From an uncultured Acidobacteriota bacterium (lineage in GTDB: Bacteria > Acidobacteriota > Thermoanaerobaculia > Multivoradales > UBA5704): a stretch of 64,000 nt of DNA. The stretch spans positions 5,632,001 through 5,696,000 of the forward strand of contig CAVYRF010000002.1 of the NCBI GenBank assembly GCA_963770895.1. Reading direction: 5' to 3'. The position numbers and the translations under genes were made by a program. Positions 1 through 64,000 of this stretch are shown piece after piece. The notes below the pieces were generated by a model that was not told the DNA's origin, did not search any database, and worked only from the letters and a program-made list of their open reading frames with translations. The first letter of the stretch is position 1, and every line of letters begins with the position of its first letter.

Positions 1-2
1 CT

Positions 3-2180
3 CACCAGCGGGTCTTCACCGATATCGCGGCGGCCACCGGCACCAGCCTGACGCTGACCGGCAGCGGCGAACCCGAGCGTTTCTCGGCCGCGCTGATCAG
101 CGCCAACTTCTTCCCGCTGCTGGGCATCCAGCCGCTGCTCGGGCGCAACATCGCGGCCGAGGAAGACCGTCCCGGCCAGAACCAGGTGGTCATCCTCAGC
201 TTCGACGTCTGGCAGCAGCGGTTCGGCGGCGACCCGGCCATCATCGGCCAGCTGATCCGGCTCAACGGCGAGCGCTACACGGTGATCGGCGTGATGAACC
301 GCGGCTTTCACCACCCCTACGAAGCGGACATGTGGGTGCCGCTCGCCTATCACGAAGACCCCACCGCCGCCGCCGTCGACCAGGAGTACTACGCCCCGGC
401 GCGGCTCAAGCCGGGAGTCACCCTGGAGCAGGCGCGCCAGCAGATGAACGACCTGGTCAAGCACCTGCGGGAGGACAACCCGCGGCCCAACGCGCCAAAG
501 TCGGCGGACCTGAGCCCGATCCGCCACGAGCTGGTGGGCGACCTCGACAAGCTGCTCTACCTCATGGTCGCGGCGTCCGCCTTCGTCCTGCTCATCGCCT
601 GCGTCAACGTCTCCAACCTCTTGCTGGCGCAGGGCCTCAAGCAGTCCGCGGAGGTCGCGGTGCGGGTCGCGCTGGGCGCCACGCGCGGCCGCCTGATCCG
701 CCAGATCCTGACTTACAGCCTGCTGCTGGCGATGCTGGGCGCGGTGCTCGGCATCCTGCTCGCTTCGTGGTCGATGAAGCCGCTGGTCGCCCTCAGCCCG
801 GCCTATGCGCTGGGCGAATTCGACATCGAGCCGCGGCTGGACCTGCCGACCCTGGGCTTCACCCTGATCGCCTCCCTGGTGGTCGGTTTCCTGTTCGGCA
901 TGATGCCGGCCCTGCGCATGTCCCGCACCAGCATCAGCAGCACGCTGCAGGAAGGCGGCCGCGCCCGCACCCTGGGCAAGGCCGGGCGCCGCCTGCTCAG
1001 CGCCCTGGTGGTCGCCGAAGTGGCGCTGTCGCTGGTGCTGCTGGTCGGCGCCGGCCTGATCTTGCGCAGCTTCCAGCGCCTGCAGGCGGAAAACCGCGGC
1101 TTCGACATGCACAACGTGCTCAGCTTCACGGTGCCGCTGCCCGACTTCAAGTTCCCCAACCGCCTGCAAAAGGTGGCGTTCGTCAAGAAAGCCCTGGACC
1201 GCCTGCACGCCGTGCCGGGCGCCGAAGGGGTGGGCGGCAGCACCGCCCAGCCGCTGTACACCGGGACCTATGCCACCAGCTTCAACGTCGAAGGCAACCT
1301 GGTCACCACCGATCGCGGCTACCACATGGTGCACAACCGCATCGTCACCCCCGGCTATCTGGAATCGCTGCGCGTGCCGCTGCTTGCCGGCCGCTACCTC
1401 AACGATCACGACACCGCGGACTCGCCGTGGGTGGTGGTGGTCAGCAAGTCGCTGGCCGACCGCTACTGGCCCGGCCAGAGCGCGATCGGCAAGCGGGTCA
1501 AGCGCGGCCGCTTCGACTCGACCCGGCCCTGGCTGACGGTGGTGGGCGTCGTCGGCTCGATCAAGGAGACGCACGACGAGCTGATCGACACCGACGACGC
1601 CTGGTACTTGCCCTACAGCCAGCCGATCTTCGACGACATCCCGCGCATGACGTTCATGGTGCGCATGCCTTCCAACGCCGCGGCGGTGGCGCCGGCGGTG
1701 CGCGAAGCCATTCACCTGGCCGACAAGGACGAGCCGATCTACAGCATGATGACGATGGAGGAGCGCTTCGCGCAGCGCACCACGCCCGAGCGCTTCAGCA
1801 CGGTCATCTACACCAGCCTGGGTTGCCTCGGCCTGCTGCTGGCGGCGATCGGCATCTACGGCGTGCTCTCCTTCAGCGTCAACCAGCGGCTGCGGGAGAT
1901 CGGCATCCGCACGGCGATGGGCGCCCAGCCGCGACAGCTGCGCGCCCTGGTCATGACCTCCGCGATGCGCTTGACCGCGGCCGGCCTGGTGCTCGGGGTG
2001 ATCGGCGCGCTGGTGCTCACCAAGCTGCTGTCCAGCCAGCTCTACCAGGTCAGCCCGCACGACCCGGTGGCACTGGTGGTGGCGCTGATCTGCCTGGCGG
2101 TGATCGCCTTCCTGTCGGCCTACCTGCCGGCGCGGCGGGCTTCCAGGATCGACGCGGTCAAGGCCCTGCGCTTCGAATGA
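3..2180 (+). CDS. ADOP-type (MacB/FtsX duplicated) ABC permease, 5' end outside window
   Basis: Duplicated MacB-PCD/FtsX architecture: VLLIACVNVSNLLL, EVAVRVALGA, GIYGVLSFSVNQRLREIGIRTAMGA, C-terminal ALRFE; frame open to window start. Confidence 0.9.
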   Translation, partial: HQRVFTDIAAATGTSLTLTGSGEPERFSAALISANFFPLLGIQPLLGRNIAAEEDRPGQNQVVILSFDVWQQRFGGDPAIIGQLIRLNGERYTVIGVMNRGFHHPYEADMWVPLAYHEDPTAAAVDQEYYAPARLKPGVTLEQARQQMNDLVKHLREDNPRPNAPKSADLSPIRHELVGDLDKLLYLMVAASAFVLLIACVNVSNLLLAQGLKQSAEVAVRVALGATRGRLIRQILTYSLLLAMLGAVLGILLASWSMKPLVALSPAYALGEFDIEPRLDLPTLGFTLIASLVVGFLFGMMPALRMSRTSISSTLQEGGRARTLGKAGRRLLSALVVAEVALSLVLLVGAGLILRSFQRLQAENRGFDMHNVLSFTVPLPDFKFPNRLQKVAFVKKALDRLHAVPGAEGVGGSTAQPLYTGTYATSFNVEGNLVTTDRGYHMVHNRIVTPGYLESLRVPLLAGRYLNDHDTADSPWVVVVSKSLADRYWPGQSAIGKRVKRGRFDSTRPWLTVVGVVGSIKETHDELIDTDDAWYLPYSQPIFDDIPRMTFMVRMPSNAAAVAPAVREAIHLADKDEPIYSMMTMEERFAQRTTPERFSTVIYTSLGCLGLLLAAIGIYGVLSFSVNQRLREIGIRTAMGAQPRQLRALVMTSAMRLTAAGLVLGVIGALVLTKLLSSQLYQVSPHDPVALVVALICLAVIAFLSAYLPARRASRIDAVKALRFE

Positions 2181-4759
2181 GCGTCGCGGCGCCTGCGGGC
2201 GGGCCGCCCGCCGCCGGGCGCCCACGGATCGCCCTGCGCCGGGCGGGGCTGGCCGCCGTCGGCGTCTTCTTCCTGCTGGCGGCCCTGGGAGTGGCCGTCG
2301 CATATGTGCGGCACAGGCTCATCGCCGACCTGCCGGCGGTTTCGGGGACGCTCTCCGTCGCCGGCCTGGCGGCGCCGGTCCAGATCGCGCGCGACGCCCT
2401 GGGCGTGCCCACCCTGCGCGGCGCCGACCGGCGGGACGTCGCCTTTGCCACCGGCTTCGTGCATGCGCAGGATCGCTTCTTCCAGATGGACCTGCTGCGG
2501 CGCCGCGCCGCCGGCGAGCTGGCCGAGCTGTTCGGCGCCCCGGCCCTGCGGCTCGACAAGGCGATGCGCATCCACCTGTTTCGCGAGCACGCCCAGCGGG
2601 TGCTGGCGGCGAGCCCGCCGGACGTGCGCGGGGTGCTCGACGCCTACACCGCCGGGGTGAACGCCGGCCTCGGCGCGCTCCAGGCGCCGCCTTTCGAATA
2701 CCTGGTCCTACGCGTCAACCCGCGCCCCTGGCGCGGCGAAGATTCGGTGCTGGTGCTGTTCACCATGTTCGCCCAGCTCGCCGACGTCAACGCCGCCAAC
2801 GAGTCGGCGCTGTCGCTGATGCGCGATCGGCTGCCGCCGGAGCTGTACCGCTTCCTGGTGCCAGAAGCGACGGAATGGGAAGCGCCGCTGGCCGGGACGC
2901 CGCCGCCTGCCGCGCCGCCGCCGGGGCCCCAGGCGTTCGACCTGCGGCGCGAGCCGCGCACGGCAGCGGGCGGCGCGCGTGGCGTGGGCGGTGCGAGCGC
3001 CGGCGTCGGTGCCGGCGGGTTGGCGGTGGCGGCAGGGCCGGCGGGGGAGGACGTCGCGGCCGCGGCCGCCGCCGCGGCTCCCATGGCGAGCAACAGCTGG
3101 GCGGTGGCAGGGCGGCTGACCGCCGACGGCGGCGCGTTGCTGGCCGACGAGCTGCACCTGGGGCTGGCGGTGCCCAACGCCTGGTACCGCGCGGTGCTGA
3201 CGTGGCCGGCAGAGGGCGGCGTGGCGGCCGGCGTGGCGCCCCACCGGATCGCGGGAGTCACCCTGCCGGGGACGCCGCTGATGGTCGCGGGGAGCAACGG
3301 CCTGGTGGCGTGGGGGGTGACCAACAGCGCGCTCGACACCAGCGACCTGGTGCTGCTCGACCTGGACCCCGCCCATCCCGATCGCTACCTCACGCCGCAG
3401 GGATCGCTGCCGTTCGAGCATCACAGCGAGCATCTGCAGGTCAAGGGCGGCGCCGGCAGCGCGCTGCCGGTCGACTGGACCATCTGGGGCCCGGTGCTGG
3501 ACCAGGACTGGCGCGGCCGCAAGCGGGCGGTGCGGGCGGTCGTGGACCAGCCGGATGGCGCCGACTTTTCCATCCTGCGGCTGGAAACCGCCGCCGACCT
3601 GGGCCAGGCGCTGGACGTCGCGGCGGCCAGCGGCGTGCCGGCGCTCAACTTTGTCGCCGCCGACCGCCAGGGGCACATCGGCTGGACCATCGCCGGACGG
3701 CTGCCGCGCCGCGCCGGTTTCGACGGCGAAACCGCCGGTCCGTGGGCGGACGGGGCGCGACGGTGGGAGGGGCTGTTGCCGCCCGCCGCGGTGCCGCGGG
3801 TGGTCGATCCTCCCGCGGGGCTCCTCTGGACCGCCAACAACCGGGTCCTGGCGGGGGAGGCAGGGGCGCCGCTGGGGCGCGGCGGCTACGTCCTGGGCGC
3901 GCGGGCGCGGCAGATCCGCGACGACCTGCAGGCCCTGGCGCATCCGACCGCCGACGACATGCGGCGCATTCAGCTGGACGACCGGGCGGTGTTCCTGGCG
4001 CGCTGGCACGACCTGCTGCTCACCGTGCTGACGCCGCGGGCGGTGGCTGCCGACTCGCGTCGAGGGGAGATGCGCCAGCTGGTCGAGCATTGGAGCGGGC
4101 GAGCCGACGTCGGCTCGGCGGGCTACCGCATGGTGCGCACCTTCCGCACCATGGTCGGCCGCGCCGTCTTCGCGCCGCTCACCGCCGCCTGCCTGGCGGT
4201 GAACCCCGACTTCCGCTACACCGAAAGCTTCAACCAGTACGAGGGGCCGCTGTGGCAGCTGGTGACGCGCCGCCCGCTCAACCTGCTGCAGCCCAAGTAT
4301 GCGAGCTGGGACGAGCAGCTCCTGGCGGCGGCGGATCAGGCCATCGAGCTGCTGGTCTCCAAGGGCCCGCGGCTCGCCGACCGCACCTGGGGCGAGCGCA
4401 ACACGCTGGCGATGGAGCATCCGATGAGCGAAGCGCTGCCGATCGTCGGCCGGCATCTGTCGATGCCGCCGCGGCCGCTGCCCGGCGACGACGAGATGCC
4501 ACGCGTGCAGGGTCCCTCCTTCGGCGCCACCGTGCGCATGGTGGTGTCGCCCGGTCACGAAGACCAGGCCATCCTGGAAATGCCCGGTGGCGAGAGCGGC
4601 AACCCCATTTCGCCGCACTACCACGACCTGCTGGACTCCTGGGCCGAGGGCGCTCCCGCGCCGCTGCTTCCCGGCAAGACGGTGACCGTTCTGAACCTGG
4701 TGCCGGCCGGCCCGGCGACGGCGGCCCCGGCGGCAGCACAGCCCACACCCCCGCGTTAG
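2177..4759 (+). CDS. Penicillin acylase family (S45) Ntn-hydrolase
   Basis: ATGA overlap with ADOP stop; RDALGVP, GFVHAQDRFFQMDLLRR, beta-chain start SNSWAV, PGGESGNP. Confidence 0.9.
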   Translation: MSVAAPAGGPPAAGRPRIALRRAGLAAVGVFFLLAALGVAVAYVRHRLIADLPAVSGTLSVAGLAAPVQIARDALGVPTLRGADRRDVAFATGFVHAQDRFFQMDLLRRRAAGELAELFGAPALRLDKAMRIHLFREHAQRVLAASPPDVRGVLDAYTAGVNAGLGALQAPPFEYLVLRVNPRPWRGEDSVLVLFTMFAQLADVNAANESALSLMRDRLPPELYRFLVPEATEWEAPLAGTPPPAAPPPGPQAFDLRREPRTAAGGARGVGGASAGVGAGGLAVAAGPAGEDVAAAAAAAAPMASNSWAVAGRLTADGGALLADELHLGLAVPNAWYRAVLTWPAEGGVAAGVAPHRIAGVTLPGTPLMVAGSNGLVAWGVTNSALDTSDLVLLDLDPAHPDRYLTPQGSLPFEHHSEHLQVKGGAGSALPVDWTIWGPVLDQDWRGRKRAVRAVVDQPDGADFSILRLETAADLGQALDVAAASGVPALNFVAADRQGHIGWTIAGRLPRRAGFDGETAGPWADGARRWEGLLPPAAVPRVVDPPAGLLWTANNRVLAGEAGAPLGRGGYVLGARARQIRDDLQALAHPTADDMRRIQLDDRAVFLARWHDLLLTVLTPRAVAADSRRGEMRQLVEHWSGRADVGSAGYRMVRTFRTMVGRAVFAPLTAACLAVNPDFRYTESFNQYEGPLWQLVTRRPLNLLQPKYASWDEQLLAAADQAIELLVSKGPRLADRTWGERNTLAMEHPMSEALPIVGRHLSMPPRPLPGDDEMPRVQGPSFGATVRMVVSPGHEDQAILEMPGGESGNPISPHYHDLLDSWAEGAPAPLLPGKTVTVLNLVPAGPATAAPAAAQPTPPR

Positions 4760-4816
4760 CGGCCGGGCCGGGTCGAGTCGCCGACCAACTCCGGCGCGCG
4801 GCTGGCCTGAAAAGCA

Positions 4817-4849
4817 CGACGCCCCGGCTGCATCCAGCGCGGGGCGTCG
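4817..4849. terminator. GC-rich hairpin between convergent genes
   Basis: cgacgccccg...cggggcgtcg inverted repeat. Confidence 0.55.
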
Positions 4850-4873
4850 AAGGCTACGGCGAAGGACGGCGGG

Positions 4874-5320
4874 TCAATGCGATTCCGCGATCCCGGCCTC
4901 GACCAGGTGAATCGCCTTGTCGAGGTGCTTCAGGGTGCGCCCCCGCAGCCCGCGGGCAAAGTCGTTGGACTCTTCCTGATCGATGTCGTGGTGCGCCGAA
5001 CGCAGCAGCTCCAGGCCGCGGTGCAGGCGGCCGGGGCGGTCCATCTTGGAATCGACAGGCGGGTGAAAGTCCAGATCCTTGCCGTCGTCGATCGATGCTG
5101 CCTTGATGTCGCGGATCGCGGCATTGATCTCAGCGACCGCGCCTGCTTCGTCCCAGCGCATTTGCGCGTCGCCGCCACGCCGCTCGATATGGCCGCGCGC
5201 CGCGCGCAGATCAGACAGCGCGTGCAGGTAGTGCGGGTGCGGCCCGGGCTGGTCAGCACGCGCTGCCAGGGGAACGATTGCCGCGAGCAGGACAACCAAA
5301 AGCCTTGCCAGGTTCTTCAT
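4874..5320 (-). CDS. Secreted helical hypothetical protein
   Basis: MKNLARLLVVLLAAIVPLAARA signal peptide, aggag RBS; HPHYLHALSDLRAAR motif. Confidence 0.75.
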   Translation of the reverse strand: MKNLARLLVVLLAAIVPLAARADQPGPHPHYLHALSDLRAARGHIERRGGDAQMRWDEAGAVAEINAAIRDIKAASIDDGKDLDFHPPVDSKMDRPGRLHRGLELLRSAHHDIDQEESNDFARGLRGRTLKHLDKAIHLVEAGIAESH

Positions 5321-5710
5321 CAGGGAAATCTCCTTTTGTCCAGGCAGAATCGTCGTCATCCGCGCGCACGCTGCGCCGACACATCGATCTCCGACAGAAA
5401 GCCGCCGTCGTCGAATCGCGCTCGTTCCAACCACGAAGAAAAAGGGGGGTACAGCTCCAGCGCTCCCAGTGTCCGTCGAATCCTTGCGGGAAGTCAAGGA
5501 CGGCCCGCGCCGGAGGCATCGGGCCTCCAGCGCTCGCAGCGGTGGCGGTGGGCGCCCAACGTGGTGCGGAGATTGCCGTCCGGGATCACCTGATGGCTTG
5601 GCCTTGCCGGCAGCAAGGTCTACACTTCCGGCGCCGACGGAGGCAAAGCATCAGTGTCCCGCCGCGCCGCGGATCGGAGCGGACCTCAACCGACGCACAC
5701 GATACAAGCC

Positions 5711-6022
5711 ATGTACACGGAACTGATCGGTTATGCCGCCGCGGCGGTGAGCACCTCCCTGATGCTGCCACAGGTGATCAAATTGGTGGTGACCCGGCGG
5801 GGTGCGGACCTGTCGATGTGGATGGTCGTGCTCTATCTGCTCAACTGCCTCCTGTGGTTGATCTATGGCCTGCTCACCCGTTCGCAGCCGCTGATCGTCG
5901 CCAACTCCCTGGCGCTGGTGGTAAGCATCCTCCAGCTGGCGCTCAAGCTCCGCTATGGACGGTCGCCGGAACCAGCCGCAGCGCTGCCCGCCGCCGCCGG
6001 CGGCAACGACGATCCAACCTGA
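5711..6022 (+). CDS. SemiSWEET/PQ-loop family transporter
   Basis: ELIGYAAA...LPQVIK...DLS...LWLIYG...PLIVAN; three TM helices. Confidence 0.8.
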   Translation: MYTELIGYAAAAVSTSLMLPQVIKLVVTRRGADLSMWMVVLYLLNCLLWLIYGLLTRSQPLIVANSLALVVSILQLALKLRYGRSPEPAAALPAAAGGNDDPT

Positions 6023-6156
6023 TCGGACCGCCGCCGCGGCACAGCGGCCGCAGCGGCGCGGTACGACTGGTCAAGCATCGGCACGTGCCATCGCCAGGCC
6101 ATTGGCCGCGCCAACCCACCGTGCCCCTGCCAAGCGGAGCAAGGACCCGCCCTGTG

Positions 6157-6642
6157 TTACGAGGTCGGCACGCTGGTGCAATCGAAATAATGGATGACGT
6201 CGATGGTCATACCACCCATCGGCCCCGTCAGGATCGACGCCGTAGGGTATTGCGCCGGCGGCGAGCTGAAGGCGTTGACGATCAAATAAACGCAGCCGTT
6301 GGACTCTTCGGTGGAGGAGTGGAGCGGCGCCGTCACCGCCGCCGTGGGCGTCCAACCCGCCGGGACGCTCGAAGCGCTGGGATCGATGGTGTACTCGCAC
6401 GACGACGTGCTGGCCGCGACGGTGCACGAATACGTGCGCGTCGTGGCCCCGGTGCCGGACGAGTTTTCGAACACGACCTCCACCGCGCACACGCGGTCGC
6501 GAGGCGTATCGTTAAGCGCGCCGCTGCCGCTGGTCGAAACCGTGTATCCCAAGTTGCAGATGAACGGGTAGGTGGTGGCCCCCGCCGCCGCCGCGATGCC
6601 GATCGCCAGCAGGGCACAGACACAAAGTGACCTGGAAAGCAT
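6157..6642 (-). CDS. Secreted Cys-containing hypothetical protein
   Basis: Signal-peptide-like N-terminus; Ser/Thr-rich mature region with six Cys. Confidence 0.55.
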   Translation of the reverse strand: MLSRSLCVCALLAIGIAAAAGATTYPFICNLGYTVSTSGSGALNDTPRDRVCAVEVVFENSSGTGATTRTYSCTVAASTSSCEYTIDPSASSVPAGWTPTAAVTAPLHSSTEESNGCVYLIVNAFSSPPAQYPTASILTGPMGGMTIDVIHYFDCTSVPTS

Positions 6643-6825
6643 GGAGCACCTCAAAAGACGCCAGCCCGCTCCCGCGCCATGCAAAGAGCGCTGACGACCC
6701 CATCCATCAATATATAATTAGAGACGCATTTCAGGCAAGACGAACCGCTGGCTCTGGAGCTTCATTCAGGATCAGGATGGCTTCGAGCGCGGCAGCCGGC
6801 AACAGGCTCCCGCGGAGCCGCGCCG

Positions 6826-7194
6826 TTAGTGGGGCGTCCCGCCCCGCTCCAGGTGCTCCGAGCGCTCGCGGAGCTGCCGCATTGTGGCCTGCAACTCGCT
6901 GTACGGTTGTGCGTTGGCGCCCGCTCCGCCCGGCGAGAGGGCTGCCCTGCGCTCCCGGCGCAGGAGCACCGCCCGGCGGGCCTGCACGGCTGCCAGGATG
7001 GCGCAGAATCCCGCGGCCAGCCCAGCGGGCACCCAGGCATCGGGTTTCTCGAACCCCACCATCAGGAACACGACGCCGACCGTTGCGTCACGGATCGCCC
7101 AGGAGCCAGGGTACCGGGTGCGAGAGGTCAGCTTTCGCCAAAATGAGCGGCGCTGCTTCCCGTCGGAGGCCTGCTCGCGATCCTGCTGCTCCAT
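6826..7194 (-). CDS. Small membrane protein with C-terminal coiled segment
   Basis: Two hydrophobic segments then ELQATMRQLRERSEHLE. Confidence 0.5.
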   Translation of the reverse strand: MEQQDREQASDGKQRRSFWRKLTSRTRYPGSWAIRDATVGVVFLMVGFEKPDAWVPAGLAAGFCAILAAVQARRAVLLRRERRAALSPGGAGANAQPYSELQATMRQLRERSEHLERGGTPH

Positions 7195-7446
7195 GAGGGG
7201 CACCATCCAAGCTTAGCAGATCGCCGCTGGCCAGCCCTTGCCCCACAGGCTGCCCAAGTACTGAATCCTCCATGACCCCTCGGGCGCACCACGCCGCGGC
7301 TGTCAAGCCGCAGTACTGCCCGCACCACCCCGAGCGCGCCATCCAGTGCCCGACTGGAGCTCAACCTTGGTAGCGGCGAGTCGCGTCGGTGCGCAGCCGC
7401 AGCGCGCAGAACGGCGACTCGACTGGACGGGGGGGCGGTCGGACGC

Positions 7447-7475
7447 TTGACACCCCCCCGATGCGCACCTACGAT
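7447..7475 (+). promoter_or_regulatory. Sigma70-type promoter of tRNA-Leu
   Basis: TTGACA-17bp-TACGAT. Confidence 0.7.
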
Positions 7476-7502
7476 CTCATCCCTGGCTTGTCCTCCCTCG
7501 TA

Positions 7503-7588
7503 GCCGAAGTGGCGGAATGGCAGACGCAGAGGACTCAAAATCCTCCGCTCGCAAGGGCGTGCGGGTTCGACTCCCGCCTTCGGCACCA
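7503..7588 (+). tRNA. tRNA-Leu(CAA)
   Basis: GCCGAAG/CTTCGGC acceptor stem, anticodon arm gagga-ctCAAaa-tcctc, long variable arm, GGTTCGA T-loop, encoded CCA. Confidence 0.97.
7532..7588 (+). repeat. attL core (3' part of tRNA-Leu), 57-bp direct repeat
   Basis: Identical to 20502-20558. Confidence 0.95.
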
Positions 7589-7800
7589 TTTAGAATCAGT
7601 ACTTTACGTTTCTTCTTCCTGCTGTCCCGCTCTCCAGATGTCCTGATTTGCTGCAGATTTGATGCAGCATCCGGCCGAAATCGGCCTCAAGGCCCCCACA
7701 CACGGAGGGGCGGCACGTGCCGCCCCAAGTTCCAACCAGACGGCCCCGGCGAGAGTGACTGGCTCGCGCCGGAGCCTGACCCGACACGGGAGACTTCCCC

Positions 7801-8160
7801 ATGCCGAGCTTTGCAGATAGTACCCCTGCCTCTCCCTGGAACGAAGGCGACTCGTTCCGCGAGACCACGCTGGTCTACATCGACCCGGAGCACCGCGAAG
7901 CGCTCCGCCAGGTCGGCCACCTGATATACGACCTGGCCGTCGAGACGACCAGCTTTCCCGGTGACGAGTCGATCACTCGCGCCGAGCTGCGCGCCGCCTT
8001 AGCCGAGCTGCGCTATTTGGAGGGCTTTTTCGACATGATGCGCCGGTCGGCTAACCAATCGTCCCTTGCGCCCTCGGATGACCGCCTCGCCTACTTTGCC
8101 GGCAGGCTCGGCCGCAAGGTGGGCGCGCTAGCGGGATCGATCGAGGGGCGGCTGTCATGA
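7801..8160 (+). CDS. Hypothetical helical protein
   Basis: ggag RBS; ATGA-coupled to the following HTH gene. Confidence 0.65.
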   Translation: MPSFADSTPASPWNEGDSFRETTLVYIDPEHREALRQVGHLIYDLAVETTSFPGDESITRAELRAALAELRYLEGFFDMMRRSANQSSLAPSDDRLAYFAGRLGRKVGALAGSIEGRLS

Positions 8161-8663
8161 CCGCTCAGCCAGAGACATCGCGGCGGCGGAAGCGAGACCC
8201 TAAGGAGTCGAACCTTGTCGGAATGGCAATCTTGAGGCTCCGCAGGGAAGCGGGCATGACCTTGCGCCAGGTATCCGCAGAGTCAGGACGCAACATATCG
8301 GCCCTTTGCCGATATGAAAACGGTCATACGCTTCCGCATGCCACCACCCTCCGGAGTGTCGTCGCGGCAATGGGAGTGACCATGACGGATCTGTACCGCG
8401 CCCAACAGCCAGCGAGCGAATATGGAGGGACGGGGGAAGACGGCACTCTGCCACCAGACACCAGGAGACCGGCTCCGACCCTGCACAAAGCAGCTGTCCG
8501 GCTTGCGCAGGAGTGCGGCAAGGCAGTGGCCCATTGCTGCCTTGCCTTTCTGGAGCTACAGAGCGGCGCCCGGCGGGACGGAGATGCGCCTGTTGTCACC
8601 ACGCGCCACGCCAGTAAGGGGAACAGTGCGATGAGTCCTGACCTAATCGAAGAGGAAAGCTAG
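8157..8663 (+). CDS. XRE-family HTH regulator
   Basis: LRREAGMTLRQVSAESGRNISALCRYENG. Confidence 0.8.
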   Translation: MTAQPETSRRRKRDPKESNLVGMAILRLRREAGMTLRQVSAESGRNISALCRYENGHTLPHATTLRSVVAAMGVTMTDLYRAQQPASEYGGTGEDGTLPPDTRRPAPTLHKAAVRLAQECGKAVAHCCLAFLELQSGARRDGDAPVVTTRHASKGNSAMSPDLIEEES

Positions 8664-8693
8664 GGCGATTATGCCTCTGTTGACACCGAAGGA

Positions 8694-8918
8694 TTAAAGG
8701 CCAAGGCTCTTGAGGAGCCGCTTTCGGTGCCACTCCGGGTCGGGCGGCTCGGTCACTTTGACCACAAGCCGCTCGTGCTCGACGGTGACGAGGACGCGGC
8801 ACCCCGCCAGGAATCCGGCGTCCCCAAGCCAGTTGCCCATGAGGTGGAGCGTCGGGACCACCGCGCCCGCCGGGCGGTGGAAGTTCAACACGGTAAGCCG
8901 TCGCGGCTTGTAGGCCAT
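8694..8918 (-). CDS. SymE-like (AbrB-fold) toxin family protein
   Basis: PTLHLMGNWLGDAGFLAGCRVLVTVEHERLVV matches the SymE pattern P.L.L.G.WL..AGF..G..V.V. Confidence 0.7.
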   Translation of the reverse strand: MAYKPRRLTVLNFHRPAGAVVPTLHLMGNWLGDAGFLAGCRVLVTVEHERLVVKVTEPPDPEWHRKRLLKSLGL

Positions 8919-9086
8919 CGCGTTCCCTCGCTGGTAGCCCTGCTGTGGGGGTTGGGACTACTCGTGGCGGCAAGTTGCCCGGCCGCCACGATCCCTGTCG
9001 GCATCCCTGCGGTCACGTTCCCCGTTGGCGGCGCCGCCCCCCCTCTTACTTCGTTGTTCCGGGACGATCCCGGCACCAACCACGCG

Positions 9087-9386
9087 TCAGTGCCACTCAC
9101 GCCCCTGTTTGTCCTTCCTCCAACTCCTTGCCAGCTCGCGGGCCGTGAGGCAGGCCGCGCCCTGGAGCGATTCGATGACGCGCCGCATCAAGTCCTCCGC
9201 AACGCACTCAATGCGACCCGAGATCTCCGTTGCCAGGTCGGGAGCGATGTCCCCGGCCAGCATGGCGTCCAGGTCGGCGGGGACGGGCAACCCGCGGTTG
9301 ATGGCCTCCAACCGCTCTTGCATCCTCAGCAGCTCGAAGACGACATCCCCGAGGGCGGCTTGCGCCCTGCCTACCTCGTCCGTCAT
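9087..9386 (-). CDS. Hypothetical protein
   Basis: ggaggagg RBS, 99 aa, helical. Confidence 0.65.
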   Translation of the reverse strand: MTDEVGRAQAALGDVVFELLRMQERLEAINRGLPVPADLDAMLAGDIAPDLATEISGRIECVAEDLMRRVIESLQGAACLTARELARSWRKDKQGREWH

Positions 9387-9474
9387 GGTGGCGGCGACCT
9401 CCTCCAGGGGCGGTACTATCGCAGAAGTCTGGAAGGCTGTAAAGCAGTCACGCAGGAAGTCCTACCCTACGGCT

Positions 9475-9666
9475 ATGGCAGCGAGAGACAGCGGGGAGAA
9501 GGCCCGGCAGGAGAAGGCGGGGATCACGGAGGGCGGCGTGAAGCTCACGATCTGGTTTCACGCGGACGAAGCAGAGGCGCTGCGCCTGAAGGCGTTCAAG
9601 GAGCGGCGATCGCAGTCAGCGATCGTGAGGGAGGCGCTGCGGCGGCGGCTGGGGATCGAGGATTAG
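9475..9666 (+). CDS. Ribbon-helix-helix (CopG-like) regulator
   Basis: KLTIWFHADEAEALRLKAFKERRSQSAIVREALRRRL. Confidence 0.75.
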   Translation: MAARDSGEKARQEKAGITEGGVKLTIWFHADEAEALRLKAFKERRSQSAIVREALRRRLGIED

Positions 9667-9691
9667 GGTTCTATCGGGAGGGCTTTCGAGA

Positions 9692-11080
9692 TTGGCAGAG
9701 GTTAAAATCCTCCGACGATTGCTCCACTACTTTGAGCAGTATGTCTTCGACAAAGCGTGGGATTGGCTTGTTCAACGCCCCATGCTCTCGGGCTTGGGAA
9801 CCGTGTTAGTTGGCCTCATTACCTATGTTGTAGGTAGTATTCGCGGCGCCGACCGTGGATGGCTAGGACTCGGTATTGGTATCTTTATAACTTTGGCATT
9901 GCTGTCAATCGCTGCGGGAATCGGAAATCTTCGGGCCAAGCGTGATGCTGCGCCGACGGGCAGACCCGTAACTCCGCAGCCAGAACCACCTTACGCGACA
10001 CCTGCTGCGCCGACTGAGATAGACAGTGGCGAGCAAGCTAGAATTGACCGAGATCGCCCGAGCATTGATCGCTTCCGGGAAGGACACAACAGAGTTGGCG
10101 GGGCAGTGATCTTCGCCTATCAAGAGGCGGTTCCTGGGTTGCTCCTCGGCCCGTCGGATGGCAACTTGGCATATACGTTGCTCTACAACAGCCTTTTTCG
10201 GGACCGTCTTGTGCCCTCATGCAAGAACGCCTGGGAAAGAATAGAAAGCGACATCGGCGAGCCCCCAGCCCCGCTGGCGACTTTGATTACAGACCTTCAT
10301 GATCTTCTTGGAGCTTATGCAGTGCTCGTGGGTCACATCGAACGAGGCGGCAGGGCCATTTTAGGGCTACGCGATTTTTACGAATCTGAATACTACGCAG
10401 AGCTTCGCAGAAGGCATCGGGAATGCCTTATGGAGCTTCAACGGGTGATCCAAACGTCGGGGTTTCGCGAGCTTTACAACAGCCTCGGACCGCTTGGCGA
10501 TCTGCTGTTGGTGGAGCCATCTCCCGTAGGCCCGCGAATCACCTTAAATGGGGGGGGCGCATTTAATGTAAAGCGAGTCACTTGGCACCCAACAAACGGA
10601 GCCATGTTTGACACAGACGTACTCAGCGTAAGACTCTGGAATGACCCTAGAAGCCGTGAGGATACTGCTGCCGCAACTGGCTTAACTGTCGAGTGCACGT
10701 GCCAGGGGCCTAATCTTGATCTGCCTTGGCTCCACACTCGGCTTGACTATCCCATTCAATCGATTCAAATGGCTCGGGGAGAGTTGCCGACGCTTATCTA
10801 CGATTTCGGAGTGGGCGAGTGGAAAATGTTCAACTTGATCATTAAGGAGCCAGAGTCAAGCGATTGCTGTTTGTATAACAATGACAGCTTCCAGCACCCG
10901 CGTGTTCAGAATCCGGCATGGAGAATCGGCCCAGGCGCGTACAAGGTTATCGTTCGGGTAACCGGAGTAAGAGTGAGAGAGCAGTTTGAGTGTGGTTTCC
11001 AAAACCCAGGTCAGGGTTGCCCACTTGTGGTGAAGTCTTTTAGGCAGTTTTCTCTGGAGGAAATCTTAGCGGCCACCTAA
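9692..11080 (+). CDS. 2-TM membrane protein of unknown function (transposon cargo)
   Basis: 462-aa low-GC ORF with two N-terminal TM segments; start uncertain. Confidence 0.65.
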   Translation: MAEVKILRRLLHYFEQYVFDKAWDWLVQRPMLSGLGTVLVGLITYVVGSIRGADRGWLGLGIGIFITLALLSIAAGIGNLRAKRDAAPTGRPVTPQPEPPYATPAAPTEIDSGEQARIDRDRPSIDRFREGHNRVGGAVIFAYQEAVPGLLLGPSDGNLAYTLLYNSLFRDRLVPSCKNAWERIESDIGEPPAPLATLITDLHDLLGAYAVLVGHIERGGRAILGLRDFYESEYYAELRRRHRECLMELQRVIQTSGFRELYNSLGPLGDLLLVEPSPVGPRITLNGGGAFNVKRVTWHPTNGAMFDTDVLSVRLWNDPRSREDTAAATGLTVECTCQGPNLDLPWLHTRLDYPIQSIQMARGELPTLIYDFGVGEWKMFNLIIKEPESSDCCLYNNDSFQHPRVQNPAWRIGPGAYKVIVRVTGVRVREQFECGFQNPGQGCPLVVKSFRQFSLEEILAAT

Positions 11081-11117
11081 ACCGGACGCGCAGGCAAGTG
11101 AAATGCGAATCATTGCC

Positions 11118-11294
11118 TTAAGGTTCTTCCGGCTCGCCTCGCTCTTTCGCCTCGCTCCCCTTTGAGGACGGCTTTACAGATAGCAATGCCTTCATCGCTT
11201 CATCAAAGCTCAGCGGATGCAGGCTCACCGGGCCGGCTCTTTTCTTCCTCTTACGAGGAGCAGCCGGCTTCTTCGGGGAACCGGCGCCCGTCAC
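11118..11294 (-). CDS. 58-aa basic protein coupled to the transposase (not in ORF track)
   Basis: GTG overlaps the transposase TGA; MTGAGSPKKPAAPRKRKKRAGPVSLHPLSFDEAMKALLSVKP... Confidence 0.6.
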   Translation of the reverse strand: MTGAGSPKKPAAPRKRKKRAGPVSLHPLSFDEAMKALLSVKPSSKGSEAKERGEPEEP

Positions 11295-12181
11295 GATCCC
11301 GCCACAACCGCCGAGAAGATGTCATCGTTCTTCCGGTTGTTGTGCCGGAACGAGAACTCGTTGAGGTAGAGCGGCAGGTAGGTCTTGGAGACGTGGTGGA
11401 AGCTCCCCATGATGCCCCGCTTGATCAGCGACCAAAAGCTGTCGATCGTGCAGGTGTGGACCTCGCCGCGGACGTACTCGCCGGCCGAGTGGTTCACGAA
11501 GTCGTGAGGGCGCTTCCGGCCGAGCCGCTTGTAGGTCTGAAGCTCATCCGTCGCGACCAGGGAGACGCGATCGGAAACCGTCCGGTCTACGAAGCCCTCC
11601 AGGGTGGCGGCGTCGGTCGCCTCGATCATCTGGCAGACGACATTCCCCTTGCGCGAGATGGCGCCGATGACGCCCACCTTGCCGGCGGGGCCGCGCCCGC
11701 CCTGGCCCTTCTTGCTCCCGCCGCCAACGCCGCCGCCGTGCCGGTTCTTGGCCTTGCCGCCGACGTAGGTTTCATCGACCTCGACAACACCGATGAGCAG
11801 CTTGAAGTCGGGGTCTTGCATGGCGGCCCGGATGCGGTGGCACATGTACCAGGCGGTGCGGTACGCGCCCATGCCGATGTGCCGCTGCACCTGCAAGGCG
11901 CTCATCCCCTTCTTCGCCTGGCACATGATCAAGATCACCTGGAACCACTCGCGCAGCGGGCACTTGGTGTTCTCGAAGATGGTGCCGGTCAGCGGCGAGA
12001 ACCGGTAGCCGTTCGGCGCGCACTTCTTGCACTGCCACTTGAAGGGCTGCTTCAGGGCGTAGACGTGATCGTTGCCGCACCGGGGGCAGGTCACCCCGGC
12101 CGACCAGCGCATCTGGACGATGTAGGCGAGGCAGTCTTCCTGCGTTCTGAAGCGCTCTTGAATCTGCCGGATGGTGAACAT
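11291..12181 (-). CDS. IS1595-family transposase (Zn ribbon + ISXO2-like DDE domain)
   Basis: CPRC...CKKC, VEVDETYVGG, TDE, VNHS..EYVRGEVHT, YLNEFSFRHNNR. Confidence 0.95.
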   Translation of the reverse strand: MFTIRQIQERFRTQEDCLAYIVQMRWSAGVTCPRCGNDHVYALKQPFKWQCKKCAPNGYRFSPLTGTIFENTKCPLREWFQVILIMCQAKKGMSALQVQRHIGMGAYRTAWYMCHRIRAAMQDPDFKLLIGVVEVDETYVGGKAKNRHGGGVGGGSKKGQGGRGPAGKVGVIGAISRKGNVVCQMIEATDAATLEGFVDRTVSDRVSLVATDELQTYKRLGRKRPHDFVNHSAGEYVRGEVHTCTIDSFWSLIKRGIMGSFHHVSKTYLPLYLNEFSFRHNNRKNDDIFSAVVAGS

Positions 12182-12187
12182 GAGCCA

Positions 12188-12216
12188 AGTGTACGCCGGC
12201 CCGGCTTCGGTGTCAA
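12188..12216 (-). promoter_or_regulatory. Transposase promoter formed by an internal TIR-like copy
   Basis: Minus strand TTGACA-17bp-TACACT, 6 nt before the ATG. Confidence 0.75.
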
Positions 12217-12385
12217 CAGGTTCATTAAAATGTCTAGCGAGGCTAGGCTATGTTGGCCGCGCTTGGCGGCCTGGTAAGGACTGGCACGTATGCGCGTCTG
12301 TTGGCGGGCAGGCGGGACTCTACGCGGCAACCCGCCCCCACAGACAATGATATTATGATGGGCTTAAGGGAGCGGAGGGTACTGA

Positions 12386-12694
12386 GTGCCAGACGCGACG
12401 GGCCAGCAGAATGCCAGCGGTCAAGCCTTGCTTGTTGTAGAGATCTGGCGAGATGTGCGGCCGTATCTCCGAGCCGCAATTTCTGACCTACTCGTGGCTG
12501 TTATCCTCTGGGGTGGTCTTTGGATATTCAAGCGGGTGACCTCGCTGACCCCCCTCGACGGCTGGCTTGGGAAGTACCTTGAGGGTATCCACTCGATCGC
12601 CGCGCTTCTTGGCTTCTCTGTGTACTCAGGACTGTTCGCATGGGATATCATCGTAATTCGAATTGAAAAAACAAGCCGGGGAAAGAAGACATGA
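12386..12694 (+). CDS. Small 2-TM protein
   Basis: Two hydrophobic helices; ATGA-coupled to the next gene. Confidence 0.6.
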   Translation: MPDATGQQNASGQALLVVEIWRDVRPYLRAAISDLLVAVILWGGLWIFKRVTSLTPLDGWLGKYLEGIHSIAALLGFSVYSGLFAWDIIVIRIEKTSRGKKT

Positions 12695-13614
12695 CGCTGC
12701 ATCTTTTCTCAACTCGTACGGGCCGCGAGCTGGCCGAGAAGGGGCTTGTCGCGGGTTTCTTCTACGTTCTTGCTCTGCTCATTTCAACAGTACTAGTTCT
12801 GAATGGGCTCTCGGCGCCCATTGTGGGAGCAACCTGTGCGGGAGCTGTTGCTGTCGCTATTCCGCTCGCAATGTGGTGGAGATACCATCTAACGACAAGA
12901 AGAAAGCCATGTCCGTCGCCGAAGCAAGAAGCCATTCACCAAGCTAACAGTTCGGTTCACCAGGCGCACTCGGCTGGCCTCGGGATGGCTAGTAGCCAGC
13001 TTGTTGGCAACGAGGTGAGAGCCGTGGAGCCGGAACCTCTCAGTACAGATCAGCGTCTCGTTGTTGTTTTTGCAAGTATGGCTGACCGTAACTTCTCGCG
13101 TGTCCAACTTGACCGTGAGATTCGGTTGGTAGACCAGGCCATCGCTTCAGCTTCGCCTGCATATAGATGCGAGTTCCATCTCGAACGGCTAACGAAAGTA
13201 TCGCAGTTGGAAGCTCGCCTCTTGCAGACGAGACCTCATGTCCTTCACTTCTATGGTCACGGCCAAAGGGGGGAGGAAATGGTTAGGGCGCGCCGGCGGT
13301 TTTTTGCTTTTAACCCAGGGCTTCGCTGTGTAGTTCTTGTCCCTTCCCATTCTACCCTTGAAGTCGGCGCGATTGCTGAACAAGTTGACTGCATTATCAG
13401 GTTTTCGGCGGAAGCAAATGACCTAGAGGTGCGGAGCTTTAGTGCTGCGTTTTATCGGGACCTTGCATCAGGAGGCAGTGTGTGGGATGCATTCGAGCTG
13501 GCGCGAGCCAACATAAAGGGACGCGCAGGCAGAAACTTTCCTCGCCTTCTCGCTCCGCGATGCGATCCGGCTTCAATTGTCTTCGTCGCGCCGCCTCACA
13601 AGCATCGGCATTAG
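12691..13614 (+). CDS. 2-TM protein with degenerate CHAT (caspase-like) domain
   Basis: RPHVLHFYGHG and FSAAFYRDLASGGSVWDAFELA; usual VVLNAC motif replaced by VVLVPS. Confidence 0.65.
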   Translation: MTLHLFSTRTGRELAEKGLVAGFFYVLALLISTVLVLNGLSAPIVGATCAGAVAVAIPLAMWWRYHLTTRRKPCPSPKQEAIHQANSSVHQAHSAGLGMASSQLVGNEVRAVEPEPLSTDQRLVVVFASMADRNFSRVQLDREIRLVDQAIASASPAYRCEFHLERLTKVSQLEARLLQTRPHVLHFYGHGQRGEEMVRARRRFFAFNPGLRCVVLVPSHSTLEVGAIAEQVDCIIRFSAEANDLEVRSFSAAFYRDLASGGSVWDAFELARANIKGRAGRNFPRLLAPRCDPASIVFVAPPHKHRH

Positions 13615-13721
13615 CTTGTCTGCAAAATTCGGGCCTCTGGCCGGTGAACTTTGAGTGAGATGGATGTGCATAGGGGTACGGGCGACTAGCGGTGTCAACA
13701 GAGGCATAATCGCCAAAGCTA

Positions 13722-14887
13722 GTGTAGTGCGCCCTAATTAGGAATCCTTATATGCGGTTCGTACGTATCGTCCTGTGGGAGGATTGGGACGATGCGGATC
13801 GCACCGTTGGTTCTGGTTTCGCCGGAGGAAAGGCGGCAGTTGGAGGCCTATGCCCGAGGCCGCAGCACGCCGACGCGTCTGGTGCAGCGCGCGAAGATCG
13901 TCTTGCTGGCCGCCGAGGGCAAGGAGAATCGGGAAATTGCCGAAAGTCTTGGCATCATGCGGCATACCGTCGGACGTTGGCGGAGCCGCTTTTGCCAGTT
14001 CGGCCTGAGCGGGATCGAGAAAGACGCGCATCGAAGTGGGCGCCTGCCGAGCCTGTCCCAGGGCTTGCTACGGAAGATCGTGCGCAAGACAACGCAAGAG
14101 ACGCCGCAGGACGGCACTCATTGGAGCACGCGGAGCATGGCCGAGGCGGTCGGGGTCAGCGCCTCGACGGTGCGCCGGGTCTGGCAGCGGCACGGCCTCA
14201 AGCCTCATCGGGTGCGGACCTTCAAGCTGAGCAACGATCGACGCTTTGTCGAGAAAATGGAAGATGTCATCGCGCTCTATCTCAACCCGCCAGAGCACGC
14301 CCTCGTCTTGTGTGCCGATGAGAAGAGCCAGATCCAGGCTCTTGATCGGACTCAACCCGGCCTGCCGATGAAGAAGGGCCGCTGCGGCACGATGACGCAC
14401 GACTACAAGCGCAATGGCACCACGACGTTATTCGCGGCCTTGAGTACGCTGGACGGTAAAGTCATCGGTAGCTGCATGCCGAGGCACCGCCACCAGGAGT
14501 GGTTGAAGTTCCTCAAACAAATCGATCGGGAGACACCCGCAGCCAAGCAAATCCACCTGATCGCCGACAACTATGGCACCCACAAGCACGCGGTCGTTCT
14601 ACGCTGGATCGCTCGGCATCCGCGATTTCACCTTCATTTCACTCCGACCAGTGCCTCCTGGCTCAACATGGTCGAACGCTTCTTCCGACACCTGACCGAG
14701 AAGCAAATTTCCCGTGGAGTGTTCCGCAGTGTCGACCAGCTCGAATCCGCGATTCTGGGGGCGATCGAGCGGCACAACTCTGATCCTAAACCCTACATCT
14801 GGACGGCTAAGGCTGCTGACATCCTCGAAAAGGTCAAGAGAGCACGTCTCAGACTGAATAAGGTCCCATCTGTGTGACGCACTACAC
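13722..14887 (+). mobile_element. IS630-family insertion sequence
   Basis: Ends gtgtagtgcg.../...cgcactacac; TA at 13720-21 and 14888-89 within CTAG. Confidence 0.92.
13792..14877 (+). CDS. IS630 transposase
   Basis: [47 protein letters not shown]. Confidence 0.96.
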
Positions 14888-15350
14888 TAGACATCGCCCC
14901 CTTCGATACGGTGATTGTGGCGGTCGGCAGAAGGACCGCCCGCCCGCCTCTCCTCTAATCCCTCAACTGCGCAGAAGCGCCCACAGCCGGCAATCTCACC
15001 TGGCGCCGTAATTCGAGCGGCAAGGTCGGTCAAATCGCCGCCCGAATCGCGCCCGGAGCTGATCTCTTCACAAGGGAGGCCCGACGACACCCCCTACCCC
15101 GCACGAACAGGTTTGCAGGCCAAGCGCATAGCGGAACGTCTGAGATGACGGCGCGGCGGAGCCGCCCATTCGAATCCAGCCATCAGACCTTGCGCATGCC
15201 TTGCTAATTCCTCATGCGCCCGGAGCCATGAACGCATGGGCTTGTAGCAAAGGAGAGCAGGGGATAGGCTGAGATCAGGAAAGAGGGGACTGCTTTTACA
15301 GTGACAGCTGGCTGCGGCGACATCATCATCATCCTGGCGGAAGGTAAACA

Positions 15351-16067
15351 ATGCTGAGGCGATTGCTCCCGATCGGGCTTGCGATGCTCGCGGTGTTCCA
15401 CGCGACCAGTTGGGCACACAGCAGTAACGGCCATGGGGGTAGCGGCCATGGTGGTAGCAGCAGCACCTCGCAACCCAGCAGTACCAAAAGTGCGGACGAT
15501 TCTGGAAGCAAGACCGTTTATGTCCATGGGTATGTTCGCAAGGATGGCACGTACGTACGTCCCTACTACCGCGCAGCGCCGTATGACGGCTTAGCCCTTA
15601 ACTCCTCCAGCCGCCACGGTGGCGATCTTGAAATCATCCCGCGCTCCGCGGAGCCGAGCATTGCTGGGTACGCTACTGCAAGGCTTTTGGACGGCACCAC
15701 AATTGCGATGCGCGGTCTTCCCTCAATCCGCGGTCGGATGTTCGCCTTCACTGATGACAACGGGCGCTATGTGTCGCTGCCGCTCCGGGAGGTCGCATGG
15801 ACAGATAGCGGCACCCGCCACGACTGTATTACCTGTGCGCGGGATGCCGATGGCCACATCGTGCATAGCAAGGCTGCGGAGACAGCCTTCGAGCGCCTGC
15901 ATCCCTGCCCTGTTGCTTCGGTGGGGAACTCCTGTCCAGGCTATGTGATCGACCACATCACGCCCCTGGCATGTGGAGGCGAGGACACCAACAATAATAT
16001 GCAGTGGCAAACGGTTGCCGAGGGCAAAGCAAAGGATGAATGGGAGAGGAAGGCTTGCGGCCGATAA
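15351..16067 (+). CDS. Signal-peptide-bearing HNH endonuclease-like protein
   Basis: Signal peptide; VHGYVRKDGTYVRPYYR; CPGYVIDHITPLACGGEDTNNNMQWQ. Confidence 0.75.
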   Translation: MLRRLLPIGLAMLAVFHATSWAHSSNGHGGSGHGGSSSTSQPSSTKSADDSGSKTVYVHGYVRKDGTYVRPYYRAAPYDGLALNSSSRHGGDLEIIPRSAEPSIAGYATARLLDGTTIAMRGLPSIRGRMFAFTDDNGRYVSLPLREVAWTDSGTRHDCITCARDADGHIVHSKAAETAFERLHPCPVASVGNSCPGYVIDHITPLACGGEDTNNNMQWQTVAEGKAKDEWERKACGR

Positions 16068-16412
16068 CCTAGCTCAGCCAACGAGCGGACTAACCTTTTC
16101 GTCCGGGCGCGAGAGCGATTAGGTCCGGCGGCGAGCCGTCAGGAGATCCGCTAAGTACCAGTTGGACTCAACAGCTTCGTCGTAGGTTGCCGCATCCACC
16201 ACTTGCTGTCGCCATCAATAGATGCTGTGCGATAGCGCATCCAGCTTGCCACTGACCTCCTATTGCAATTTCGGCAAGCCTATCCTTGGACATGTGAAGA
16301 CGCTCTCGGCCGGCTACGGATTGCTTCGTCTCCGATGGTGGCCTTGAGGGGCAGCGCCACGCTGCTCCCCTCGAAATCCTTCAGGATTAAGCGCAGCCGA
16401 TGGAGATCAAGA

Positions 16413-17219
16413 ATGGAAATCGTACCTTGCTTCGATGCTCAACACCTGACATCAATCGCGAAGATCATGGGGGACACGAATGATGGTCTTACGGGTCAGG
16501 AAATAGAATACCTGCTGCGGGACTGTCGCATCTATGACCCCGACCCCGGTATGACCAAATGGAAGCGTCTCTTCAATGCCTTTGTGGCAACACAGAATGC
16601 AAAGAAGGTTGGTAACCATGTAGTGATGTTCATTAACAGGGCGATGAACCCTGTCCAATATGGCTCTCGCCCCGTGGTCTTTCGCGCTCGGCAGGACCGA
16701 CTAAACGTTGTGCTTGCGTTTAGCGGGATGCGCCTGGGCGATGAGGGCAAGGTCACGCGAAGCCAGAAGACCGGTACACTTGATCAAGCTCTGGAGCGTG
16801 CCGGCCGCTTACATCTGGCACTGACACAGCGAGAGGTTCATCGAGATGTCTTGGCTTATTGTCGCGCCGAGCTTCTTCAGGAGAACTACTTCCACGCGGT
16901 CCTGGAGGCGACCAAGAGCATCGCGGCCAAAATCCGGTCCCTTTCGGGCCTCGGCGGCGATGGCGGAGGGCTCGTTCAGGCTGCTTTTGGGCTTGGCCAA
17001 GGCAACCCCGTACTGGCGATAAACTCTCTAGCGAACGATACGGACAAAGGAGAACAACGAGGCTTCATCAACCTACTCGTAGGCTTGTTTGGGACCATTC
17101 GTAATCCCTTGGCGCACAACGCTAAAGTTGAGTGGGCAATGAGCGAACAAGATGCACTGGATATTTTAACCTTGGCTTCTCTTGTACACCGGAAGCTCGA
17201 TAGTGCCTACAGACCATGA
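16413..17219 (+). CDS. TIGR02391-family protein (C-terminal RxxxxH, HEPN-like)
   Basis: GLTGQEI, TKWKRL, ENYFHAVLEATK, EQRGF, RNPLAH; ggag RBS. Confidence 0.8.
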   Translation: MEIVPCFDAQHLTSIAKIMGDTNDGLTGQEIEYLLRDCRIYDPDPGMTKWKRLFNAFVATQNAKKVGNHVVMFINRAMNPVQYGSRPVVFRARQDRLNVVLAFSGMRLGDEGKVTRSQKTGTLDQALERAGRLHLALTQREVHRDVLAYCRAELLQENYFHAVLEATKSIAAKIRSLSGLGGDGGGLVQAAFGLGQGNPVLAINSLANDTDKGEQRGFINLLVGLFGTIRNPLAHNAKVEWAMSEQDALDILTLASLVHRKLDSAYRP

Positions 17220-17431
17220 GCGTCATTCTCCCTGGGCATGGATGTTCCGCGGCAACATGGCCGCTCACTATAATTCTCTCGATCGGCTCGGCGCTATCAC
17301 TGGATAACTCCGTACGGTTACGAAGCCCCCCCTCCGCGCAGCGCGGTTGCATCGGCTCTTCTGGTGCAGGTGGCCGGATACGCTCACTCATCATATTCGC
17401 TCCCTGATCGGCACCGCGACAGCGGCTATAC

Positions 17432-17459
17432 TTGACAAGCTGCGCCAACTGCTTATATT
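17432..17459 (+). promoter_or_regulatory. Sigma70-type promoter upstream of xis-rep
   Basis: TTGACA-16bp-TATATT. Confidence 0.6.
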
Positions 17460-17585
17460 AGAGCCCAGCACTGGCTTTTATTGTGGCTACCGACGGTGGT
17501 CAGGACCCCCTCCTCGGTAGCTGTTCAGCAGCACTCTTCAAGCCAGACCCAGGCAGCACGGCATTGTAATCGTGCGCCGACAACG

Positions 17586-17621
17586 GAGATCCACAGCTAT
17601 GTAATTGGCGGATCTCTTTTT
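17586..17621 (+). terminator. Terminator/attenuator-like hairpin in xis-rep leader
   Basis: gagatcc...ggatctc followed by ttttt. Confidence 0.5.
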
Positions 17622-17637
17622 GGACTGGAGAGCAATA

Positions 17638-17832
17638 ATGACAGCGCCAGAAAATCTAAGAACCGTGAAGCAGCTTGTGCAGGAATGTCCAGCTTTTTCT
17701 GAACAGGGACTCCGCTGGCTAATCTTCAACGCGAACAGGAACGGCTTTTCGGCTGTCATAGTGAGGGTGGGAAGACGCGTTCTACTTGACCGCGAAGAAT
17801 TCAGAAGATTTCTGGCAGCGAATTCACGATGA
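17638..17832 (+). CDS. Excisionase-like wHTH DNA-binding protein
   Basis: LRTVKQL...PAFSEQGLRWLIF...RVGRRVLLDREEF; ggag RBS. Confidence 0.75.
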   Translation: MTAPENLRTVKQLVQECPAFSEQGLRWLIFNANRNGFSAVIVRVGRRVLLDREEFRRFLAANSR

Positions 17833-19049
17833 AAATTCCTGCCAGCAATCCAGTCACGTCTTTGCCGCCGATTCGTCGGATCGTGTTTGAGAATGTTCTT
17901 CCGGTGATCTTGTTCGGAGACGGTTCCCTTCATGAACCTCTTCCGCCGACGTTGATCAGCTACATCAGGTGGCAGGTGCGCCTCCTTCATCGTGCTCGGA
18001 GATACCAGCGCCCCCGCATGGATCGGGACTGCCCTTCCCGCCTGGAAATCGAGTTGTCGCTGACGCTGCCCAAGTGGTCAGTTCGGCGAAAGATTACGTG
18101 TGGCGGCAGGTTCTGCCCCTCTTGTTCGCCAGCGAGGGCACGACGGGCAGCCACAAGGGTGGCGGAGAGATACAGCAAGCATGCTGAGCAAGGCCGACTC
18201 GGGACCTCGCTGTTCGTGACTTTAAGGGGGTCGGAGTGCGCATGGGACGACGTACGGGAGAGCGTCGAAACTCTTCTCAGAAATGCTAGACGGCTGTTTC
18301 ATGTCAAGTCTTTTCCAGGTACGGGCCTTATAGCGAACGTCGATTTCACCCGCTTATCTGAAGACAGAATTCGTCCCCATCTCCACGTCATCGTTCATGT
18401 CCAGAAGAGCTACTACAACAGCAGACGATATTGGTCGAGTGATCGATGGGCTGAGGTTTGGGGGGGCATCAGCGGAGTGCGAGAGACGGGATCGATAAAG
18501 GTGCAGAGGCTGCCCGAGGTCGATGACGTTAGTCGTGCTGCGAGATATTCGCTGTCTCTCATCACGAATGACAATCCCGGAGACTGGACGGTTGAGGAGC
18601 CCATGCGCCTCCAGACGCTAATTCACGGCATAAAGCTTACTAGAACCTATGGCGACTTAAGGGCTCCTAAAGTAGGATCGCCAAAGAAGCAGTCGAACAA
18701 GAAGGTTAAGAGCAAATCCAGGTTCAAGGTGAGAGCCGATGGTACTGACGGAGTTGGTGAACAACGGAAGGACTTGGTCACGAGCAACAGGACCATCAGA
18801 CAAAACCTGGATAAAAACCAACGCGTAAAGCACTCTTCGGACGCAGCTTATGCCGGACTCCTCAAAGAACGATATGAATACAAATACGGGACAAGGACAG
18901 GGAAGAACAGAGCCTTTCGCGTGCGAGTAGGCCGTCTCCCCGTCTACCCAACTAACGAGAACATTGAACGCGCTTTGCAGGAATTCTCTGTGGCGTTAGC
19001 AGCCCGGAACAAGCAGTATCAACAACATCCGGATGAAAGCGGGACGTAG
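17829..19049 (+). CDS. Rolling-circle replication initiator (HUH, Rep_1/pC194-like)
   Basis: CGGRFCPSC, motif I LFVTL, motif II PHLHVIV, W..W segment, motif III ARYSL. Confidence 0.75.
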   Translation: MKIPASNPVTSLPPIRRIVFENVLPVILFGDGSLHEPLPPTLISYIRWQVRLLHRARRYQRPRMDRDCPSRLEIELSLTLPKWSVRRKITCGGRFCPSCSPARARRAATRVAERYSKHAEQGRLGTSLFVTLRGSECAWDDVRESVETLLRNARRLFHVKSFPGTGLIANVDFTRLSEDRIRPHLHVIVHVQKSYYNSRRYWSSDRWAEVWGGISGVRETGSIKVQRLPEVDDVSRAARYSLSLITNDNPGDWTVEEPMRLQTLIHGIKLTRTYGDLRAPKVGSPKKQSNKKVKSKSRFKVRADGTDGVGEQRKDLVTSNRTIRQNLDKNQRVKHSSDAAYAGLLKERYEYKYGTRTGKNRAFRVRVGRLPVYPTNENIERALQEFSVALAARNKQYQQHPDESGT

Positions 19050-19318
19050 CACCCTGCTGGCGCAGAGTACCCCCTCCCGGGGAGGGGCTGGTTGCTCCTA
19101 AGCTCATCGGGACCAACCGCGATTACCCCGGTGGCCCCGCCCCGGCTGTTTCGCTCGTACAACCCTCCCCATCGAAGCGCGTCCGCCGGCTCCGCCCAGC
19201 TACTCGCTCAGCGGTTGTTGCTGACGTTGCTGTTCTACTTCGAGCCAGCTCCACCGCCGATAGTTGAGCCGCACACCTTCAGCACTCCAGGGGCAGGCTG
19301 TCGGTGGCGACCGCAGGA

Positions 19319-20374
19319 TCAGACGAATAGCCGTTCGTTCATCCGCTCCACTACGGCGGAGACGTGCGCCTCGGACAAGTGCTGATACCGGCGCACCATT
19401 GCAAGTCCTTTGTGGCCGGCGATCGTCGCCAGCTCACTGAGTGTTGCACCGCACATCGCCATCTCGGACAGCGCTGCGTGCCGTAGGTCGTGGAATCGCA
19501 GGGCGGGCAGGCCGGCTGCGGTCCGAGCCGATTCCCAAGCCTTCCGTGGGAACGAGGACCGTCCGCGATCGTCGGCAAAGACAAGATCTGTTCCCAGCCG
19601 CCGGACCTGACGCCTCTCTCGAAGGAGGTCTAGCGCAAGGCTTGCAAGTGGGAGCGATCGGCGCTCTTTGTTCTTCGTCTGATTCAGTACAGCAATTTTC
19701 CGTGCCAAGTCGATATCGGCCCATCGAAGCCCGGTTAGTTCCGACTGTCGGGCCGCGGTGCTCAGCGCGAGCACGGTGAGTGCATACAACCGGTCGTCAC
19801 CCGACGCCTGGCAAGCTTCCAGGAGGCGCCTCCGCTGCTCGACGGTCAGCGAGACGATGCGGCCCTGCGGCTCCGCCGGCCGACGAACTCGCCTTACCGG
19901 GTTTTCTCCGAGGAGTTCACGCTCACGGACGGCGTAGGTGAAAAGGTGGCTCAAGGTCGCAAGGTAGCGAACTTGCGTGGCCGGCGCAGCTGGTCGGCCG
20001 GACGGTCCCTCGCCGGCTCTCAGACGGTCGCGGCACTCTGCGACCGCTGCGGCGGTAACCTCCGTGACTCGGTAGGCCCCAAGATGCTGAACCCACCACC
20101 TCAGGTGCGACCGCCGCTGGCGTGCGTCCACATCCACCCGTGACGACAGCACCGCGGCTTCGTAGTCCCGAACGAGATCCGCAACGGTGACCCGCCGGCG
20201 GGCTTCATCAGGACGAAGCCTACCGTCCCGGATCGCGGACTCGGCTCCATGGGACCACTGCACCGCGTCGGTTCGCCGGCGGAATGTCTTCGTAAAGCTC
20301 GGGCGACCGGGCAACCGAACGACAGCGGTGTAGGTCGTGCCCTTCTTCCCCCTATAGGTGCGAATCCAGGCCAC
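19319..20374 (-). CDS. Tyrosine integrase
   Basis: TAARQSEL, TKN, FHDLRH, GHK...RRY; adjacent to attR. Confidence 0.95.
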   Translation of the reverse strand: MAWIRTYRGKKGTTYTAVVRLPGRPSFTKTFRRRTDAVQWSHGAESAIRDGRLRPDEARRRVTVADLVRDYEAAVLSSRVDVDARQRRSHLRWWVQHLGAYRVTEVTAAAVAECRDRLRAGEGPSGRPAAPATQVRYLATLSHLFTYAVRERELLGENPVRRVRRPAEPQGRIVSLTVEQRRRLLEACQASGDDRLYALTVLALSTAARQSELTGLRWADIDLARKIAVLNQTKNKERRSLPLASLALDLLRERRQVRRLGTDLVFADDRGRSSFPRKAWESARTAAGLPALRFHDLRHAALSEMAMCGATLSELATIAGHKGLAMVRRYQHLSEAHVSAVVERMNERLFV

Positions 20375-20501
20375 TGCCCTTGCCCTCCCCGAGTTTTGAT
20401 GCAGTGTTGTTGCAGCGCATCACAACAGTGTACAGCATCTGACACCGCTTGCAATAAGCGTTTGCAGGGGATAGCATCAGGCCGTGGAGAGCAAGGTTAC
20501 A

Positions 20502-20558
20502 GACTCAAAATCCTCCGCTCGCAAGGGCGTGCGGGTTCGACTCCCGCCTTCGGCACCA
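20502..20558 (+). repeat. attR, duplicated 3' part of tRNA-Leu
   Basis: Identical to 7532-7588. Confidence 0.95.
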
Positions 20559-20639
20559 AAATACGCTCAGTAGAATCAAAAACTTGTCTCGAAGAGGCCG
20601 GCGACCCACCCGGATTGCCTTCATACCGGCTCCGGGCGG

Positions 20640-21398
20640 TCAGTGCGGCCTGCAAGGGGCGACGAAGTTGAGGGTCAGGGAATAGAAGACCTTGACCGGG
20701 TGACCGTCGAGCTGTGCCGGCTCGAAGGTCCAGGCGCGGACCGCGTCGAACACGGCGAGGGTCATCAGCGGATTCGACGATTTGACCAGCTCGACATCGG
20801 TGACGTGACCCTTGGCGTCGATGACCGAATCGAGGACCACGATACCGGGGATGCAGGCTTGCCGCAGGCCCTGGGGATAGACGGGCGGCGGCGCGGTCAG
20901 CTTGCGCGGCCTGGTCACCTGGGAAAGCTGGTACACGCTGGCAGCGCTCTTCGCCTGCGCCTCGGCGAAAGCGGCGCTTGGCCACGGTTTATGGACATCG
21001 CCGTGGCGCAGCTGCTGACCGGGGTCGCCGTAGACGGAGAGGTCCACCTTGGCCACCTGGAGATCGATCGACTCGGCCGCGCGCAGATGCCAGAGCGCGT
21101 CGTCGGTCAGACCCAGACCTTCCTCGGCGACGGCCTGCTCCAGGATCGCCATGCCGAGCAGTGGCAGGAATGCCGTGCGGTCCCAAACGCGGTTTTCGAT
21201 ATCCTGCTCGACTCTCCGGCTGATGCCGAGCGCGTCCTGCCACTTTCCCGCCCGCAGATCCTGATCAGCCGCGTGCAGGCTGTCGGTCCACCCCGATGCG
21301 GCAGTACTGTTGCTGGAGAAGGGAGCGCGCTGGGCGATAGCCGGCATGGCCGATGCGGCGATCGCCGTCACCACCACGCAAATTTTCAGAATGTGCAT
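20640..21398 (-). CDS. Secreted TonB C-terminal domain protein
   Basis: Signal peptide; PPPVYP...GIVVLDSVIDAKGHV...AVRAWTFEPAQLDGHPV. Confidence 0.8.
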   Translation of the reverse strand: MHILKICVVVTAIAASAMPAIAQRAPFSSNSTAASGWTDSLHAADQDLRAGKWQDALGISRRVEQDIENRVWDRTAFLPLLGMAILEQAVAEEGLGLTDDALWHLRAAESIDLQVAKVDLSVYGDPGQQLRHGDVHKPWPSAAFAEAQAKSAASVYQLSQVTRPRKLTAPPPVYPQGLRQACIPGIVVLDSVIDAKGHVTDVELVKSSNPLMTLAVFDAVRAWTFEPAQLDGHPVKVFYSLTLNFVAPCRPH

Positions 21399-21621
21399 GC
21401 TCGCCATTCTATCGCGAGGCTGGCGGGCTCCGCCAATGCAGGCGCGCCGCCGGGCGCGGGCGGCAAGCCGAGCCACTTGACGGCCCTGATGCAGCCGCGA
21501 ACCCGTCAAACGTTGCTTCGCCGTGGTCCGGGGGCCGCCACTCCTCGAGCAGCGCTTCGATCCGCGACCGCACCCGCTCCAGCACAGGCCGCGGCCGGGC
21601 TGCGGCGAGGACGACCTTGGC

Positions 21622-22107
21622 TTATTCTTCGTAGATGCCAATAATAAGGAGCCATGCGCCAGATATTAGGAACGCGAATAAAACAATCGTTGCGATAGCA
21701 GCGATGTACAGCCCTGCGCCGTATCCGAGAACCAGGCAAATGGCGCCTACAACCTCGGCGAGGTGACAAATCGTGCCACCGGCGAGCCGCGGCACGTTCA
21801 ATCCAATGGAGCTCATGCCCGATCTGAGAGCTATCACGTAGCCCCTGATAAAGATGGTTAGTGCGATGACCCAGACGGCGAGCCACTCGAAACCGACCGC
21901 TCCAAGATGTTGATTTCCGATAAGCGCAAAACCGCATGTCATAAAAATTGCCGTGAAGCTTGTGAGCATGTTGATTGCTCTGTTTTTATGCGTATGGTTG
22001 CGGATAATGATGTCGGGCTTGATCGACATCGCGACAAAAATCAAACCTGCAAGCGTCGCCGCGCCGCCGCCTACCATGACAAAAAAGTTATTCCATTGAT
22101 CTGCCAT
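21622..22107 (-). CDS. Multi-TM membrane protein
   Basis: WNNFFVMVGGGAATLAGLIFVAMS; about five TM helices. Confidence 0.7.
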   Translation of the reverse strand: MADQWNNFFVMVGGGAATLAGLIFVAMSIKPDIIIRNHTHKNRAINMLTSFTAIFMTCGFALIGNQHLGAVGFEWLAVWVIALTIFIRGYVIALRSGMSSIGLNVPRLAGGTICHLAEVVGAICLVLGYGAGLYIAAIATIVLFAFLISGAWLLIIGIYEE

Positions 22108-22293
22108 GAAATATTGTCCTCAGTTCTGCTTCCCTTTGTCGGCGGTCGAGGTCACCCGTCCCAGACCTGCAAGCTCCTCGACCATGGCGATCGCAGAGTC
22201 GCGCTCGGCGCCGGCCGCAGGCGCTTTCCGAACCACCGCCGCCAAGCGCGATGCGCCGTCATCGTTCAGGCCCCTGTCGCCGCCGCCCCAGCC

Positions 22294-22908
22294 TCAGGAT
22301 CGCGGCTTACGGAGCGGCCGGCCGCCGATCCCGAGCCGCCGCCATCCGGCATGCCCCAAGCGGCGCAGCGTTTCCTGATTCTTGGCGAAGATCGCGGCCG
22401 GGTCGGGAAAGGCGGCCACAGCGCGCTCGACGCTCGCCTGCCGCAGCAGCTGGAGGATGGGGTAGGGGGATCGGTTGGTGTAGTTCTCGATGTCCTCCGG
22501 GGCGGTACCCGCGAACTGGTAGGCGGGGTGGAAGCTCGCGATTTGCAACACGCTGCCGAGGCCAAGGTCGGCCAGCGCCGACTCGGCAACGGCCAGAAAA
22601 TCATTGTAGATGCCGAAATCGCCGAGCACCCGCGGATGGATCACCAGTGTCGTCTCGATCTCGCCGGGGTCGCAGTCGGCGAGGCGCAGCATCTCGTCGA
22701 GGACCTCGCCGAGGAGCGCGGCCGGCGTCGTTGCCTCGCTCACCGCGTAGCGGATGCGCCGCTGCAAATGGACCGGCCGTGCGAACGGGCAGAGGTCGAG
22801 GTCGATCACCGCCCGCTCCAGCCAGTCGCGCGTCGCCGCAATCACCGCCTCCGGCGCCACGACCGCACCGCCACCCTCCGCCGCACCCTGTCTGCGCCGC
22901 CCGGCCAT
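22294..22908 (-). CDS. DUF1415 family protein
   Basis: WLERAVIDLDLCPFA, ETTLVIHP, QIASFHP, NYTNRSPYP.L.LLR. Confidence 0.85.
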   Translation of the reverse strand: MAGRRRQGAAEGGGAVVAPEAVIAATRDWLERAVIDLDLCPFARPVHLQRRIRYAVSEATTPAALLGEVLDEMLRLADCDPGEIETTLVIHPRVLGDFGIYNDFLAVAESALADLGLGSVLQIASFHPAYQFAGTAPEDIENYTNRSPYPILQLLRQASVERAVAAFPDPAAIFAKNQETLRRLGHAGWRRLGIGGRPLRKPRS

Positions 22909-22922
22909 GGCCGCTAGTCAGA

Positions 22923-23048
22923 CTAGACGGGCCAGCGAGGTACTTCGCGCAGACCGAGATGACAACTTGCGGTATCCCGAGCCACAGCGGTAGCAGCCTC
23001 AAGATGCCACTCGAAGGTCTGCCCTCGCAGCTCGTACTGAGCACCCAT
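22923..23048 (-). pseudogene. Truncated BrnT-like toxin relic
   Basis: MGAQYELRGQTFEW resembles BrnT N-termini, then similarity is lost. Confidence 0.5.
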
Positions 23049-23056
23049 TGCGAGCG

Positions 23057-23085
23057 AGTGTATATACGTTGTACATGTGTGTCAA
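23057..23085 (-). promoter_or_regulatory. Sigma70 promoter with palindromic operator-like motifs
   Basis: TTGACA-17bp-TACACT containing gtatatac and tgtaca. Confidence 0.7.
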
Positions 23086-23223
23086 ACGCCGTCCCGGTGG
23101 TAGCCTGGTGGCAACAGGGGCAAACACTCGAGCAGAGAAACGCTCAGCGAGCACAGAACTCTTCGGATCGACCTGGACAGTATGATCGGCGCCAGTCATC
23201 ATTTCTCAACGTAAAGGCTCAAG

Positions 23224-23643
23224 ATGAACGATCAAGAAACGAAGGAGCAGTCTTCTGGAGTGCGAGATCGAGAGATCCGCGCGGCACTGGATCAGCATTG
23301 GGCGGCGTCCGATGCCAACGATTTTGAAACGGAGCACCGCATCTATCACGAGGATGCGGTGCTGGAATACCCTCAGTCAGGCGAGCGAACTCGGGGTCGA
23401 CGCAACATACAGAATCAACGCTCCAGGCAGCCGAGCCAAAAGCGGTTTGCTGTCCGACGAATCATCGGCGGCGGTGATCTTTGGATCACCGAGCTCATCC
23501 TGACCTATGACGGCAAGCCCTCCTACACCGTGAGCATCATGGAGTTCAGGGACGACAAGGTCGCCCGCGAAACACAGTACTTTACGGATCCATTCACGGC
23601 GCCCGCCTGGCGCGCTCAATGGGTCGAACAGATGGATACATAA
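23224..23643 (+). CDS. SnoaL/NTF2-like protein
   Basis: IYHEDAVLEYPQSGER.RGR.NI, VSIMEFRDDKVARETQYF. Confidence 0.85.
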   Translation: MNDQETKEQSSGVRDREIRAALDQHWAASDANDFETEHRIYHEDAVLEYPQSGERTRGRRNIQNQRSRQPSQKRFAVRRIIGGGDLWITELILTYDGKPSYTVSIMEFRDDKVARETQYFTDPFTAPAWRAQWVEQMDT

Positions 23644-23673
23644 TCCCGACGACCTGGCTCTGGACCCTGGCGT

Positions 23674-23982
23674 TCAGGCGGCACTATGCAGCGGCCTTGC
23701 CCGCTCGATCCGTTCACGCTCACGCGGGCTGTGCATTGCCTTCCAAAGGTCGGTGCGCCGCTGGACATTCAGCCAGAATTCGGGGCTGTTGCCGAAGACC
23801 CGTGCGAGGATGAGTGCGGTTGCGGCGGTCACGGCTCGGCGCTCGTTGCACAGTTCGTTGACGTGCTTGCGTTGGACGCCCATTGCTTCTGCCAGGGCAA
23901 CTTGGGTGAGGCCCATTGGCGCCATGAATTCTTCGACCAGGATCTCTGCCACACTCGCCGGCTTGCGCCTCGTATTCAACAT
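23674..23982 (-). CDS. higA: HigA antitoxin
   Basis: EILVEEFMAPMGLTQ.ALA...FGNSPEFWLNVQ. Confidence 0.9.
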   Translation of the reverse strand: MLNTRRKPASVAEILVEEFMAPMGLTQVALAEAMGVQRKHVNELCNERRAVTAATALILARVFGNSPEFWLNVQRRTDLWKAMHSPRERERIERARPLHSAA

Positions 23983-23990
23983 GACTCACC

Positions 23991-24287
23991 TCACTCGTAG
24001 CTGTGATCGTCGAGATGGAGGCTGCTGGCCTCACCCTTGCCACCATCCCACTGGAAGATCAGCCGCCATTGTTTGTTCACGCGGATCGAATGGAAGCCAA
24101 CCAGATGGCCACCTAACTTCTCGAAGTGGTTGCTCGGCGGAGCTCGCAAGTCCTGATCCGTCATCGCATCGTCGATCATCTGAATCTTGCGGAAGAGGCG
24201 GCTCTCCAGATCGGACGGGATCTTCCTCGCTCGCACGTCGTCAACGAAGAATTCGCGCAACCAGTCGTCCCGAAAGCTCACGATCAT
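23991..24287 (-). CDS. higB: HigB (RelE-family) toxin
   Basis: MIVSFRD, DLRAPPSNHFEKL, HSIRVNKQWRLIF, DDH; toxin gene precedes antitoxin. Confidence 0.9.
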   Translation of the reverse strand: MIVSFRDDWLREFFVDDVRARKIPSDLESRLFRKIQMIDDAMTDQDLRAPPSNHFEKLGGHLVGFHSIRVNKQWRLIFQWDGGKGEASSLHLDDHSYE

Positions 24288-24554
24288 TCCGTTGCTCCAG
24301 GTAGGGTCAGTGTACCACCCAGCGGGACGAATTGGCAGCTCGGCGGCGAGCTGCTGCCGTTCCCAGCTCGCAGCCTACGAGCAGGGCGGGCCGCCCAAGC
24401 TCAGGCTGCACGCTGGGAACCTCAAAATTCGCCTGAGCCAAACCAGTGTGCGGTGATAGGAAACACCGCGAGATTCCGAAAGGTATGGGTAGGGCGGCAA
24501 TCAGGCCGCCGCGATACCCCCTCTCGCGAGGTGCGAGGGAGAGGAGCCAATCCT

Positions 24555-25841
24555 GTGCGGAATCTGGTCTTGCGGGCTGCTGCGATGGGCGTGCTTTGGG
24601 TGACACCGGCGTTCGCGCTCGGTGGGTTCGGGGTGACCAACGTGCCGATCGGACCGTTCGGGACCTGGGCGGGGACCGCCGGGGCTGTGCCGCTGGTCGG
24701 GGACTTCAGCGGCAGCGGCAAGTCGGGAATCGCTCTCGTCGGCGTCGGGAGCTGGCAATCGGTGCCAGTGGCGCTGTCGAACGGTGACGGCACCTGGAAC
24801 GTGGTCAATCAACCGTTCGGCGTCTTTCCAGGTCTGGCGGCGACGCCGGGCGTGCAGTTCGTCGTCGGCGACTTCAACGGCGATCACAAGGCGGATATCG
24901 CTCTCGTCGGCGGCGCGGGCTGGACCTCGATACCGATCGCGTTCTCGAACGGCGACGGTACGTTCTCGATGAGCAACCTCCCCAGTTCGTTCGCCCAGCT
25001 GGCCTCGACTCCAGGCGCCAGGGTGGTGGCAGGCGATTTCACCGGCGACGGCAAGACCGACCTCGCGATGATCGACACCCAGAACGCCGCGACGCTCCTA
25101 TCGGTAGCGATTTCGAACGGCGACGGGACGTTCAGGGTCGTACAGAGCGGCAGCCCCCTCGTGCCGCTCGCCCAGTCGGCCGCCATCGACATCCTGGTGG
25201 GGGACTGGAACGGTGACGGCAAGGCCGACCTGGCGCTCGTCGGCTACCAGACTTCCGGTATCCCGGTGGGGCTGTCGAACGGCGACGGCACCTTCACCTA
25301 TGTCAACCAGCAGATTCCGGTCTTCTCCGACTGGGCCGACGAACCGGGCGTCCAGGCGCACGTCGGCAGGTTCGACGGCGGTACCAGGGACGAAATCGCC
25401 CTCACCGGGTCGAGCACGAGCTTCGGGGGCGTCCCGGTGAACGCCGGGACGAGCTCGAGCTTCTGGGGCACCATCCCTTTGGCGGTGTCGAACGGCGACG
25501 GCACGTTCACCTTCGGCAATCAGTTCGTCCCCGACTTCCAATCCTGGACGTCCGTCCCTGGCACCCAGGTGGTGGCGGGCGACTTCAACGGCGACGGCAA
25601 GACCGACCTGGCCATCATCGGTCCCAGCACGTGGCAGACCCTGCCGGTGGCATTCTCGACCGGCGGCGGCAATTTCACCGTCGCCAGCACCATCATCGTC
25701 GATTTCGCCAGCTGGACGGCCGGCGCCACGGTGCTGACCGGCGACTTCAACGCCGACGGCAAGACCGACGTGGCCCTGACCGGCCCCTCGTCGTGGCAGT
25801 CAGTGCCCGTCGCGTTCTCGCTCTCCTCTGGGCTTCAATAA
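24555..25841 (+). CDS. Secreted FG-GAP/VCBS repeat beta-propeller
   Basis: gaggag RBS + GTG, signal peptide, repeats of GDFNGDGKxDLA...SNGDGTF. Confidence 0.88.
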   Translation: MRNLVLRAAAMGVLWVTPAFALGGFGVTNVPIGPFGTWAGTAGAVPLVGDFSGSGKSGIALVGVGSWQSVPVALSNGDGTWNVVNQPFGVFPGLAATPGVQFVVGDFNGDHKADIALVGGAGWTSIPIAFSNGDGTFSMSNLPSSFAQLASTPGARVVAGDFTGDGKTDLAMIDTQNAATLLSVAISNGDGTFRVVQSGSPLVPLAQSAAIDILVGDWNGDGKADLALVGYQTSGIPVGLSNGDGTFTYVNQQIPVFSDWADEPGVQAHVGRFDGGTRDEIALTGSSTSFGGVPVNAGTSSSFWGTIPLAVSNGDGTFTFGNQFVPDFQSWTSVPGTQVVAGDFNGDGKTDLAIIGPSTWQTLPVAFSTGGGNFTVASTIIVDFASWTAGATVLTGDFNADGKTDVALTGPSSWQSVPVAFSLSSGLQ

Positions 25842-25855
25842 CGCGCAAATCGCCG

Positions 25856-25901
25856 GAGGCGAGGTCGCCCGAGACGCCCCGCGTCTGGCCGACCTCGCCT
25901 C
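25856..25901. terminator. Hairpin between convergent genes
   Basis: gaggcgaggtcg...cgacctcgcctc. Confidence 0.55.
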
Positions 25902-25954
25902 GGCTCGGCGAGTTGTGCCGTCAGTCACAAATGGCGCCTGAGCCACCTGCGACG

Positions 25955-26671
25955 TCAGGGCTGCTGCGGCGGCTGGCGCAGATCGCGCTGGAAGCGCGGA
26001 TCGATCTCGGGGGTGTCGAACTCGTCGCTCAAGCCGGTCACGGAGAGGAGCTGACCCGGCGCGAGGCCGCTCAGGTCGATGCCCGTCGAGGTGTTGACGA
26101 AGATGCGTATGGGGCCTGAGCCGTCGTCGAGCAGCACCTGGGTGCCGAAGGGCGGGTCGGGCGCCAGGGGCTGGGTGATCACTCCGACAACCCGGACCAG
26201 CAGGCCCTGGTTAGCGGTGCCGACGCTACCGGTGCGCAGCCAGAGGGGCCTCACCCTGTGCCCACGGCCGCGGACCTCCACGTCGGCGGTGGTCGCGGGC
26301 ACGAGGATCAGGAAGCCATTGCTGTCCGCGAGCTTACCGGTGACCAGGACCCGCTGGCGCAGGTTGAGGCCGAGGTTCGTCGCAACGCTCACGTAGATTC
26401 CGCCGGTGCCGTCCTGGATGGCGAAGCCCTGGTCGAGGCTGCCGCCGGAGGAGAGCAATCCCGAGGGGACTGTGACCGACCCTTCGACTGTGACCACGGT
26501 CCCCAGCGACAGTGCGCGGGCGGCGCCGATCTCCATCGGCAGCGGCTCGTGCGCCGCGCTCGGGGCAGCTGCTGGAGAGACTGCGGAGACCGCGGGGGCC
26601 GCGGCGAAGGCGACACAAACGGCGAGGCAGCCTGCGGCTCGCCTGGCGATGGCTGGCAGCATTGGGGTCAT
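25955..26671 (-). CDS. Secreted tandem OB-fold protein
   Basis: Signal peptide; VTVEGSVT..., FAIQDGTGGIYV, LDDGSGPIRIFV. Confidence 0.75.
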   Translation of the reverse strand: MTPMLPAIARRAAGCLAVCVAFAAAPAVSAVSPAAAPSAAHEPLPMEIGAARALSLGTVVTVEGSVTVPSGLLSSGGSLDQGFAIQDGTGGIYVSVATNLGLNLRQRVLVTGKLADSNGFLILVPATTADVEVRGRGHRVRPLWLRTGSVGTANQGLLVRVVGVITQPLAPDPPFGTQVLLDDGSGPIRIFVNTSTGIDLSGLAPGQLLSVTGLSDEFDTPEIDPRFQRDLRQPPQQP

Positions 26672-26997
26672 GGGGGCTCCTTTCGCCTCGAGCTCTCTTT
26701 GCGAGAGCGGTTCCGCGGCGCGCTCGGGGAGCCGTGCGCGCTTCTGCACTTCGATAGAGAGGCAATCGTCATATTACTACGAGCCATAAGGTTTTGAAAT
26801 CCCGGGAAGCGAGTGCAGCCGGTTGAAGTGATGGTGTCGAAGACGCCCGCGAGCTCCAGATGGAGGTCATGGGAGGGGGAGCCGTTGTTGTACGGGCGGT
26901 CAAGTCGCAGGGACGCTGACTGACGGGTGTCACTCCCCCGAGAAGAACCATTGCATGAACTTCTCGGCGACGTCGGGCGTCAGCTCCTGGATGGCGC

Positions 26998-27393
26998 TCA
27001 GACCATTTTGATTTCGATCAGGCCAGCGAGAGGAACAAAGGCATCCTGGTCGCGGGAGTAGAGGACCAGGCCGTGGGCGAATGCCGTGGCGGCGATCCAT
27101 AGATCCATGACCCTGGATCTCGGCTGGTGCCCGGCGAGCTTGACGGTATGAGCAATGCGCGCGAAGGCGCGGGCCACCGACGCATCGATCAGAATGGGTT
27201 GGAAGCCCGCTTCCACTTGACCGAGGCGCAGCAGGCGGTGCTGCCTGGTTTGGTCATCCCTGGCGGCAAGCACTCCGTAGTGCAACTCGGCGAGGGTTGC
27301 CACTGAGATTGCGGCTTCGTCGGGTAGGCCTTCGAGCCGCAATTGGTCGGGGTGAGCGATGAGGACGGAGGTATCGAGAAGTCCCCGGTTCAC
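26998..27393 (-). CDS. vapC: VapC-like PIN toxin
   Basis: LLDTSVLI, SVATLAEL, DLWIAATA, LYSRD; GTGA overlap with antitoxin. Confidence 0.9.
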   Translation of the reverse strand: MNRGLLDTSVLIAHPDQLRLEGLPDEAAISVATLAELHYGVLAARDDQTRQHRLLRLGQVEAGFQPILIDASVARAFARIAHTVKLAGHQPRSRVMDLWIAATAFAHGLVLYSRDQDAFVPLAGLIEIKMV

Positions 27394-27650
27394 TCGCGCT
27401 CCCACCGGGCGGCGGGATCTTCCAACGCACCGGATAGCTCAGACACGTCATCGAAGAAGCGGGGATCGCGCACTCCGGCGAGCAACATCGGCAGGTACGC
27501 TGTCTTGTTCACCCATTGCCGGCGTGGCAAGGGGCCAAGCTCGGCCACGGGTCTGCCGCCCACCGTGATCGTCAGCTGCTCACCTGCTTCGGCGCGCCGC
27601 AGCATTTCTCCGCTGTGGTTCCTGAGTTCACGATGAGGAATCGTTGCCAT
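27390..27650 (-). CDS. Phd/YefM antitoxin
   Basis: MATIPHRELRNHSGEMLRRAEAGEQLTITVGGRPVAEL. Confidence 0.9.
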   Translation of the reverse strand: MATIPHRELRNHSGEMLRRAEAGEQLTITVGGRPVAELGPLPRRQWVNKTAYLPMLLAGVRDPRFFDDVSELSGALEDPAARWERE

Positions 27651-27659
27651 GGGCCAACC

Positions 27660-27675
27660 GTAGCACAAATGCTAC
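27660..27675. promoter_or_regulatory. Probable TA operator palindrome
   Basis: gtagca-caaa-tgctac overlapping the -10 (TACGGT) of the antitoxin gene. Confidence 0.6.
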
Positions 27676-27815
27676 GCAGGTAGCGGGCACGCTTGGCGCG
27701 TAGTGGAGCAGCGAGATGAAGTACGGCCGTTTAGCCGGGTGCGACTCACCGTGGTCCGCCGCCCGTCGCGGCTCGGCTTTGCGGCCATGAGTAGGCGCGC
27801 GGGCGGGGCGGCCGC

Positions 27816-28004
27816 TCACTGCGGCGGCGGGCCTGCCTGACGGCTGCCGAATTTCTTTGCTGCCCCGGCGACGCCGAGGCCGAGCAGGACCACCACGCCG
27901 GCGCCGATCCAGTGGCTCGGCATATGCGCCAGGCTGGCAGCCCAGGCAAGGCCGGCTACGGCAATCACGAAACCAACAAGATAAATGACGCTCGTCGAGG
28001 ACAT
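27816..28004 (-). CDS. Small 2-TM protein
   Basis: aggagg RBS; MSSTSVIYLVGFVIAVAGLAWAA...WIGAGVVVLLGLG. Confidence 0.75.
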   Translation of the reverse strand: MSSTSVIYLVGFVIAVAGLAWAASLAHMPSHWIGAGVVVLLGLGVAGAAKKFGSRQAGPPPQ

Positions 28005-28280
28005 CGCCACCTCCTGCGACGCGAGCTTTGCATTCCGCACGCCAACTTGCGGGCTTTGCATCGCCTTCCACAGGCTTGCGGTTTCCCTGCTATTGCGCTA
28101 CTTAGGAACTGTGTGCGCCACTGTGGGAACCGAGGTGCGCTGGCTGGCGATCTCGACGATACCCACCTGCGGCACCCACTCTGCGGCTCAGTTCATCTGC
28201 ACCACCTGAGTCGAGAAGAGCCAAAGCTGGCCTGAGCCGCTGCTCTCCGCATCCCTGAGACACTAGACTGCCGCGGGGAG

Positions 28281-30734
<2,454 letters not shown>

Positions 30735-30932
30735 CGGGAGGTCGTCCGCCGATCCCGTCGGCGTCAGGGAGCCCCGGCGTCAGGGCGGGAAGGCGGAGTT
30801 GTCCAGGCCTCCGTTCCCGAATGGCAATTGGGCGGTGGTCGCGGAACCAGTGCTGTACGGCACCCTTCCATCGGAAGAAGGCTTCGTGCCACCGCGCATC
30901 CGGCGCGGACCGGCGCCGAAGCGAGGACTGCC

Positions 30933-31082
30933 ATGAAAAAGCGGGCCCTGAAGCTCAGCCTCAACAGCGAAACGGTGCGTGGCCTCAACACCCAGACCGA
31001 CCTGCGTCCCGTCGCCGGCGGCTCGCAGAACCACACGCTGTGCGGCCTCCAGACCGGCTGCGCGTACTCCTGCGAGTGCTAG
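30933..31082 (+). CDS. RiPP precursor peptide (49 aa, double-Gly leader, Cys-rich core)
   Basis: gagga RBS; MKKRALKLSLNSETVRGLNTQTDLRPVAGG|SQNHTLCGLQTGCAYSCEC. Confidence 0.85.
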   Translation: MKKRALKLSLNSETVRGLNTQTDLRPVAGGSQNHTLCGLQTGCAYSCEC

Positions 31083-31122
31083 TTCGCACCTTCCCCTCGC
31101 ATTGATCGATCCGTCTGTCGCC

Positions 31123-31182
31123 GCATCCGCCGCACCCGCCCTGCTCGCCACACGCGGGCTGGACGGGTGCGGCAGCGGATGC
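31123..31182 (+). promoter_or_regulatory. Long stem-loop downstream of precursor
   Basis: gcatccgccgcacccg...cgggtgcggcagcggatgc. Confidence 0.6.
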
Positions 31183-31274
31183 TTCGCCGGGTGACCTGCC
31201 CGGCGGCGTCCGCGGCGCGGCCCTTGCGGGTAGAATCCCGGAAAACTGCGGGGTGGTCGGTCGCGGAGGGATAG

Positions 31275-32840
31275 GTGGGATTGGCGCTGTTCGAACGTCT
31301 CGGATTTGGCTGGCAGCTGTTCGATGCCCTGGCGGCGGTCGAGACGGCTTCGGTGATGACGGGCCGCATCGTGGCCGGCGTCGGCGGTCGGGAGGAGAGC
31401 TTTCTGGCCGCGGTCGAGAAGGAGATCTGGCAGGCCAGCCGGCCGCCCTATCGGGCTCTGCTCGAGATCGCCGGCTGGGATCCGGCTCGCATCCGGGGCG
31501 CGGTTGCCGAGCACGGCCTGGAGACGACGCTCGAACGAATGGCGCGCGATGGTGTGACCCTGGAGGCCGACGAGGTCAAGGGCCGCAAGCCGGTGGTGCG
31601 GCAGGGCCGAACGGTCGCCTTCCGGGATGCCGATCTTGCATCCCTTCATGGCCCGGCGGTCCCCCTGGTGACCAGCGGCACCAGCGGCTCGCGGGTCGTC
31701 TATCCGATCGATCTCGCCGGGTTCCGGCTGCAAGCGTCCTATCTGCCGGTGATGCTGGAGGCGCTCGGCGCCGACGGCCTGCCCCTGGTGCTCTACTACC
31801 CGGCGGCCTCGACTGCCGGCAATGCCCACCTGATCGCCTTCGCTCTGGCCGGCAGGCCTCCCGCGGCCTGGTTTTGCCATCTGCAGCAGTCCTCGGGCGC
31901 TCTTTCCCAGTGGCGACTGTGGTTCCGCGGCCTGGTGGCCGCGGCGCGCTTGCGGGGCGTCGTGCTGCCGTCGCCGCAGGTGGCAGACGTCGAGAGCCCG
32001 CGGACGCTGGTCGACTGGCTGCGCCGAAGGGCGCCCGCGGGAGCGGTGGTGGCGACGTTTCCGGGATCGGCGCTGCGCATCCAGCGCTGGGCGCGTTCCG
32101 TCGGCGCGACCCTGCCGCCGGTGACGTGGATTCTGGGCGGTGAGCCGGTGAGCGCGGTCAAGCGCCAGCGGCTCGAAGAGGACGGTCACCGGGTCTACCC
32201 GTGGTACGGCGCCGTCGACACCGGCCGCATCGCCATCGGCTGCCTTGCGCCCGCGAGCGCCAATGACATGCATCTGCTCACGGATCGCTACGCGGCGATC
32301 ATGCCGTACCCGGCCGGGGACGATGCGGCGGGCGGCGAGCGGAGGTTGCTGCTGACCTCCCTGATTCCCGAGGTCCATCGGCGCATGTTGAATGCCGACA
32401 TCGGCGACCTGGCGGCGCCGCTCGAGCGCCGGTGCGGCTGCGCGTTCGAGCGGCTGGGCCTGGTGCGCCACCTGCACGCGGTCCACAGCAAGCAGAAGCT
32501 CACCGTGGAAGGTGCCACGCTCTCCGCGGAGACGGTGCAGTCGCTGGCCAGCGACCTGTTGCCGGCGGCTTGCGGCGGTTCGCCGACCGACTACCAGATC
32601 CTCGAAGAAGAGGACGGCGCCGGCGTCACGCGCCTGGTCGTGCTGGTGCATCCGGCCCTGACCGCCGACGAGCAGGCGGTGCTGCACACGGTCGACCGCG
32701 TGCTGGCGGTGGCGGGCGGCGGCGGCACCGCCGAGCGATTGCGGCGCTCCGGCGTGGTGACCGTCCGCCGCGAGACACCGCGCATGAGCGCCGCCGGCAA
32801 GTCGCAGTCGGTGGCGCGGGCCGGACGGACGCCGGGATGA
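31275..32840 (+). CDS. PaaK/CapK-like adenylate-forming (ANL) enzyme
   Basis: TSGTSG, GGEP, YGAVD, IGD, KLTVEG, SAAGK motifs in ANL order; ggagg RBS. Confidence 0.8.
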   Translation: MGLALFERLGFGWQLFDALAAVETASVMTGRIVAGVGGREESFLAAVEKEIWQASRPPYRALLEIAGWDPARIRGAVAEHGLETTLERMARDGVTLEADEVKGRKPVVRQGRTVAFRDADLASLHGPAVPLVTSGTSGSRVVYPIDLAGFRLQASYLPVMLEALGADGLPLVLYYPAASTAGNAHLIAFALAGRPPAAWFCHLQQSSGALSQWRLWFRGLVAAARLRGVVLPSPQVADVESPRTLVDWLRRRAPAGAVVATFPGSALRIQRWARSVGATLPPVTWILGGEPVSAVKRQRLEEDGHRVYPWYGAVDTGRIAIGCLAPASANDMHLLTDRYAAIMPYPAGDDAAGGERRLLLTSLIPEVHRRMLNADIGDLAAPLERRCGCAFERLGLVRHLHAVHSKQKLTVEGATLSAETVQSLASDLLPAACGGSPTDYQILEEEDGAGVTRLVVLVHPALTADEQAVLHTVDRVLAVAGGGGTAERLRRSGVVTVRRETPRMSAAGKSQSVARAGRTPG

Positions 32841-33673
32841 CCGGCGTGGCCGTCCGCGCGGCGGAGGAACGCGACGCTCCCGGCGTGCGTCAGCTCTGCG
32901 CCCGGCTCGACCGCTGCGACTACCTGCTGAGCGCCTGGGGCCGCTGGATGCGGACGCCCGGCGATCTCAACCTGGTCGCGGAGTCGGCAGGCCGCGTCGT
33001 CGGTTGCGTGCACGCCGGGCTGCTTTCGGCGAGCGAAACGTTCCTGCAGGGACTGCGGGTCGATCCGGGCGTGCGGCGGCGGGGCGTGGGCAGCCGGCTG
33101 ATGGCGGAGCTCGACGCGCGCCTGCGCCAGCGCGGGCTCGCGGTCCAGCGCGCGGTTACCGCGAAGGACAACGGCGCGGCGCGCCGCCTGCTGGCCGCTC
33201 TGGGCTGGCGTGAGGTGCATGCCGTGGCGCGGCGCCGGCGGCAGTCCGTGCACGTCGCGGGCGCCGGCCTGGAACGGCCATCGCGGGAGTCGGTCGCGGC
33301 GATCGCCGGCCGCCATCCCATGGTCGCCAGCCGGCCCGGGCAGGCGTTTTTCCACCGCATCTACTTTGCCGCCTCGGCGGCCTGGGTCGCGGACGCGGTG
33401 GGCGCCGGGCAGGTCCTGGGCGACGGCGACGCCTGCGCCTTCCTCGACCCGCCCAGCGACGGTACGCTCTGGCTGCATTCCTTCGCCGGACCCGCGGCAT
33501 CCTCGCTGCGGCTCCTCGCCGGGCTGATCGATGCGCGCGCCGGCGGCCGCGGCACGGTCATCATCGAGGCGCCCGCCGACGCCGAGATCCAGGGCGCCCT
33601 GGATGCGCTCGGCTTCGAGCCCGCGGGCCCGCACGACCGCTACGTGGTGGTGGAAAACCCGCTGCGTGGATAG
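32837..33673 (+). CDS. GNAT acyltransferase (N-terminal GNAT + degenerate second domain)
   Basis: LRVDPGVRRRGVGSRLM, N.AARRLL..LGW; ATGA-coupled. Confidence 0.85.
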   Translation: MTGVAVRAAEERDAPGVRQLCARLDRCDYLLSAWGRWMRTPGDLNLVAESAGRVVGCVHAGLLSASETFLQGLRVDPGVRRRGVGSRLMAELDARLRQRGLAVQRAVTAKDNGAARRLLAALGWREVHAVARRRRQSVHVAGAGLERPSRESVAAIAGRHPMVASRPGQAFFHRIYFAASAAWVADAVGAGQVLGDGDACAFLDPPSDGTLWLHSFAGPAASSLRLLAGLIDARAGGRGTVIIEAPADAEIQGALDALGFEPAGPHDRYVVVENPLRG

Positions 33674-35663
33674 CGCTCTGCTGGCGCTGCGCCAGCTGCT
33701 GGCGCTGGCGGCGCTGACGACCGTCGCCGTCCTCTGGGGACGGCGGGCGATGGCGCTGATCCTGGGCAAGACGCCGCCCACGAGCGGGCTGGAAGGCTGG
33801 GGCTTCGCGGTCGCCTGCGGGCTCGCCACCTTGGGCACCGCGCTGTTCGTGCTCGGCCTGGCCGGTGGTCTGACGCCGCTCGCCGTCGCGCTGCTGGCGG
33901 CGTGCGGCGTCCTGGCGTGGAGAACCGCGGGCACGCGGCAGGCCGCTCCGGCCGCGCCGATCGATCCGGCGGCGCCGGTCGCCGTGCCGGTCGGCCGCGC
34001 CACGATCGTGCTCGGTGCGCTCCTGATGCTGCCAGCCTTTGTGCTCTCCCTGTACCCGCCGAACGGCTTTGACGAGACCACCTACCACCTGCCGCTCGCC
34101 GCCGCCTTCGCGCGCAGCCACCACCTGGTGCTGGTCCCCGACGTTCTCTACCCGGTCTCACCGCAGCTCCTGGAGCTGCTGTTCACGGCGCTGCTGCTGA
34201 CCGCGGGGGACGTTGCGACGCACACCGTCCAGTTCCTGTGCCTGGGAGCGATCGCCGCGGCGGTGTTCGCGGCGGGGGAGCGGTATGCCGGCCGCCGCGC
34301 GGGGGTGGTCGCCGCCGCCCTGTGGCTCGCCAACCCGCTGGTCCACTACCAGGCTGCCAGCGCCTACGTCGATCTCGGCCTGACGCTCTTCGTCTTGCTG
34401 GCGATCCTGGCGTGGGAGCGCTGGCAGGCGGGGGAGTCGCCGCGCTGGCTGGTCGCCGCCGGCGTGCTGGCCGGATCTGCCGCCGCCACCAAGCACCTGG
34501 GGCTGCTCTGGCTGGCGCTGCTGGCGCTGGCGACCTGGGGCGCGGCTCCCCGCGGCCGGCGCTGGCGGACCACGGCGCTCTACCTGGCCGGCGCCGGCGT
34601 GACGCTCGCGCCATGGGCCGCCCGCAGCCTCTGGGAGACCGGGAATCCCATCTTTCCGCTGCTCTCCGGCTGGTTTACGGGCACCGGCTCGCGGCTCGAG
34701 CAGGCCGCCGGCGTGCCGCTCGCCGCGGCCTGGCTGGGCTCGCGCCAGTGGGCCGCGGCAACCCTATCCGTGCTGCGCCAGCCGTGGACGCTGCTGGCGC
34801 TGCCATGGCGAGCCGCCTTCGATCGCGGGAGCTTCCACCTCCAGGCGCCGCTGTCGCCGTACCCGCTGCTGCTCCTTCCCCTGGTCGCCTGGCAGGCGGT
34901 GCGGGATCGCCGGCTGCGCCGCTGGCTGCTGCTGATCGTCGCCTACGCGGCGCTCGGCACCACGGCCGATCTGCGCTTCCAGCTGCCGAGCGCCGCGCTC
35001 TTCGCGGTCGCCGGCGGGATCGCGGTGACGCGGGCATTGGAGTCGCCGCAGCTGGCGCGCTGGGCGCGTCCGGGGAGCGTCGCAGTCCTGGCGCTGGCGA
35101 TCGCCGCGCTCGGCCCCCTCTACGCCTGCTACAAGGTGTGGCGGCACGGTCCGCCGCCGGCGACCGCCGCCGCGCGGGAGACTTTCCTGGCGCGGGAGCT
35201 GCCCGGCTATCGCGCCATCGCGCTGCTCAATCAGCGCTGCGGCGCAAGCTACACGGTGTTTGCCTTCGATGCCGAGAACCTGACCTACTACGCCCAGGGA
35301 CGGTTCCTGGGCCAGCGCGGCGGCCCGTTCGCCCAACGCCCGCTGGCGCCGCTACGCCGCGACCCCGGCGGTCTGGCCGCGGCGCTCAGCCGCTGGAGCG
35401 TCGACGACCTCCTGGTCAATCACCCGCTCCCCGCCGCCGTCCCCTTCGCGGCGGAAGCCGGCCGCGCGCCGCTGGCGCGGTGGTTTCAACCCCTGCCGAC
35501 CGGGCCGTGGCCCGACGCCGAGCTGTTCGTGCTGCTCGACGGGCAGGGGCGCCCGCGCGCCTCCGCGTTCTCCCAGGTGGGCTCGCAGCGACTGCTTCCC
35601 ATCGGGTGCCGGCTGATCCAAGCCACAGGTGAGCCGGCCGTCGAGGATCGTCAGCGGCACTGA
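33666..35663 (+). CDS. GT-C fold (ArnT/PMT-like) membrane glycosyltransferase
   Basis: Many TMs; FDETTYHLP, AYVD, ATK, TGNPIFP, RFQLP; overlaps the GNAT stop. Confidence 0.75.
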   Translation: MDSALLALRQLLALAALTTVAVLWGRRAMALILGKTPPTSGLEGWGFAVACGLATLGTALFVLGLAGGLTPLAVALLAACGVLAWRTAGTRQAAPAAPIDPAAPVAVPVGRATIVLGALLMLPAFVLSLYPPNGFDETTYHLPLAAAFARSHHLVLVPDVLYPVSPQLLELLFTALLLTAGDVATHTVQFLCLGAIAAAVFAAGERYAGRRAGVVAAALWLANPLVHYQAASAYVDLGLTLFVLLAILAWERWQAGESPRWLVAAGVLAGSAAATKHLGLLWLALLALATWGAAPRGRRWRTTALYLAGAGVTLAPWAARSLWETGNPIFPLLSGWFTGTGSRLEQAAGVPLAAAWLGSRQWAAATLSVLRQPWTLLALPWRAAFDRGSFHLQAPLSPYPLLLLPLVAWQAVRDRRLRRWLLLIVAYAALGTTADLRFQLPSAALFAVAGGIAVTRALESPQLARWARPGSVAVLALAIAALGPLYACYKVWRHGPPPATAAARETFLARELPGYRAIALLNQRCGASYTVFAFDAENLTYYAQGRFLGQRGGPFAQRPLAPLRRDPGGLAAALSRWSVDDLLVNHPLPAAVPFAAEAGRAPLARWFQPLPTGPWPDAELFVLLDGQGRPRASAFSQVGSQRLLPIGCRLIQATGEPAVEDRQRH

Positions 35664-35719
35664 GCGCCTGTGCCCCGGCCTTTGGCTGCAGCCACGGGCC
35701 AAGAGGGGCGCAGTTCCCG

Positions 35720-36706
35720 TTGCAAACCGCGGCCGGCAGCGACCTGGGCGGATGTTGCGCCCGCGCGAGCCTCTACGCATCGGATGGCACCGCGGCCGGC
35801 AGCGCCGTCCTCACCCGCGCCGCGGACGATCCCGACTACATCCCGCTCCTCCTGCCGGACCTGTATCTGTTCGCCAACTTCGGCGGCAACGAGGTGCTCT
35901 TCAGCAATCACGCCACCGGGCTCTGGGTGAGCGACGGCACCGCCAAGGGTACCCGGCAGCTGTTCGCCGCCACGCAGAGTCAGGTCCCAGGGCGTTTCAC
36001 GCCCGTCGCCGCGCTGGGCGCGAAGCTGATCTTCGCCGGCCACCGGATCGGTGGCCCCAGCTGCGATCCGGGAGAGATCGAGCCCTGGGTCACCGACGGT
36101 GTGCGAGCCCACACCCGCGAGCTGAAAGACCTCAATCCATACTTTTACGACGGCGGCGGCTCGCAGTGCGAAGGCCTGCCGCTTTCGTCCTATCCCGGAC
36201 CGGGTGTCGCGCTGGGCGCGGAGGCCCTTTTCGCCGCCGACGACCTGGTGCACGGCCGCGAGCTCTTCGCCTCGGACGGCACGGCAGCCGGCACGCGCCT
36301 GGTGGCAGACATCAACCCGGCAAAGATCCCCAATACGATCACCGATCCGCCAGGCGTGCCGGCGAACGCGGGTGTCGGATCGGACCCGACGGACCTGGTG
36401 GTGCTCGGCAGCCATGTGCTGTTCGTGGCCGACGACGGCACCACGGGGCGGCAGCTGTGGATCACCAACGCCACCGGGCGCGGCACGTACCAGGTGACGA
36501 ACTGGACGGCGGCTGAGGACGGCTCGTCACCGCACGACCTGGGGACCTGGAGGCTGGCCGACATCGCACCCGGTGCCGCGTCGAGCAACCCCGGGCCTTT
36601 CGCCGTAGCCGGAAACCAGGTGCTCTTCGGCGCCGACGACGGTGAGCACGGCCGCGAGCTGTGGGCTCTGCCGGTGAGCGCGGTGACCGCCGGCACCGCG
36701 CCCTGA
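35720..36706 (+). pseudogene. ELWxxDGT-repeat protein, probably 5'-truncated
   Basis: LWVSDGT, PWVTDG, GRELFASDGT, HGRELW repeats; no signal peptide or clear start. Confidence 0.6.
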
Positions 36707-36713
36707 GCGGCGA

Positions 36714-36750
36714 CGGCAGGGCGGGGCACCGCCGGCTCCCCGCCCTGCCG
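36714..36750. terminator. Hairpin between convergent genes
   Basis: cggcagggcgggg...ccccgccctgccg. Confidence 0.55.
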
Positions 36751-36782
36751 CGCTCCGCCGGCCGGTGCATCAGGCTGGCGGC

Positions 36783-39700
36783 TCAGGGGGTGAAGGCGGT
36801 GTCGTCCAGGCCGCCGCAGTAGTTGCCGGCGGCGTTGTGGTAGGTCTTGATCTGGCCGCTCCTGGTGTCGGTCACGGTCAGGGTGTATTCCAGGTCGGAC
36901 AGGGTGCCGTAGAAGACCGCGATCCGGTTGCCGAGGTCGAGGACCTTGACCAGCAGCTCGAGGTCCGCGGGATCGGTGAAGTAGAAGGCGCCGGTGAGAT
37001 TGCCGGCGAGCGGCACCGCCCCGCCGGTGCCGCTCGTGCCGTTGCCAGGGTTGGACCACTGGATGGCGAGCGCAAAACGGCTGGCCATCAAGCAGAGAGT
37101 GCCGGAGCCTGGGCGGCAGGTGCCGCTGGCGCCCGGTGCTGCCGCGGCCAACGGTGCCAGGCGGGCGCCGGCCGCTGCGCTGGGCATCGCGCTGCCCGCT
37201 TCTCCGGTCGCGGCGCTGATCGTTGCGCCGGCCGCCGCGCCGGCGCGCTTGCGGCTGCTCTTGGTGAAACCGACCTCATCGATCGCGCCGCAGTTGCCGG
37301 GCGTGTTCTTGTAGGTCTTGACGGTTCCGGTGACCACGTCGGTGACGGTCATGGAGAAGAGCAGGTCGGTGAGCTCACCGTAGAACACCTTGAAGTTGGC
37401 GCCAAAATCCAGGATCTTGACGATCAGCTCCACGTTGGTCGGGTCGGTGAAGGTGAAGAACCCGGCATCGTCGGTGCGGGTGATGGCGGACGCCTGGCCG
37501 CTGGTGCTGTTGTACTGGTTTTCCCAGGCGGCTTGCACCTGGAAGCGGCCGGAGGCAAGGCAAAGGGTATTGACGCCGGGGGTGCAGTGTCCAGGCGTCG
37601 CGGGGGGAGCAGGGGGCGTGGGAGGCTGTGCACTGCCGCTCGGGCTGTAGTCCCAGATCCCCCGACCAAAGGTGGCGAAGCGCACGACCCCGGCCGCCGG
37701 CACGCCTTCGACGGAGTTGTAGATGGTCTGCGGCGCACCGCCGGCAGCGGTCAGCAGGTCGACCCAGGTGCCGGCGCCGGAGTCGTAGCGGTATGGACCG
37801 CCGTCGGTCGCGGCGTAGACGTTCTCGGTCGCGGGGCCGTCGAACGCCAGGTCTTCCAGAGAGTCGGCCGGCAGGCCGTTGGACATGTCGCTCCAGGTGG
37901 CACCGCCGTCGGTCGACTTGTAGACCGCGGCCTGTGCGCCCGTGCCACCGGCATAGCAGGTCAGCGGGTCTTGCGACGAAGCCAGCACGGCGGCGCCCGA
38001 CAGGCCTGAGGCCGGTTGCGAGCTGGTCCAGGTGACGCCGTGATCGTGCGACGCCCAGACGGTGCCTGCGCTGGTGATGGCGTACCAGTAGCTGCCGTTG
38101 GCCGCCGAGATCGCCAGCGACTGCACGTAGTCGGTGCCGCCGCTGCCGGAAAAGTCCTGCGGCAGCATGACGGCGGGCGGCTGAGGCTGCTGATCGACGT
38201 CCGGCACGCGCCAGATGTGATCGCCCCCCACGTAGACGCTCTTCGCATCCTCGGGATCGGCCAGGAGATACGGCAGGAACGGGCGCTGGGTGAACGGCGG
38301 CATCGCCACGTGCGTCCAGGGGCCCTCCTGCGCTGGATCGGCGACGAATCCGATGGAGCCGACGCCGGAGACGAAGAGATTCGTGAAGTCGCCGGCGCTC
38401 GACGAGATGTGGCCGCTGTCACCGGGATACGGCTGGTCGAAGGGCATCACTCCCGGACCCGGATGGGAGATCTGCAGCCCCTGGTCCTGCGCGCCTGCGG
38501 CGATCTGGTCGGGATTGCGCGGACTGGTGTAGGAGCTGTAGTACTGGGAATCGGGAAAGCCCTGGAGCGTGATGTTCTGCACCGTGGCACCGCTGTCGAA
38601 GGACACGTAGCTGCCGCCGTCGGTGTTGACGAACAGGGCTTCGCGCCCCTGCCACATGGCGCACTCGATGCCGTCGATGTCGATGTGGAGCTGGCTTGCC
38701 GGGTGATCGGCGTAGTCGAAGCCGATCTGCGTGAAGGTCCGGCCGCCGTCCGTCGAGCGGTAGGCGAAGATGCCCCCGAACAGGACCAGGTTGGGGTTGT
38801 GGATCGAAGTCCCGATGCCGCTGTTGCCGCTGTAGAAGATGCCGGTGGTGTCGAAACGCTCCTGCCAGGTCTTGCCGCCGTCTTCAGAGGCATAGAGGTT
38901 CCACACCGGGCTGGTCTGCACGTTCTGCCTGAGCGTGGCATAGAGGGTCGGACCGCCGGCCTCCGAGCCGCCCAGCACCGCGCTGACGGTGCTGCCCGGA
39001 CCGGCCGCTCCGAGCTGCGAGAAGGTGGCGCCGTGATCGCTCGAGGCCATCAGCTGGCCGTTCTGGAGCATCACGTAGATCGGCCCCGAGGCGGTGCGGC
39101 TGGTCCAGATGCCGGGGCCGCTGGCAGTGTTCGGCGGGGAGGTGAGCGGCAGGGTGGCCTGCCCGGTGAAGGTCTGGCCGCCGTCGGTCGACAGAAAGAC
39201 CTGCGCCTGGGTGTCGCTGATCGCGGCGAACAGGTAGACCGTGCTCGGGTTGCCGCCGTCGTGAAGCAGTCCGAACACATCGGTCCCCTGCGGCGCCCCG
39301 GTCGGCACCGACCAGGTGGCGCCGCCGTCGCTGCTGACCTCCGGCGGCGAGAAGTAGCCCGCCGCCGCCCAGATCTGGGGGGGACCGGGCGTCACCACCA
39401 GATAGCGGACGCCGAAGCTCCAGATGCCCAGCTCGAGGCTGTCGCCGCGCGGCTGCCAGCCGGCCTGAGGCGTTCCCTGAAAGATGCTGCCGCCGGCCGT
39501 GCCGACCAGCAGGCTCTGGCCGTCGGGGGAGACGACGGTGACCTGGGTCCGGCCGGCCTGGCTGGAGCTGCCGCGCTGGGTCCAGCTGCCCGGGTCGGCG
39601 GTGCCGCCGGCGCTCGTCAGGCCTCGCCCCATCGCGGCGCGCCGCAGGCGCAGGAGAGCTTCCCGCCGTGGATCGCCGGCGATCGCCGTCAGGCTGCCTC

Positions 39701-39944
39701 CCGACAGCGAACCGGGGAGCGCCTTCTGCTCCTCCTCGACCTCGACGCTCTGGGCCGCCTTGGCCGTCCGCGACGCCGCGGAGCCCGGCGAGAGGTTGGC
39801 CCGCACCGCCACGGTCACGCAGCCACAAAACGGCAGGACCGCGCCGGAAACCGCCAAAGCCAGTGCCACGGAGCGAACCCTCCCCTGCGCGCGGACCGCC
39901 GCGATCAGGGCAGTGGAGCACAGTCGCCCAGCAGAGATCATCAT
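36783..39944 (-). CDS. Secreted BNR/Asp-box (VPS10-like) propeller protein with two tandem C-terminal domains
   Basis: Repeated S.DGG.TW; LHIDI, GAQDQG, ATFGRGIW; two LCL..GRF...F.DP..ELxVKxLD domains. Confidence 0.85.
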   Translation of the reverse strand: MMISAGRLCSTALIAAVRAQGRVRSVALALAVSGAVLPFCGCVTVAVRANLSPGSAASRTAKAAQSVEVEEEQKALPGSLSGGSLTAIAGDPRREALLRLRRAAMGRGLTSAGGTADPGSWTQRGSSSQAGRTQVTVVSPDGQSLLVGTAGGSIFQGTPQAGWQPRGDSLELGIWSFGVRYLVVTPGPPQIWAAAGYFSPPEVSSDGGATWSVPTGAPQGTDVFGLLHDGGNPSTVYLFAAISDTQAQVFLSTDGGQTFTGQATLPLTSPPNTASGPGIWTSRTASGPIYVMLQNGQLMASSDHGATFSQLGAAGPGSTVSAVLGGSEAGGPTLYATLRQNVQTSPVWNLYASEDGGKTWQERFDTTGIFYSGNSGIGTSIHNPNLVLFGGIFAYRSTDGGRTFTQIGFDYADHPASQLHIDIDGIECAMWQGREALFVNTDGGSYVSFDSGATVQNITLQGFPDSQYYSSYTSPRNPDQIAAGAQDQGLQISHPGPGVMPFDQPYPGDSGHISSSAGDFTNLFVSGVGSIGFVADPAQEGPWTHVAMPPFTQRPFLPYLLADPEDAKSVYVGGDHIWRVPDVDQQPQPPAVMLPQDFSGSGGTDYVQSLAISAANGSYWYAITSAGTVWASHDHGVTWTSSQPASGLSGAAVLASSQDPLTCYAGGTGAQAAVYKSTDGGATWSDMSNGLPADSLEDLAFDGPATENVYAATDGGPYRYDSGAGTWVDLLTAAGGAPQTIYNSVEGVPAAGVVRFATFGRGIWDYSPSGSAQPPTPPAPPATPGHCTPGVNTLCLASGRFQVQAAWENQYNSTSGQASAITRTDDAGFFTFTDPTNVELIVKILDFGANFKVFYGELTDLLFSMTVTDVVTGTVKTYKNTPGNCGAIDEVGFTKSSRKRAGAAAGATISAATGEAGSAMPSAAAGARLAPLAAAAPGASGTCRPGSGTLCLMASRFALAIQWSNPGNGTSGTGGAVPLAGNLTGAFYFTDPADLELLVKVLDLGNRIAVFYGTLSDLEYTLTVTDTRSGQIKTYHNAAGNYCGGLDDTAFTP

Positions 39945-39978
39945 AGCGAATGATCCTTTCTTGGTGATGACTTGCTCC

Positions 39979-40007
39979 AATGTATACAACTGCACACAAA
40001 ACGTCAA
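39979..40007 (-). promoter_or_regulatory. Sigma70 promoter of the BNR gene
   Basis: TTGACG-17bp-TACATT. Confidence 0.65.
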
Positions 40008-40316
40008 ATGCAATGCTGCCCTGTTGTCATCGTTGCGGTGCAGGTGGCCGGGCGGCCTGTCTGGAGGCACACCGATGGGCTTGGAAGGGCTGCGCGTGCT
40101 TGTGGAAGCGCCCCAGCCGGCGCGCCGCCTGGCGGGAACGGGCCGGCGCCATCGCCGGCTGAGCCTGGGGGCGGTTCGTCGATCGGCGGTTCGTCGATCG
40201 GCAAGCGGCGGATCAGAGGATGAGGGGCAGGTCGCCTTCTGCCGCGACCCGCTCGACGCGCGGGGCGGCGCCGGCGGCCCACAGGTCGGGGCGCGGTGGA
40301 GCGCTGGCGAAAAATT

Positions 40317-42914
40317 TTACTGGTAGTAACCGTTCACGTCGAGCAGGACGTTGGTGGAGCCGCCGGTGCCGGACATGCCGACGTAGACGTTGACCTGACC
40401 GCCGGCGCCCATGGTGGTCATGGCGTTGTTGGCGCGCGTCTGGCCGGGACGGAAGTTGAGCGTGCTGGTGGGCGGCAGGTTGGCGCCGGCGGGGAAGAGG
40501 GTGAGGTAGCCGCCGTTGAGCGGTCCGACGATGGTGAGGTTGGCGGAGACCACCTGGGCGGTCGACGGAATGCCGCAGACGCCGGTCACCTGGAAGGCGG
40601 TGGTGGTCGCGGCGGCGAGAGCCGTGGTCTGGCGGGTATCGAACACCCGGCAGGGAGGCACGGTGTAGAAGCGCAGCGGTGTCACGCAGGCGTTGGCGGC
40701 AGCCGTCGTCGAGCGCGCCGAGGCGCAGGTGCCGTTGCTGGCGACGACCTGGTAGTCGTAGGTGGCGCCGCAGATCAGGCCGCCGTCGGCAAAGGATGCG
40801 CTGGTGACCAGGCCGGCCAGGTCGTAGGGGCCGCCGCTGCCGGAGGTGGAGCGCAGGACGGTGTAGTGGGACGCGCCGGAGACCGCGTTCCACGACAGCT
40901 GCACGCCCGACGCGCCGCTGGGGGTGGCGAACAGATCCGTGGGCGCCGACGGCGCCTGGCAGCCCGCCGAACCTGCCGAGCCAGTCCAGCTGGCGACCAT
41001 CTGCGCGGCGTTGACCGAGCCCAGGCCGGTTGCCTGGTCGTAGGCCGTGGTGCAGGCGTAGCCGGTGACGCCGGGGACGCTGTTGTTGCCGGTGGTGACG
41101 TCGTGGAAGACCGCCGGCCCGTGGCTGCTGCCGTACTGGCTGGCGGCCAGCGGATAGAGGACGGTGTTGGCGTTGCCCTGGCGCGACGCGGTCTGCTGCA
41201 CGACCAGCGACATCAGGCCGGCGAAGCTGGGCGACGCCGCCGAAGTGCCGCCGACGACGGTGAACTGGCCGTCCTGCACCACCAGGTAGCCGTCGTGGCC
41301 TGCCGCGGTCAGGGCGACGTCGGGGACGTCGCGCAGGCCGTCGGCCGGCACTCCGGGAGCGACCTGCCAGGTGGGCTTGGTATAGACGGAGCTGGCGCCG
41401 CCGCCGGTGGCCCAGAGATTGCCGCCGCCGCTGACGGTGCCGCTTTCGTTCCAGGCCATTTCGGGGATGTACGACAGGGCTGACTCCAGGGTGGTCTGGT
41501 TGTTGGTGCTGGACCAGTAGGCCGCGGGATTGTTGGCGTCCATGAATTCGGTGCCGCCGACGCAGACGTCGTACTTGGTCGAGCAGAGCCCGTTGACCGC
41601 GCGGCCGGTGCCGGTGGTGTCGCCGCCGGTCTCGCAGCCCGCCGCGCCGGCGTCGCCGGCCGCCACCATGGAGGTGATGCCTTGCGAGGCGGCCTGCGAC
41701 CACAGGTTGTTGTAAAAAGCCAGGTCGCTGTTCATTTCCGCTTCGCAGCTGCCGAAGCTGGTGCTCATCACCGGCGCCAGGTTGTTGTCGACGATGAATT
41801 GCGCCGACAGGTCGACGCCGTCGGTGGTGTCGGTCGAGGCGGAAACCACCAGGTAGACGGTGGCGTTGGGCGCCACCGCCCCCGACCATTCGGTGTCGAG
41901 GTCGGCTTCGGTCTCCTCGCCGCCGCCCAGGTCGCCGGGAGAGGCGCCGTTGTAGGCCACCACCGGGTCGTTGGCCGGCAGGTTGAATTCGCTGCGGAAC
42001 GCCTCCACGTCGCTGAGCAGGATTTCGGTGCGGGCGACGATGGCGATGGCCTGCCCGCTGCCCGTCAGGTTGTTGCCGTACACCGAACCCAGGCCGTAGA
42101 TCGTGGCGAAATCCGCCGGTGCCAGATAGTTGAAGCCCTCGGACGAATAGTTGGGGTCAGCCTTGGGCTGGCCGGCGGCAGCGGGCAGCGCCTGGATGCG
42201 GTGGTGCAGGGGCGGGCGGCGGAAGTCGTTGAGCGAGACGATACCCTGGATGACGCCGGCCAGGGCGCGCGGGATGGACGGCTGGAGCGCGTTGGCATGG
42301 TGCACGGTGCCGGCGACGTCGTAGTCGTGCATCTCGGTGGCGAACGTCTCTTCGACTTGCCGGGCGGTGCCGCTGAAGTTGATCCAGCCGCGCCCGCGGG
42401 CCACTTCGTCGATGGTGAAACCGTGGCTCACGAGCCATCCGGCGACGTTTGCCACGGCGGCCTGGGAGGCTCCGAAGCGCGCTCCGAACTCATTGGGCGT
42501 CAGCCATTTGTGGTAAAGCGGCGAGGCCGGGTCGGCCTGCCCGGCGAGCAGCGTGTCGAGGTCCGCACGGCCGCCGGGGCGAAGCCCGAGCACCAGCACG
42601 ATCCGCTTCATCGGCAGATCGGCGGCGGTGCGGCCCAGGTCGACGGCGGTGCGCAGCCGCGGATGGATGGCGCCGGGCAGGACGACGCGATCGGTTTCGT
42701 CGAGCTGCTGTCGCGCAGCGGTGCCGGCGGCGATGTCGGAGCCAGTGGCGCCAGGGGCGGCAATGGAGCCAAGAGCTGCAGTGCGGCCAGGCGTAGCAGG
42801 CGCGGCGGTAGCGGCAGCGGCGGCGGAATGGGTCAGGATCGACCCGGCCAGGGAAACAAACAGCATGATACCGGCCTGACGCAAGCGATGGCAGGCGGAA
42901 TGGCGATCCGTCAT
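40317..42914 (-). CDS. S53 (sedolisin/kumamolisin) peptidase with pro-domain, FN3 and C-terminal domain
   Basis: EADLDTEW, AAGDAG, RDVPDV, GGTSAASP, YDQATGLGS. Confidence 0.92.
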   Translation of the reverse strand: MTDRHSACHRLRQAGIMLFVSLAGSILTHSAAAAATAAPATPGRTAALGSIAAPGATGSDIAAGTAARQQLDETDRVVLPGAIHPRLRTAVDLGRTAADLPMKRIVLVLGLRPGGRADLDTLLAGQADPASPLYHKWLTPNEFGARFGASQAAVANVAGWLVSHGFTIDEVARGRGWINFSGTARQVEETFATEMHDYDVAGTVHHANALQPSIPRALAGVIQGIVSLNDFRRPPLHHRIQALPAAAGQPKADPNYSSEGFNYLAPADFATIYGLGSVYGNNLTGSGQAIAIVARTEILLSDVEAFRSEFNLPANDPVVAYNGASPGDLGGGEETEADLDTEWSGAVAPNATVYLVVSASTDTTDGVDLSAQFIVDNNLAPVMSTSFGSCEAEMNSDLAFYNNLWSQAASQGITSMVAAGDAGAAGCETGGDTTGTGRAVNGLCSTKYDVCVGGTEFMDANNPAAYWSSTNNQTTLESALSYIPEMAWNESGTVSGGGNLWATGGGASSVYTKPTWQVAPGVPADGLRDVPDVALTAAGHDGYLVVQDGQFTVVGGTSAASPSFAGLMSLVVQQTASRQGNANTVLYPLAASQYGSSHGPAVFHDVTTGNNSVPGVTGYACTTAYDQATGLGSVNAAQMVASWTGSAGSAGCQAPSAPTDLFATPSGASGVQLSWNAVSGASHYTVLRSTSGSGGPYDLAGLVTSASFADGGLICGATYDYQVVASNGTCASARSTTAAANACVTPLRFYTVPPCRVFDTRQTTALAAATTTAFQVTGVCGIPSTAQVVSANLTIVGPLNGGYLTLFPAGANLPPTSTLNFRPGQTRANNAMTTMGAGGQVNVYVGMSGTGGSTNVLLDVNGYYQ

Positions 42915-43085
42915 AACAGGCCCTCTGCGACGGTGATTGCGGGAGGCGAGAATACCCCGTTCCGCTGTACGCCGCAAGGCTGGCGGCCCAGGCAACCATG
43001 TCGATCCACCATATCGGGCCTCACGAACGGCCGGGCGCCGCGGGGCGCGCCGGGCGCCGAACGCCTGTCGCAACCCTTGGCGCGG

Positions 43086-43114
43086 TTGACGCAAGGACCC
43101 GGTTGGTGTATAAC
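43086..43114 (+). promoter_or_regulatory. Promoter of carD
   Basis: TTGACG-17bp-TATAAC. Confidence 0.55.
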
Positions 43115-43192
43115 TTACACCCGTAAGCGTTGGTCCCTCAGTGACTTGCTGCTACAGCTCCGGCACTCATAGACATTCAAGGGGGCAGAGGC

Positions 43193-43711
43193 GTGACATT
43201 TCGAATCGGTCAGAAGGTGGTTTACCCCAATCACGGGGTAAGCCTGGTCGAGAAGATTGAGTCGGGCCAGATGGATGGCGTGGAGCAGCTCTATTTTCAT
43301 CTCCGCCTGTTGTCGAACAACTCCAAGGTCATGGTGCCGAAGGCGAATTTGGAGCTGGTGGGGCTGCGTCCCCTGTGCCACACCCGCGACGTCCGGGTCC
43401 TCTTCGATATCCTCGAGGACGGCAACATCGACACCTACAAGGATTGGAAGGGCCGCTACAAGCAGAATCTGGACAAGATGAAGACCGGTCGCCTGACCGA
43501 AGTCGCGGAGGTGCTCAAGAACCTCCGCCTGGTCAGCCAGCGCAAGAGTCTGTCGTTCCGCGAAAAGAAGATGTACGAGCGCGCCAAATACTTCATCGTC
43601 AGCGAAGTGGCGCACGTCAAGGACATCTCCGAGCGCGAAGCCGAAGACCTGGTCGAGCAGGCGCTCAACTCCAGCCTGGAAAAGCGGCAGCGGACAAAGG
43701 CGGCCAGTTAG
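43193..43711 (+). CDS. carD: CarD/CdnL transcription factor
   Basis: FRIGQKVVYPNHGV, VMVP, GLR, WKGRY, LSFREK. Confidence 0.92.
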   Translation: MTFRIGQKVVYPNHGVSLVEKIESGQMDGVEQLYFHLRLLSNNSKVMVPKANLELVGLRPLCHTRDVRVLFDILEDGNIDTYKDWKGRYKQNLDKMKTGRLTEVAEVLKNLRLVSQRKSLSFREKKMYERAKYFIVSEVAHVKDISEREAEDLVEQALNSSLEKRQRTKAAS

Positions 43712-43762
43712 GCCGCCGTTGACGTGCCGTCCGCGCGTTAGCCACGGGAAGCGCCGCCAGCG

Positions 43763-44521
43763 GTGAACAAAGACAACCTGCTGTTCGCGATGATCGGCCT
43801 GCTGTTCGGGTTCATCGCCGGCTACCTGCTGCACGAGGTGCTGGTAGCCCGGCAGCCGCTGCGCCGCCCGGCCAGCGAGATGGCTGCCGATGCCGGGGCG
43901 GCGGCCGGCGGCGGCATGGCCGAACCGCCGGCGCCCGGCGGCTCGCCGCAGGCCGACATGGCGCCCAACGGGGGAGCCGGCGCCGCGGATGCCGGCGGCG
44001 GGGCAGGGAAGGGGGCCGGCGCGCCCGGCTTCGCAGCGCCCGAGGCGCCGGCGGCCGATGCGCCGGCAGCGGCGGCCGGTGGCGGCGCCGCCGGAGTGCC
44101 GCCCGGCATGGCCGCGGTGCAGCAGCTGCGCGACTACGTGGCCTCCCATCCCAAGGATGCCGACGCGGTGCTGAAGCTCGCCAACCTCAACTTCGACATC
44201 CATAATTGGGCGCGGGCGCGCGATCTCTACTCGCAATACCTCGGGTTGCGCCCGGACAATCCCGACGTGATGACCGACCTGGGCGACTGCTACCGTGAGC
44301 TCAAGCAATACGACAGCGCGCTGGAGCAGTTCCGCCGCGCCGAAGGGCTGGCGCCGGCGCACTGGCGGTCGCTGTTCAACGAGGTGGTCGTGCTGGCCTT
44401 CGATCTCAAGCAGTTCGACGCCGCCGACAAGGCCTTCGCTCACCTCCAACAGGTGGCGCCCCAGCAGCCCGAGGTCACCCAGCTGGGCACCGAGCTGCAA
44501 CGCCGCCGCGCCGCCGGATAG
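43763..44521 (+). CDS. Membrane-anchored TPR protein
   Basis: N-terminal TM, Ala/Gly/Pro linker, TPRs. Confidence 0.8.
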   Translation: MNKDNLLFAMIGLLFGFIAGYLLHEVLVARQPLRRPASEMAADAGAAAGGGMAEPPAPGGSPQADMAPNGGAGAADAGGGAGKGAGAPGFAAPEAPAADAPAAAAGGGAAGVPPGMAAVQQLRDYVASHPKDADAVLKLANLNFDIHNWARARDLYSQYLGLRPDNPDVMTDLGDCYRELKQYDSALEQFRRAEGLAPAHWRSLFNEVVVLAFDLKQFDAADKAFAHLQQVAPQQPEVTQLGTELQRRRAAG

Positions 44522-44680
44522 GCGGCGGGCAGCCGCCGGCCGGCACGCACTGCGCGCCGGCCGGGCCTCGACGATTCGCCGCCGGCGCCCGGCGCGGACC
44601 CGATGTAGAGACCGGCGCCGCCGGCCGAACCGTTCGCACTGAGCCCTTGACCTGAGATCGCCGACTCCGCTCCCAGCCCC

Positions 44681-44983
44681 ATGATCGTCCGGTTGCTCGA
44701 CTTTGCGCTGCTGTCGTTTCTTGCCTGGCTGATCTGGAGCCAGGTGTTCCGTCAGTGGCGTCATGCCGCCGCCGCGCGGCGCCGCGCGGCGGGCGGCGGC
44801 GGGGCGGCGGCATCGCGCGCCACGCGTGCGCCGCAGGACCCGGCCGCCATGACGCTCGTGCGCTGCAGCGCCTGCGGCGTGCACATGCCGGCAGACCGCA
44901 TGCTCGGCGGCCACCCGGGGCAGGTTTTCTGCTCGCCCGCGTGCCAGGCGCGCGGCGCCGCTTCGTCCGCAACCCGCCAGTGA
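44681..44983 (+). CDS. PP0621-like small Zn-finger membrane protein
   Basis: TM + LVRCSACGVHMP...FCSPAC. Confidence 0.75.
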   Translation: MIVRLLDFALLSFLAWLIWSQVFRQWRHAAAARRRAAGGGGAAASRATRAPQDPAAMTLVRCSACGVHMPADRMLGGHPGQVFCSPACQARGAASSATRQ

Positions 44984-47607
44984 GCCGCCGAACGCCCCCG
45001 CAGCGGTCGATCGGCCTGTTTGCGCCGGCGGGATCGGAGGACCCCACGCGGCAGGACAACCTGGGCGGGGAGGTGAGCCCGGAAGACTCGGCGCGCGAAC
45101 AGGCGGCGGCGGCCGGCGCCGTCGCGGGCTATGTCGACCTGGCCCTGCCGCTGCCGCTGCCCGACGCGCTGACCTATGCGGTGCCGGCGGGGTGCGATGC
45201 GCTGGCGGTGCCCGGCGCGCGGGCGCGGGCGCCGGTCGGCAAGCGCCGGCTGGTGGGGGTGATCGTGGCGCGGCGCCCGGCGCCGCCGCCGGGGGTGGCG
45301 GTGCGGCAGCTCGAGGCGGTCCTCGACCGCGAGCCGGTGCTGGGCGAGGACCTGCTGGATCTGGCGCGCTTCACCGCTTCCTACTACCTGGCGCCGCTGG
45401 GCGAGGTGCTGCGCTCGATGCTGCCGGCCGACCTGGCGCCCTGGGGAGACCGGCGGCTTCGCCTCACCAACCAGGGCGCCCTGTCGCTGCCGCGCGCCGG
45501 GGACGCCGGCGCCTGCGAGGCGGCGATCATCGAAGCGCTGCGCGAAGGCGGGCGGATGGCGGTGTCGGACCTGCAGGTGAAAGTGGGCCTGCCGGGTTTC
45601 GAGGCCGCCCTGGCGGCACTCGAACAGAGCGGCCGCATCGCCGGCGAGGACGGCAGCACCCGCTCGACGCGCTACGTGCCGGCGGTCGCCCTGGCGCCGG
45701 AAGTCGCGCCCGAGGCGGTCGGCCGCTCGGCGCCGGCCCGCGAGGTGGTGCAATACCTGGCGGCGGTGGGGCGGCCGGCCACCAGCGCCGAAGTGATGGC
45801 GGCCGTCGGCTGCGGCGCCGGCGTCCTGCGGCGCCTGATCGCGCGGGGCGTCCTGCGTCAATTCACCCAGGTCGAGCGGCTGTCGCTGGACCGCCACCGC
45901 CTGGCGCCGCTCGCGCCGCCTGGGCCGGCGGGGACGCTGGAGCCGGCAGCGCCAGGTTTGCCCCCGGCATCCCCCCTGGACGCGGCGTCGCCGTGGCAGC
46001 TGCGCGCCGACCAGGCGGCGGCCGTGGCGGAGCTGGTCGCGGCGATCGAGCAGCGCCGGTTCCTGCCGGTGCTGCTGCAGGGCATGACCGGCTCGGGCAA
46101 GACCGAGGTCTACCTGCGTGCCGCGGCGGCGGCGATCGAGCGCGGCCGCTCGGCGATCCTGCTGGTGCCCGAGATCGCCCTGGTGCCGGCGCTGGCGCGC
46201 GAGGTGCAGGCCCGCTTCGGCGATCGCCTGGCGATCCTGCACTCCGGCCTGGGGGCAGGCGAGCGCAACCAGGAATGGGAGCGGGTCCGCCAGGGCGGGC
46301 CGATGGTGGTGCTGGGGCCGCGCTCGGCACTGTTTGCGCCGGTGGCAGACCTGGGCCTGCTGGTGGTGGACGAAGAGCAGGACTCGGCCTACAAGCAGGA
46401 GGTCACGCCGCGCTACCAGGCGCGCGACCTGGCCCTGGTGCGCGGCCGCGCCGCCGCCGCCGCGACGCTGCTGGTGTCCGCCACCCCCAGCCTGGAGAGC
46501 CGCCACAACGTCGCCCTGGGCAAGCTCGGCCTGCTGCGCCTGACCGCCCGCTTCGGTCATGGCGCCTTGCCAACCGGCATCCTGGTCGACCTGCGCCAGG
46601 AAGAGGTGGCGCGCCGCCGCCCCGGCGAGGTGCAGTTTTCGGCCCGCCTGCGCGCCGAGATCGCCGCCACCCTGGAAGCGGGGGAGCAGGCCATCCTGCT
46701 GCGCAACCGCCGCGGCTACTCGCCCATGCTGCTGTGCCGCGCCTGCGGCGAGGCGATGCGCTGTCCCGACTGCGGCCTGCCGCGCACCTACCACCGCAGC
46801 CTGCGCCGCCTGCTCTGCCACTACTGCGGCCAGGCGGTCAACGCGCCCCAGGTCTGTCCGGTCTGCGGCGAAAGCGCCCTGGAGCCGATCGGCGCCGGCA
46901 CGGAGCGGGTGGAGGAGGACTTTCAGGCGCTCTTTCCGGGCGTCCCGGTGGACGTGCTGGACCGCGACAGCACCCGCCGGCCGGGCGGCATCGCGGCGGT
47001 CCTGGCGCGCTTCGAGCGCGGTGACGCGAGGGTGCTGATCGGCACTCAGATGGTGTCCAAGGGGCACCACTTCCCGAACGTCGCGCTGACCGCGGTGCTG
47101 ACCGCCGATTCCTATCTCAGCTTCCCCGACTTTCGCGCCGTCGAGCGCACCTACAACCTGCTCACCCAGGTGGCCGGCCGCGCCGGCCGCGGCGACCGTC
47201 CCGGCCGCGTGGTCATCCAGACCTTCCACCCCGAGCATTACGCCATCCAGGCCGCCCTGTCCGGTGACGACGACGCCTTCCTGGCCGAAGAGATGCGCTT
47301 CCGCCGCGTCTTCCACTATCCGCCCTTCACCCGCATGGCGCAGCTCCTGGTCCACGACCGCAACCGCGACCGCGCCCACGCCGCCATCGAAGACCTGGCC
47401 GCCGCCCTGTCCCAGCACACCGCGGGCCGCGCCGTCCGCCTCACCGGCCCCGCCCCCGCCCCCTTCGAACGCCTGCGCGGCGAATGGCGCTACCAGCTCC
47501 TGGTCCGCGGCGCCTGGAGCGACGTGCACCGCCTGCTGAGCGAAGCCCTGCCCAAGACCCCAGCCTACGACCTGACGGTGGATATCGACCCGCAGCAGCT
47601 ACTTTAG
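44980..47607 (+). CDS. priA: Primosomal protein N'
   Basis: GMTGSGKTEVY, LVPEI, DEEQD, SATPS, CxxC Zn motifs, QVAGRAGR. Confidence 0.96.
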   Translation: MSRRTPPQRSIGLFAPAGSEDPTRQDNLGGEVSPEDSAREQAAAAGAVAGYVDLALPLPLPDALTYAVPAGCDALAVPGARARAPVGKRRLVGVIVARRPAPPPGVAVRQLEAVLDREPVLGEDLLDLARFTASYYLAPLGEVLRSMLPADLAPWGDRRLRLTNQGALSLPRAGDAGACEAAIIEALREGGRMAVSDLQVKVGLPGFEAALAALEQSGRIAGEDGSTRSTRYVPAVALAPEVAPEAVGRSAPAREVVQYLAAVGRPATSAEVMAAVGCGAGVLRRLIARGVLRQFTQVERLSLDRHRLAPLAPPGPAGTLEPAAPGLPPASPLDAASPWQLRADQAAAVAELVAAIEQRRFLPVLLQGMTGSGKTEVYLRAAAAAIERGRSAILLVPEIALVPALAREVQARFGDRLAILHSGLGAGERNQEWERVRQGGPMVVLGPRSALFAPVADLGLLVVDEEQDSAYKQEVTPRYQARDLALVRGRAAAAATLLVSATPSLESRHNVALGKLGLLRLTARFGHGALPTGILVDLRQEEVARRRPGEVQFSARLRAEIAATLEAGEQAILLRNRRGYSPMLLCRACGEAMRCPDCGLPRTYHRSLRRLLCHYCGQAVNAPQVCPVCGESALEPIGAGTERVEEDFQALFPGVPVDVLDRDSTRRPGGIAAVLARFERGDARVLIGTQMVSKGHHFPNVALTAVLTADSYLSFPDFRAVERTYNLLTQVAGRAGRGDRPGRVVIQTFHPEHYAIQAALSGDDDAFLAEEMRFRRVFHYPPFTRMAQLLVHDRNRDRAHAAIEDLAAALSQHTAGRAVRLTGPAPAPFERLRGEWRYQLLVRGAWSDVHRLLSEALPKTPAYDLTVDIDPQQLL

Positions 47608-47647
47608 GCCTGGCTGAGGTTGCTCCAGGAGAGGACCGCTCGGGACT

Positions 47648-49561
47648 CTAATGTTGGAGCGCCCATGTCAGGTCAGTGTTGTTCGACGGCGGGTATTGTT
47701 TCAGGTATTCCTGCGGAATCCTTGCCAGCTCGGCTCTCACATCTGCCGTGGTGTGAGGCCCTCCGGCGCGCGCGATGACGGCCAACGCCGTCGCCTTGAG
47801 ATAGCGTGTACGGTTGAGGTCCGCCGATTCACTATTGAACCAGCGCTCGGTCTCGCGATCGCCTTCATTGTTGTCGCGAGCTGCCAGCTTGGAGATCTCC
47901 GCCATGATCCCCAGGGCAGAGTCCAGCTCCTGGAGCGCCAAGGTTGCGTATCGTAGCCGAGAGCGATCGTTCTCCGGGTTCGGCCTGTCTTGCACCAGGA
48001 AGGTGCGGGCGACCAGCAGCAGCGCCCAGCCTTTGTATTCGCGTTGAATGATTCGCCTGGGAGGCGTGAGACGGATACTGTTCACGCTGTCGATCCGAGT
48101 GGCAAGGCTTTCGCCCTCCTGCCGCACATGTTCAGGCCAACCCGGATTGGCTGCTTCGAAGTCGCCGCGAAGAACCTGGATATCCTTCATATAGGAGATC
48201 ACACGGTAGTCCTCGGCGGTCTTTTTCAGGTAGTCAGACTGGGTCCGATACAGCCCGATGATCAGCGCGGCACTGACCACGGCGAGCCCTGCCACCGCCC
48301 AGATCAGGCCGCGCCGTCTCAGTTGATCGCGCCTGCGCACCCGGCTCTCGAGCACGATCGGCGTCATGACTTCGTGGATCAGCTCCACCTGTGTCTGGTG
48401 GAAACGTTCTTCGAAGCGCAGGAGCCTGCGATCGACCAGCCGGTCCAGCGCTTCGCGGGTCACGCCCTGACTGCCCACCGCTTCCGCCAGGAACACGCTG
48501 GCCGGGTTACCGGCAGGGGTGACCATGCGGCTTTCGATGAGTGAGCGCACCGGCCTGCCGGAATCCACCAGGCAACGTTCATAAAAGGCTGCCAGGATCT
48601 CGTGCGAAGAGCTCAGCACCAGGTTGGAGCTGATCGTCTCCAGCCGCTGCAACTTGCGCCGGCTGTTGAGCTCACGGCAGAAAAGGCTCAGGATCGCCGG
48701 TTCGATCTCCAGCGTTTGCCGGTCGTTGGCCGTGTCCAGCTGTACGTCCTGCCGCCTTCCGGCGACGACCTTGAGGATCTCGGATGCCGCCTGCCGGTCG
48801 ACCAGGCCGATGCGCGGTTTCAGGATGGCATCCAGCGCCTGGTCGCCATTCATGGGCAGCAGGCGATATCGATTTTGCATCAGCGACGGCATGCGCGCCT
48901 GCAACTCGACGAGGTCGGCCAGGAAGTCTTCGCGCAGGCACAGCAGCACGCGCACCTTCTGCCGGTCGAATGGGAAGTCCAGGTCCTGGTCGGTCCGCTC
49001 CACTCGTTCGCGCACCGCTTGGGGGACCTGGTTTTCGATCAGATCCGCCAGCTCGACAAGGAACGAATCGACCCCGCCGGCATACTGCCTGCCGTGGGTG
49101 AAGATCTCTTCGAACGGGTCGAAGACCAGGAGCGGTGTCAACAGCCGATTGCGGCGATCGAAAAACGGAGTGCGGTGGAAGTACTCCCAAAGCGTCTGGT
49201 CGGCGGCCAGCGGCGGCACCTCGACGTCGTGCTCACTGGCAGCCTTGCCACAGGCGGCGCCGACCTGCGCGACGAGGCCCCGGTCGGCGGTGAAGTCCAG
49301 CCGGACCGGGATCGGCAGGATACCCGCCTGGCGCAGGAGGGGGTAAAGACCGGCGTTGAGCAGCGAGGTCTTGCCCAACCCGGAGCGGCCGAACAGGACG
49401 GTCAGGGTCTCGCGCTGGACCAGGGTGAACAGGTCGCGGCTCTCGCTATCGCGGCCGAAGTAGAAAGCCCGATCGGCCTCGCCAAATGCCTGCAATCCTG
49501 GATAGGGATCTTCGGTGCTGACACCAGGTACGGCAGCGACCTGTGGTCCGGAGGAAGTCAT
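47648..49561 (-). CDS. nSTAND1-like NTPase with single TM and C-terminal helical domain
   Basis: PYPGL.AF...FYFGR, Walker A GRSGLGKTS, FDPFEE, LRED, ELIHE, TM GLIWAVAGLAVVSAALIIGLY. Confidence 0.85.
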   Translation of the reverse strand: MTSSGPQVAAVPGVSTEDPYPGLQAFGEADRAFYFGRDSESRDLFTLVQRETLTVLFGRSGLGKTSLLNAGLYPLLRQAGILPIPVRLDFTADRGLVAQVGAACGKAASEHDVEVPPLAADQTLWEYFHRTPFFDRRNRLLTPLLVFDPFEEIFTHGRQYAGGVDSFLVELADLIENQVPQAVRERVERTDQDLDFPFDRQKVRVLLCLREDFLADLVELQARMPSLMQNRYRLLPMNGDQALDAILKPRIGLVDRQAASEILKVVAGRRQDVQLDTANDRQTLEIEPAILSLFCRELNSRRKLQRLETISSNLVLSSSHEILAAFYERCLVDSGRPVRSLIESRMVTPAGNPASVFLAEAVGSQGVTREALDRLVDRRLLRFEERFHQTQVELIHEVMTPIVLESRVRRRDQLRRRGLIWAVAGLAVVSAALIIGLYRTQSDYLKKTAEDYRVISYMKDIQVLRGDFEAANPGWPEHVRQEGESLATRIDSVNSIRLTPPRRIIQREYKGWALLLVARTFLVQDRPNPENDRSRLRYATLALQELDSALGIMAEISKLAARDNNEGDRETERWFNSESADLNRTRYLKATALAVIARAGGPHTTADVRAELARIPQEYLKQYPPSNNTDLTWALQH

Positions 49562-50937
49562 GAGAACCCCCGGCTCCTCAGCTGCCGAGCTTTGATCGCC
49601 TCTTTGACCTGCTGGATGAAGTCCTGTGTGGGGCGGCCCTGCGGCGCAACGTGCCATTGAAGATCGTGGAACTCTTTGGGAATTCCGTTTGCCCCCTGCT
49701 CAATGTCGTCGATGGCGACGGGTAGGATGAATCGAGCCTCAGGGTCGACACCGCGATTCAGAGCCGATTTCCACTCGTTTCGATAGTGGCCTTCGTCGCG
49801 CCGGGCGGCCTCTTTCGACAGAAGCGGCAGGAACAGCGCACAGTCCGCAATGCGGCTCGGTATGGTGAGCGGCCACGCGTCACCTGTCGGCAGGCTATGT
49901 CTGTCCATCCACACTTCAACATTCTGGCTCACCAGAGCGGTGTACAGATTCTGTGCCGCCACCAGGTCCTCATTGGCATAGCTGAGGAACACCTTATTGC
50001 CTGCGGTCCGGCCGCCGCCGCTCGCCGCGCCGGGCGCAGACCCCGGTATGGGCGACGAGCCGCGCGGGCTCTCCTGCTGCCAGCGCGCGTAGAGCTCTGC
50101 GACGAAGGGCACCGGGTCGCCTGCGGGATGCGTCTCGATCCTGCACTGCCGCAAGAAGAGAGCGAGATCGAGATCGAGCTTGGCGCGGTGGTCGATCACG
50201 AATTTGGGTTCTTCCGAGGATAGAGGGCGATTGACCAGCATGCGCAGGAAACACCGTGCCAGCCCGTCGGGGAAGCCGCAACCGAGAAACAGCAAGGTGC
50301 GGTTCCGCAGCGCTTCGAACAGCGCAGGCAGCGTGCTTTCGCGCCGGTGCAGAGCATGCAGGAACTCCAGCGCGTCTTCCTCGGTGACCACATAGCCGCC
50401 CAGGCGGGAGATCCGGCCCAGGATCTGGAACACCTGGGCGTGCTCCAGGGCCCCGGGGGCACCGGAGAGGTCTTCGCGCGCCGAAGAGGTGGAGAAGCTC
50501 AACCTGCGGGTCTGCGGTTTGCCGCCGTAGCGCTCGCCGTCGATGGCGTTGGCGAGGAGCTCGTCGAAGGTGGTGCTGATGAAGAGCCGGAAGTCTGAGA
50601 TCGCGGCAAGTTGACGCAGCGGCTCGGGAACCGGCCACGTCCGTTCCTCCACCAGGCCCCGCAGGGTGGAATGCAGTTTGCGTCGAAGACCGCCTTGCTG
50701 CAGATAGGCGACCGCCACCTGGTTGAGGTCGACTGAAAACGGGAGTCCCGTGGTGTCGATGCTCAAGTCTCTCACCAGGCGCTGCGCGAGGTAGGGATCG
50801 AGGAGGGTCTGCTGTCCATCGATCGAGACGGTAAGGAGCTCCTTGCCGACGATCGGGACCACCTCACCGTCGCGGACCAGCTGCAAAAGGCCGGCCCAAT
50901 CGAAGGCTTGGCTCAGCGCCGAAGGCTCTCCGGTCAC
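49558..50937 (-). CDS. SIR2-like + TIR domain protein
   Basis: VVPIVG, ISTTFD, LLFLGCGFPD; TIR KVFLSYA.ED, VWMD, RNEW; ATGA-coupled to the STAND gene. Confidence 0.85.
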   Translation of the reverse strand: MTGEPSALSQAFDWAGLLQLVRDGEVVPIVGKELLTVSIDGQQTLLDPYLAQRLVRDLSIDTTGLPFSVDLNQVAVAYLQQGGLRRKLHSTLRGLVEERTWPVPEPLRQLAAISDFRLFISTTFDELLANAIDGERYGGKPQTRRLSFSTSSAREDLSGAPGALEHAQVFQILGRISRLGGYVVTEEDALEFLHALHRRESTLPALFEALRNRTLLFLGCGFPDGLARCFLRMLVNRPLSSEEPKFVIDHRAKLDLDLALFLRQCRIETHPAGDPVPFVAELYARWQQESPRGSSPIPGSAPGAASGGGRTAGNKVFLSYANEDLVAAQNLYTALVSQNVEVWMDRHSLPTGDAWPLTIPSRIADCALFLPLLSKEAARRDEGHYRNEWKSALNRGVDPEARFILPVAIDDIEQGANGIPKEFHDLQWHVAPQGRPTQDFIQQVKEAIKARQLRSRGFS

Positions 50938-51250
50938 GTCATCGGTCCGCTTCTCTCCGCTCGAGGTCACCGTCGAATTTTTACAGTATATTTGCAATTC
51001 TAGCAGGCTGCGGCGACCGTTGGAAGAGCGCGCGGTCCGATCGGCAGGCTCCCAGGAGCGGGCGGAGGAGGCGCGCGCCGGGGACGGATGACTCCCCTTG
51101 CGTCCACCTACCCGCGGTGTGCATGGCGGACCCAGGCAGCTCGCGGCGTCGCGGTCCAGGAGCGCCAAAGCACCCCCATCTAAAGAGGCGACTGCACAAT
51201 GGCACGGCGGATCGATGCAGTGCGGTGCGTAAGTGCATGAGTGCATGAGG

Positions 51251-51279
51251 TTGACAGAAGAAACTGAAGCAACTAACAT
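51251..51279 (+). promoter_or_regulatory. Sigma70 promoter preceded by gtgcatga tandem repeat
   Basis: TTGACA-17bp-TAACAT; gtgcatga x2 at 51233-51248. Confidence 0.6.
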
Positions 51280-51508
51280 CCGGCAGTTTACCCACACACT
51301 TCGCCGTGTTCACCACCTTCGCCCCCGGCTCAACCAGAACCCGCGCCAGCGTGTCGAAGGAAGAAGTGTGCCTGATGCTTGCGCCAGGATAGGCCATAAG
51401 GGTATGCATGTATACTTTGGTGCCCAGGGTTCGCGGCGAGGTCGGGACGGTAGTTCTTGACATCGCAATATATATAAACAAGAATTTAAACAAGGAGGTG
51501 AACAAAGG

Positions 51509-51664
51509 ATGTCCAATGCATTCAAGGCGGTCCTGCTGCTCCTGGGTTTGGCCGGGCTTTTCGCCTTTGGCCTCTCTGCCCAAACCGACACGAACGCAAA
51601 TGAGAGGGCGCATTCTCCGCACACCAGCCAGGATCCGAACGGCGGCAATGGCGGTCCCCTCTAG
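51509..51664 (+). CDS. 51-aa secreted peptide (not in ORF track)
   Basis: aaggagg and aagg upstream; MSNAFKAVLLLLGLAGLFAFGLSA|QTDTNANERAHSPHTSQDPNGGNGGPL. Confidence 0.7.
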   Translation: MSNAFKAVLLLLGLAGLFAFGLSAQTDTNANERAHSPHTSQDPNGGNGGPL

Positions 51665-51705
51665 ACTCAATAGATCTCGATCGCTGGAATTCGACTAGGC
51701 CCGAT

Positions 51706-51760
51706 GGCCCCCAAAGGCAAGTCCCCGGTCGTTGGCCGAGGATCTCCGTTGGGGGCCTTG
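51706..51760 (+). terminator. Hairpin after small peptide gene
   Basis: ggcccccaa...ttgggggcc. Confidence 0.45.
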
Positions 51761-51941
51761 TGCGTCCAATCCCGGATCCCGTCCCATCGCGCGGTCACCG
51801 GCTGGAAGGCGGATTGAGCACCGGTTGACGCACCGGTTGCGGCCGTTGGTTCATCGGCCCGGCAGGGGAGCCGGAGCCGGCCCGTAGAGCCGCGCGCGGC
51901 CTCCCCCGAGCCTCAGTTTTGTGTTACCTTGGCCGCGGCTT

Positions 51942-52892
51942 ATGCCGACCGCCGACGCCTTCGACGAACCTCTCGTCCAGCTCCGCCGCAGGATTCAAGA
52001 GCTCGAGCGCTTTCCGCAGGGGAGCGGTCAGGACAAGGAGCTGGATCGCCTGCGGGCGACGCTCAAAAAGACCACCTCAGAGGTGTATGGCGGCCTGACG
52101 CGCTGGCAGAAGCTGCAGGTGGCCCGGCATGCCGAGCGGCCGTACACGCTCGACTACGTGCGGTACCTGATGACCGATTGGGTGGAGCTGCATGGCGACC
52201 GCGCGTACAGCGACGACGCGGCGATCGTCGCCGGCCTGGCTACCTTTGCCGGGCGCAGCGTGGCGGTGATCGGCCATCAGAAGGGGCGGGACACGCGCGA
52301 GCGCATCCATCGCAACTTCGGCCAGCCGCGGCCCGACGGCTACCGCAAGGCGCTGCGCATCATGAAGCTGGCGCAAAAGTTCGGCCGCCCGGTGCTGACC
52401 TTTGTGGACACCGCCGGCGCCTACCCCGGCATCGACGCGGAAGAGCGCGGCCAGGCCGAGGCGATCGCCCGCAACCTGCTGGAGATGTCGCACCTGGAAG
52501 TGCCGATCGTGGTCACGATCACCGGCGAGGGGGGCAGCGGCGGCGCCCTGGCGCTCGGCATCGGCGACCGCGTCTACGTGCTGGAGTACGGCACCTATTC
52601 GGTGATCTCGCCCGAAGGGTGCGCCGCCATCCTGTGGAAGGATCAGGAGCGCAAGGCCGATGCGGCGGAAGCCATGCGCCTGGCGGCCCCGGACCTGCTC
52701 GACCTGGGCATCGTGGACGGCATCATCGCCGAACCGCCCGGCGGCGCGCACACCGATCCGGAGGCCACCTGCCAGCGGGTGGGTGACACCCTGGCGGCCG
52801 CTCTCGACGAGCTCGAGCAGCTGAGCGTCGACGAGCTGCTGGCACGCCGCTACGACCGCTTCCGCTCGCTCGGCGCGTTCGACCAGCGATGA
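51942..52892 (+). CDS. accA: Acetyl-CoA carboxylase carboxyltransferase alpha
   Basis: ELHGDR, GYRKA, DTAGAYPG, GEGGSGGA, SVISPEGCAAILW. Confidence 0.97.
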   Translation: MPTADAFDEPLVQLRRRIQELERFPQGSGQDKELDRLRATLKKTTSEVYGGLTRWQKLQVARHAERPYTLDYVRYLMTDWVELHGDRAYSDDAAIVAGLATFAGRSVAVIGHQKGRDTRERIHRNFGQPRPDGYRKALRIMKLAQKFGRPVLTFVDTAGAYPGIDAEERGQAEAIARNLLEMSHLEVPIVVTITGEGGSGGALALGIGDRVYVLEYGTYSVISPEGCAAILWKDQERKADAAEAMRLAAPDLLDLGIVDGIIAEPPGGAHTDPEATCQRVGDTLAAALDELEQLSVDELLARRYDRFRSLGAFDQR

Positions 52893-54685
52893 GCGCCATC
52901 GCCGGCGGCGCAGGCGGCTCTGTCGGCCTCGCCGCCAGCGATGCCGGCACCTCCACCGCCGCCGCGGGCGCTGACGGCGCCGGCGTCTCCAATGCGGCCG
53001 GGGAACGCCTGCCGGTGCGCTGGGAGCAGGCCGCGGGCTCGGCGGCGGCCGCCGACCTGGCCGGTTCGGGCTTCCCTTCGTGGATGGCGGAGCTGCTGGC
53101 GCGGCGCGGGGTTGCCGACCGCGGCGACGCGGCGCGCTTTCTGGCGCCGTCGCTCGACCAGCTGCACGATCCGCTGCGGCTTGCCGGCATGGAGCCGGCG
53201 CTGGCGCGGCTGCTGGCGGCGCGCGCCGCGGGCGAGCGCGTGGCGATCGTCGGCGACTACGACGTGGACGGGATCAGCGCCACGGCGCTGCTGGCGGCGG
53301 TGCTGGCGGCGTGCGGCATCGATGCGCGGCCGATCCTGCCGCACCGGCTGCGCGAGGGCTACGGGTTTCAGCCGCTGCACGTGGCGCGCGCCGTCGAGCT
53401 CGGCTGCCGGCTGATCGTCACCGCCGATTGCGGCAGCTCGGCCGGCGACGCGGTGGCGGCCGCCCTGGCCGCCGGCCTGGACGTGGTGATCACCGACCAT
53501 CACGTGCCGGGCGGCGCGCTGCCCGGCGCCGCGATGCAGATCAACCCGCGCCAGGAGGCGTGCTCCTATCCGTTCCGCGACCTTGCCGCGGCGGGGCTGG
53601 CCTTCAAGCTGGCGACGGCGCTGGCCGAACGTTGCGGACGGCGGATCGACCCTTTGCGCCTGCTGAGCGTCGCCTGCCTGGGGACGATCGCCGACCTGGT
53701 GCCGCTGCACGGCGAGAACCGCGTCATCGCCGCGCTCGGCCTGGGCGCCCTGGCGTCGTCGCAGTCGCACGGCCTGCGGGCGCTGATGCAGCAGGCGGGC
53801 ATGCGGCCGCCCTACACGGCGGCGGACGTCGGCTTTCGCCTGGGCCCGCGGTTGAACGCGGCCGGCCGGCTGCACGACGCCGGCGCCGCGCTGGAGCTGC
53901 TGATGAGCCGCGACCCCGATCGCGCCTCGGCGCTGGCGGTGGAGTTGGACGGCTGGAACCGCGAACGCCAGGCGCACGAGCTCAGGGTGGTGGAGGAGGC
54001 GCGGCGCCAGATCGACGCGCGGCAGCCGCTGCCGTCGATCCTGGTGGCGTGGAGCGCGGACTGGCACAAGGGGGTGGTGGGCATCGCCGCCGGCCGCATC
54101 GCCAAGGAATTGCACCGGCCGACGGTGCTGTTGACGGTGGAGGGTGCGGTGGCCAGCGGTTCGGGCCGCAGCGTGCCCGAAGTTGCGCTGCACGCCTTCC
54201 TGAGTCCGTGGCAGTCGCGCCTCCAGCGCTTCGGCGGCCACTCCCAGGCGATCGGCCTGGCGGTCGATTGCGATTGTCTCGAACAGCTGCGCGACGAATG
54301 GGAGCGGTCGGCGGCCACGGCCTGGCAGCCGGCGTGGATCGAAAAGCGCCACGTCTACGAGCTGGCCCTGCCGCCGCACGCGGTGTCGGGCGAGCTGGTC
54401 GGCGAGATCCGCCGCCTGGAACCGTTCGGCATGGCCAACCCGCAACCGCTGCTGCGCGTCGGGCCGATGCGCCTGCGCCAGGCGCCTCGCCTGTTCGGCA
54501 AGGGGCACCTGGCGGCGCAAGGCGAAGGGGAAGACGGCGGGCGGGTGGAGCTGCTCGGCTGGAACTGGGCCGAGCGCGCCGGCGACCTGGGCGGGACCTT
54601 CGAAGTGCTGGCCCACGCGGACATCGACGGCTGGCACGGCGGACCGGTGCTGCGCCTGCTGGACAGCCGGCCGGTGGTGGCGTGA
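52889..54685 (+). CDS. recJ: ssDNA exonuclease RecJ
   Basis: GDYDVDG, TDHH, GTIAD, PRLNAAGR, GSGRS, FGGH, EPFG.ANP. Confidence 0.95.
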   Translation: MSAIAGGAGGSVGLAASDAGTSTAAAGADGAGVSNAAGERLPVRWEQAAGSAAAADLAGSGFPSWMAELLARRGVADRGDAARFLAPSLDQLHDPLRLAGMEPALARLLAARAAGERVAIVGDYDVDGISATALLAAVLAACGIDARPILPHRLREGYGFQPLHVARAVELGCRLIVTADCGSSAGDAVAAALAAGLDVVITDHHVPGGALPGAAMQINPRQEACSYPFRDLAAAGLAFKLATALAERCGRRIDPLRLLSVACLGTIADLVPLHGENRVIAALGLGALASSQSHGLRALMQQAGMRPPYTAADVGFRLGPRLNAAGRLHDAGAALELLMSRDPDRASALAVELDGWNRERQAHELRVVEEARRQIDARQPLPSILVAWSADWHKGVVGIAAGRIAKELHRPTVLLTVEGAVASGSGRSVPEVALHAFLSPWQSRLQRFGGHSQAIGLAVDCDCLEQLRDEWERSAATAWQPAWIEKRHVYELALPPHAVSGELVGEIRRLEPFGMANPQPLLRVGPMRLRQAPRLFGKGHLAAQGEGEDGGRVELLGWNWAERAGDLGGTFEVLAHADIDGWHGGPVLRLLDSRPVVA

Positions 54686-54762
54686 CCGCGCCCGGCCGGT
54701 GGGGTGCTCCCTGCGACGCGGGGCAAGCATCCCGGCGATCGAACCCGTAAAATGACTCGCAT

Positions 54763-57534
54763 ATGGCCCGCCCGACCACCCGCCGAACGCTGACCCGCTT
54801 TCGGGTGCTGCTGATGCTGAGCCTGCTCGCCGCGGTGGCGATCGTCGTCGTCCTCTACATGTTCGGGCGCGCCGGCGCCAACCGCCCCCACCGCGCCAGC
54901 AGCGATGCGCCGGCGTTCGAAGAGGGGACGCGGATGATCGGCAAGGACTTCGACTACACCTTCACCCAGGGGGAGAAGTCGGTGTTCCGCGTGGTCGGCA
55001 ACAGCGTGCGGGTGGACAAGAACGATACGGTGTTCCTCGAAGACGTCTCGATCACCCTCTACGACAAGGAAGGGCGCCGCTTCGACGCCGAAAGCGACCA
55101 CGGCAGCATCAACCGCTCCACCAATGAGGGCATGCTGTGGGGCGACGTGTCGATGAAGGGGCCGTCGCAGCTGGAGATCTATTCGGCGCAGCTGCTCATC
55201 CAGCAGAAGGGGAACCTCCTGGTGACCCCGCGCGTGGCGCGCGTGCTGTATGCCGGCAAGTATTTCGGGCGTTGTGATTCGCTGCAGGCATGGCTGCCCG
55301 ACCAGATCTATTCGATGGTCGGCAACGTCCGCATTGAGACCTTCCCCGAAGTGCAGCCGCCGCTCAGGCTGGAGGCCGATCGCGCGTTCTACGAGCGCAA
55401 GAAGCGCTTGATCACCGTGCAGGACGGCGCCGAGCTGCACCGCGGCGCCGGCATCCTGGACGCCGACCACATCACCGGCCAGCTGTCCGACGACGAATCG
55501 TCGCTGACCTTCGTGCGCGCCACGACCGACGTGACCGGCGCCACCGCCGAAAACGAAACGCCCGGCGCGACGCGCCAGACGTGGGAAGGCAACGACCTGG
55601 CCGTGCTGCTGACGCCCAAGGGGAGCCTGGTGCGGCAGATCGACCTGAACGGCGTGCCCGGCAAGCCTGCCGTGCTGCATTCGATCGGCCCGGTCCTGTC
55701 GCGCACGCTGACCGCGCCGCACATCGACGGCGAGCTGGCAGAAAAGGACATCCTGCGCACGGCGCATGCCGCGGGCGGCGTCGACATCGAAGAGATCGGG
55801 CCGCCGCCGGCGCAGCCGGGCAAGGCGGGCGCGCCGGCGGCCGCCGGGCCGGCGGCAAAGGCAGCGCCGCAACCTGCAGGCAGAGCGGCCGCGGCAGGCA
55901 AGGGCACGGCGCCGGCGACAGTGGGCGGGGCCGGCGGGGCCAGGCCAGGTGCGCCGGCGGCGGCAGCCAAGGCGGGCAGCGCGGCGGCGGCGGCAAAAGG
56001 CGGTGCGGGAGCCGCCGCGGTCGCCGGCAAGGCGCCCAACGGCGCGGCGGCGGCCGGCGCCGGCCGCCGGGGCGGCGCGGCGGCGGCAAAGACGCAGCAG
56101 GCCGCGGCGCCGCAACCGGCGGTGCGCCATGCCCGCGGCGAGCGCGCCGACGCGACGTTCCGGACCGACGGCCAGATCGAGACGGTGAAGCTGACCAAGG
56201 ACGTGTCCTACAGCGACGACGAGGTCAACGCCACCGGCGACCGCGCCAACATGGACCTGGACGCCGGCCACGGCGACTTCTACGGCACGCCGGTGCACGT
56301 CGTCAGCAAGCGCGGCCAGATGCGCGCGCCGCACGTGATCTACACCTCGGCGGACGCCCTGCTGCACGCCGTCGAGGGGGTGAGGGCGCAGATCGAGCAG
56401 CAGAACGACGCCAACCTGGCCGGCTCGGTTCTGGGGGAGGGCAAGGGGCCGGTGATGGTGGAGTCGTCGGAGGCGTACTGGCGCCGCCCCGAATCGTCCT
56501 TCATCTTCCGTGGCGACGTGCGCGCCTGGCGGGGCGACAATCTGCTGCTGACCCCCGAGCTGATTGGCGACAGCCTGCCGGCCGGCAACGAGCTGACGGC
56601 CGTCACCGGCGTCAAGACCGTCTGGATCCCGGTGCAGGGCGAAAAGTCGAAATCGGGCAGCGGCGGCGGCGCCAAGAGCGGCGGCGCGGGCGGGGGAGGT
56701 GGCGGCACCGGCACCGCGCAGGCGGCCTCGACCGCCAAGGGCGCCGCTGCCGGGGCGGCCGCCAAGCCTGCCAAATCTGCCACGACGCCGGCGGCCACTG
56801 CAGCCGCCAAGCCCGCCGCCGCCAAGACGGCGATGGCGCCGGAGCGCAGCAGCGGCGGCCCGATCACCGTGCTGGCGACCAACATGTACTACCACGACTT
56901 CACCGGCCTGCTGACCTACAAGGGCAACGTCCACGTCGATCAGGACACCAAGACCCTCACCTGCCAGCAGCTCGACGTGAACCTGGACAAGGACCACAAG
57001 GCCGAAAAGATGACCTGCACCGGCGACACCCATTTCAACGACCCGGCGACCGGGCGCAAGATCGACGGCCAGACCGCCATCTACCGGGTCGAGATCCGCA
57101 AGATCGACGTGCTGGGCGAACCGGTGGTGATGCACGACCGGGACGGCAGCCTGGTGCACGGCAAGCGGCTGCGCTACTCGATCGACGACGGCAAGGTCGA
57201 GGTGCTGGGCAAGAACGACGGCCCGATGCCGGCGCCTCCGGCGACGGTCTCCTCGGCCACGGCGGTGGCCGCGGCGACCGCGGCGGGCGTGCCGGGGGAG
57301 CCCGGCCTGCCGGGTACGGCCGGCGGTGACACCACCACGGCGGGTGCGCCCGCGACTGGCGCGGCGGGTGCCCCGCCGACCGGCCCACCGGGCGAAACGG
57401 GCACGGCCACGACGGCCCCGGTTCCCCCTGGCGCGAGCGGCGGGGCGGGCAGCGGGAGCGCGACGACGACGGCGCCCTTGCCGCCGCCGGCGGGCGGGTC
57501 CCCCGCAACGGCGGGCGCAGGGGGCGTACGATGA
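54763..57534 (+). CDS. LptC/LptA-like fused LPS transport protein
   Basis: N-terminal TM, repeated beta-jellyroll-like segments, directly upstream of lptB. Confidence 0.8.
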
Positions 57535-58265
57535 GCGAGGAGCCGCAGCGGCTCTACACCGAGAACCTGCGCAAGGTCTATCGCGGCCGGGCGGTGGTCA
57601 ACCAGGTGTCGATCGAAGTGCATCCCGGCGAGATCGTCGGCCTGCTCGGCCCCAACGGCGCGGGCAAGACGACCACCTTCTACATGGTGGTCGGGCTGAC
57701 CACCCCGGATACCGGCACCGTGTACCTGGGCGACGAGGACATCACCGACCTGCCGATGTACCTGCGCGCCCAGCGCGGCATCAGCTACCTGCCGCAGGAG
57801 CCGTCGATCTTCCGCCGCATGTCGGTCGAGGACAACCTGCGCGCCATCTTCGAGACCCTGGACCTGGCGCACGCCGAGCAGGAGCGGCGCATCGACCAGC
57901 TGGTCACCGACTTCGGTCTGACCAAGGTGCGGCGCAACCGCGGCTTCTCGCTGTCGGGCGGCGAGCGCCGGCGGGTGGAAATCGCCCGCGCCCTGGTCAT
58001 CAGCCCTTGGTATATCCTTCTGGACGAGCCCTTCGCGGGCATCGATCCGATCGCCGTGCTGGACATCCAGGGCATCATCCGGCACCTCAAATCGATGGGC
58101 ATCGGGATTCTCATCACCGACCATAACGTGCGGGAAACATTGAAAATAACCGACAGAGCCTATATCATCAACAATGGCGAGATTCTGCGCGCGGGCACGC
58201 CCCACGACCTCTCTACCGACGAGCAGGTCCGCAAGATCTACCTCGGCGAAGACTTCACCCTGTAA
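57531..58265 (+). CDS. lptB: LPS export ABC ATPase
   Basis: [43 protein letters not shown]. Confidence 0.97.
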
Positions 58266-58280
58266 GGCTCCCCCCATCGC

Positions 58281-59801
58281 ATGGCCTTAGAGCAAAAACT
58301 CTCCCTCAAGCTGGCGCAGCGGCTGGTCATGACGCCGTCGCTCCAGCAGGCGATCAAGCTGCTGCAGATGACCCGGATGGAGCTCGACACCCTGCTGACG
58401 CAGGAGCTGGTCGAGAACCCGGTGCTCGAAGAGTCGGCCGAAGCGGCGGACAACCCGGAGACCCCCGAAGAGGAAGCCGAGGCGCCCCGCGAAGAGCGCA
58501 AGGAGGCGGCCACCACCGAGGAGCTGAACCACGGCGAATCGATGGAGAACATCGACCTGGACGCCTATTTCGGCGACTACTGGGAAGGGTCCGGCTACTC
58601 CTCGATGATGGAGGAGCGGGACGAGCTGCCGATTGAAAACAGCCTGAGCCGCGAGCCGGACCTGTACGACCACCTGCTGTGGCAGCTGCACATGGCGGAG
58701 GTGGCGCCGCGCCTGCGCGAAATCGCCGAGCTGATCATCGGCAACCTCAACCCCGACGGATTTCTGGTGGCGACCATCGAAGAGATCCGCGCCATGGGCG
58801 ACGCCGTGGCGGCCGACGCGGTGACCGGGACGCCCTCCTCCAACGGCAAGTCCGCCAACGGCTGCCCCTACGCCCAGGAAGAGGTCGCCGCGGCGCTGGA
58901 GCTGGTGCGCGGCTTCGATCCGCCGGGGATCGCCTGCCACGACCTGCGCGAAAGCTTGCAGCGCCAGATGGACGTGCTGGAGGTGCCGCCGGATGCGCTG
59001 GCGCGGCGGGTCCTGGGCGAAGCATGGGAGCTTTTCTTGCGCCGCCAGTTTCCGGCCGTCGCCAAGAAGGTGGGCGTCGAGCTGGCCGCCCTGGAAGAGG
59101 CGGTGGAGCTGATCCGCACGCTGGAAACCAACCCCGGTCGCAAGTTCAGCACCGAGCGCCCGCACTACATCGAACCGGACGTGTTCGTGCGCCGGGTCGG
59201 CGACGAATACGTGATCCAGCTCAACGACGACGGGCTGCCGCGCCTGCGCGTCAGCCGCTCCTACCGGCGCATGCTGCAGACCATGCGCACGGAAGGCCGC
59301 CAATCCGAAGCGCAGCAGTTCATCAAGGACAAGATCCGCTCGGCGGTGTGGCTGATCAAGAGTCTGGACCAGCGGCAACGCACCATCTATAAGGTCGCCT
59401 CCTCGATCGTGCGCCAGCAGCGCGAGTTCCTCGATCAGGGCATCGACCATCTGCGTCCGATGGTGCTGCGCGACGTCGCCGAAGACATCGGCATGCACGA
59501 ATCGACGGTCAGCCGCGTGGTGTCCAACAAGTACATCCACACCCAGCGCGGCCTCTTCCCGATGAAGTTCTTCTTTCACAGCGGCATCGATCGCGAGTAC
59601 GGCGACAACATCTCGTCGCTCACCGTCAAGCGCAAGATCGAGCAGATGATCCAGGCCGAAGACCCCAAGCGTCCGCTCTCCGACAGTGAGCTGATGCGCA
59701 TCCTCAACCGAGAGGGGATTCAGATCGCCCGACGGACCGTGGCCAAGTACCGTGACGAGCTCAGCATCCCCTCTTCCACCGACCGCAAGCAGGTCTTTTA
59801 G
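58281..59801 (+). CDS. rpoN: RNA polymerase sigma-54 factor
   Basis: LQQAIKLLQ, HESTVSR, RpoN box ARRTVAKYR. Confidence 0.98.
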   Translation: MALEQKLSLKLAQRLVMTPSLQQAIKLLQMTRMELDTLLTQELVENPVLEESAEAADNPETPEEEAEAPREERKEAATTEELNHGESMENIDLDAYFGDYWEGSGYSSMMEERDELPIENSLSREPDLYDHLLWQLHMAEVAPRLREIAELIIGNLNPDGFLVATIEEIRAMGDAVAADAVTGTPSSNGKSANGCPYAQEEVAAALELVRGFDPPGIACHDLRESLQRQMDVLEVPPDALARRVLGEAWELFLRRQFPAVAKKVGVELAALEEAVELIRTLETNPGRKFSTERPHYIEPDVFVRRVGDEYVIQLNDDGLPRLRVSRSYRRMLQTMRTEGRQSEAQQFIKDKIRSAVWLIKSLDQRQRTIYKVASSIVRQQREFLDQGIDHLRPMVLRDVAEDIGMHESTVSRVVSNKYIHTQRGLFPMKFFFHSGIDREYGDNISSLTVKRKIEQMIQAEDPKRPLSDSELMRILNREGIQIARRTVAKYRDELSIPSSTDRKQVF

Positions 59802-59829
59802 CGCAAGGGTCCGCCAGGAAGGGGAAAGC

Positions 59830-60387
59830 ATGCAAATCGACTACACCTGCCGCAACACCCAGCTCAGCGACGATCTCCGAGACCACATCCAACAAAAGTT
59901 GCTCAAGGTGTCCAAGTTTGTCGAAGAGCCGGTCGACGTCAAGATTCTTCTTGAGATCGAGAAGCACCGCCACATCGTCGACCTTCACATTTCGCATCGC
60001 CTGGGCATCCTGCAGGCGACGGAAGAAAACGACGGCAGCCTGCAGGACGCGCTCAACCTGGCGGTGGAGCGGGCCGAAAAGCAGGCGCGCCGCTCGCGCA
60101 AGAAGCTGGTGGACACCCGGCGGCGCGCCGATCGCATCGAGCGCGGCAACGGCCATCGCTGGCCGGTCGAAGTGCTCGACCGCGCGTCCGTCGGCGGCGG
60201 CGCGACGCCGCGCGTCGTCGAGACGACCCACCTGCCGATCAAACCGATGACGATCGAAGAGGCGGCGATGCAGCTGGAAACCGCGGAGCACGGGTTCGTG
60301 GTGTTCCGCGACGCGCACAGCGATCGCCTCAGCGTCCTGTTCCGGCGGAAGGACGAAAACTACGGTCTGATCGCCCCCGAGCCGTGA
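59830..60387 (+). CDS. hpf: Ribosome hibernation promoting factor (long form)
   Basis: RaiA fold + KPMTIEEAAMQL...F.VF...YGLI. Confidence 0.92.
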   Translation: MQIDYTCRNTQLSDDLRDHIQQKLLKVSKFVEEPVDVKILLEIEKHRHIVDLHISHRLGILQATEENDGSLQDALNLAVERAEKQARRSRKKLVDTRRRADRIERGNGHRWPVEVLDRASVGGGATPRVVETTHLPIKPMTIEEAAMQLETAEHGFVVFRDAHSDRLSVLFRRKDENYGLIAPEP

Positions 60388-60860
60388 GCACGTTCATGAC
60401 CGCCGTCGGACCGTTGGTGCGGCCGGATCTCATCTTTTCCGACCTGACCGCCACCGACCGCTCCGCGCTGTTGCGCGCGCTGGCCGACCGCATCGTGGCG
60501 GCCGGCGCCGCCGGCGCGGCAGGTGACGCCGGCGCCTTGTGGCAGGCGCTGCTCGAGCGCGAGCAGCTGGGCTCGACCGGGATAGGACATTGCACCGCGA
60601 TCCCGCACTGTAAGTTGAAGGGGCTCGACCATGGGATCGTGGCGGTCGGCATCGCCAGGTCCGGGGTGGATTTCGGAGCGCCCGACGGCAAGCCGGTGTC
60701 GATCTTCTTCGTCGTGCTGTCGCCGGCCGAAAACCCGTCCGAGCACCTGCAGATCCTGGCCAGGGTATCGCGCTGGGTGCGCGTCCAGGAGCACGTGGAT
60801 ACCTTGCTCCAGCTGGCCGACGACCAGGCCGTCTTCGACTATGTACGGGAGAGCCTCTGA
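60384..60860 (+). CDS. ptsN: PTS IIA (Ntr/Fru-type)
   Basis: EREQLGSTGIG...AIPH, GVDFGAPDGKPV. Confidence 0.9.
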   Translation: MSTFMTAVGPLVRPDLIFSDLTATDRSALLRALADRIVAAGAAGAAGDAGALWQALLEREQLGSTGIGHCTAIPHCKLKGLDHGIVAVGIARSGVDFGAPDGKPVSIFFVVLSPAENPSEHLQILARVSRWVRVQEHVDTLLQLADDQAVFDYVRESL

Positions 60861-61837
60861 TGCAGACCCCACCTCCGGCCATCGTGCCGGAGCCGGTGAC
60901 GGTGCGGGAGCTGCTCGGCGACGAGCTGGCCAGCCTCAACCTGCGGGTGCTGTCGGGGGAGTCGCACCTGGACAACCGCATCACCCACCCGCGGGTGCAA
61001 AAGCCCGGTCTGGCGTTTGCGGGCTACTTCGCCTACATCAAGGAGGGGCGAGTCCAGATCGTCGGCGAAAGCGAAACCGAATACATGCTGACGCTCGACG
61101 AAGCGGAGCGGCTGCGCCGCTTCGACGTCATCGCCAGCCTGCCGGTGCCGGTGTTCGTCATCACCAAGGGGCTGCCGCCGCTGCCCGGCTTCCTGGAGAG
61201 CTGCCAGCGCTCCGAGCTGCCGGTGCTGTCGTCGACGGCGCTGTCGTCGACGGTCATCAAGGCGATCAGCTACTTCCTGGAAGACCACCTGGTGCCGTCG
61301 ACGCGGCTGCACGGCGTGCTGCTCGACATCTACGGGCTGGGCGTGCTGCTGATCGGCGACAGCGGCGTGGGCAAGAGCGAGTCGGCGCTGGACCTGATCA
61401 GCCGCGGCCACAGCCTGGTGGCGGACGACCTGGTCTACGTCAAGCGCTATCCCAGCGGCGAGCTGGTCGGCTTCAGCGAAGGGCCGCTGCGGCTGCACAT
61501 GGAGCTGCGCGGCATCGGCATCATCAACGTCCAGGACCTGTTCGGCCTGGCCTCGGTGCGCGAGCGCAAGACGATCGACCTGGTGATCGAGCTGGAGCAT
61601 TGGCAGGCCGGGCAGGCCTACGACCGGCTCGGCCTGGACGAAACGGTGTTCCACATCCTGGACGTGCCGTGCCCTTACATCCGCATGCCCGTCGCGATGG
61701 GCCGCAACGTCGGCATCCTGGTCGAGATCGCGGCGCGCAACCACGTGCTCAAACTGCAGGGGCACCATTCGGCGCGCGAGTTCGCACGCAAGCTGGAGGC
61801 CGAGCTTGAGCGCAATCGCAAGGTTCCCGCCCGCTGA
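60860..61837 (+). CDS. hprK: HPr kinase/phosphorylase
   Basis: HGVLLDIYG.GVLL.GDSGVGKSE, LVADD, ELRGIGII. Confidence 0.96.
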   Translation: MQTPPPAIVPEPVTVRELLGDELASLNLRVLSGESHLDNRITHPRVQKPGLAFAGYFAYIKEGRVQIVGESETEYMLTLDEAERLRRFDVIASLPVPVFVITKGLPPLPGFLESCQRSELPVLSSTALSSTVIKAISYFLEDHLVPSTRLHGVLLDIYGLGVLLIGDSGVGKSESALDLISRGHSLVADDLVYVKRYPSGELVGFSEGPLRLHMELRGIGIINVQDLFGLASVRERKTIDLVIELEHWQAGQAYDRLGLDETVFHILDVPCPYIRMPVAMGRNVGILVEIAARNHVLKLQGHHSAREFARKLEAELERNRKVPAR

Positions 61838-62813
61838 TCCGCACGCCGGCGGACCGGTCGCGCCGCCGGCGGCGGTGCCTCCGGCACCGGCGCGGGAGGA
61901 TGCGCGGGCGTCGGCGGGCGCCGCCCTGCCCGCCGGACTGCCGGCCGACAAGCAGCGCCTGGTGCTGATCACCGGGCTTTCCGGCTCGGGCAAGAGCGTC
62001 GTCGCGCGCTGTTTCGAAGACCTCGGGTACTACACGGTGGACAACCTGCCGCTGCCGCTGCTGCGCGAGCTGCTGTCGCGGCCGCGCGAGCTGGCGTGCG
62101 GGCACGAGCGGATCGCGGTGGTCGCCGACTTGCGGGCGCCGGGGTTTGCGGCGGACTTCCCCGGCCTGGTCGCCGAGCTGGACGGCAGCGGCGCCTGCAT
62201 CCGGCCGACGCTGCTGTTCCTGGACGCGAGCGACGAGGTGCTGGTGCGGCGTTTCTCGGAGACGCGCCGGCCGCACCCGCTGGCCGCCGACCAGCCGCCC
62301 ATCGACGGCATCCGGCGCGAGCGCGAGCTGCTCGCCGGCGTGCGGCCGCGGGCGGACGTGGTGCTCGACACCAGCCGCTGGTCGATCCACGAAACGCGCG
62401 ACCAGATCTACCGGGCGTTCGCCGCGCCGGGCGCCGAGCCCGAAATGGTCATCACGCTCAACAGCTTCGGCTTCAAGCACGGCGTGCCGGTCGATGCCGA
62501 TCTGGTCTTCGACGTGCGCTTTCTGTCCAACCCGTACTTCGAGCCAGGGCTGCGCGAGCTCACCGGTCGGGACGCGGAGGTGATGGCCTACCTGGACCGG
62601 CAGGACGATTTCGCGGAAGTGATCGCGCGGCTGGCCGACCTGTTGGGCTTCCTTTTACCCCGCTATCGCTGCGAGAATCGCAGCTATCTCAACGTCGCGG
62701 TCGGCTGCACCGGCGGGCGTCACCGCTCGGTCGCCGTCTGCGAGCGCCTGCGCCAGCGGCTGGAGGCCGCGGGGTGGCCGGCGCGCCTGAGCCATCGCGA
62801 CGTGGCCCGCTAG
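61806..62813 (+). CDS. rapZ: RNase adapter RapZ/YvcJ
   Basis: TGLSGSGKS, FGFKHG, DVRFL.NP, GCTGGRHRSV; start uncertain. Confidence 0.93.
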   Translation: MSAIARFPPADPHAGGPVAPPAAVPPAPAREDARASAGAALPAGLPADKQRLVLITGLSGSGKSVVARCFEDLGYYTVDNLPLPLLRELLSRPRELACGHERIAVVADLRAPGFAADFPGLVAELDGSGACIRPTLLFLDASDEVLVRRFSETRRPHPLAADQPPIDGIRRERELLAGVRPRADVVLDTSRWSIHETRDQIYRAFAAPGAEPEMVITLNSFGFKHGVPVDADLVFDVRFLSNPYFEPGLRELTGRDAEVMAYLDRQDDFAEVIARLADLLGFLLPRYRCENRSYLNVAVGCTGGRHRSVAVCERLRQRLEAAGWPARLSHRDVAR

Positions 62814-62947
62814 TGGCACGGGTGGCAAGGCCGGCGGGGAAGGGCGGCGGCCGGCACCGGGCAGGCGAAAATGCAGCGCAAATTGGGAATGTTGCTGGGG
62901 CTGAATCTGCTGAATAGGGAGGGGGGCTTGCGCTCCACGGACTTACG

Positions 62948-63397
62948 ATGATCGGGACTTTGATCTTGACGCACGGCGGCGCCGCCAACGAGCTGCTGGC
63001 GGCAGCGCAGAAGATCGCGGGATCGCTGCCGTCGTTTGCGGCGTTGTGTCTGGATTGGAACGAGCCGATCGAGGAGCTGAAAGCCGAAGTGGGGCGGGCG
63101 ATCGAACGGCTGGACCAGGGGCAGGGGGTGTTGATCTTGACCGACATGTTCGGCAGCACGCCGTGCAACGTAGCCAGCTCGTACCTCGAAGAGGGCAGGG
63201 TGGAGATCCTGTCGGGCGTCAACCTGCCGATGGTCATGCGGCTGGCCTGCCAGCCGCGGCAGGAGGGGAGCCTCAAGGACCTTGCCCGGTGGCTGCAGGC
63301 GAAGACCCAGAAAAGCGTCTGCCTGGCCAGCGACTTGGTGCCAGCGAAGAAATGCGAAAATATAGCAGCGCTGATCAAGTCGGCGGCTCATGATTGA
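62948..63397 (+). CDS. PTS mannose/fructose-type IIA
   Basis: LTHG, LTDMFGSTPCN, SGVNLPM. Confidence 0.9.
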   Translation: MIGTLILTHGGAANELLAAAQKIAGSLPSFAALCLDWNEPIEELKAEVGRAIERLDQGQGVLILTDMFGSTPCNVASSYLEEGRVEILSGVNLPMVMRLACQPRQEGSLKDLARWLQAKTQKSVCLASDLVPAKKCENIAALIKSAAHD

Positions 63398-63659
63398 GCA
63401 AGACGCCGAGATCGTCAACCGGTTGGGCCTGCACGCGCGAGCGGCGGCGAAGCTGGTCAACACCGCGGCGCGTTTCCAGGCGCGCGTGACGATCTCGAAG
63501 GACGGCGAAGAAGTCGATGCCAAGAGCATCCTGGGTGTCCTGCTGCTCGCCGCCGGCCAGGGCAGCGAGCTGAAGGTGCGCTGCGAAGGCGCGGATGAAG
63601 GCGAGTGCATGCAGGCGTTGACCTCGCTCATCGCCGGCCGCTTCGATGAGGAGAGCTGA
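63390..63659 (+). CDS. ptsH: Phosphocarrier HPr
   Basis: GLHARAA, DAKSIL. Confidence 0.95.
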   Translation: MIEQDAEIVNRLGLHARAAAKLVNTAARFQARVTISKDGEEVDAKSILGVLLLAAGQGSELKVRCEGADEGECMQALTSLIAGRFDEES

Positions 63660-64000
63660 TGGCGGAGATGCTGGTCCTGCAGGGAATGGGCGTATCGGGC
63701 GGCGTCGCGATCGGTCGCGCGGTGGTGATCGAGACCCGCGAGCCCGACGTCTTCCGGCTGCCGTTGCTGGACGACCAGATCGCGGCCGAGCTGGAGCGTC
63801 TGGATCGGGCGGTGGCCCACGCGCGGGACGAGCTCAAGGTGACCCGGACGCAGGTGCAGGACGATTTCGGCGGGGACCTGGCGGGGATCTTCGACGCCCA
63901 CCTGCTGCTGCTCGCCGACGACCGCTTTCTGCGGCGGGTGGAGGAGCGCATCCGCACCCAGAAGGTCAACGCCGAATGGGCGGTGCACAAGACGGCCGAA
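63659..64000 (+). CDS. ptsI: PTS enzyme I, runs off window end
   Basis: LQGMGVSGGVAIG, AGIFDAHLLLL.D, NAEWA; follows HPr. Confidence 0.9.
   Translation, partial: MAEMLVLQGMGVSGGVAIGRAVVIETREPDVFRLPLLDDQIAAELERLDRAVAHARDELKVTRTQVQDDFGGDLAGIFDAHLLLLADDRFLRRVEERIRTQKVNAEWAVHKTAE

Follow-up and report, generated by a model that had tools for sequence, protein, structure and literature searches.

A 4.3-kb, low-GC insert between priA and accA, in the 64,000-nucleotide stretch of an uncultured Acidobacteriota genome analyzed here (hereafter, the window), probably encodes a three-part, ligand-gated, transmembrane NLR-like switch. On the reading we favor, a periplasmic peptide–receptor pair would gate a transmembrane STAND protein that fires a TIR NADase. 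A first-pass annotation had proposed a split NLR-like system with its sensing outside the cytoplasm and possibly with its own peptide ligand or inhibitor, and this proposal is now backed by comparative, structure-prediction and expression evidence. The lower-GC block described there is present (GC content of 0.56–0.68 over 47500–51999, compared with 0.72–0.80 in priA and 0.68–0.78 in accA/recJ; Table 1). At the same site in other genomes, priA and accA are separated by 13 bp (G003), by about 80 bp (G011) or by other inserts (G002 and G016), and we conclude that the peptide gene came in with the rest of the insert as a single block. An Rfam search of the divergent intergenic region gave no match. 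The high-GC DNA of the window is full of overlapping chance ORFs.

Table 1 Features of the insert and their positions in the window.
Feature	Position	Strand	Details
Insert, 4.3-kb, low-GC	47608..51920	.	All three genes inside; priA ends 47607, accA starts 51921
nSTAND1 NTPase-TM-tail gene, 637 aa	47648..49561	-	PF20703, E 5e-31
C-terminal tail, NTPase residues 438-637	47651..48250	-	Predicted periplasmic TPR/14-3-3-like helical domain; proposed peptide receptor
Single transmembrane helix, NTPase residues about 417-437	48251..48313	-	RVRRRDQLRRRG directly ahead
SIR2-like/TIR gene	49558..50970	-	Start uncertain: GTG 50970 or GTG 50937
TIR_2 Pfam match	49651-49992	-	Within SIR2-like/TIR gene
SIR2_2 Pfam match	50134-50586	-	Within SIR2-like/TIR gene
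Divergent intergenic region, AT-richest part	50971..51508	.	Two promoter-like sites, + strand: 51251-51279, 51457-51485
Stretch under the only RNA-library contig on the insert	51443..51700	.	Run X7, soil metatranscriptome
51-aa pre-peptide gene	51509..51664	+	SD AAGGAGGT; signal peptide about residues 1-24; mature part QTDTNANERAHSPHTSQDPNGGNGGPL
Conserved C-terminal motif of peptide, residues 39-51	51623-51661	+	Family alignment A3
GC-rich hairpin 3' of peptide gene, possible terminator	51707..51758	+	GGCCCCCAA...UUGGGGGCC

The pair of SIR2-like/TIR and nSTAND1-like NTPase genes is present and coupled, as had been claimed. The upstream open frame (49558–51297, − strand) matches SIR2_2 (E 4e-10) and TIR_2 (E 1e-16) in Pfam, and an alignment of homologues places the N-terminus about 20–25 residues ahead of FDW. 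The downstream open frame (47648–49657, − strand) matches nSTAND1 with 109.1 bits (cut-off 27.1), and has the Walker A motif GRSGLGKTS (K64) and the Walker B motif LLVFDPFEE; against PADLOC models the NTPase gave no match beyond E 0.001. Its likely start, the ATG at 49561, overlaps the TGA of the upstream gene as ATGA and has GAGGAG 12 nt ahead, an arrangement that indicates translational coupling of the NTPase to the SIR2-like/TIR gene. The Glu of the R-N-E-W motif is invariant in the TIR domain, and the canonical Asn and His of the SIR2-like domain are not retained in the alignment with 7uxt_B. Since the SIR2-like domain thus seems to be missing the canonical catalytic residues, the TIR domain is the likelier enzyme, and the SIR2-like domain is more likely an adaptor to the NTPase.

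Hydropathy confirmed the one transmembrane helix noted earlier in the NTPase (maximum of 2.52 at residues 419–437, 19-residue window), but a helix lies at the matching position in 11 of 11 relatives, which points to a clade-wide trait rather than one peculiar to the window copy. The best relatives are 53–57% identical over residues 1–457 only, and residues 420–636 match other proteins. The tail (~200 aa) has no match among Pfam, NCBIfam or PDB sequences. AlphaFold2 predicted it to be all helical (pLDDT 91.5), with VIA Z of 12–14 to 14-3-3, Csx29 TPR, sNASP TPR and designed repeats, which makes it a confidently folded TPR/14-3-3-like solenoid in the model. The description of this tail as standing in place of WD40/TPR arrays thus holds for its sequence and fails for its predicted fold.

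Homologues of the tail comprise 196 representatives at E ≤ 0.001. In the 68 scanned with Pfam, out of 150 listed, it is fused to lipase-like hydrolases (n = 7), TIR (n = 3), cyclase (n = 3), AAA_35 (n = 2), caspase (n = 2), nSTAND1 (n = 1) and a Ser/Thr kinase (n = 1), and 48 have no Pfam family at all. The tail is, by these comparisons, a separate, mobile, membrane-anchored module behind varied domains; because those 48 are without an effector domain, its main role may be signalling and not immunity. Topology and signal peptides were assigned by hydropathy and charge heuristics only, and on this basis the tail is predicted to lie outside the cytoplasm. Between cytoplasmic enzyme domains and tail, the number of helices is odd (1 or 3) in seven of seven such representatives, and the same holds ahead of the tail in the window, L014 and L026. 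Across 104 proteins, Lys and Arg around the last helix average 2.73 on the N side and 1.71 on the other (N side richer in 55, tied in 30, poorer in 19). The lipase-like forms have a hydrophobic segment at the N-terminus and no helix ahead of the tail.

The SD-like sequence and clean signal peptide attributed to the 51-aa ORF are both found, with AAGGAGGT, a strong SD, 9 nt before the ATG, and a promoter-like TTGACA-17-AAGAAT (51457–51485) lies ahead of the gene. The ORF had been called unannotated; it stands at its coordinates, but its exact product is already in a protein collection (P0156), so some gene caller had called it. The family has 32 members among 5.77 billion proteins and a C-terminus of the form (I)YP-x-GG-(S/T)-D-G-P-P, from which the window peptide (TSQDPNGGNGGPL) diverges with DP for YP. 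GGAG or GAGG precedes the ATG in ten of the 13 peptide genes, and all 13 encode K/R in the first nine residues and an uncharged run of 12–23 residues, with conservation sitting in the polar C-terminus and not in the hydrophobic segment. In run X7 one 258-nt contig without differences covers the peptide gene at a depth of 5.3 and the other 27 bins have zero cover, a single assembled contig from a single run that gives no strand or ends and may come from DNA carry-over. The hairpin said to end the ORF exists but is weak, as the fold of 51660–51780 (MFE −47.8 kcal/mol, z −1.97) was equalled by 8 of 200 shuffles, and no clear U tract was seen at it.

Comparison across loci indicates that the peptide goes with the tail domain and not with the SIR2-TIR/STAND pair. 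Of the 12 tail loci that could be assessed, 9 have one or two small signal-peptide genes with the conserved end at a distance of up to about 760 bp, compared with none of the four assessable SIR2-TIR/nSTAND1 relatives with TPR or WD40 ends. The first-pass annotation had named absence from homologous loci as a refutation; the peptide is indeed absent from these relatives and present at tail loci whose partner domains differ widely, and since it follows the tail, that refutation taken literally would mislead. All nine strong peptide matches (E ≤ 1.5e-12) among the 92 genomes of the bacterial family fall in the 5 that bear the tail, with none in the 87 tail-less genomes and the next-best match at 0.003, in a scan whose A3 profile was trained on the same matches that it recovers. 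A profile from the three peptides of the window's genome alone ranked the peptide genes of six other tail loci (L036, L037, L014, L026, L015 and L013) above all unrelated ORFs in 436,540 bases. Within that 8.16-Mb genome, a six-frame motif scan gave five matches, and the three near a stop codon are exactly the three peptide genes: one in the window, 539 bp from the operon start, and two upstream of the sole other tail gene, directly upstream of which tblastn with the window peptide also gave a weak match (E 0.21).

The pairing persists though order and strand vary (upstream, downstream, convergent or divergent): the peptide gene is just upstream of the tail gene on the same strand in six loci, and in the window it is divergent, with 3.3 kb between it and the part that encodes the tail. 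Two conserved peptide types are carried by four loci. No peptide gene was found near the tail in three of the 12 assessable loci (L016/L028, L032 and L034), and the L032 and L034 tails are 74–79% identical to peptide-bearing ones. Similarity among the tails co-varies with similarity among the peptides (Mantel r 0.58, a value reached by 6 of 5000 permutations), and such co-variation, like phyletic co-occurrence, is expected of any two linked genes.

Co-folding of the peptide with the STAND C-terminal domain, which had been suggested as a check, gave a pass (0.79, 0.70 and 0.35, median 0.70; best control 0.02) at a mark attained by 58 of 80 solved complexes and, among mismatched pairs, by 2 of 110, a calibration that is only rough because our own alignments were used. 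The runs had at least 63% of contacts in common, with a partner pLDDT of 49–58, and the peptide's own fold in them is uncertain. Peptide residues 39–43 and 45–51 form the predicted interface, i.e., the conserved end is docked in the tail. The interface takes in 7 of 13 invariant polar/aromatic tail residues, a subset picked post hoc (E32, W75, W137, S142, D144, R147 and Y182; S142, D144 and R147 are S579, D581 and R584 of the NTPase), and all invariant tail residues together show no enrichment (8 of 33, p = 0.17). As TPR–peptide complexes are common among solved structures, the pass may reflect mere likeness to them.

Several other explanations were weighed. It is scarcely credible that the 51 codons stay open in intergenic DNA by chance alone: the ORF is short, and chance ORFs are plentiful in high-GC DNA, but against this stand a 32-protein family with conserved ends, the SD sites, the genome-wide specificity of the motif and the RNA-library contig over the gene. 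It is also very unlikely that the tail is cytoplasmic and serves STAND sensing or oligomerisation inside the cell in the usual way, with the hydrophobic segment only a peripheral anchor. The caspase domain straight after the tail in P0075 and P0088, with no helix between, does count against an outside tail, whereas the odd helix counts of all seven multidomain forms, the positive-inside bias, the signal-anchored hydrolase–tail forms and the signal peptides of the partners speak for one. Peptide and tail might instead be co-inherited and not ligand and receptor, the peptide being an uncleaved single-pass partner in the membrane, an aid to folding or insertion, or an immunity-like factor that serves the tail module. 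Linkage alone accounts for co-occurrence and co-variation, the uncharged run could anchor the peptide in the membrane, and three tail loci manage without a nearby peptide gene. We regard this as unlikely, since it is the polar C-terminus of the peptide that is conserved, the co-fold puts exactly this end on the tail, and the pairing outlasts rearrangement.

Less improbable, though still doubtful, is a real receptor–ligand pair in which the peptide is an activating density or kin signal, of the kind seen in RRNPP or arbitrium systems, rather than a guard ligand. The module would then serve general extracytoplasmic signalling and feed a STAND/TIR output here by chance. Instead of defending against phage, this output could bring about regulated dormancy, developmental cell death or a nucleotide signal. 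The tails on cyclases and a Ser/Thr kinase fit such a role, as do the many scanned tail proteins (48 of 68) lacking an effector domain, and the two peptide types in four loci suggest signalling specificity. Propeptides of the Phr/AimP type are likewise built with a signal peptide at one end and conservation at the very C-terminus. However, a self-made activator on TIR, caspase and lipase-like effectors would kill a dense producer population, and, unless processed further, the mature peptide is, at about 27 residues, large to pass through porins.

In the gated switch that we favor, Sec would export the 51-aa product, the signal peptide would be cleaved off, and the C-terminus of the mature peptide would reach the periplasmic TPR-like tail and dock in its groove, a step suggested by the comparative support and the co-fold pass. 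A single helix, placed where the cytoplasmic nSTAND1 NTPase ends, would hold the tail in the membrane, and through it tail occupancy would control nucleotide-dependent oligomerisation of the NTPase. Once assembled, the NTPase would activate the separately encoded, coupled SIR2-like/TIR protein, whose TIR domain, likely an NAD+-cleaving effector, would arrest or kill the cell. We lean slightly towards the peptide as an 'all is well' ligand that the cell makes for itself, the switch being freed once this ligand is lost, cleaved or displaced. A self-made activator on a death effector would be lethal to the cells that produce it. Loss of the peptide could stem from an envelope breach, or from a block of its synthesis or export during infection.

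Bacterial NLR-like STAND defence includes Avs and bNACHT. It shares with the window, as do the nSTAND1 conflict systems (Kaur et al. 2021, PMC8195603), an nSTAND1-clade NTPase, a TIR effector and a C-terminal helical sensor. The window differs in that the effector is a separate upstream gene, the sensor is predicted outside the cytoplasm, past a transmembrane helix, and is one compact 200-aa domain with no repeat array, and a dedicated secreted-peptide gene is added, a combination that no PADLOC model fits. PCTM and TIR-ParA systems, in the accessible part of their description (bioRxiv 10.64898/2026.10.19.760177), combine an upstream effector gene with a type-II single-pass NTPase and a variable, sometimes TPR, periplasmic sensor; their authors predict sensing of periplasmic events, and TIR-ParA dyads are linked to the FxsAB modified-peptide system. 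The window too has an upstream effector gene and a single-pass NTPase with a predicted periplasmic TPR-like sensor, and the tail representative P0011 is a ParA-like/nSTAND1-TM-tail protein, but the window NTPase is an nSTAND1 without ParA and the insert has no maturase gene. That part of the preprint makes no mention of the tail domain or of an unmodified Sec-exported peptide partner.

In RRNPP/arbitrium systems, as the accessible parts of PMC10075063 and PMC9765709 describe them, a TPR-type receptor is encoded next to a small propeptide that has an export signal at its N-terminus, and the informative part is likewise at the peptide C-terminus. Their receptors, which occur in Firmicutes and the phages of these bacteria, sit in the cytoplasm, where they respond to a peptide taken up from outside and regulate transcription or phosphatases. 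The proposed receptor of the window is membrane-anchored, predicted periplasmic, from Acidobacteriota and without a Pfam TPR match, and such tails feed STAND, TIR, caspase, lipase-like, cyclase or kinase domains. A likeness to Toll/Spaetzle and Toll-like receptors is seen in the TIR-TM-tail forms (L026, P0006, P0012 and P0115), which combine a cytoplasmic TIR, a membrane span and a predicted extracytoplasmic solenoid with a self-encoded, putative secreted ligand. In these forms the order is reversed, with TIR N-terminal, and the ectodomain is an alpha-solenoid, not LRR. The resemblance is one of wiring only, with no sign of common descent. With Thoeris ThsA/ThsB and SIR2/TIR NADases the window shares the SIR2_2 and TIR_2 matches and the invariant TIR Glu, but at the positions that align with TTN and LHG of 7uxt_B its SIR2-like domain has not kept the Asn and His, it has no SLOG or Macro sensor, and Thoeris models matched the window proteins far below their cut-offs.

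A membrane NLR-like switch of a soil bacterium with its own secreted peptide would be a receptor–ligand pair undescribed before. The tail–peptide pair recurs next to other death and signalling enzymes, beyond the STAND/TIR locus of the window.

The low-GC block that the first-pass annotation placed between priA and accA was borne out: the 4.3 kb from the end of priA (47607) to the start of accA (51921) has a GC content of 0.56–0.68, compared with 0.72–0.80 in the flanks, and holds three genes, for a SIR2-like/TIR protein, an nSTAND1 NTPase and a 51-aa peptide. The two flanking genes are 13 bp apart in a genome of the same genus (G003), with about 80 bp between them in G011, whereas G002 has a different insert of 3.5 kb (encoding a repeat protein of 913 aa and a secreted one of 155 aa) and G016 a 1.5-kb insert (a radical-SAM-like 346-aa ORF and a 102-aa ORF). 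Content at the priA-accA junction varies, and the 4.3-kb block is an insertion. Since priA and accA are close together or separated by other inserts in these relatives, the peptide gene and the operon arrived together. No flanking repeats bounding the insert were found, just short, chance-like pairs, and Rfam had no counterpart of the insert at E ≤ 1. Between 29 and 49% of the insert's words were present in four DNA sequencing runs of one study (X1–X4), which may be the source sample and are not independent support.

Features of the insert and of related loci. Unprefixed positions are those of the window, which spans G000:C2:5632001-5696000; L-numbers are fetched loci.
Feature	Location	Strand	Description
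nSTAND1 NTPase gene	47648-49561	-	637 aa; PF20703 E 5e-31, 109.1 bits (cut-off 27.1)
SIR2-like/TIR gene	49558-50970	-	SIR2_2 E 4e-10, 40.4 bits (cut-off 24.5); TIR_2 E 1e-16, 61.9 bits (cut-off 28)
Promoter-like site	51457-51485		ahead of peptide gene
Metatranscriptome contig (run X7)	51443-51700		258 nt
Peptide gene	51509-51664	+	51 aa; AAGGAGGT 9 nt upstream of ATG
Peptide motif with variable position	51632-51646
priA-accA junction	47608 / 51920		loci compared: L074, L075, L076, L077
SIR2-TIR/nSTAND1 pair, same genome	G000:C2:5506282-5508899
SIR2-TIR/nSTAND1 pair, same genome	G000:C1:425035-427790
Paralogous tail cassette, same genome	G000:C2:2113743-2115933 (L021 3744-5757)		two peptide genes, then TM-tail-3TM protein without enzyme domain
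TIR-TM-tail protein	L026 937-2097		genes also in L029
Tail protein with motif-like end	L034 3498-4112		ends SHFTNGGDDPP
Tail remnant	L038 3348-3659		36 residues of domain start

The Pfam matches, together with the overlap of the NTPase ATG and the stop codon of the SIR2-like/TIR gene as ATGA, confirmed the coupled pair that had been noticed there. The PF20703 match spans 340 of 379 profile positions, and both P-loop motifs are seen in the translation (GRSGLGKTS for Walker A, sought as GxxxxGK[ST]; LLVFDPFEE for Walker B, sought as hhhhD[DE]). The start of the SIR2-like/TIR gene is uncertain, as GTG 50970 and GTG 50937 both fit the alignment of 11 homologues, whose N-termini lie about 20–25 residues ahead of a conserved FDW. 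A glutamate has a catalytic role in TIR NADases, as do the Asn of TTN and the His of HG in ThsA-like SIR2 NADases. Using a profile of the 11 homologues, the TIR part matched TIR chains in PDB, with E values as low as 1.5e-9. Its invariant glutamate (E397 in the numbering of alignment A4, within R-N-E-W) aligns with the KEL glutamate of 8j8h_B; when 7uxr and AbTIR are aligned, the glutamate of YEL is two positions away from it. The SIR2-like part could be aligned only weakly with 7uxt_B (E 0.17), with TTNYD opposite STTFD in the window and KLHG/LHG opposite L-L-G (QILG in the window); by this weak alignment, the canonical Asn and His are kept in none of the 11 homologues. Given their absence, we assign the enzymatic role to the TIR domain and a likely adaptor role to the SIR2-like domain.

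The NTPase had been described as having one transmembrane segment, and this is present, at residues 419–437 (the strongest hydrophobic window, score 2.52, with RVRRRDQLRRRG just before), though it is shared by all 11 relatives fetched. NTPase matches were detected in 23 of 41 related genomes; a SIR2-TIR homologue (34–47% identity) is directly upstream of the NTPase in each of 11 distinct fetched loci, and a hydrophobic 19-residue segment directly follows the NTPase module in all 11 (scores 2.01–3.09). The transmembrane helix is thus likely a trait of the clade and no peculiarity of the window gene. Beyond this segment, the relatives have TPR arrays (L017 and L018), WD40 repeats (L019) or a short end (L020), and the window NTPase has 200 residues without a Pfam match (residues 438–637, hereafter, the tail). 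The genome has two more SIR2-TIR/nSTAND1 pairs outside the window, at which neither a tail nor a peptide match was detected.

Relatives of the NTPase align with residues 1–457 only, and residues 420–636 match unrelated proteins, one of them elsewhere in the same genome; by these alignments, the tail appears to be a separate, undescribed module. A profile of six tails (A1) retrieved 196 representatives at E ≤ 0.001, including 37 at E ≤ 1e-30, from 1.84 billion proteins. The tail matched no PDB sequence, and 13 tails compared with Pfam had no relevant match and no TPR family at E ≤ 1. The AlphaFold2 model of the tail is all-helical (pLDDT 91.5). Its top VIA-align rows are designed helical repeats, 14-3-3, Csx29 TPR and sNASP TPR, at Z 12–14, a range common among helical repeats; its Atlas neighbours are TPR-like (0.87–0.91), and Foldseek returned no match at E ≤ 0.001. 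We read the modeled tail as a compact TPR/14-3-3-like solenoid and claim no family membership. The first-pass annotation had contrasted a helical tail of ~200 aa with WD40/TPR arrays, which holds for the profiles, as no TPR profile matched, but perhaps not for the predicted fold.

Among 68 tail representatives scanned, taken from 150 listed, 20 had another Pfam domain and 48 had none. The partners were TIR (n = 3), nSTAND1 (n = 1, with a ParA-like N-terminus), AAA_35 (n = 2), nucleotide cyclase (n = 3), Ser/Thr kinase (n = 1), caspase (n = 2), lipase-like alpha/beta hydrolases (n = 7), CarboxypepD_reg (n = 2) and DUF4349 (n = 1); two domains apiece in P0080 and P0088 bring the total to 22. A search with a three-tail alignment gave two genome loci and eight metagenome loci (L029 and L030 duplicate the genes of L026 and L014, respectively, L033 and L035 are too short or lack flanks for assessment, and L038 is a fragment). 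The tail follows a caspase in L014 and a TIR domain in L026; the TIR-TM-tail protein of the latter, like P0006, P0012 and P0115, has adjoining secreted peptides. The L038 remnant sits in a short ORF on a metagenome contig of 375 kb and probably represents a decayed copy. With eight candidates scored per genome, wider samples of the phylum and of the class (401 genomes each) yielded no tail outside the genome of the window, and the domain is rare among the genomes searched.

The divergent ORF with an SD-like sequence and a signal peptide was corroborated, as its ATG follows AAGGAGGT and the product has a signal-like start. A spacer of 538 bp, richer in AT, separates it from the pair, and the hairpin reported 3' of the gene exists but is weak (z −1.97). 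Searching 5.77 billion proteins revealed a family of 32 members of 48–69 residues, all unnamed or "hypothetical" and without a Pfam domain. The family has a tight consensus end, (I/F)(Y/F)P-x-GG-(S/T)-D-G-P-P, and two recurring types. GGAG or GAGG is just upstream of the ATG in 10 of 13 peptide genes, and all 13 peptides have K/R among residues 1–9, an uncharged run of 12–23 residues and small residues at candidate −3/−1 sites. None of the 13 matched an NCBIfam model, and the window peptide was without a match in PADLOC-DB 2.0. The only contig of a soil metatranscriptome (run X7) on the 4.3-kb stretch spans just the peptide gene and is identical to the window (depth 5.3), although this is one contig from one run, with DNA carry-over possible. 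On these grounds, the peptide genes appear genuine.

Loci with two peptide genes (L014, L026, L021 and L036) retain the same two types across differing effectors and gene orders, one starting with MSRxLK and ending with IYPAGGSDGPP, the other starting with MPYGLK and ending with SPQGIYPNGG(T/S)DPP. At the variable motif position, Asn or Asp is the most common, with Gly-Gly next to it. Succinimide forms most readily at Asn-Gly and Asp-Gly, and a spontaneously aging ligand is conceivable, yet Ala, Val, Thr and Glu also occur there.

To search for a conserved divergent secreted ORF, we inspected homologous loci, and the association followed the tail rather than the pair. A peptide gene was detected in none of four assessable SIR2-TIR/nSTAND1 loci with other C-termini, nor was any other small SD-preceded signal-peptide ORF beside the four TPR, WD40 or short-ended relatives, whereas 9 of 12 assessable tail loci have an adjacent peptide gene. 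Peptide genes adjoin the tail gene in L013, L014 (two), L015, L026 (two, convergent), L031 (downstream), L036 (two) and L037; none was found near the tail in L016/L028, L032 and L034. In the genome of the window, tblastn with the 51-aa product gave a weak match (E 0.21) directly upstream of its one other tail gene, where two small ORFs have signal-like starts and end in HVTIYPNGGTNGPSGNQ and HTIYPNGGSDGPSDK. The peptide motif, written from this genome's genes and other loci, occurs five times in the six frames of the 8.16-Mb genome, and the three occurrences near a stop codon are its three peptide genes.

As a non-circular check, a profile was built from these three peptides only and run against ORFs of at least 20 residues in 436,540 bases. 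Peptide genes of L036, L037, L014, L026, L015 and L013 scored E 6e-19 to 1e-3, above all unrelated ORFs (the first at 0.015), and the second peptide of L014 and that of L031 were missed. Five of 92 genomes of the family have the tail, and all nine strong peptide matches are in those five (next best 0.003), for a profile that was trained on those same matches. Tail and peptide similarities co-vary across nine loci (Mantel r 0.58, reached by 6 of 5000 permutations), and the tail nearest to that of the window (L037, 63% identity) also has the nearest peptide (47% identity); linkage alone would yield such co-variation too. For 4 of 19 non-own tail representatives, a peptide match comes from the same source and a contig of the same size (2503, 5634, 12039 and 8356), which is indirect and was not counted as adjacency. 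Two tail proteins have motif-like ends 15–20 residues past the domain, that of L034, which is without a separate peptide gene, and P0011 (ending RPNPGTVGPP), and these ends could be tethered ligands. The folded L034 extension has a pLDDT of about 62, and among the 150 listed tail representatives a fused peptide motif was detected only at the very end of P0011.

A sensing part outside the cytoplasm, as proposed in the first-pass annotation, was supported by topology heuristics. Where a cytoplasmic enzyme domain precedes the tail, one or three hydrophobic segments lie between them (7/7 cases), and a hydrophobic segment is within 70 residues before the tail in 104 of the 127 representatives keeping the domain start. 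For these 104, K/R averages 2.73 on the N side of the segment and 1.71 on the other (N side richer in 55, tied in 30, poorer in 19). Hydrolase forms have a single N-terminal hydrophobic segment and none ahead of the tail. These patterns fit a tail located outside the cytoplasm. P0075 and P0088 have a caspase C-terminal to the tail without an intervening hydrophobic segment, so that these forms have either a periplasmic caspase or a cytoplasmic tail.

The proposed co-fold of the peptide with the C-terminal domain of the STAND protein passed. With the tail (A1) and peptide residues 20–51 (family alignment A3) as inputs, the predictions scored 0.79, 0.70 and 0.35 (median 0.70; best control 0.02). 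Of 80 solved complexes, 58 attained this mark, as did 2 of 110 mismatched pairs. Contacts overlapped by at least 63% between the runs, with a partner pLDDT of 49–58. The confident interface in the models involves peptide residues 39–43 and 45–51, the conserved end, and a tail surface centered on S142, D144, N146, R147, Y150 and L151. Of the invariant polar or aromatic tail residues, 7 of 13 are in contact (p 0.002, for a subset picked post hoc), and all invariant tail residues together are not enriched at the interface (8/33, p 0.17). The abundance of TPR-peptide complexes among solved structures may have contributed to this pass.

Bacterial NLR-like sensors have been described as cytoplasmic and binding phage proteins. 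To our knowledge, membrane-spanning receptor-like immune NTPases exist to date only as predictions. The nSTAND1 name is from Kaur et al. 2021 (PMC8195603), and, among DGR targets, STAND-type proteins with a periplasmic sensor have been predicted (bioRxiv 10.1101/2023.09.22.558884). A 2026 preprint (bioRxiv 10.64898/2026.10.19.760177) outlines effector and NTPase systems in which the ParA NTPase is inserted in the membrane in type-II orientation and has TPR or other sensors in the periplasm, TIR-ParA dyads linked to the FxsAB peptide system, and a tripartite STAND layout of N-terminal effector, NTPase and C-terminal repeats. Unlike that layout, the window NTPase has ~18 residues before the module, its effector is encoded by a separate upstream gene, and its C-terminus is a helix with one 200-aa domain and no repeat array. 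In RRNPP systems of Firmicutes, a propeptide is paired with a cytoplasmic TPR receptor (PMC10075063, PMC9765709), and the adjoining propeptide and receptor genes resemble those at 9 of the 12 tail loci. RRNPP receptors are cytoplasmic, with an imported peptide and HTH or phosphatase output, whereas the tail is behind a membrane helix, is predicted to be outside, and has STAND, TIR, caspase, hydrolase, cyclase or kinase outputs. The TIR-TM-tail proteins would resemble Toll-like receptors, with a cytoplasmic TIR, a membrane span, an outside solenoid and a self-made candidate ligand. No PADLOC-DB 2.0 system model fits (best NTPase match mad8, E 0.0011 over 46 residues; generic TIR matches only for the TIR part), and no closer account of the tail domain or peptides was found in the portions of the literature covered, though preprint supplements may hold relevant architectures.

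Given the linkage at tail loci and the co-fold prediction, the split NLR-like system with its own peptide proposed in the first-pass annotation is supported in a refined form, in which the predicted partner of the peptide is the tail. What appears new is a predicted ectodomain family, previously undescribed, with a cognate secreted-peptide family; in the window, this pair seems to be plugged into a transmembrane NLR-like SIR2-like/TIR system. More speculatively, and with considerable doubt on our part, these proteins might form a Toll- or NLR-like surface receptor family in which a self-made peptide bound in the groove silences the TIR, caspase, lipase or STAND module, and loss of the peptide, e.g., when the outer membrane is breached, host synthesis or export is shut off, or an invader cleaves it, fires cell death. 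If true, it would be an envelope-integrity or "missing-self" alarm based on a peptide ligand, and the paired peptide types would give lineage specificity.

The whole clade of SIR2-TIR-coupled nSTAND1 proteins is predicted to span the membrane, and one member has an apparently undescribed ectodomain with a linked candidate ligand. A 200-aa domain and a peptide of 13 to 27 residues make testable what the extracytoplasmic sensors of bacterial death switches read. The pair recurs after TIR, caspase, lipase-like, cyclase and kinase domains, so that one binding result would inform many architectures, including Toll-like TIR-TM-solenoid proteins. Positive binding would carry peptide-TPR communication past Firmicutes and into the periplasm of soil Acidobacteriota.
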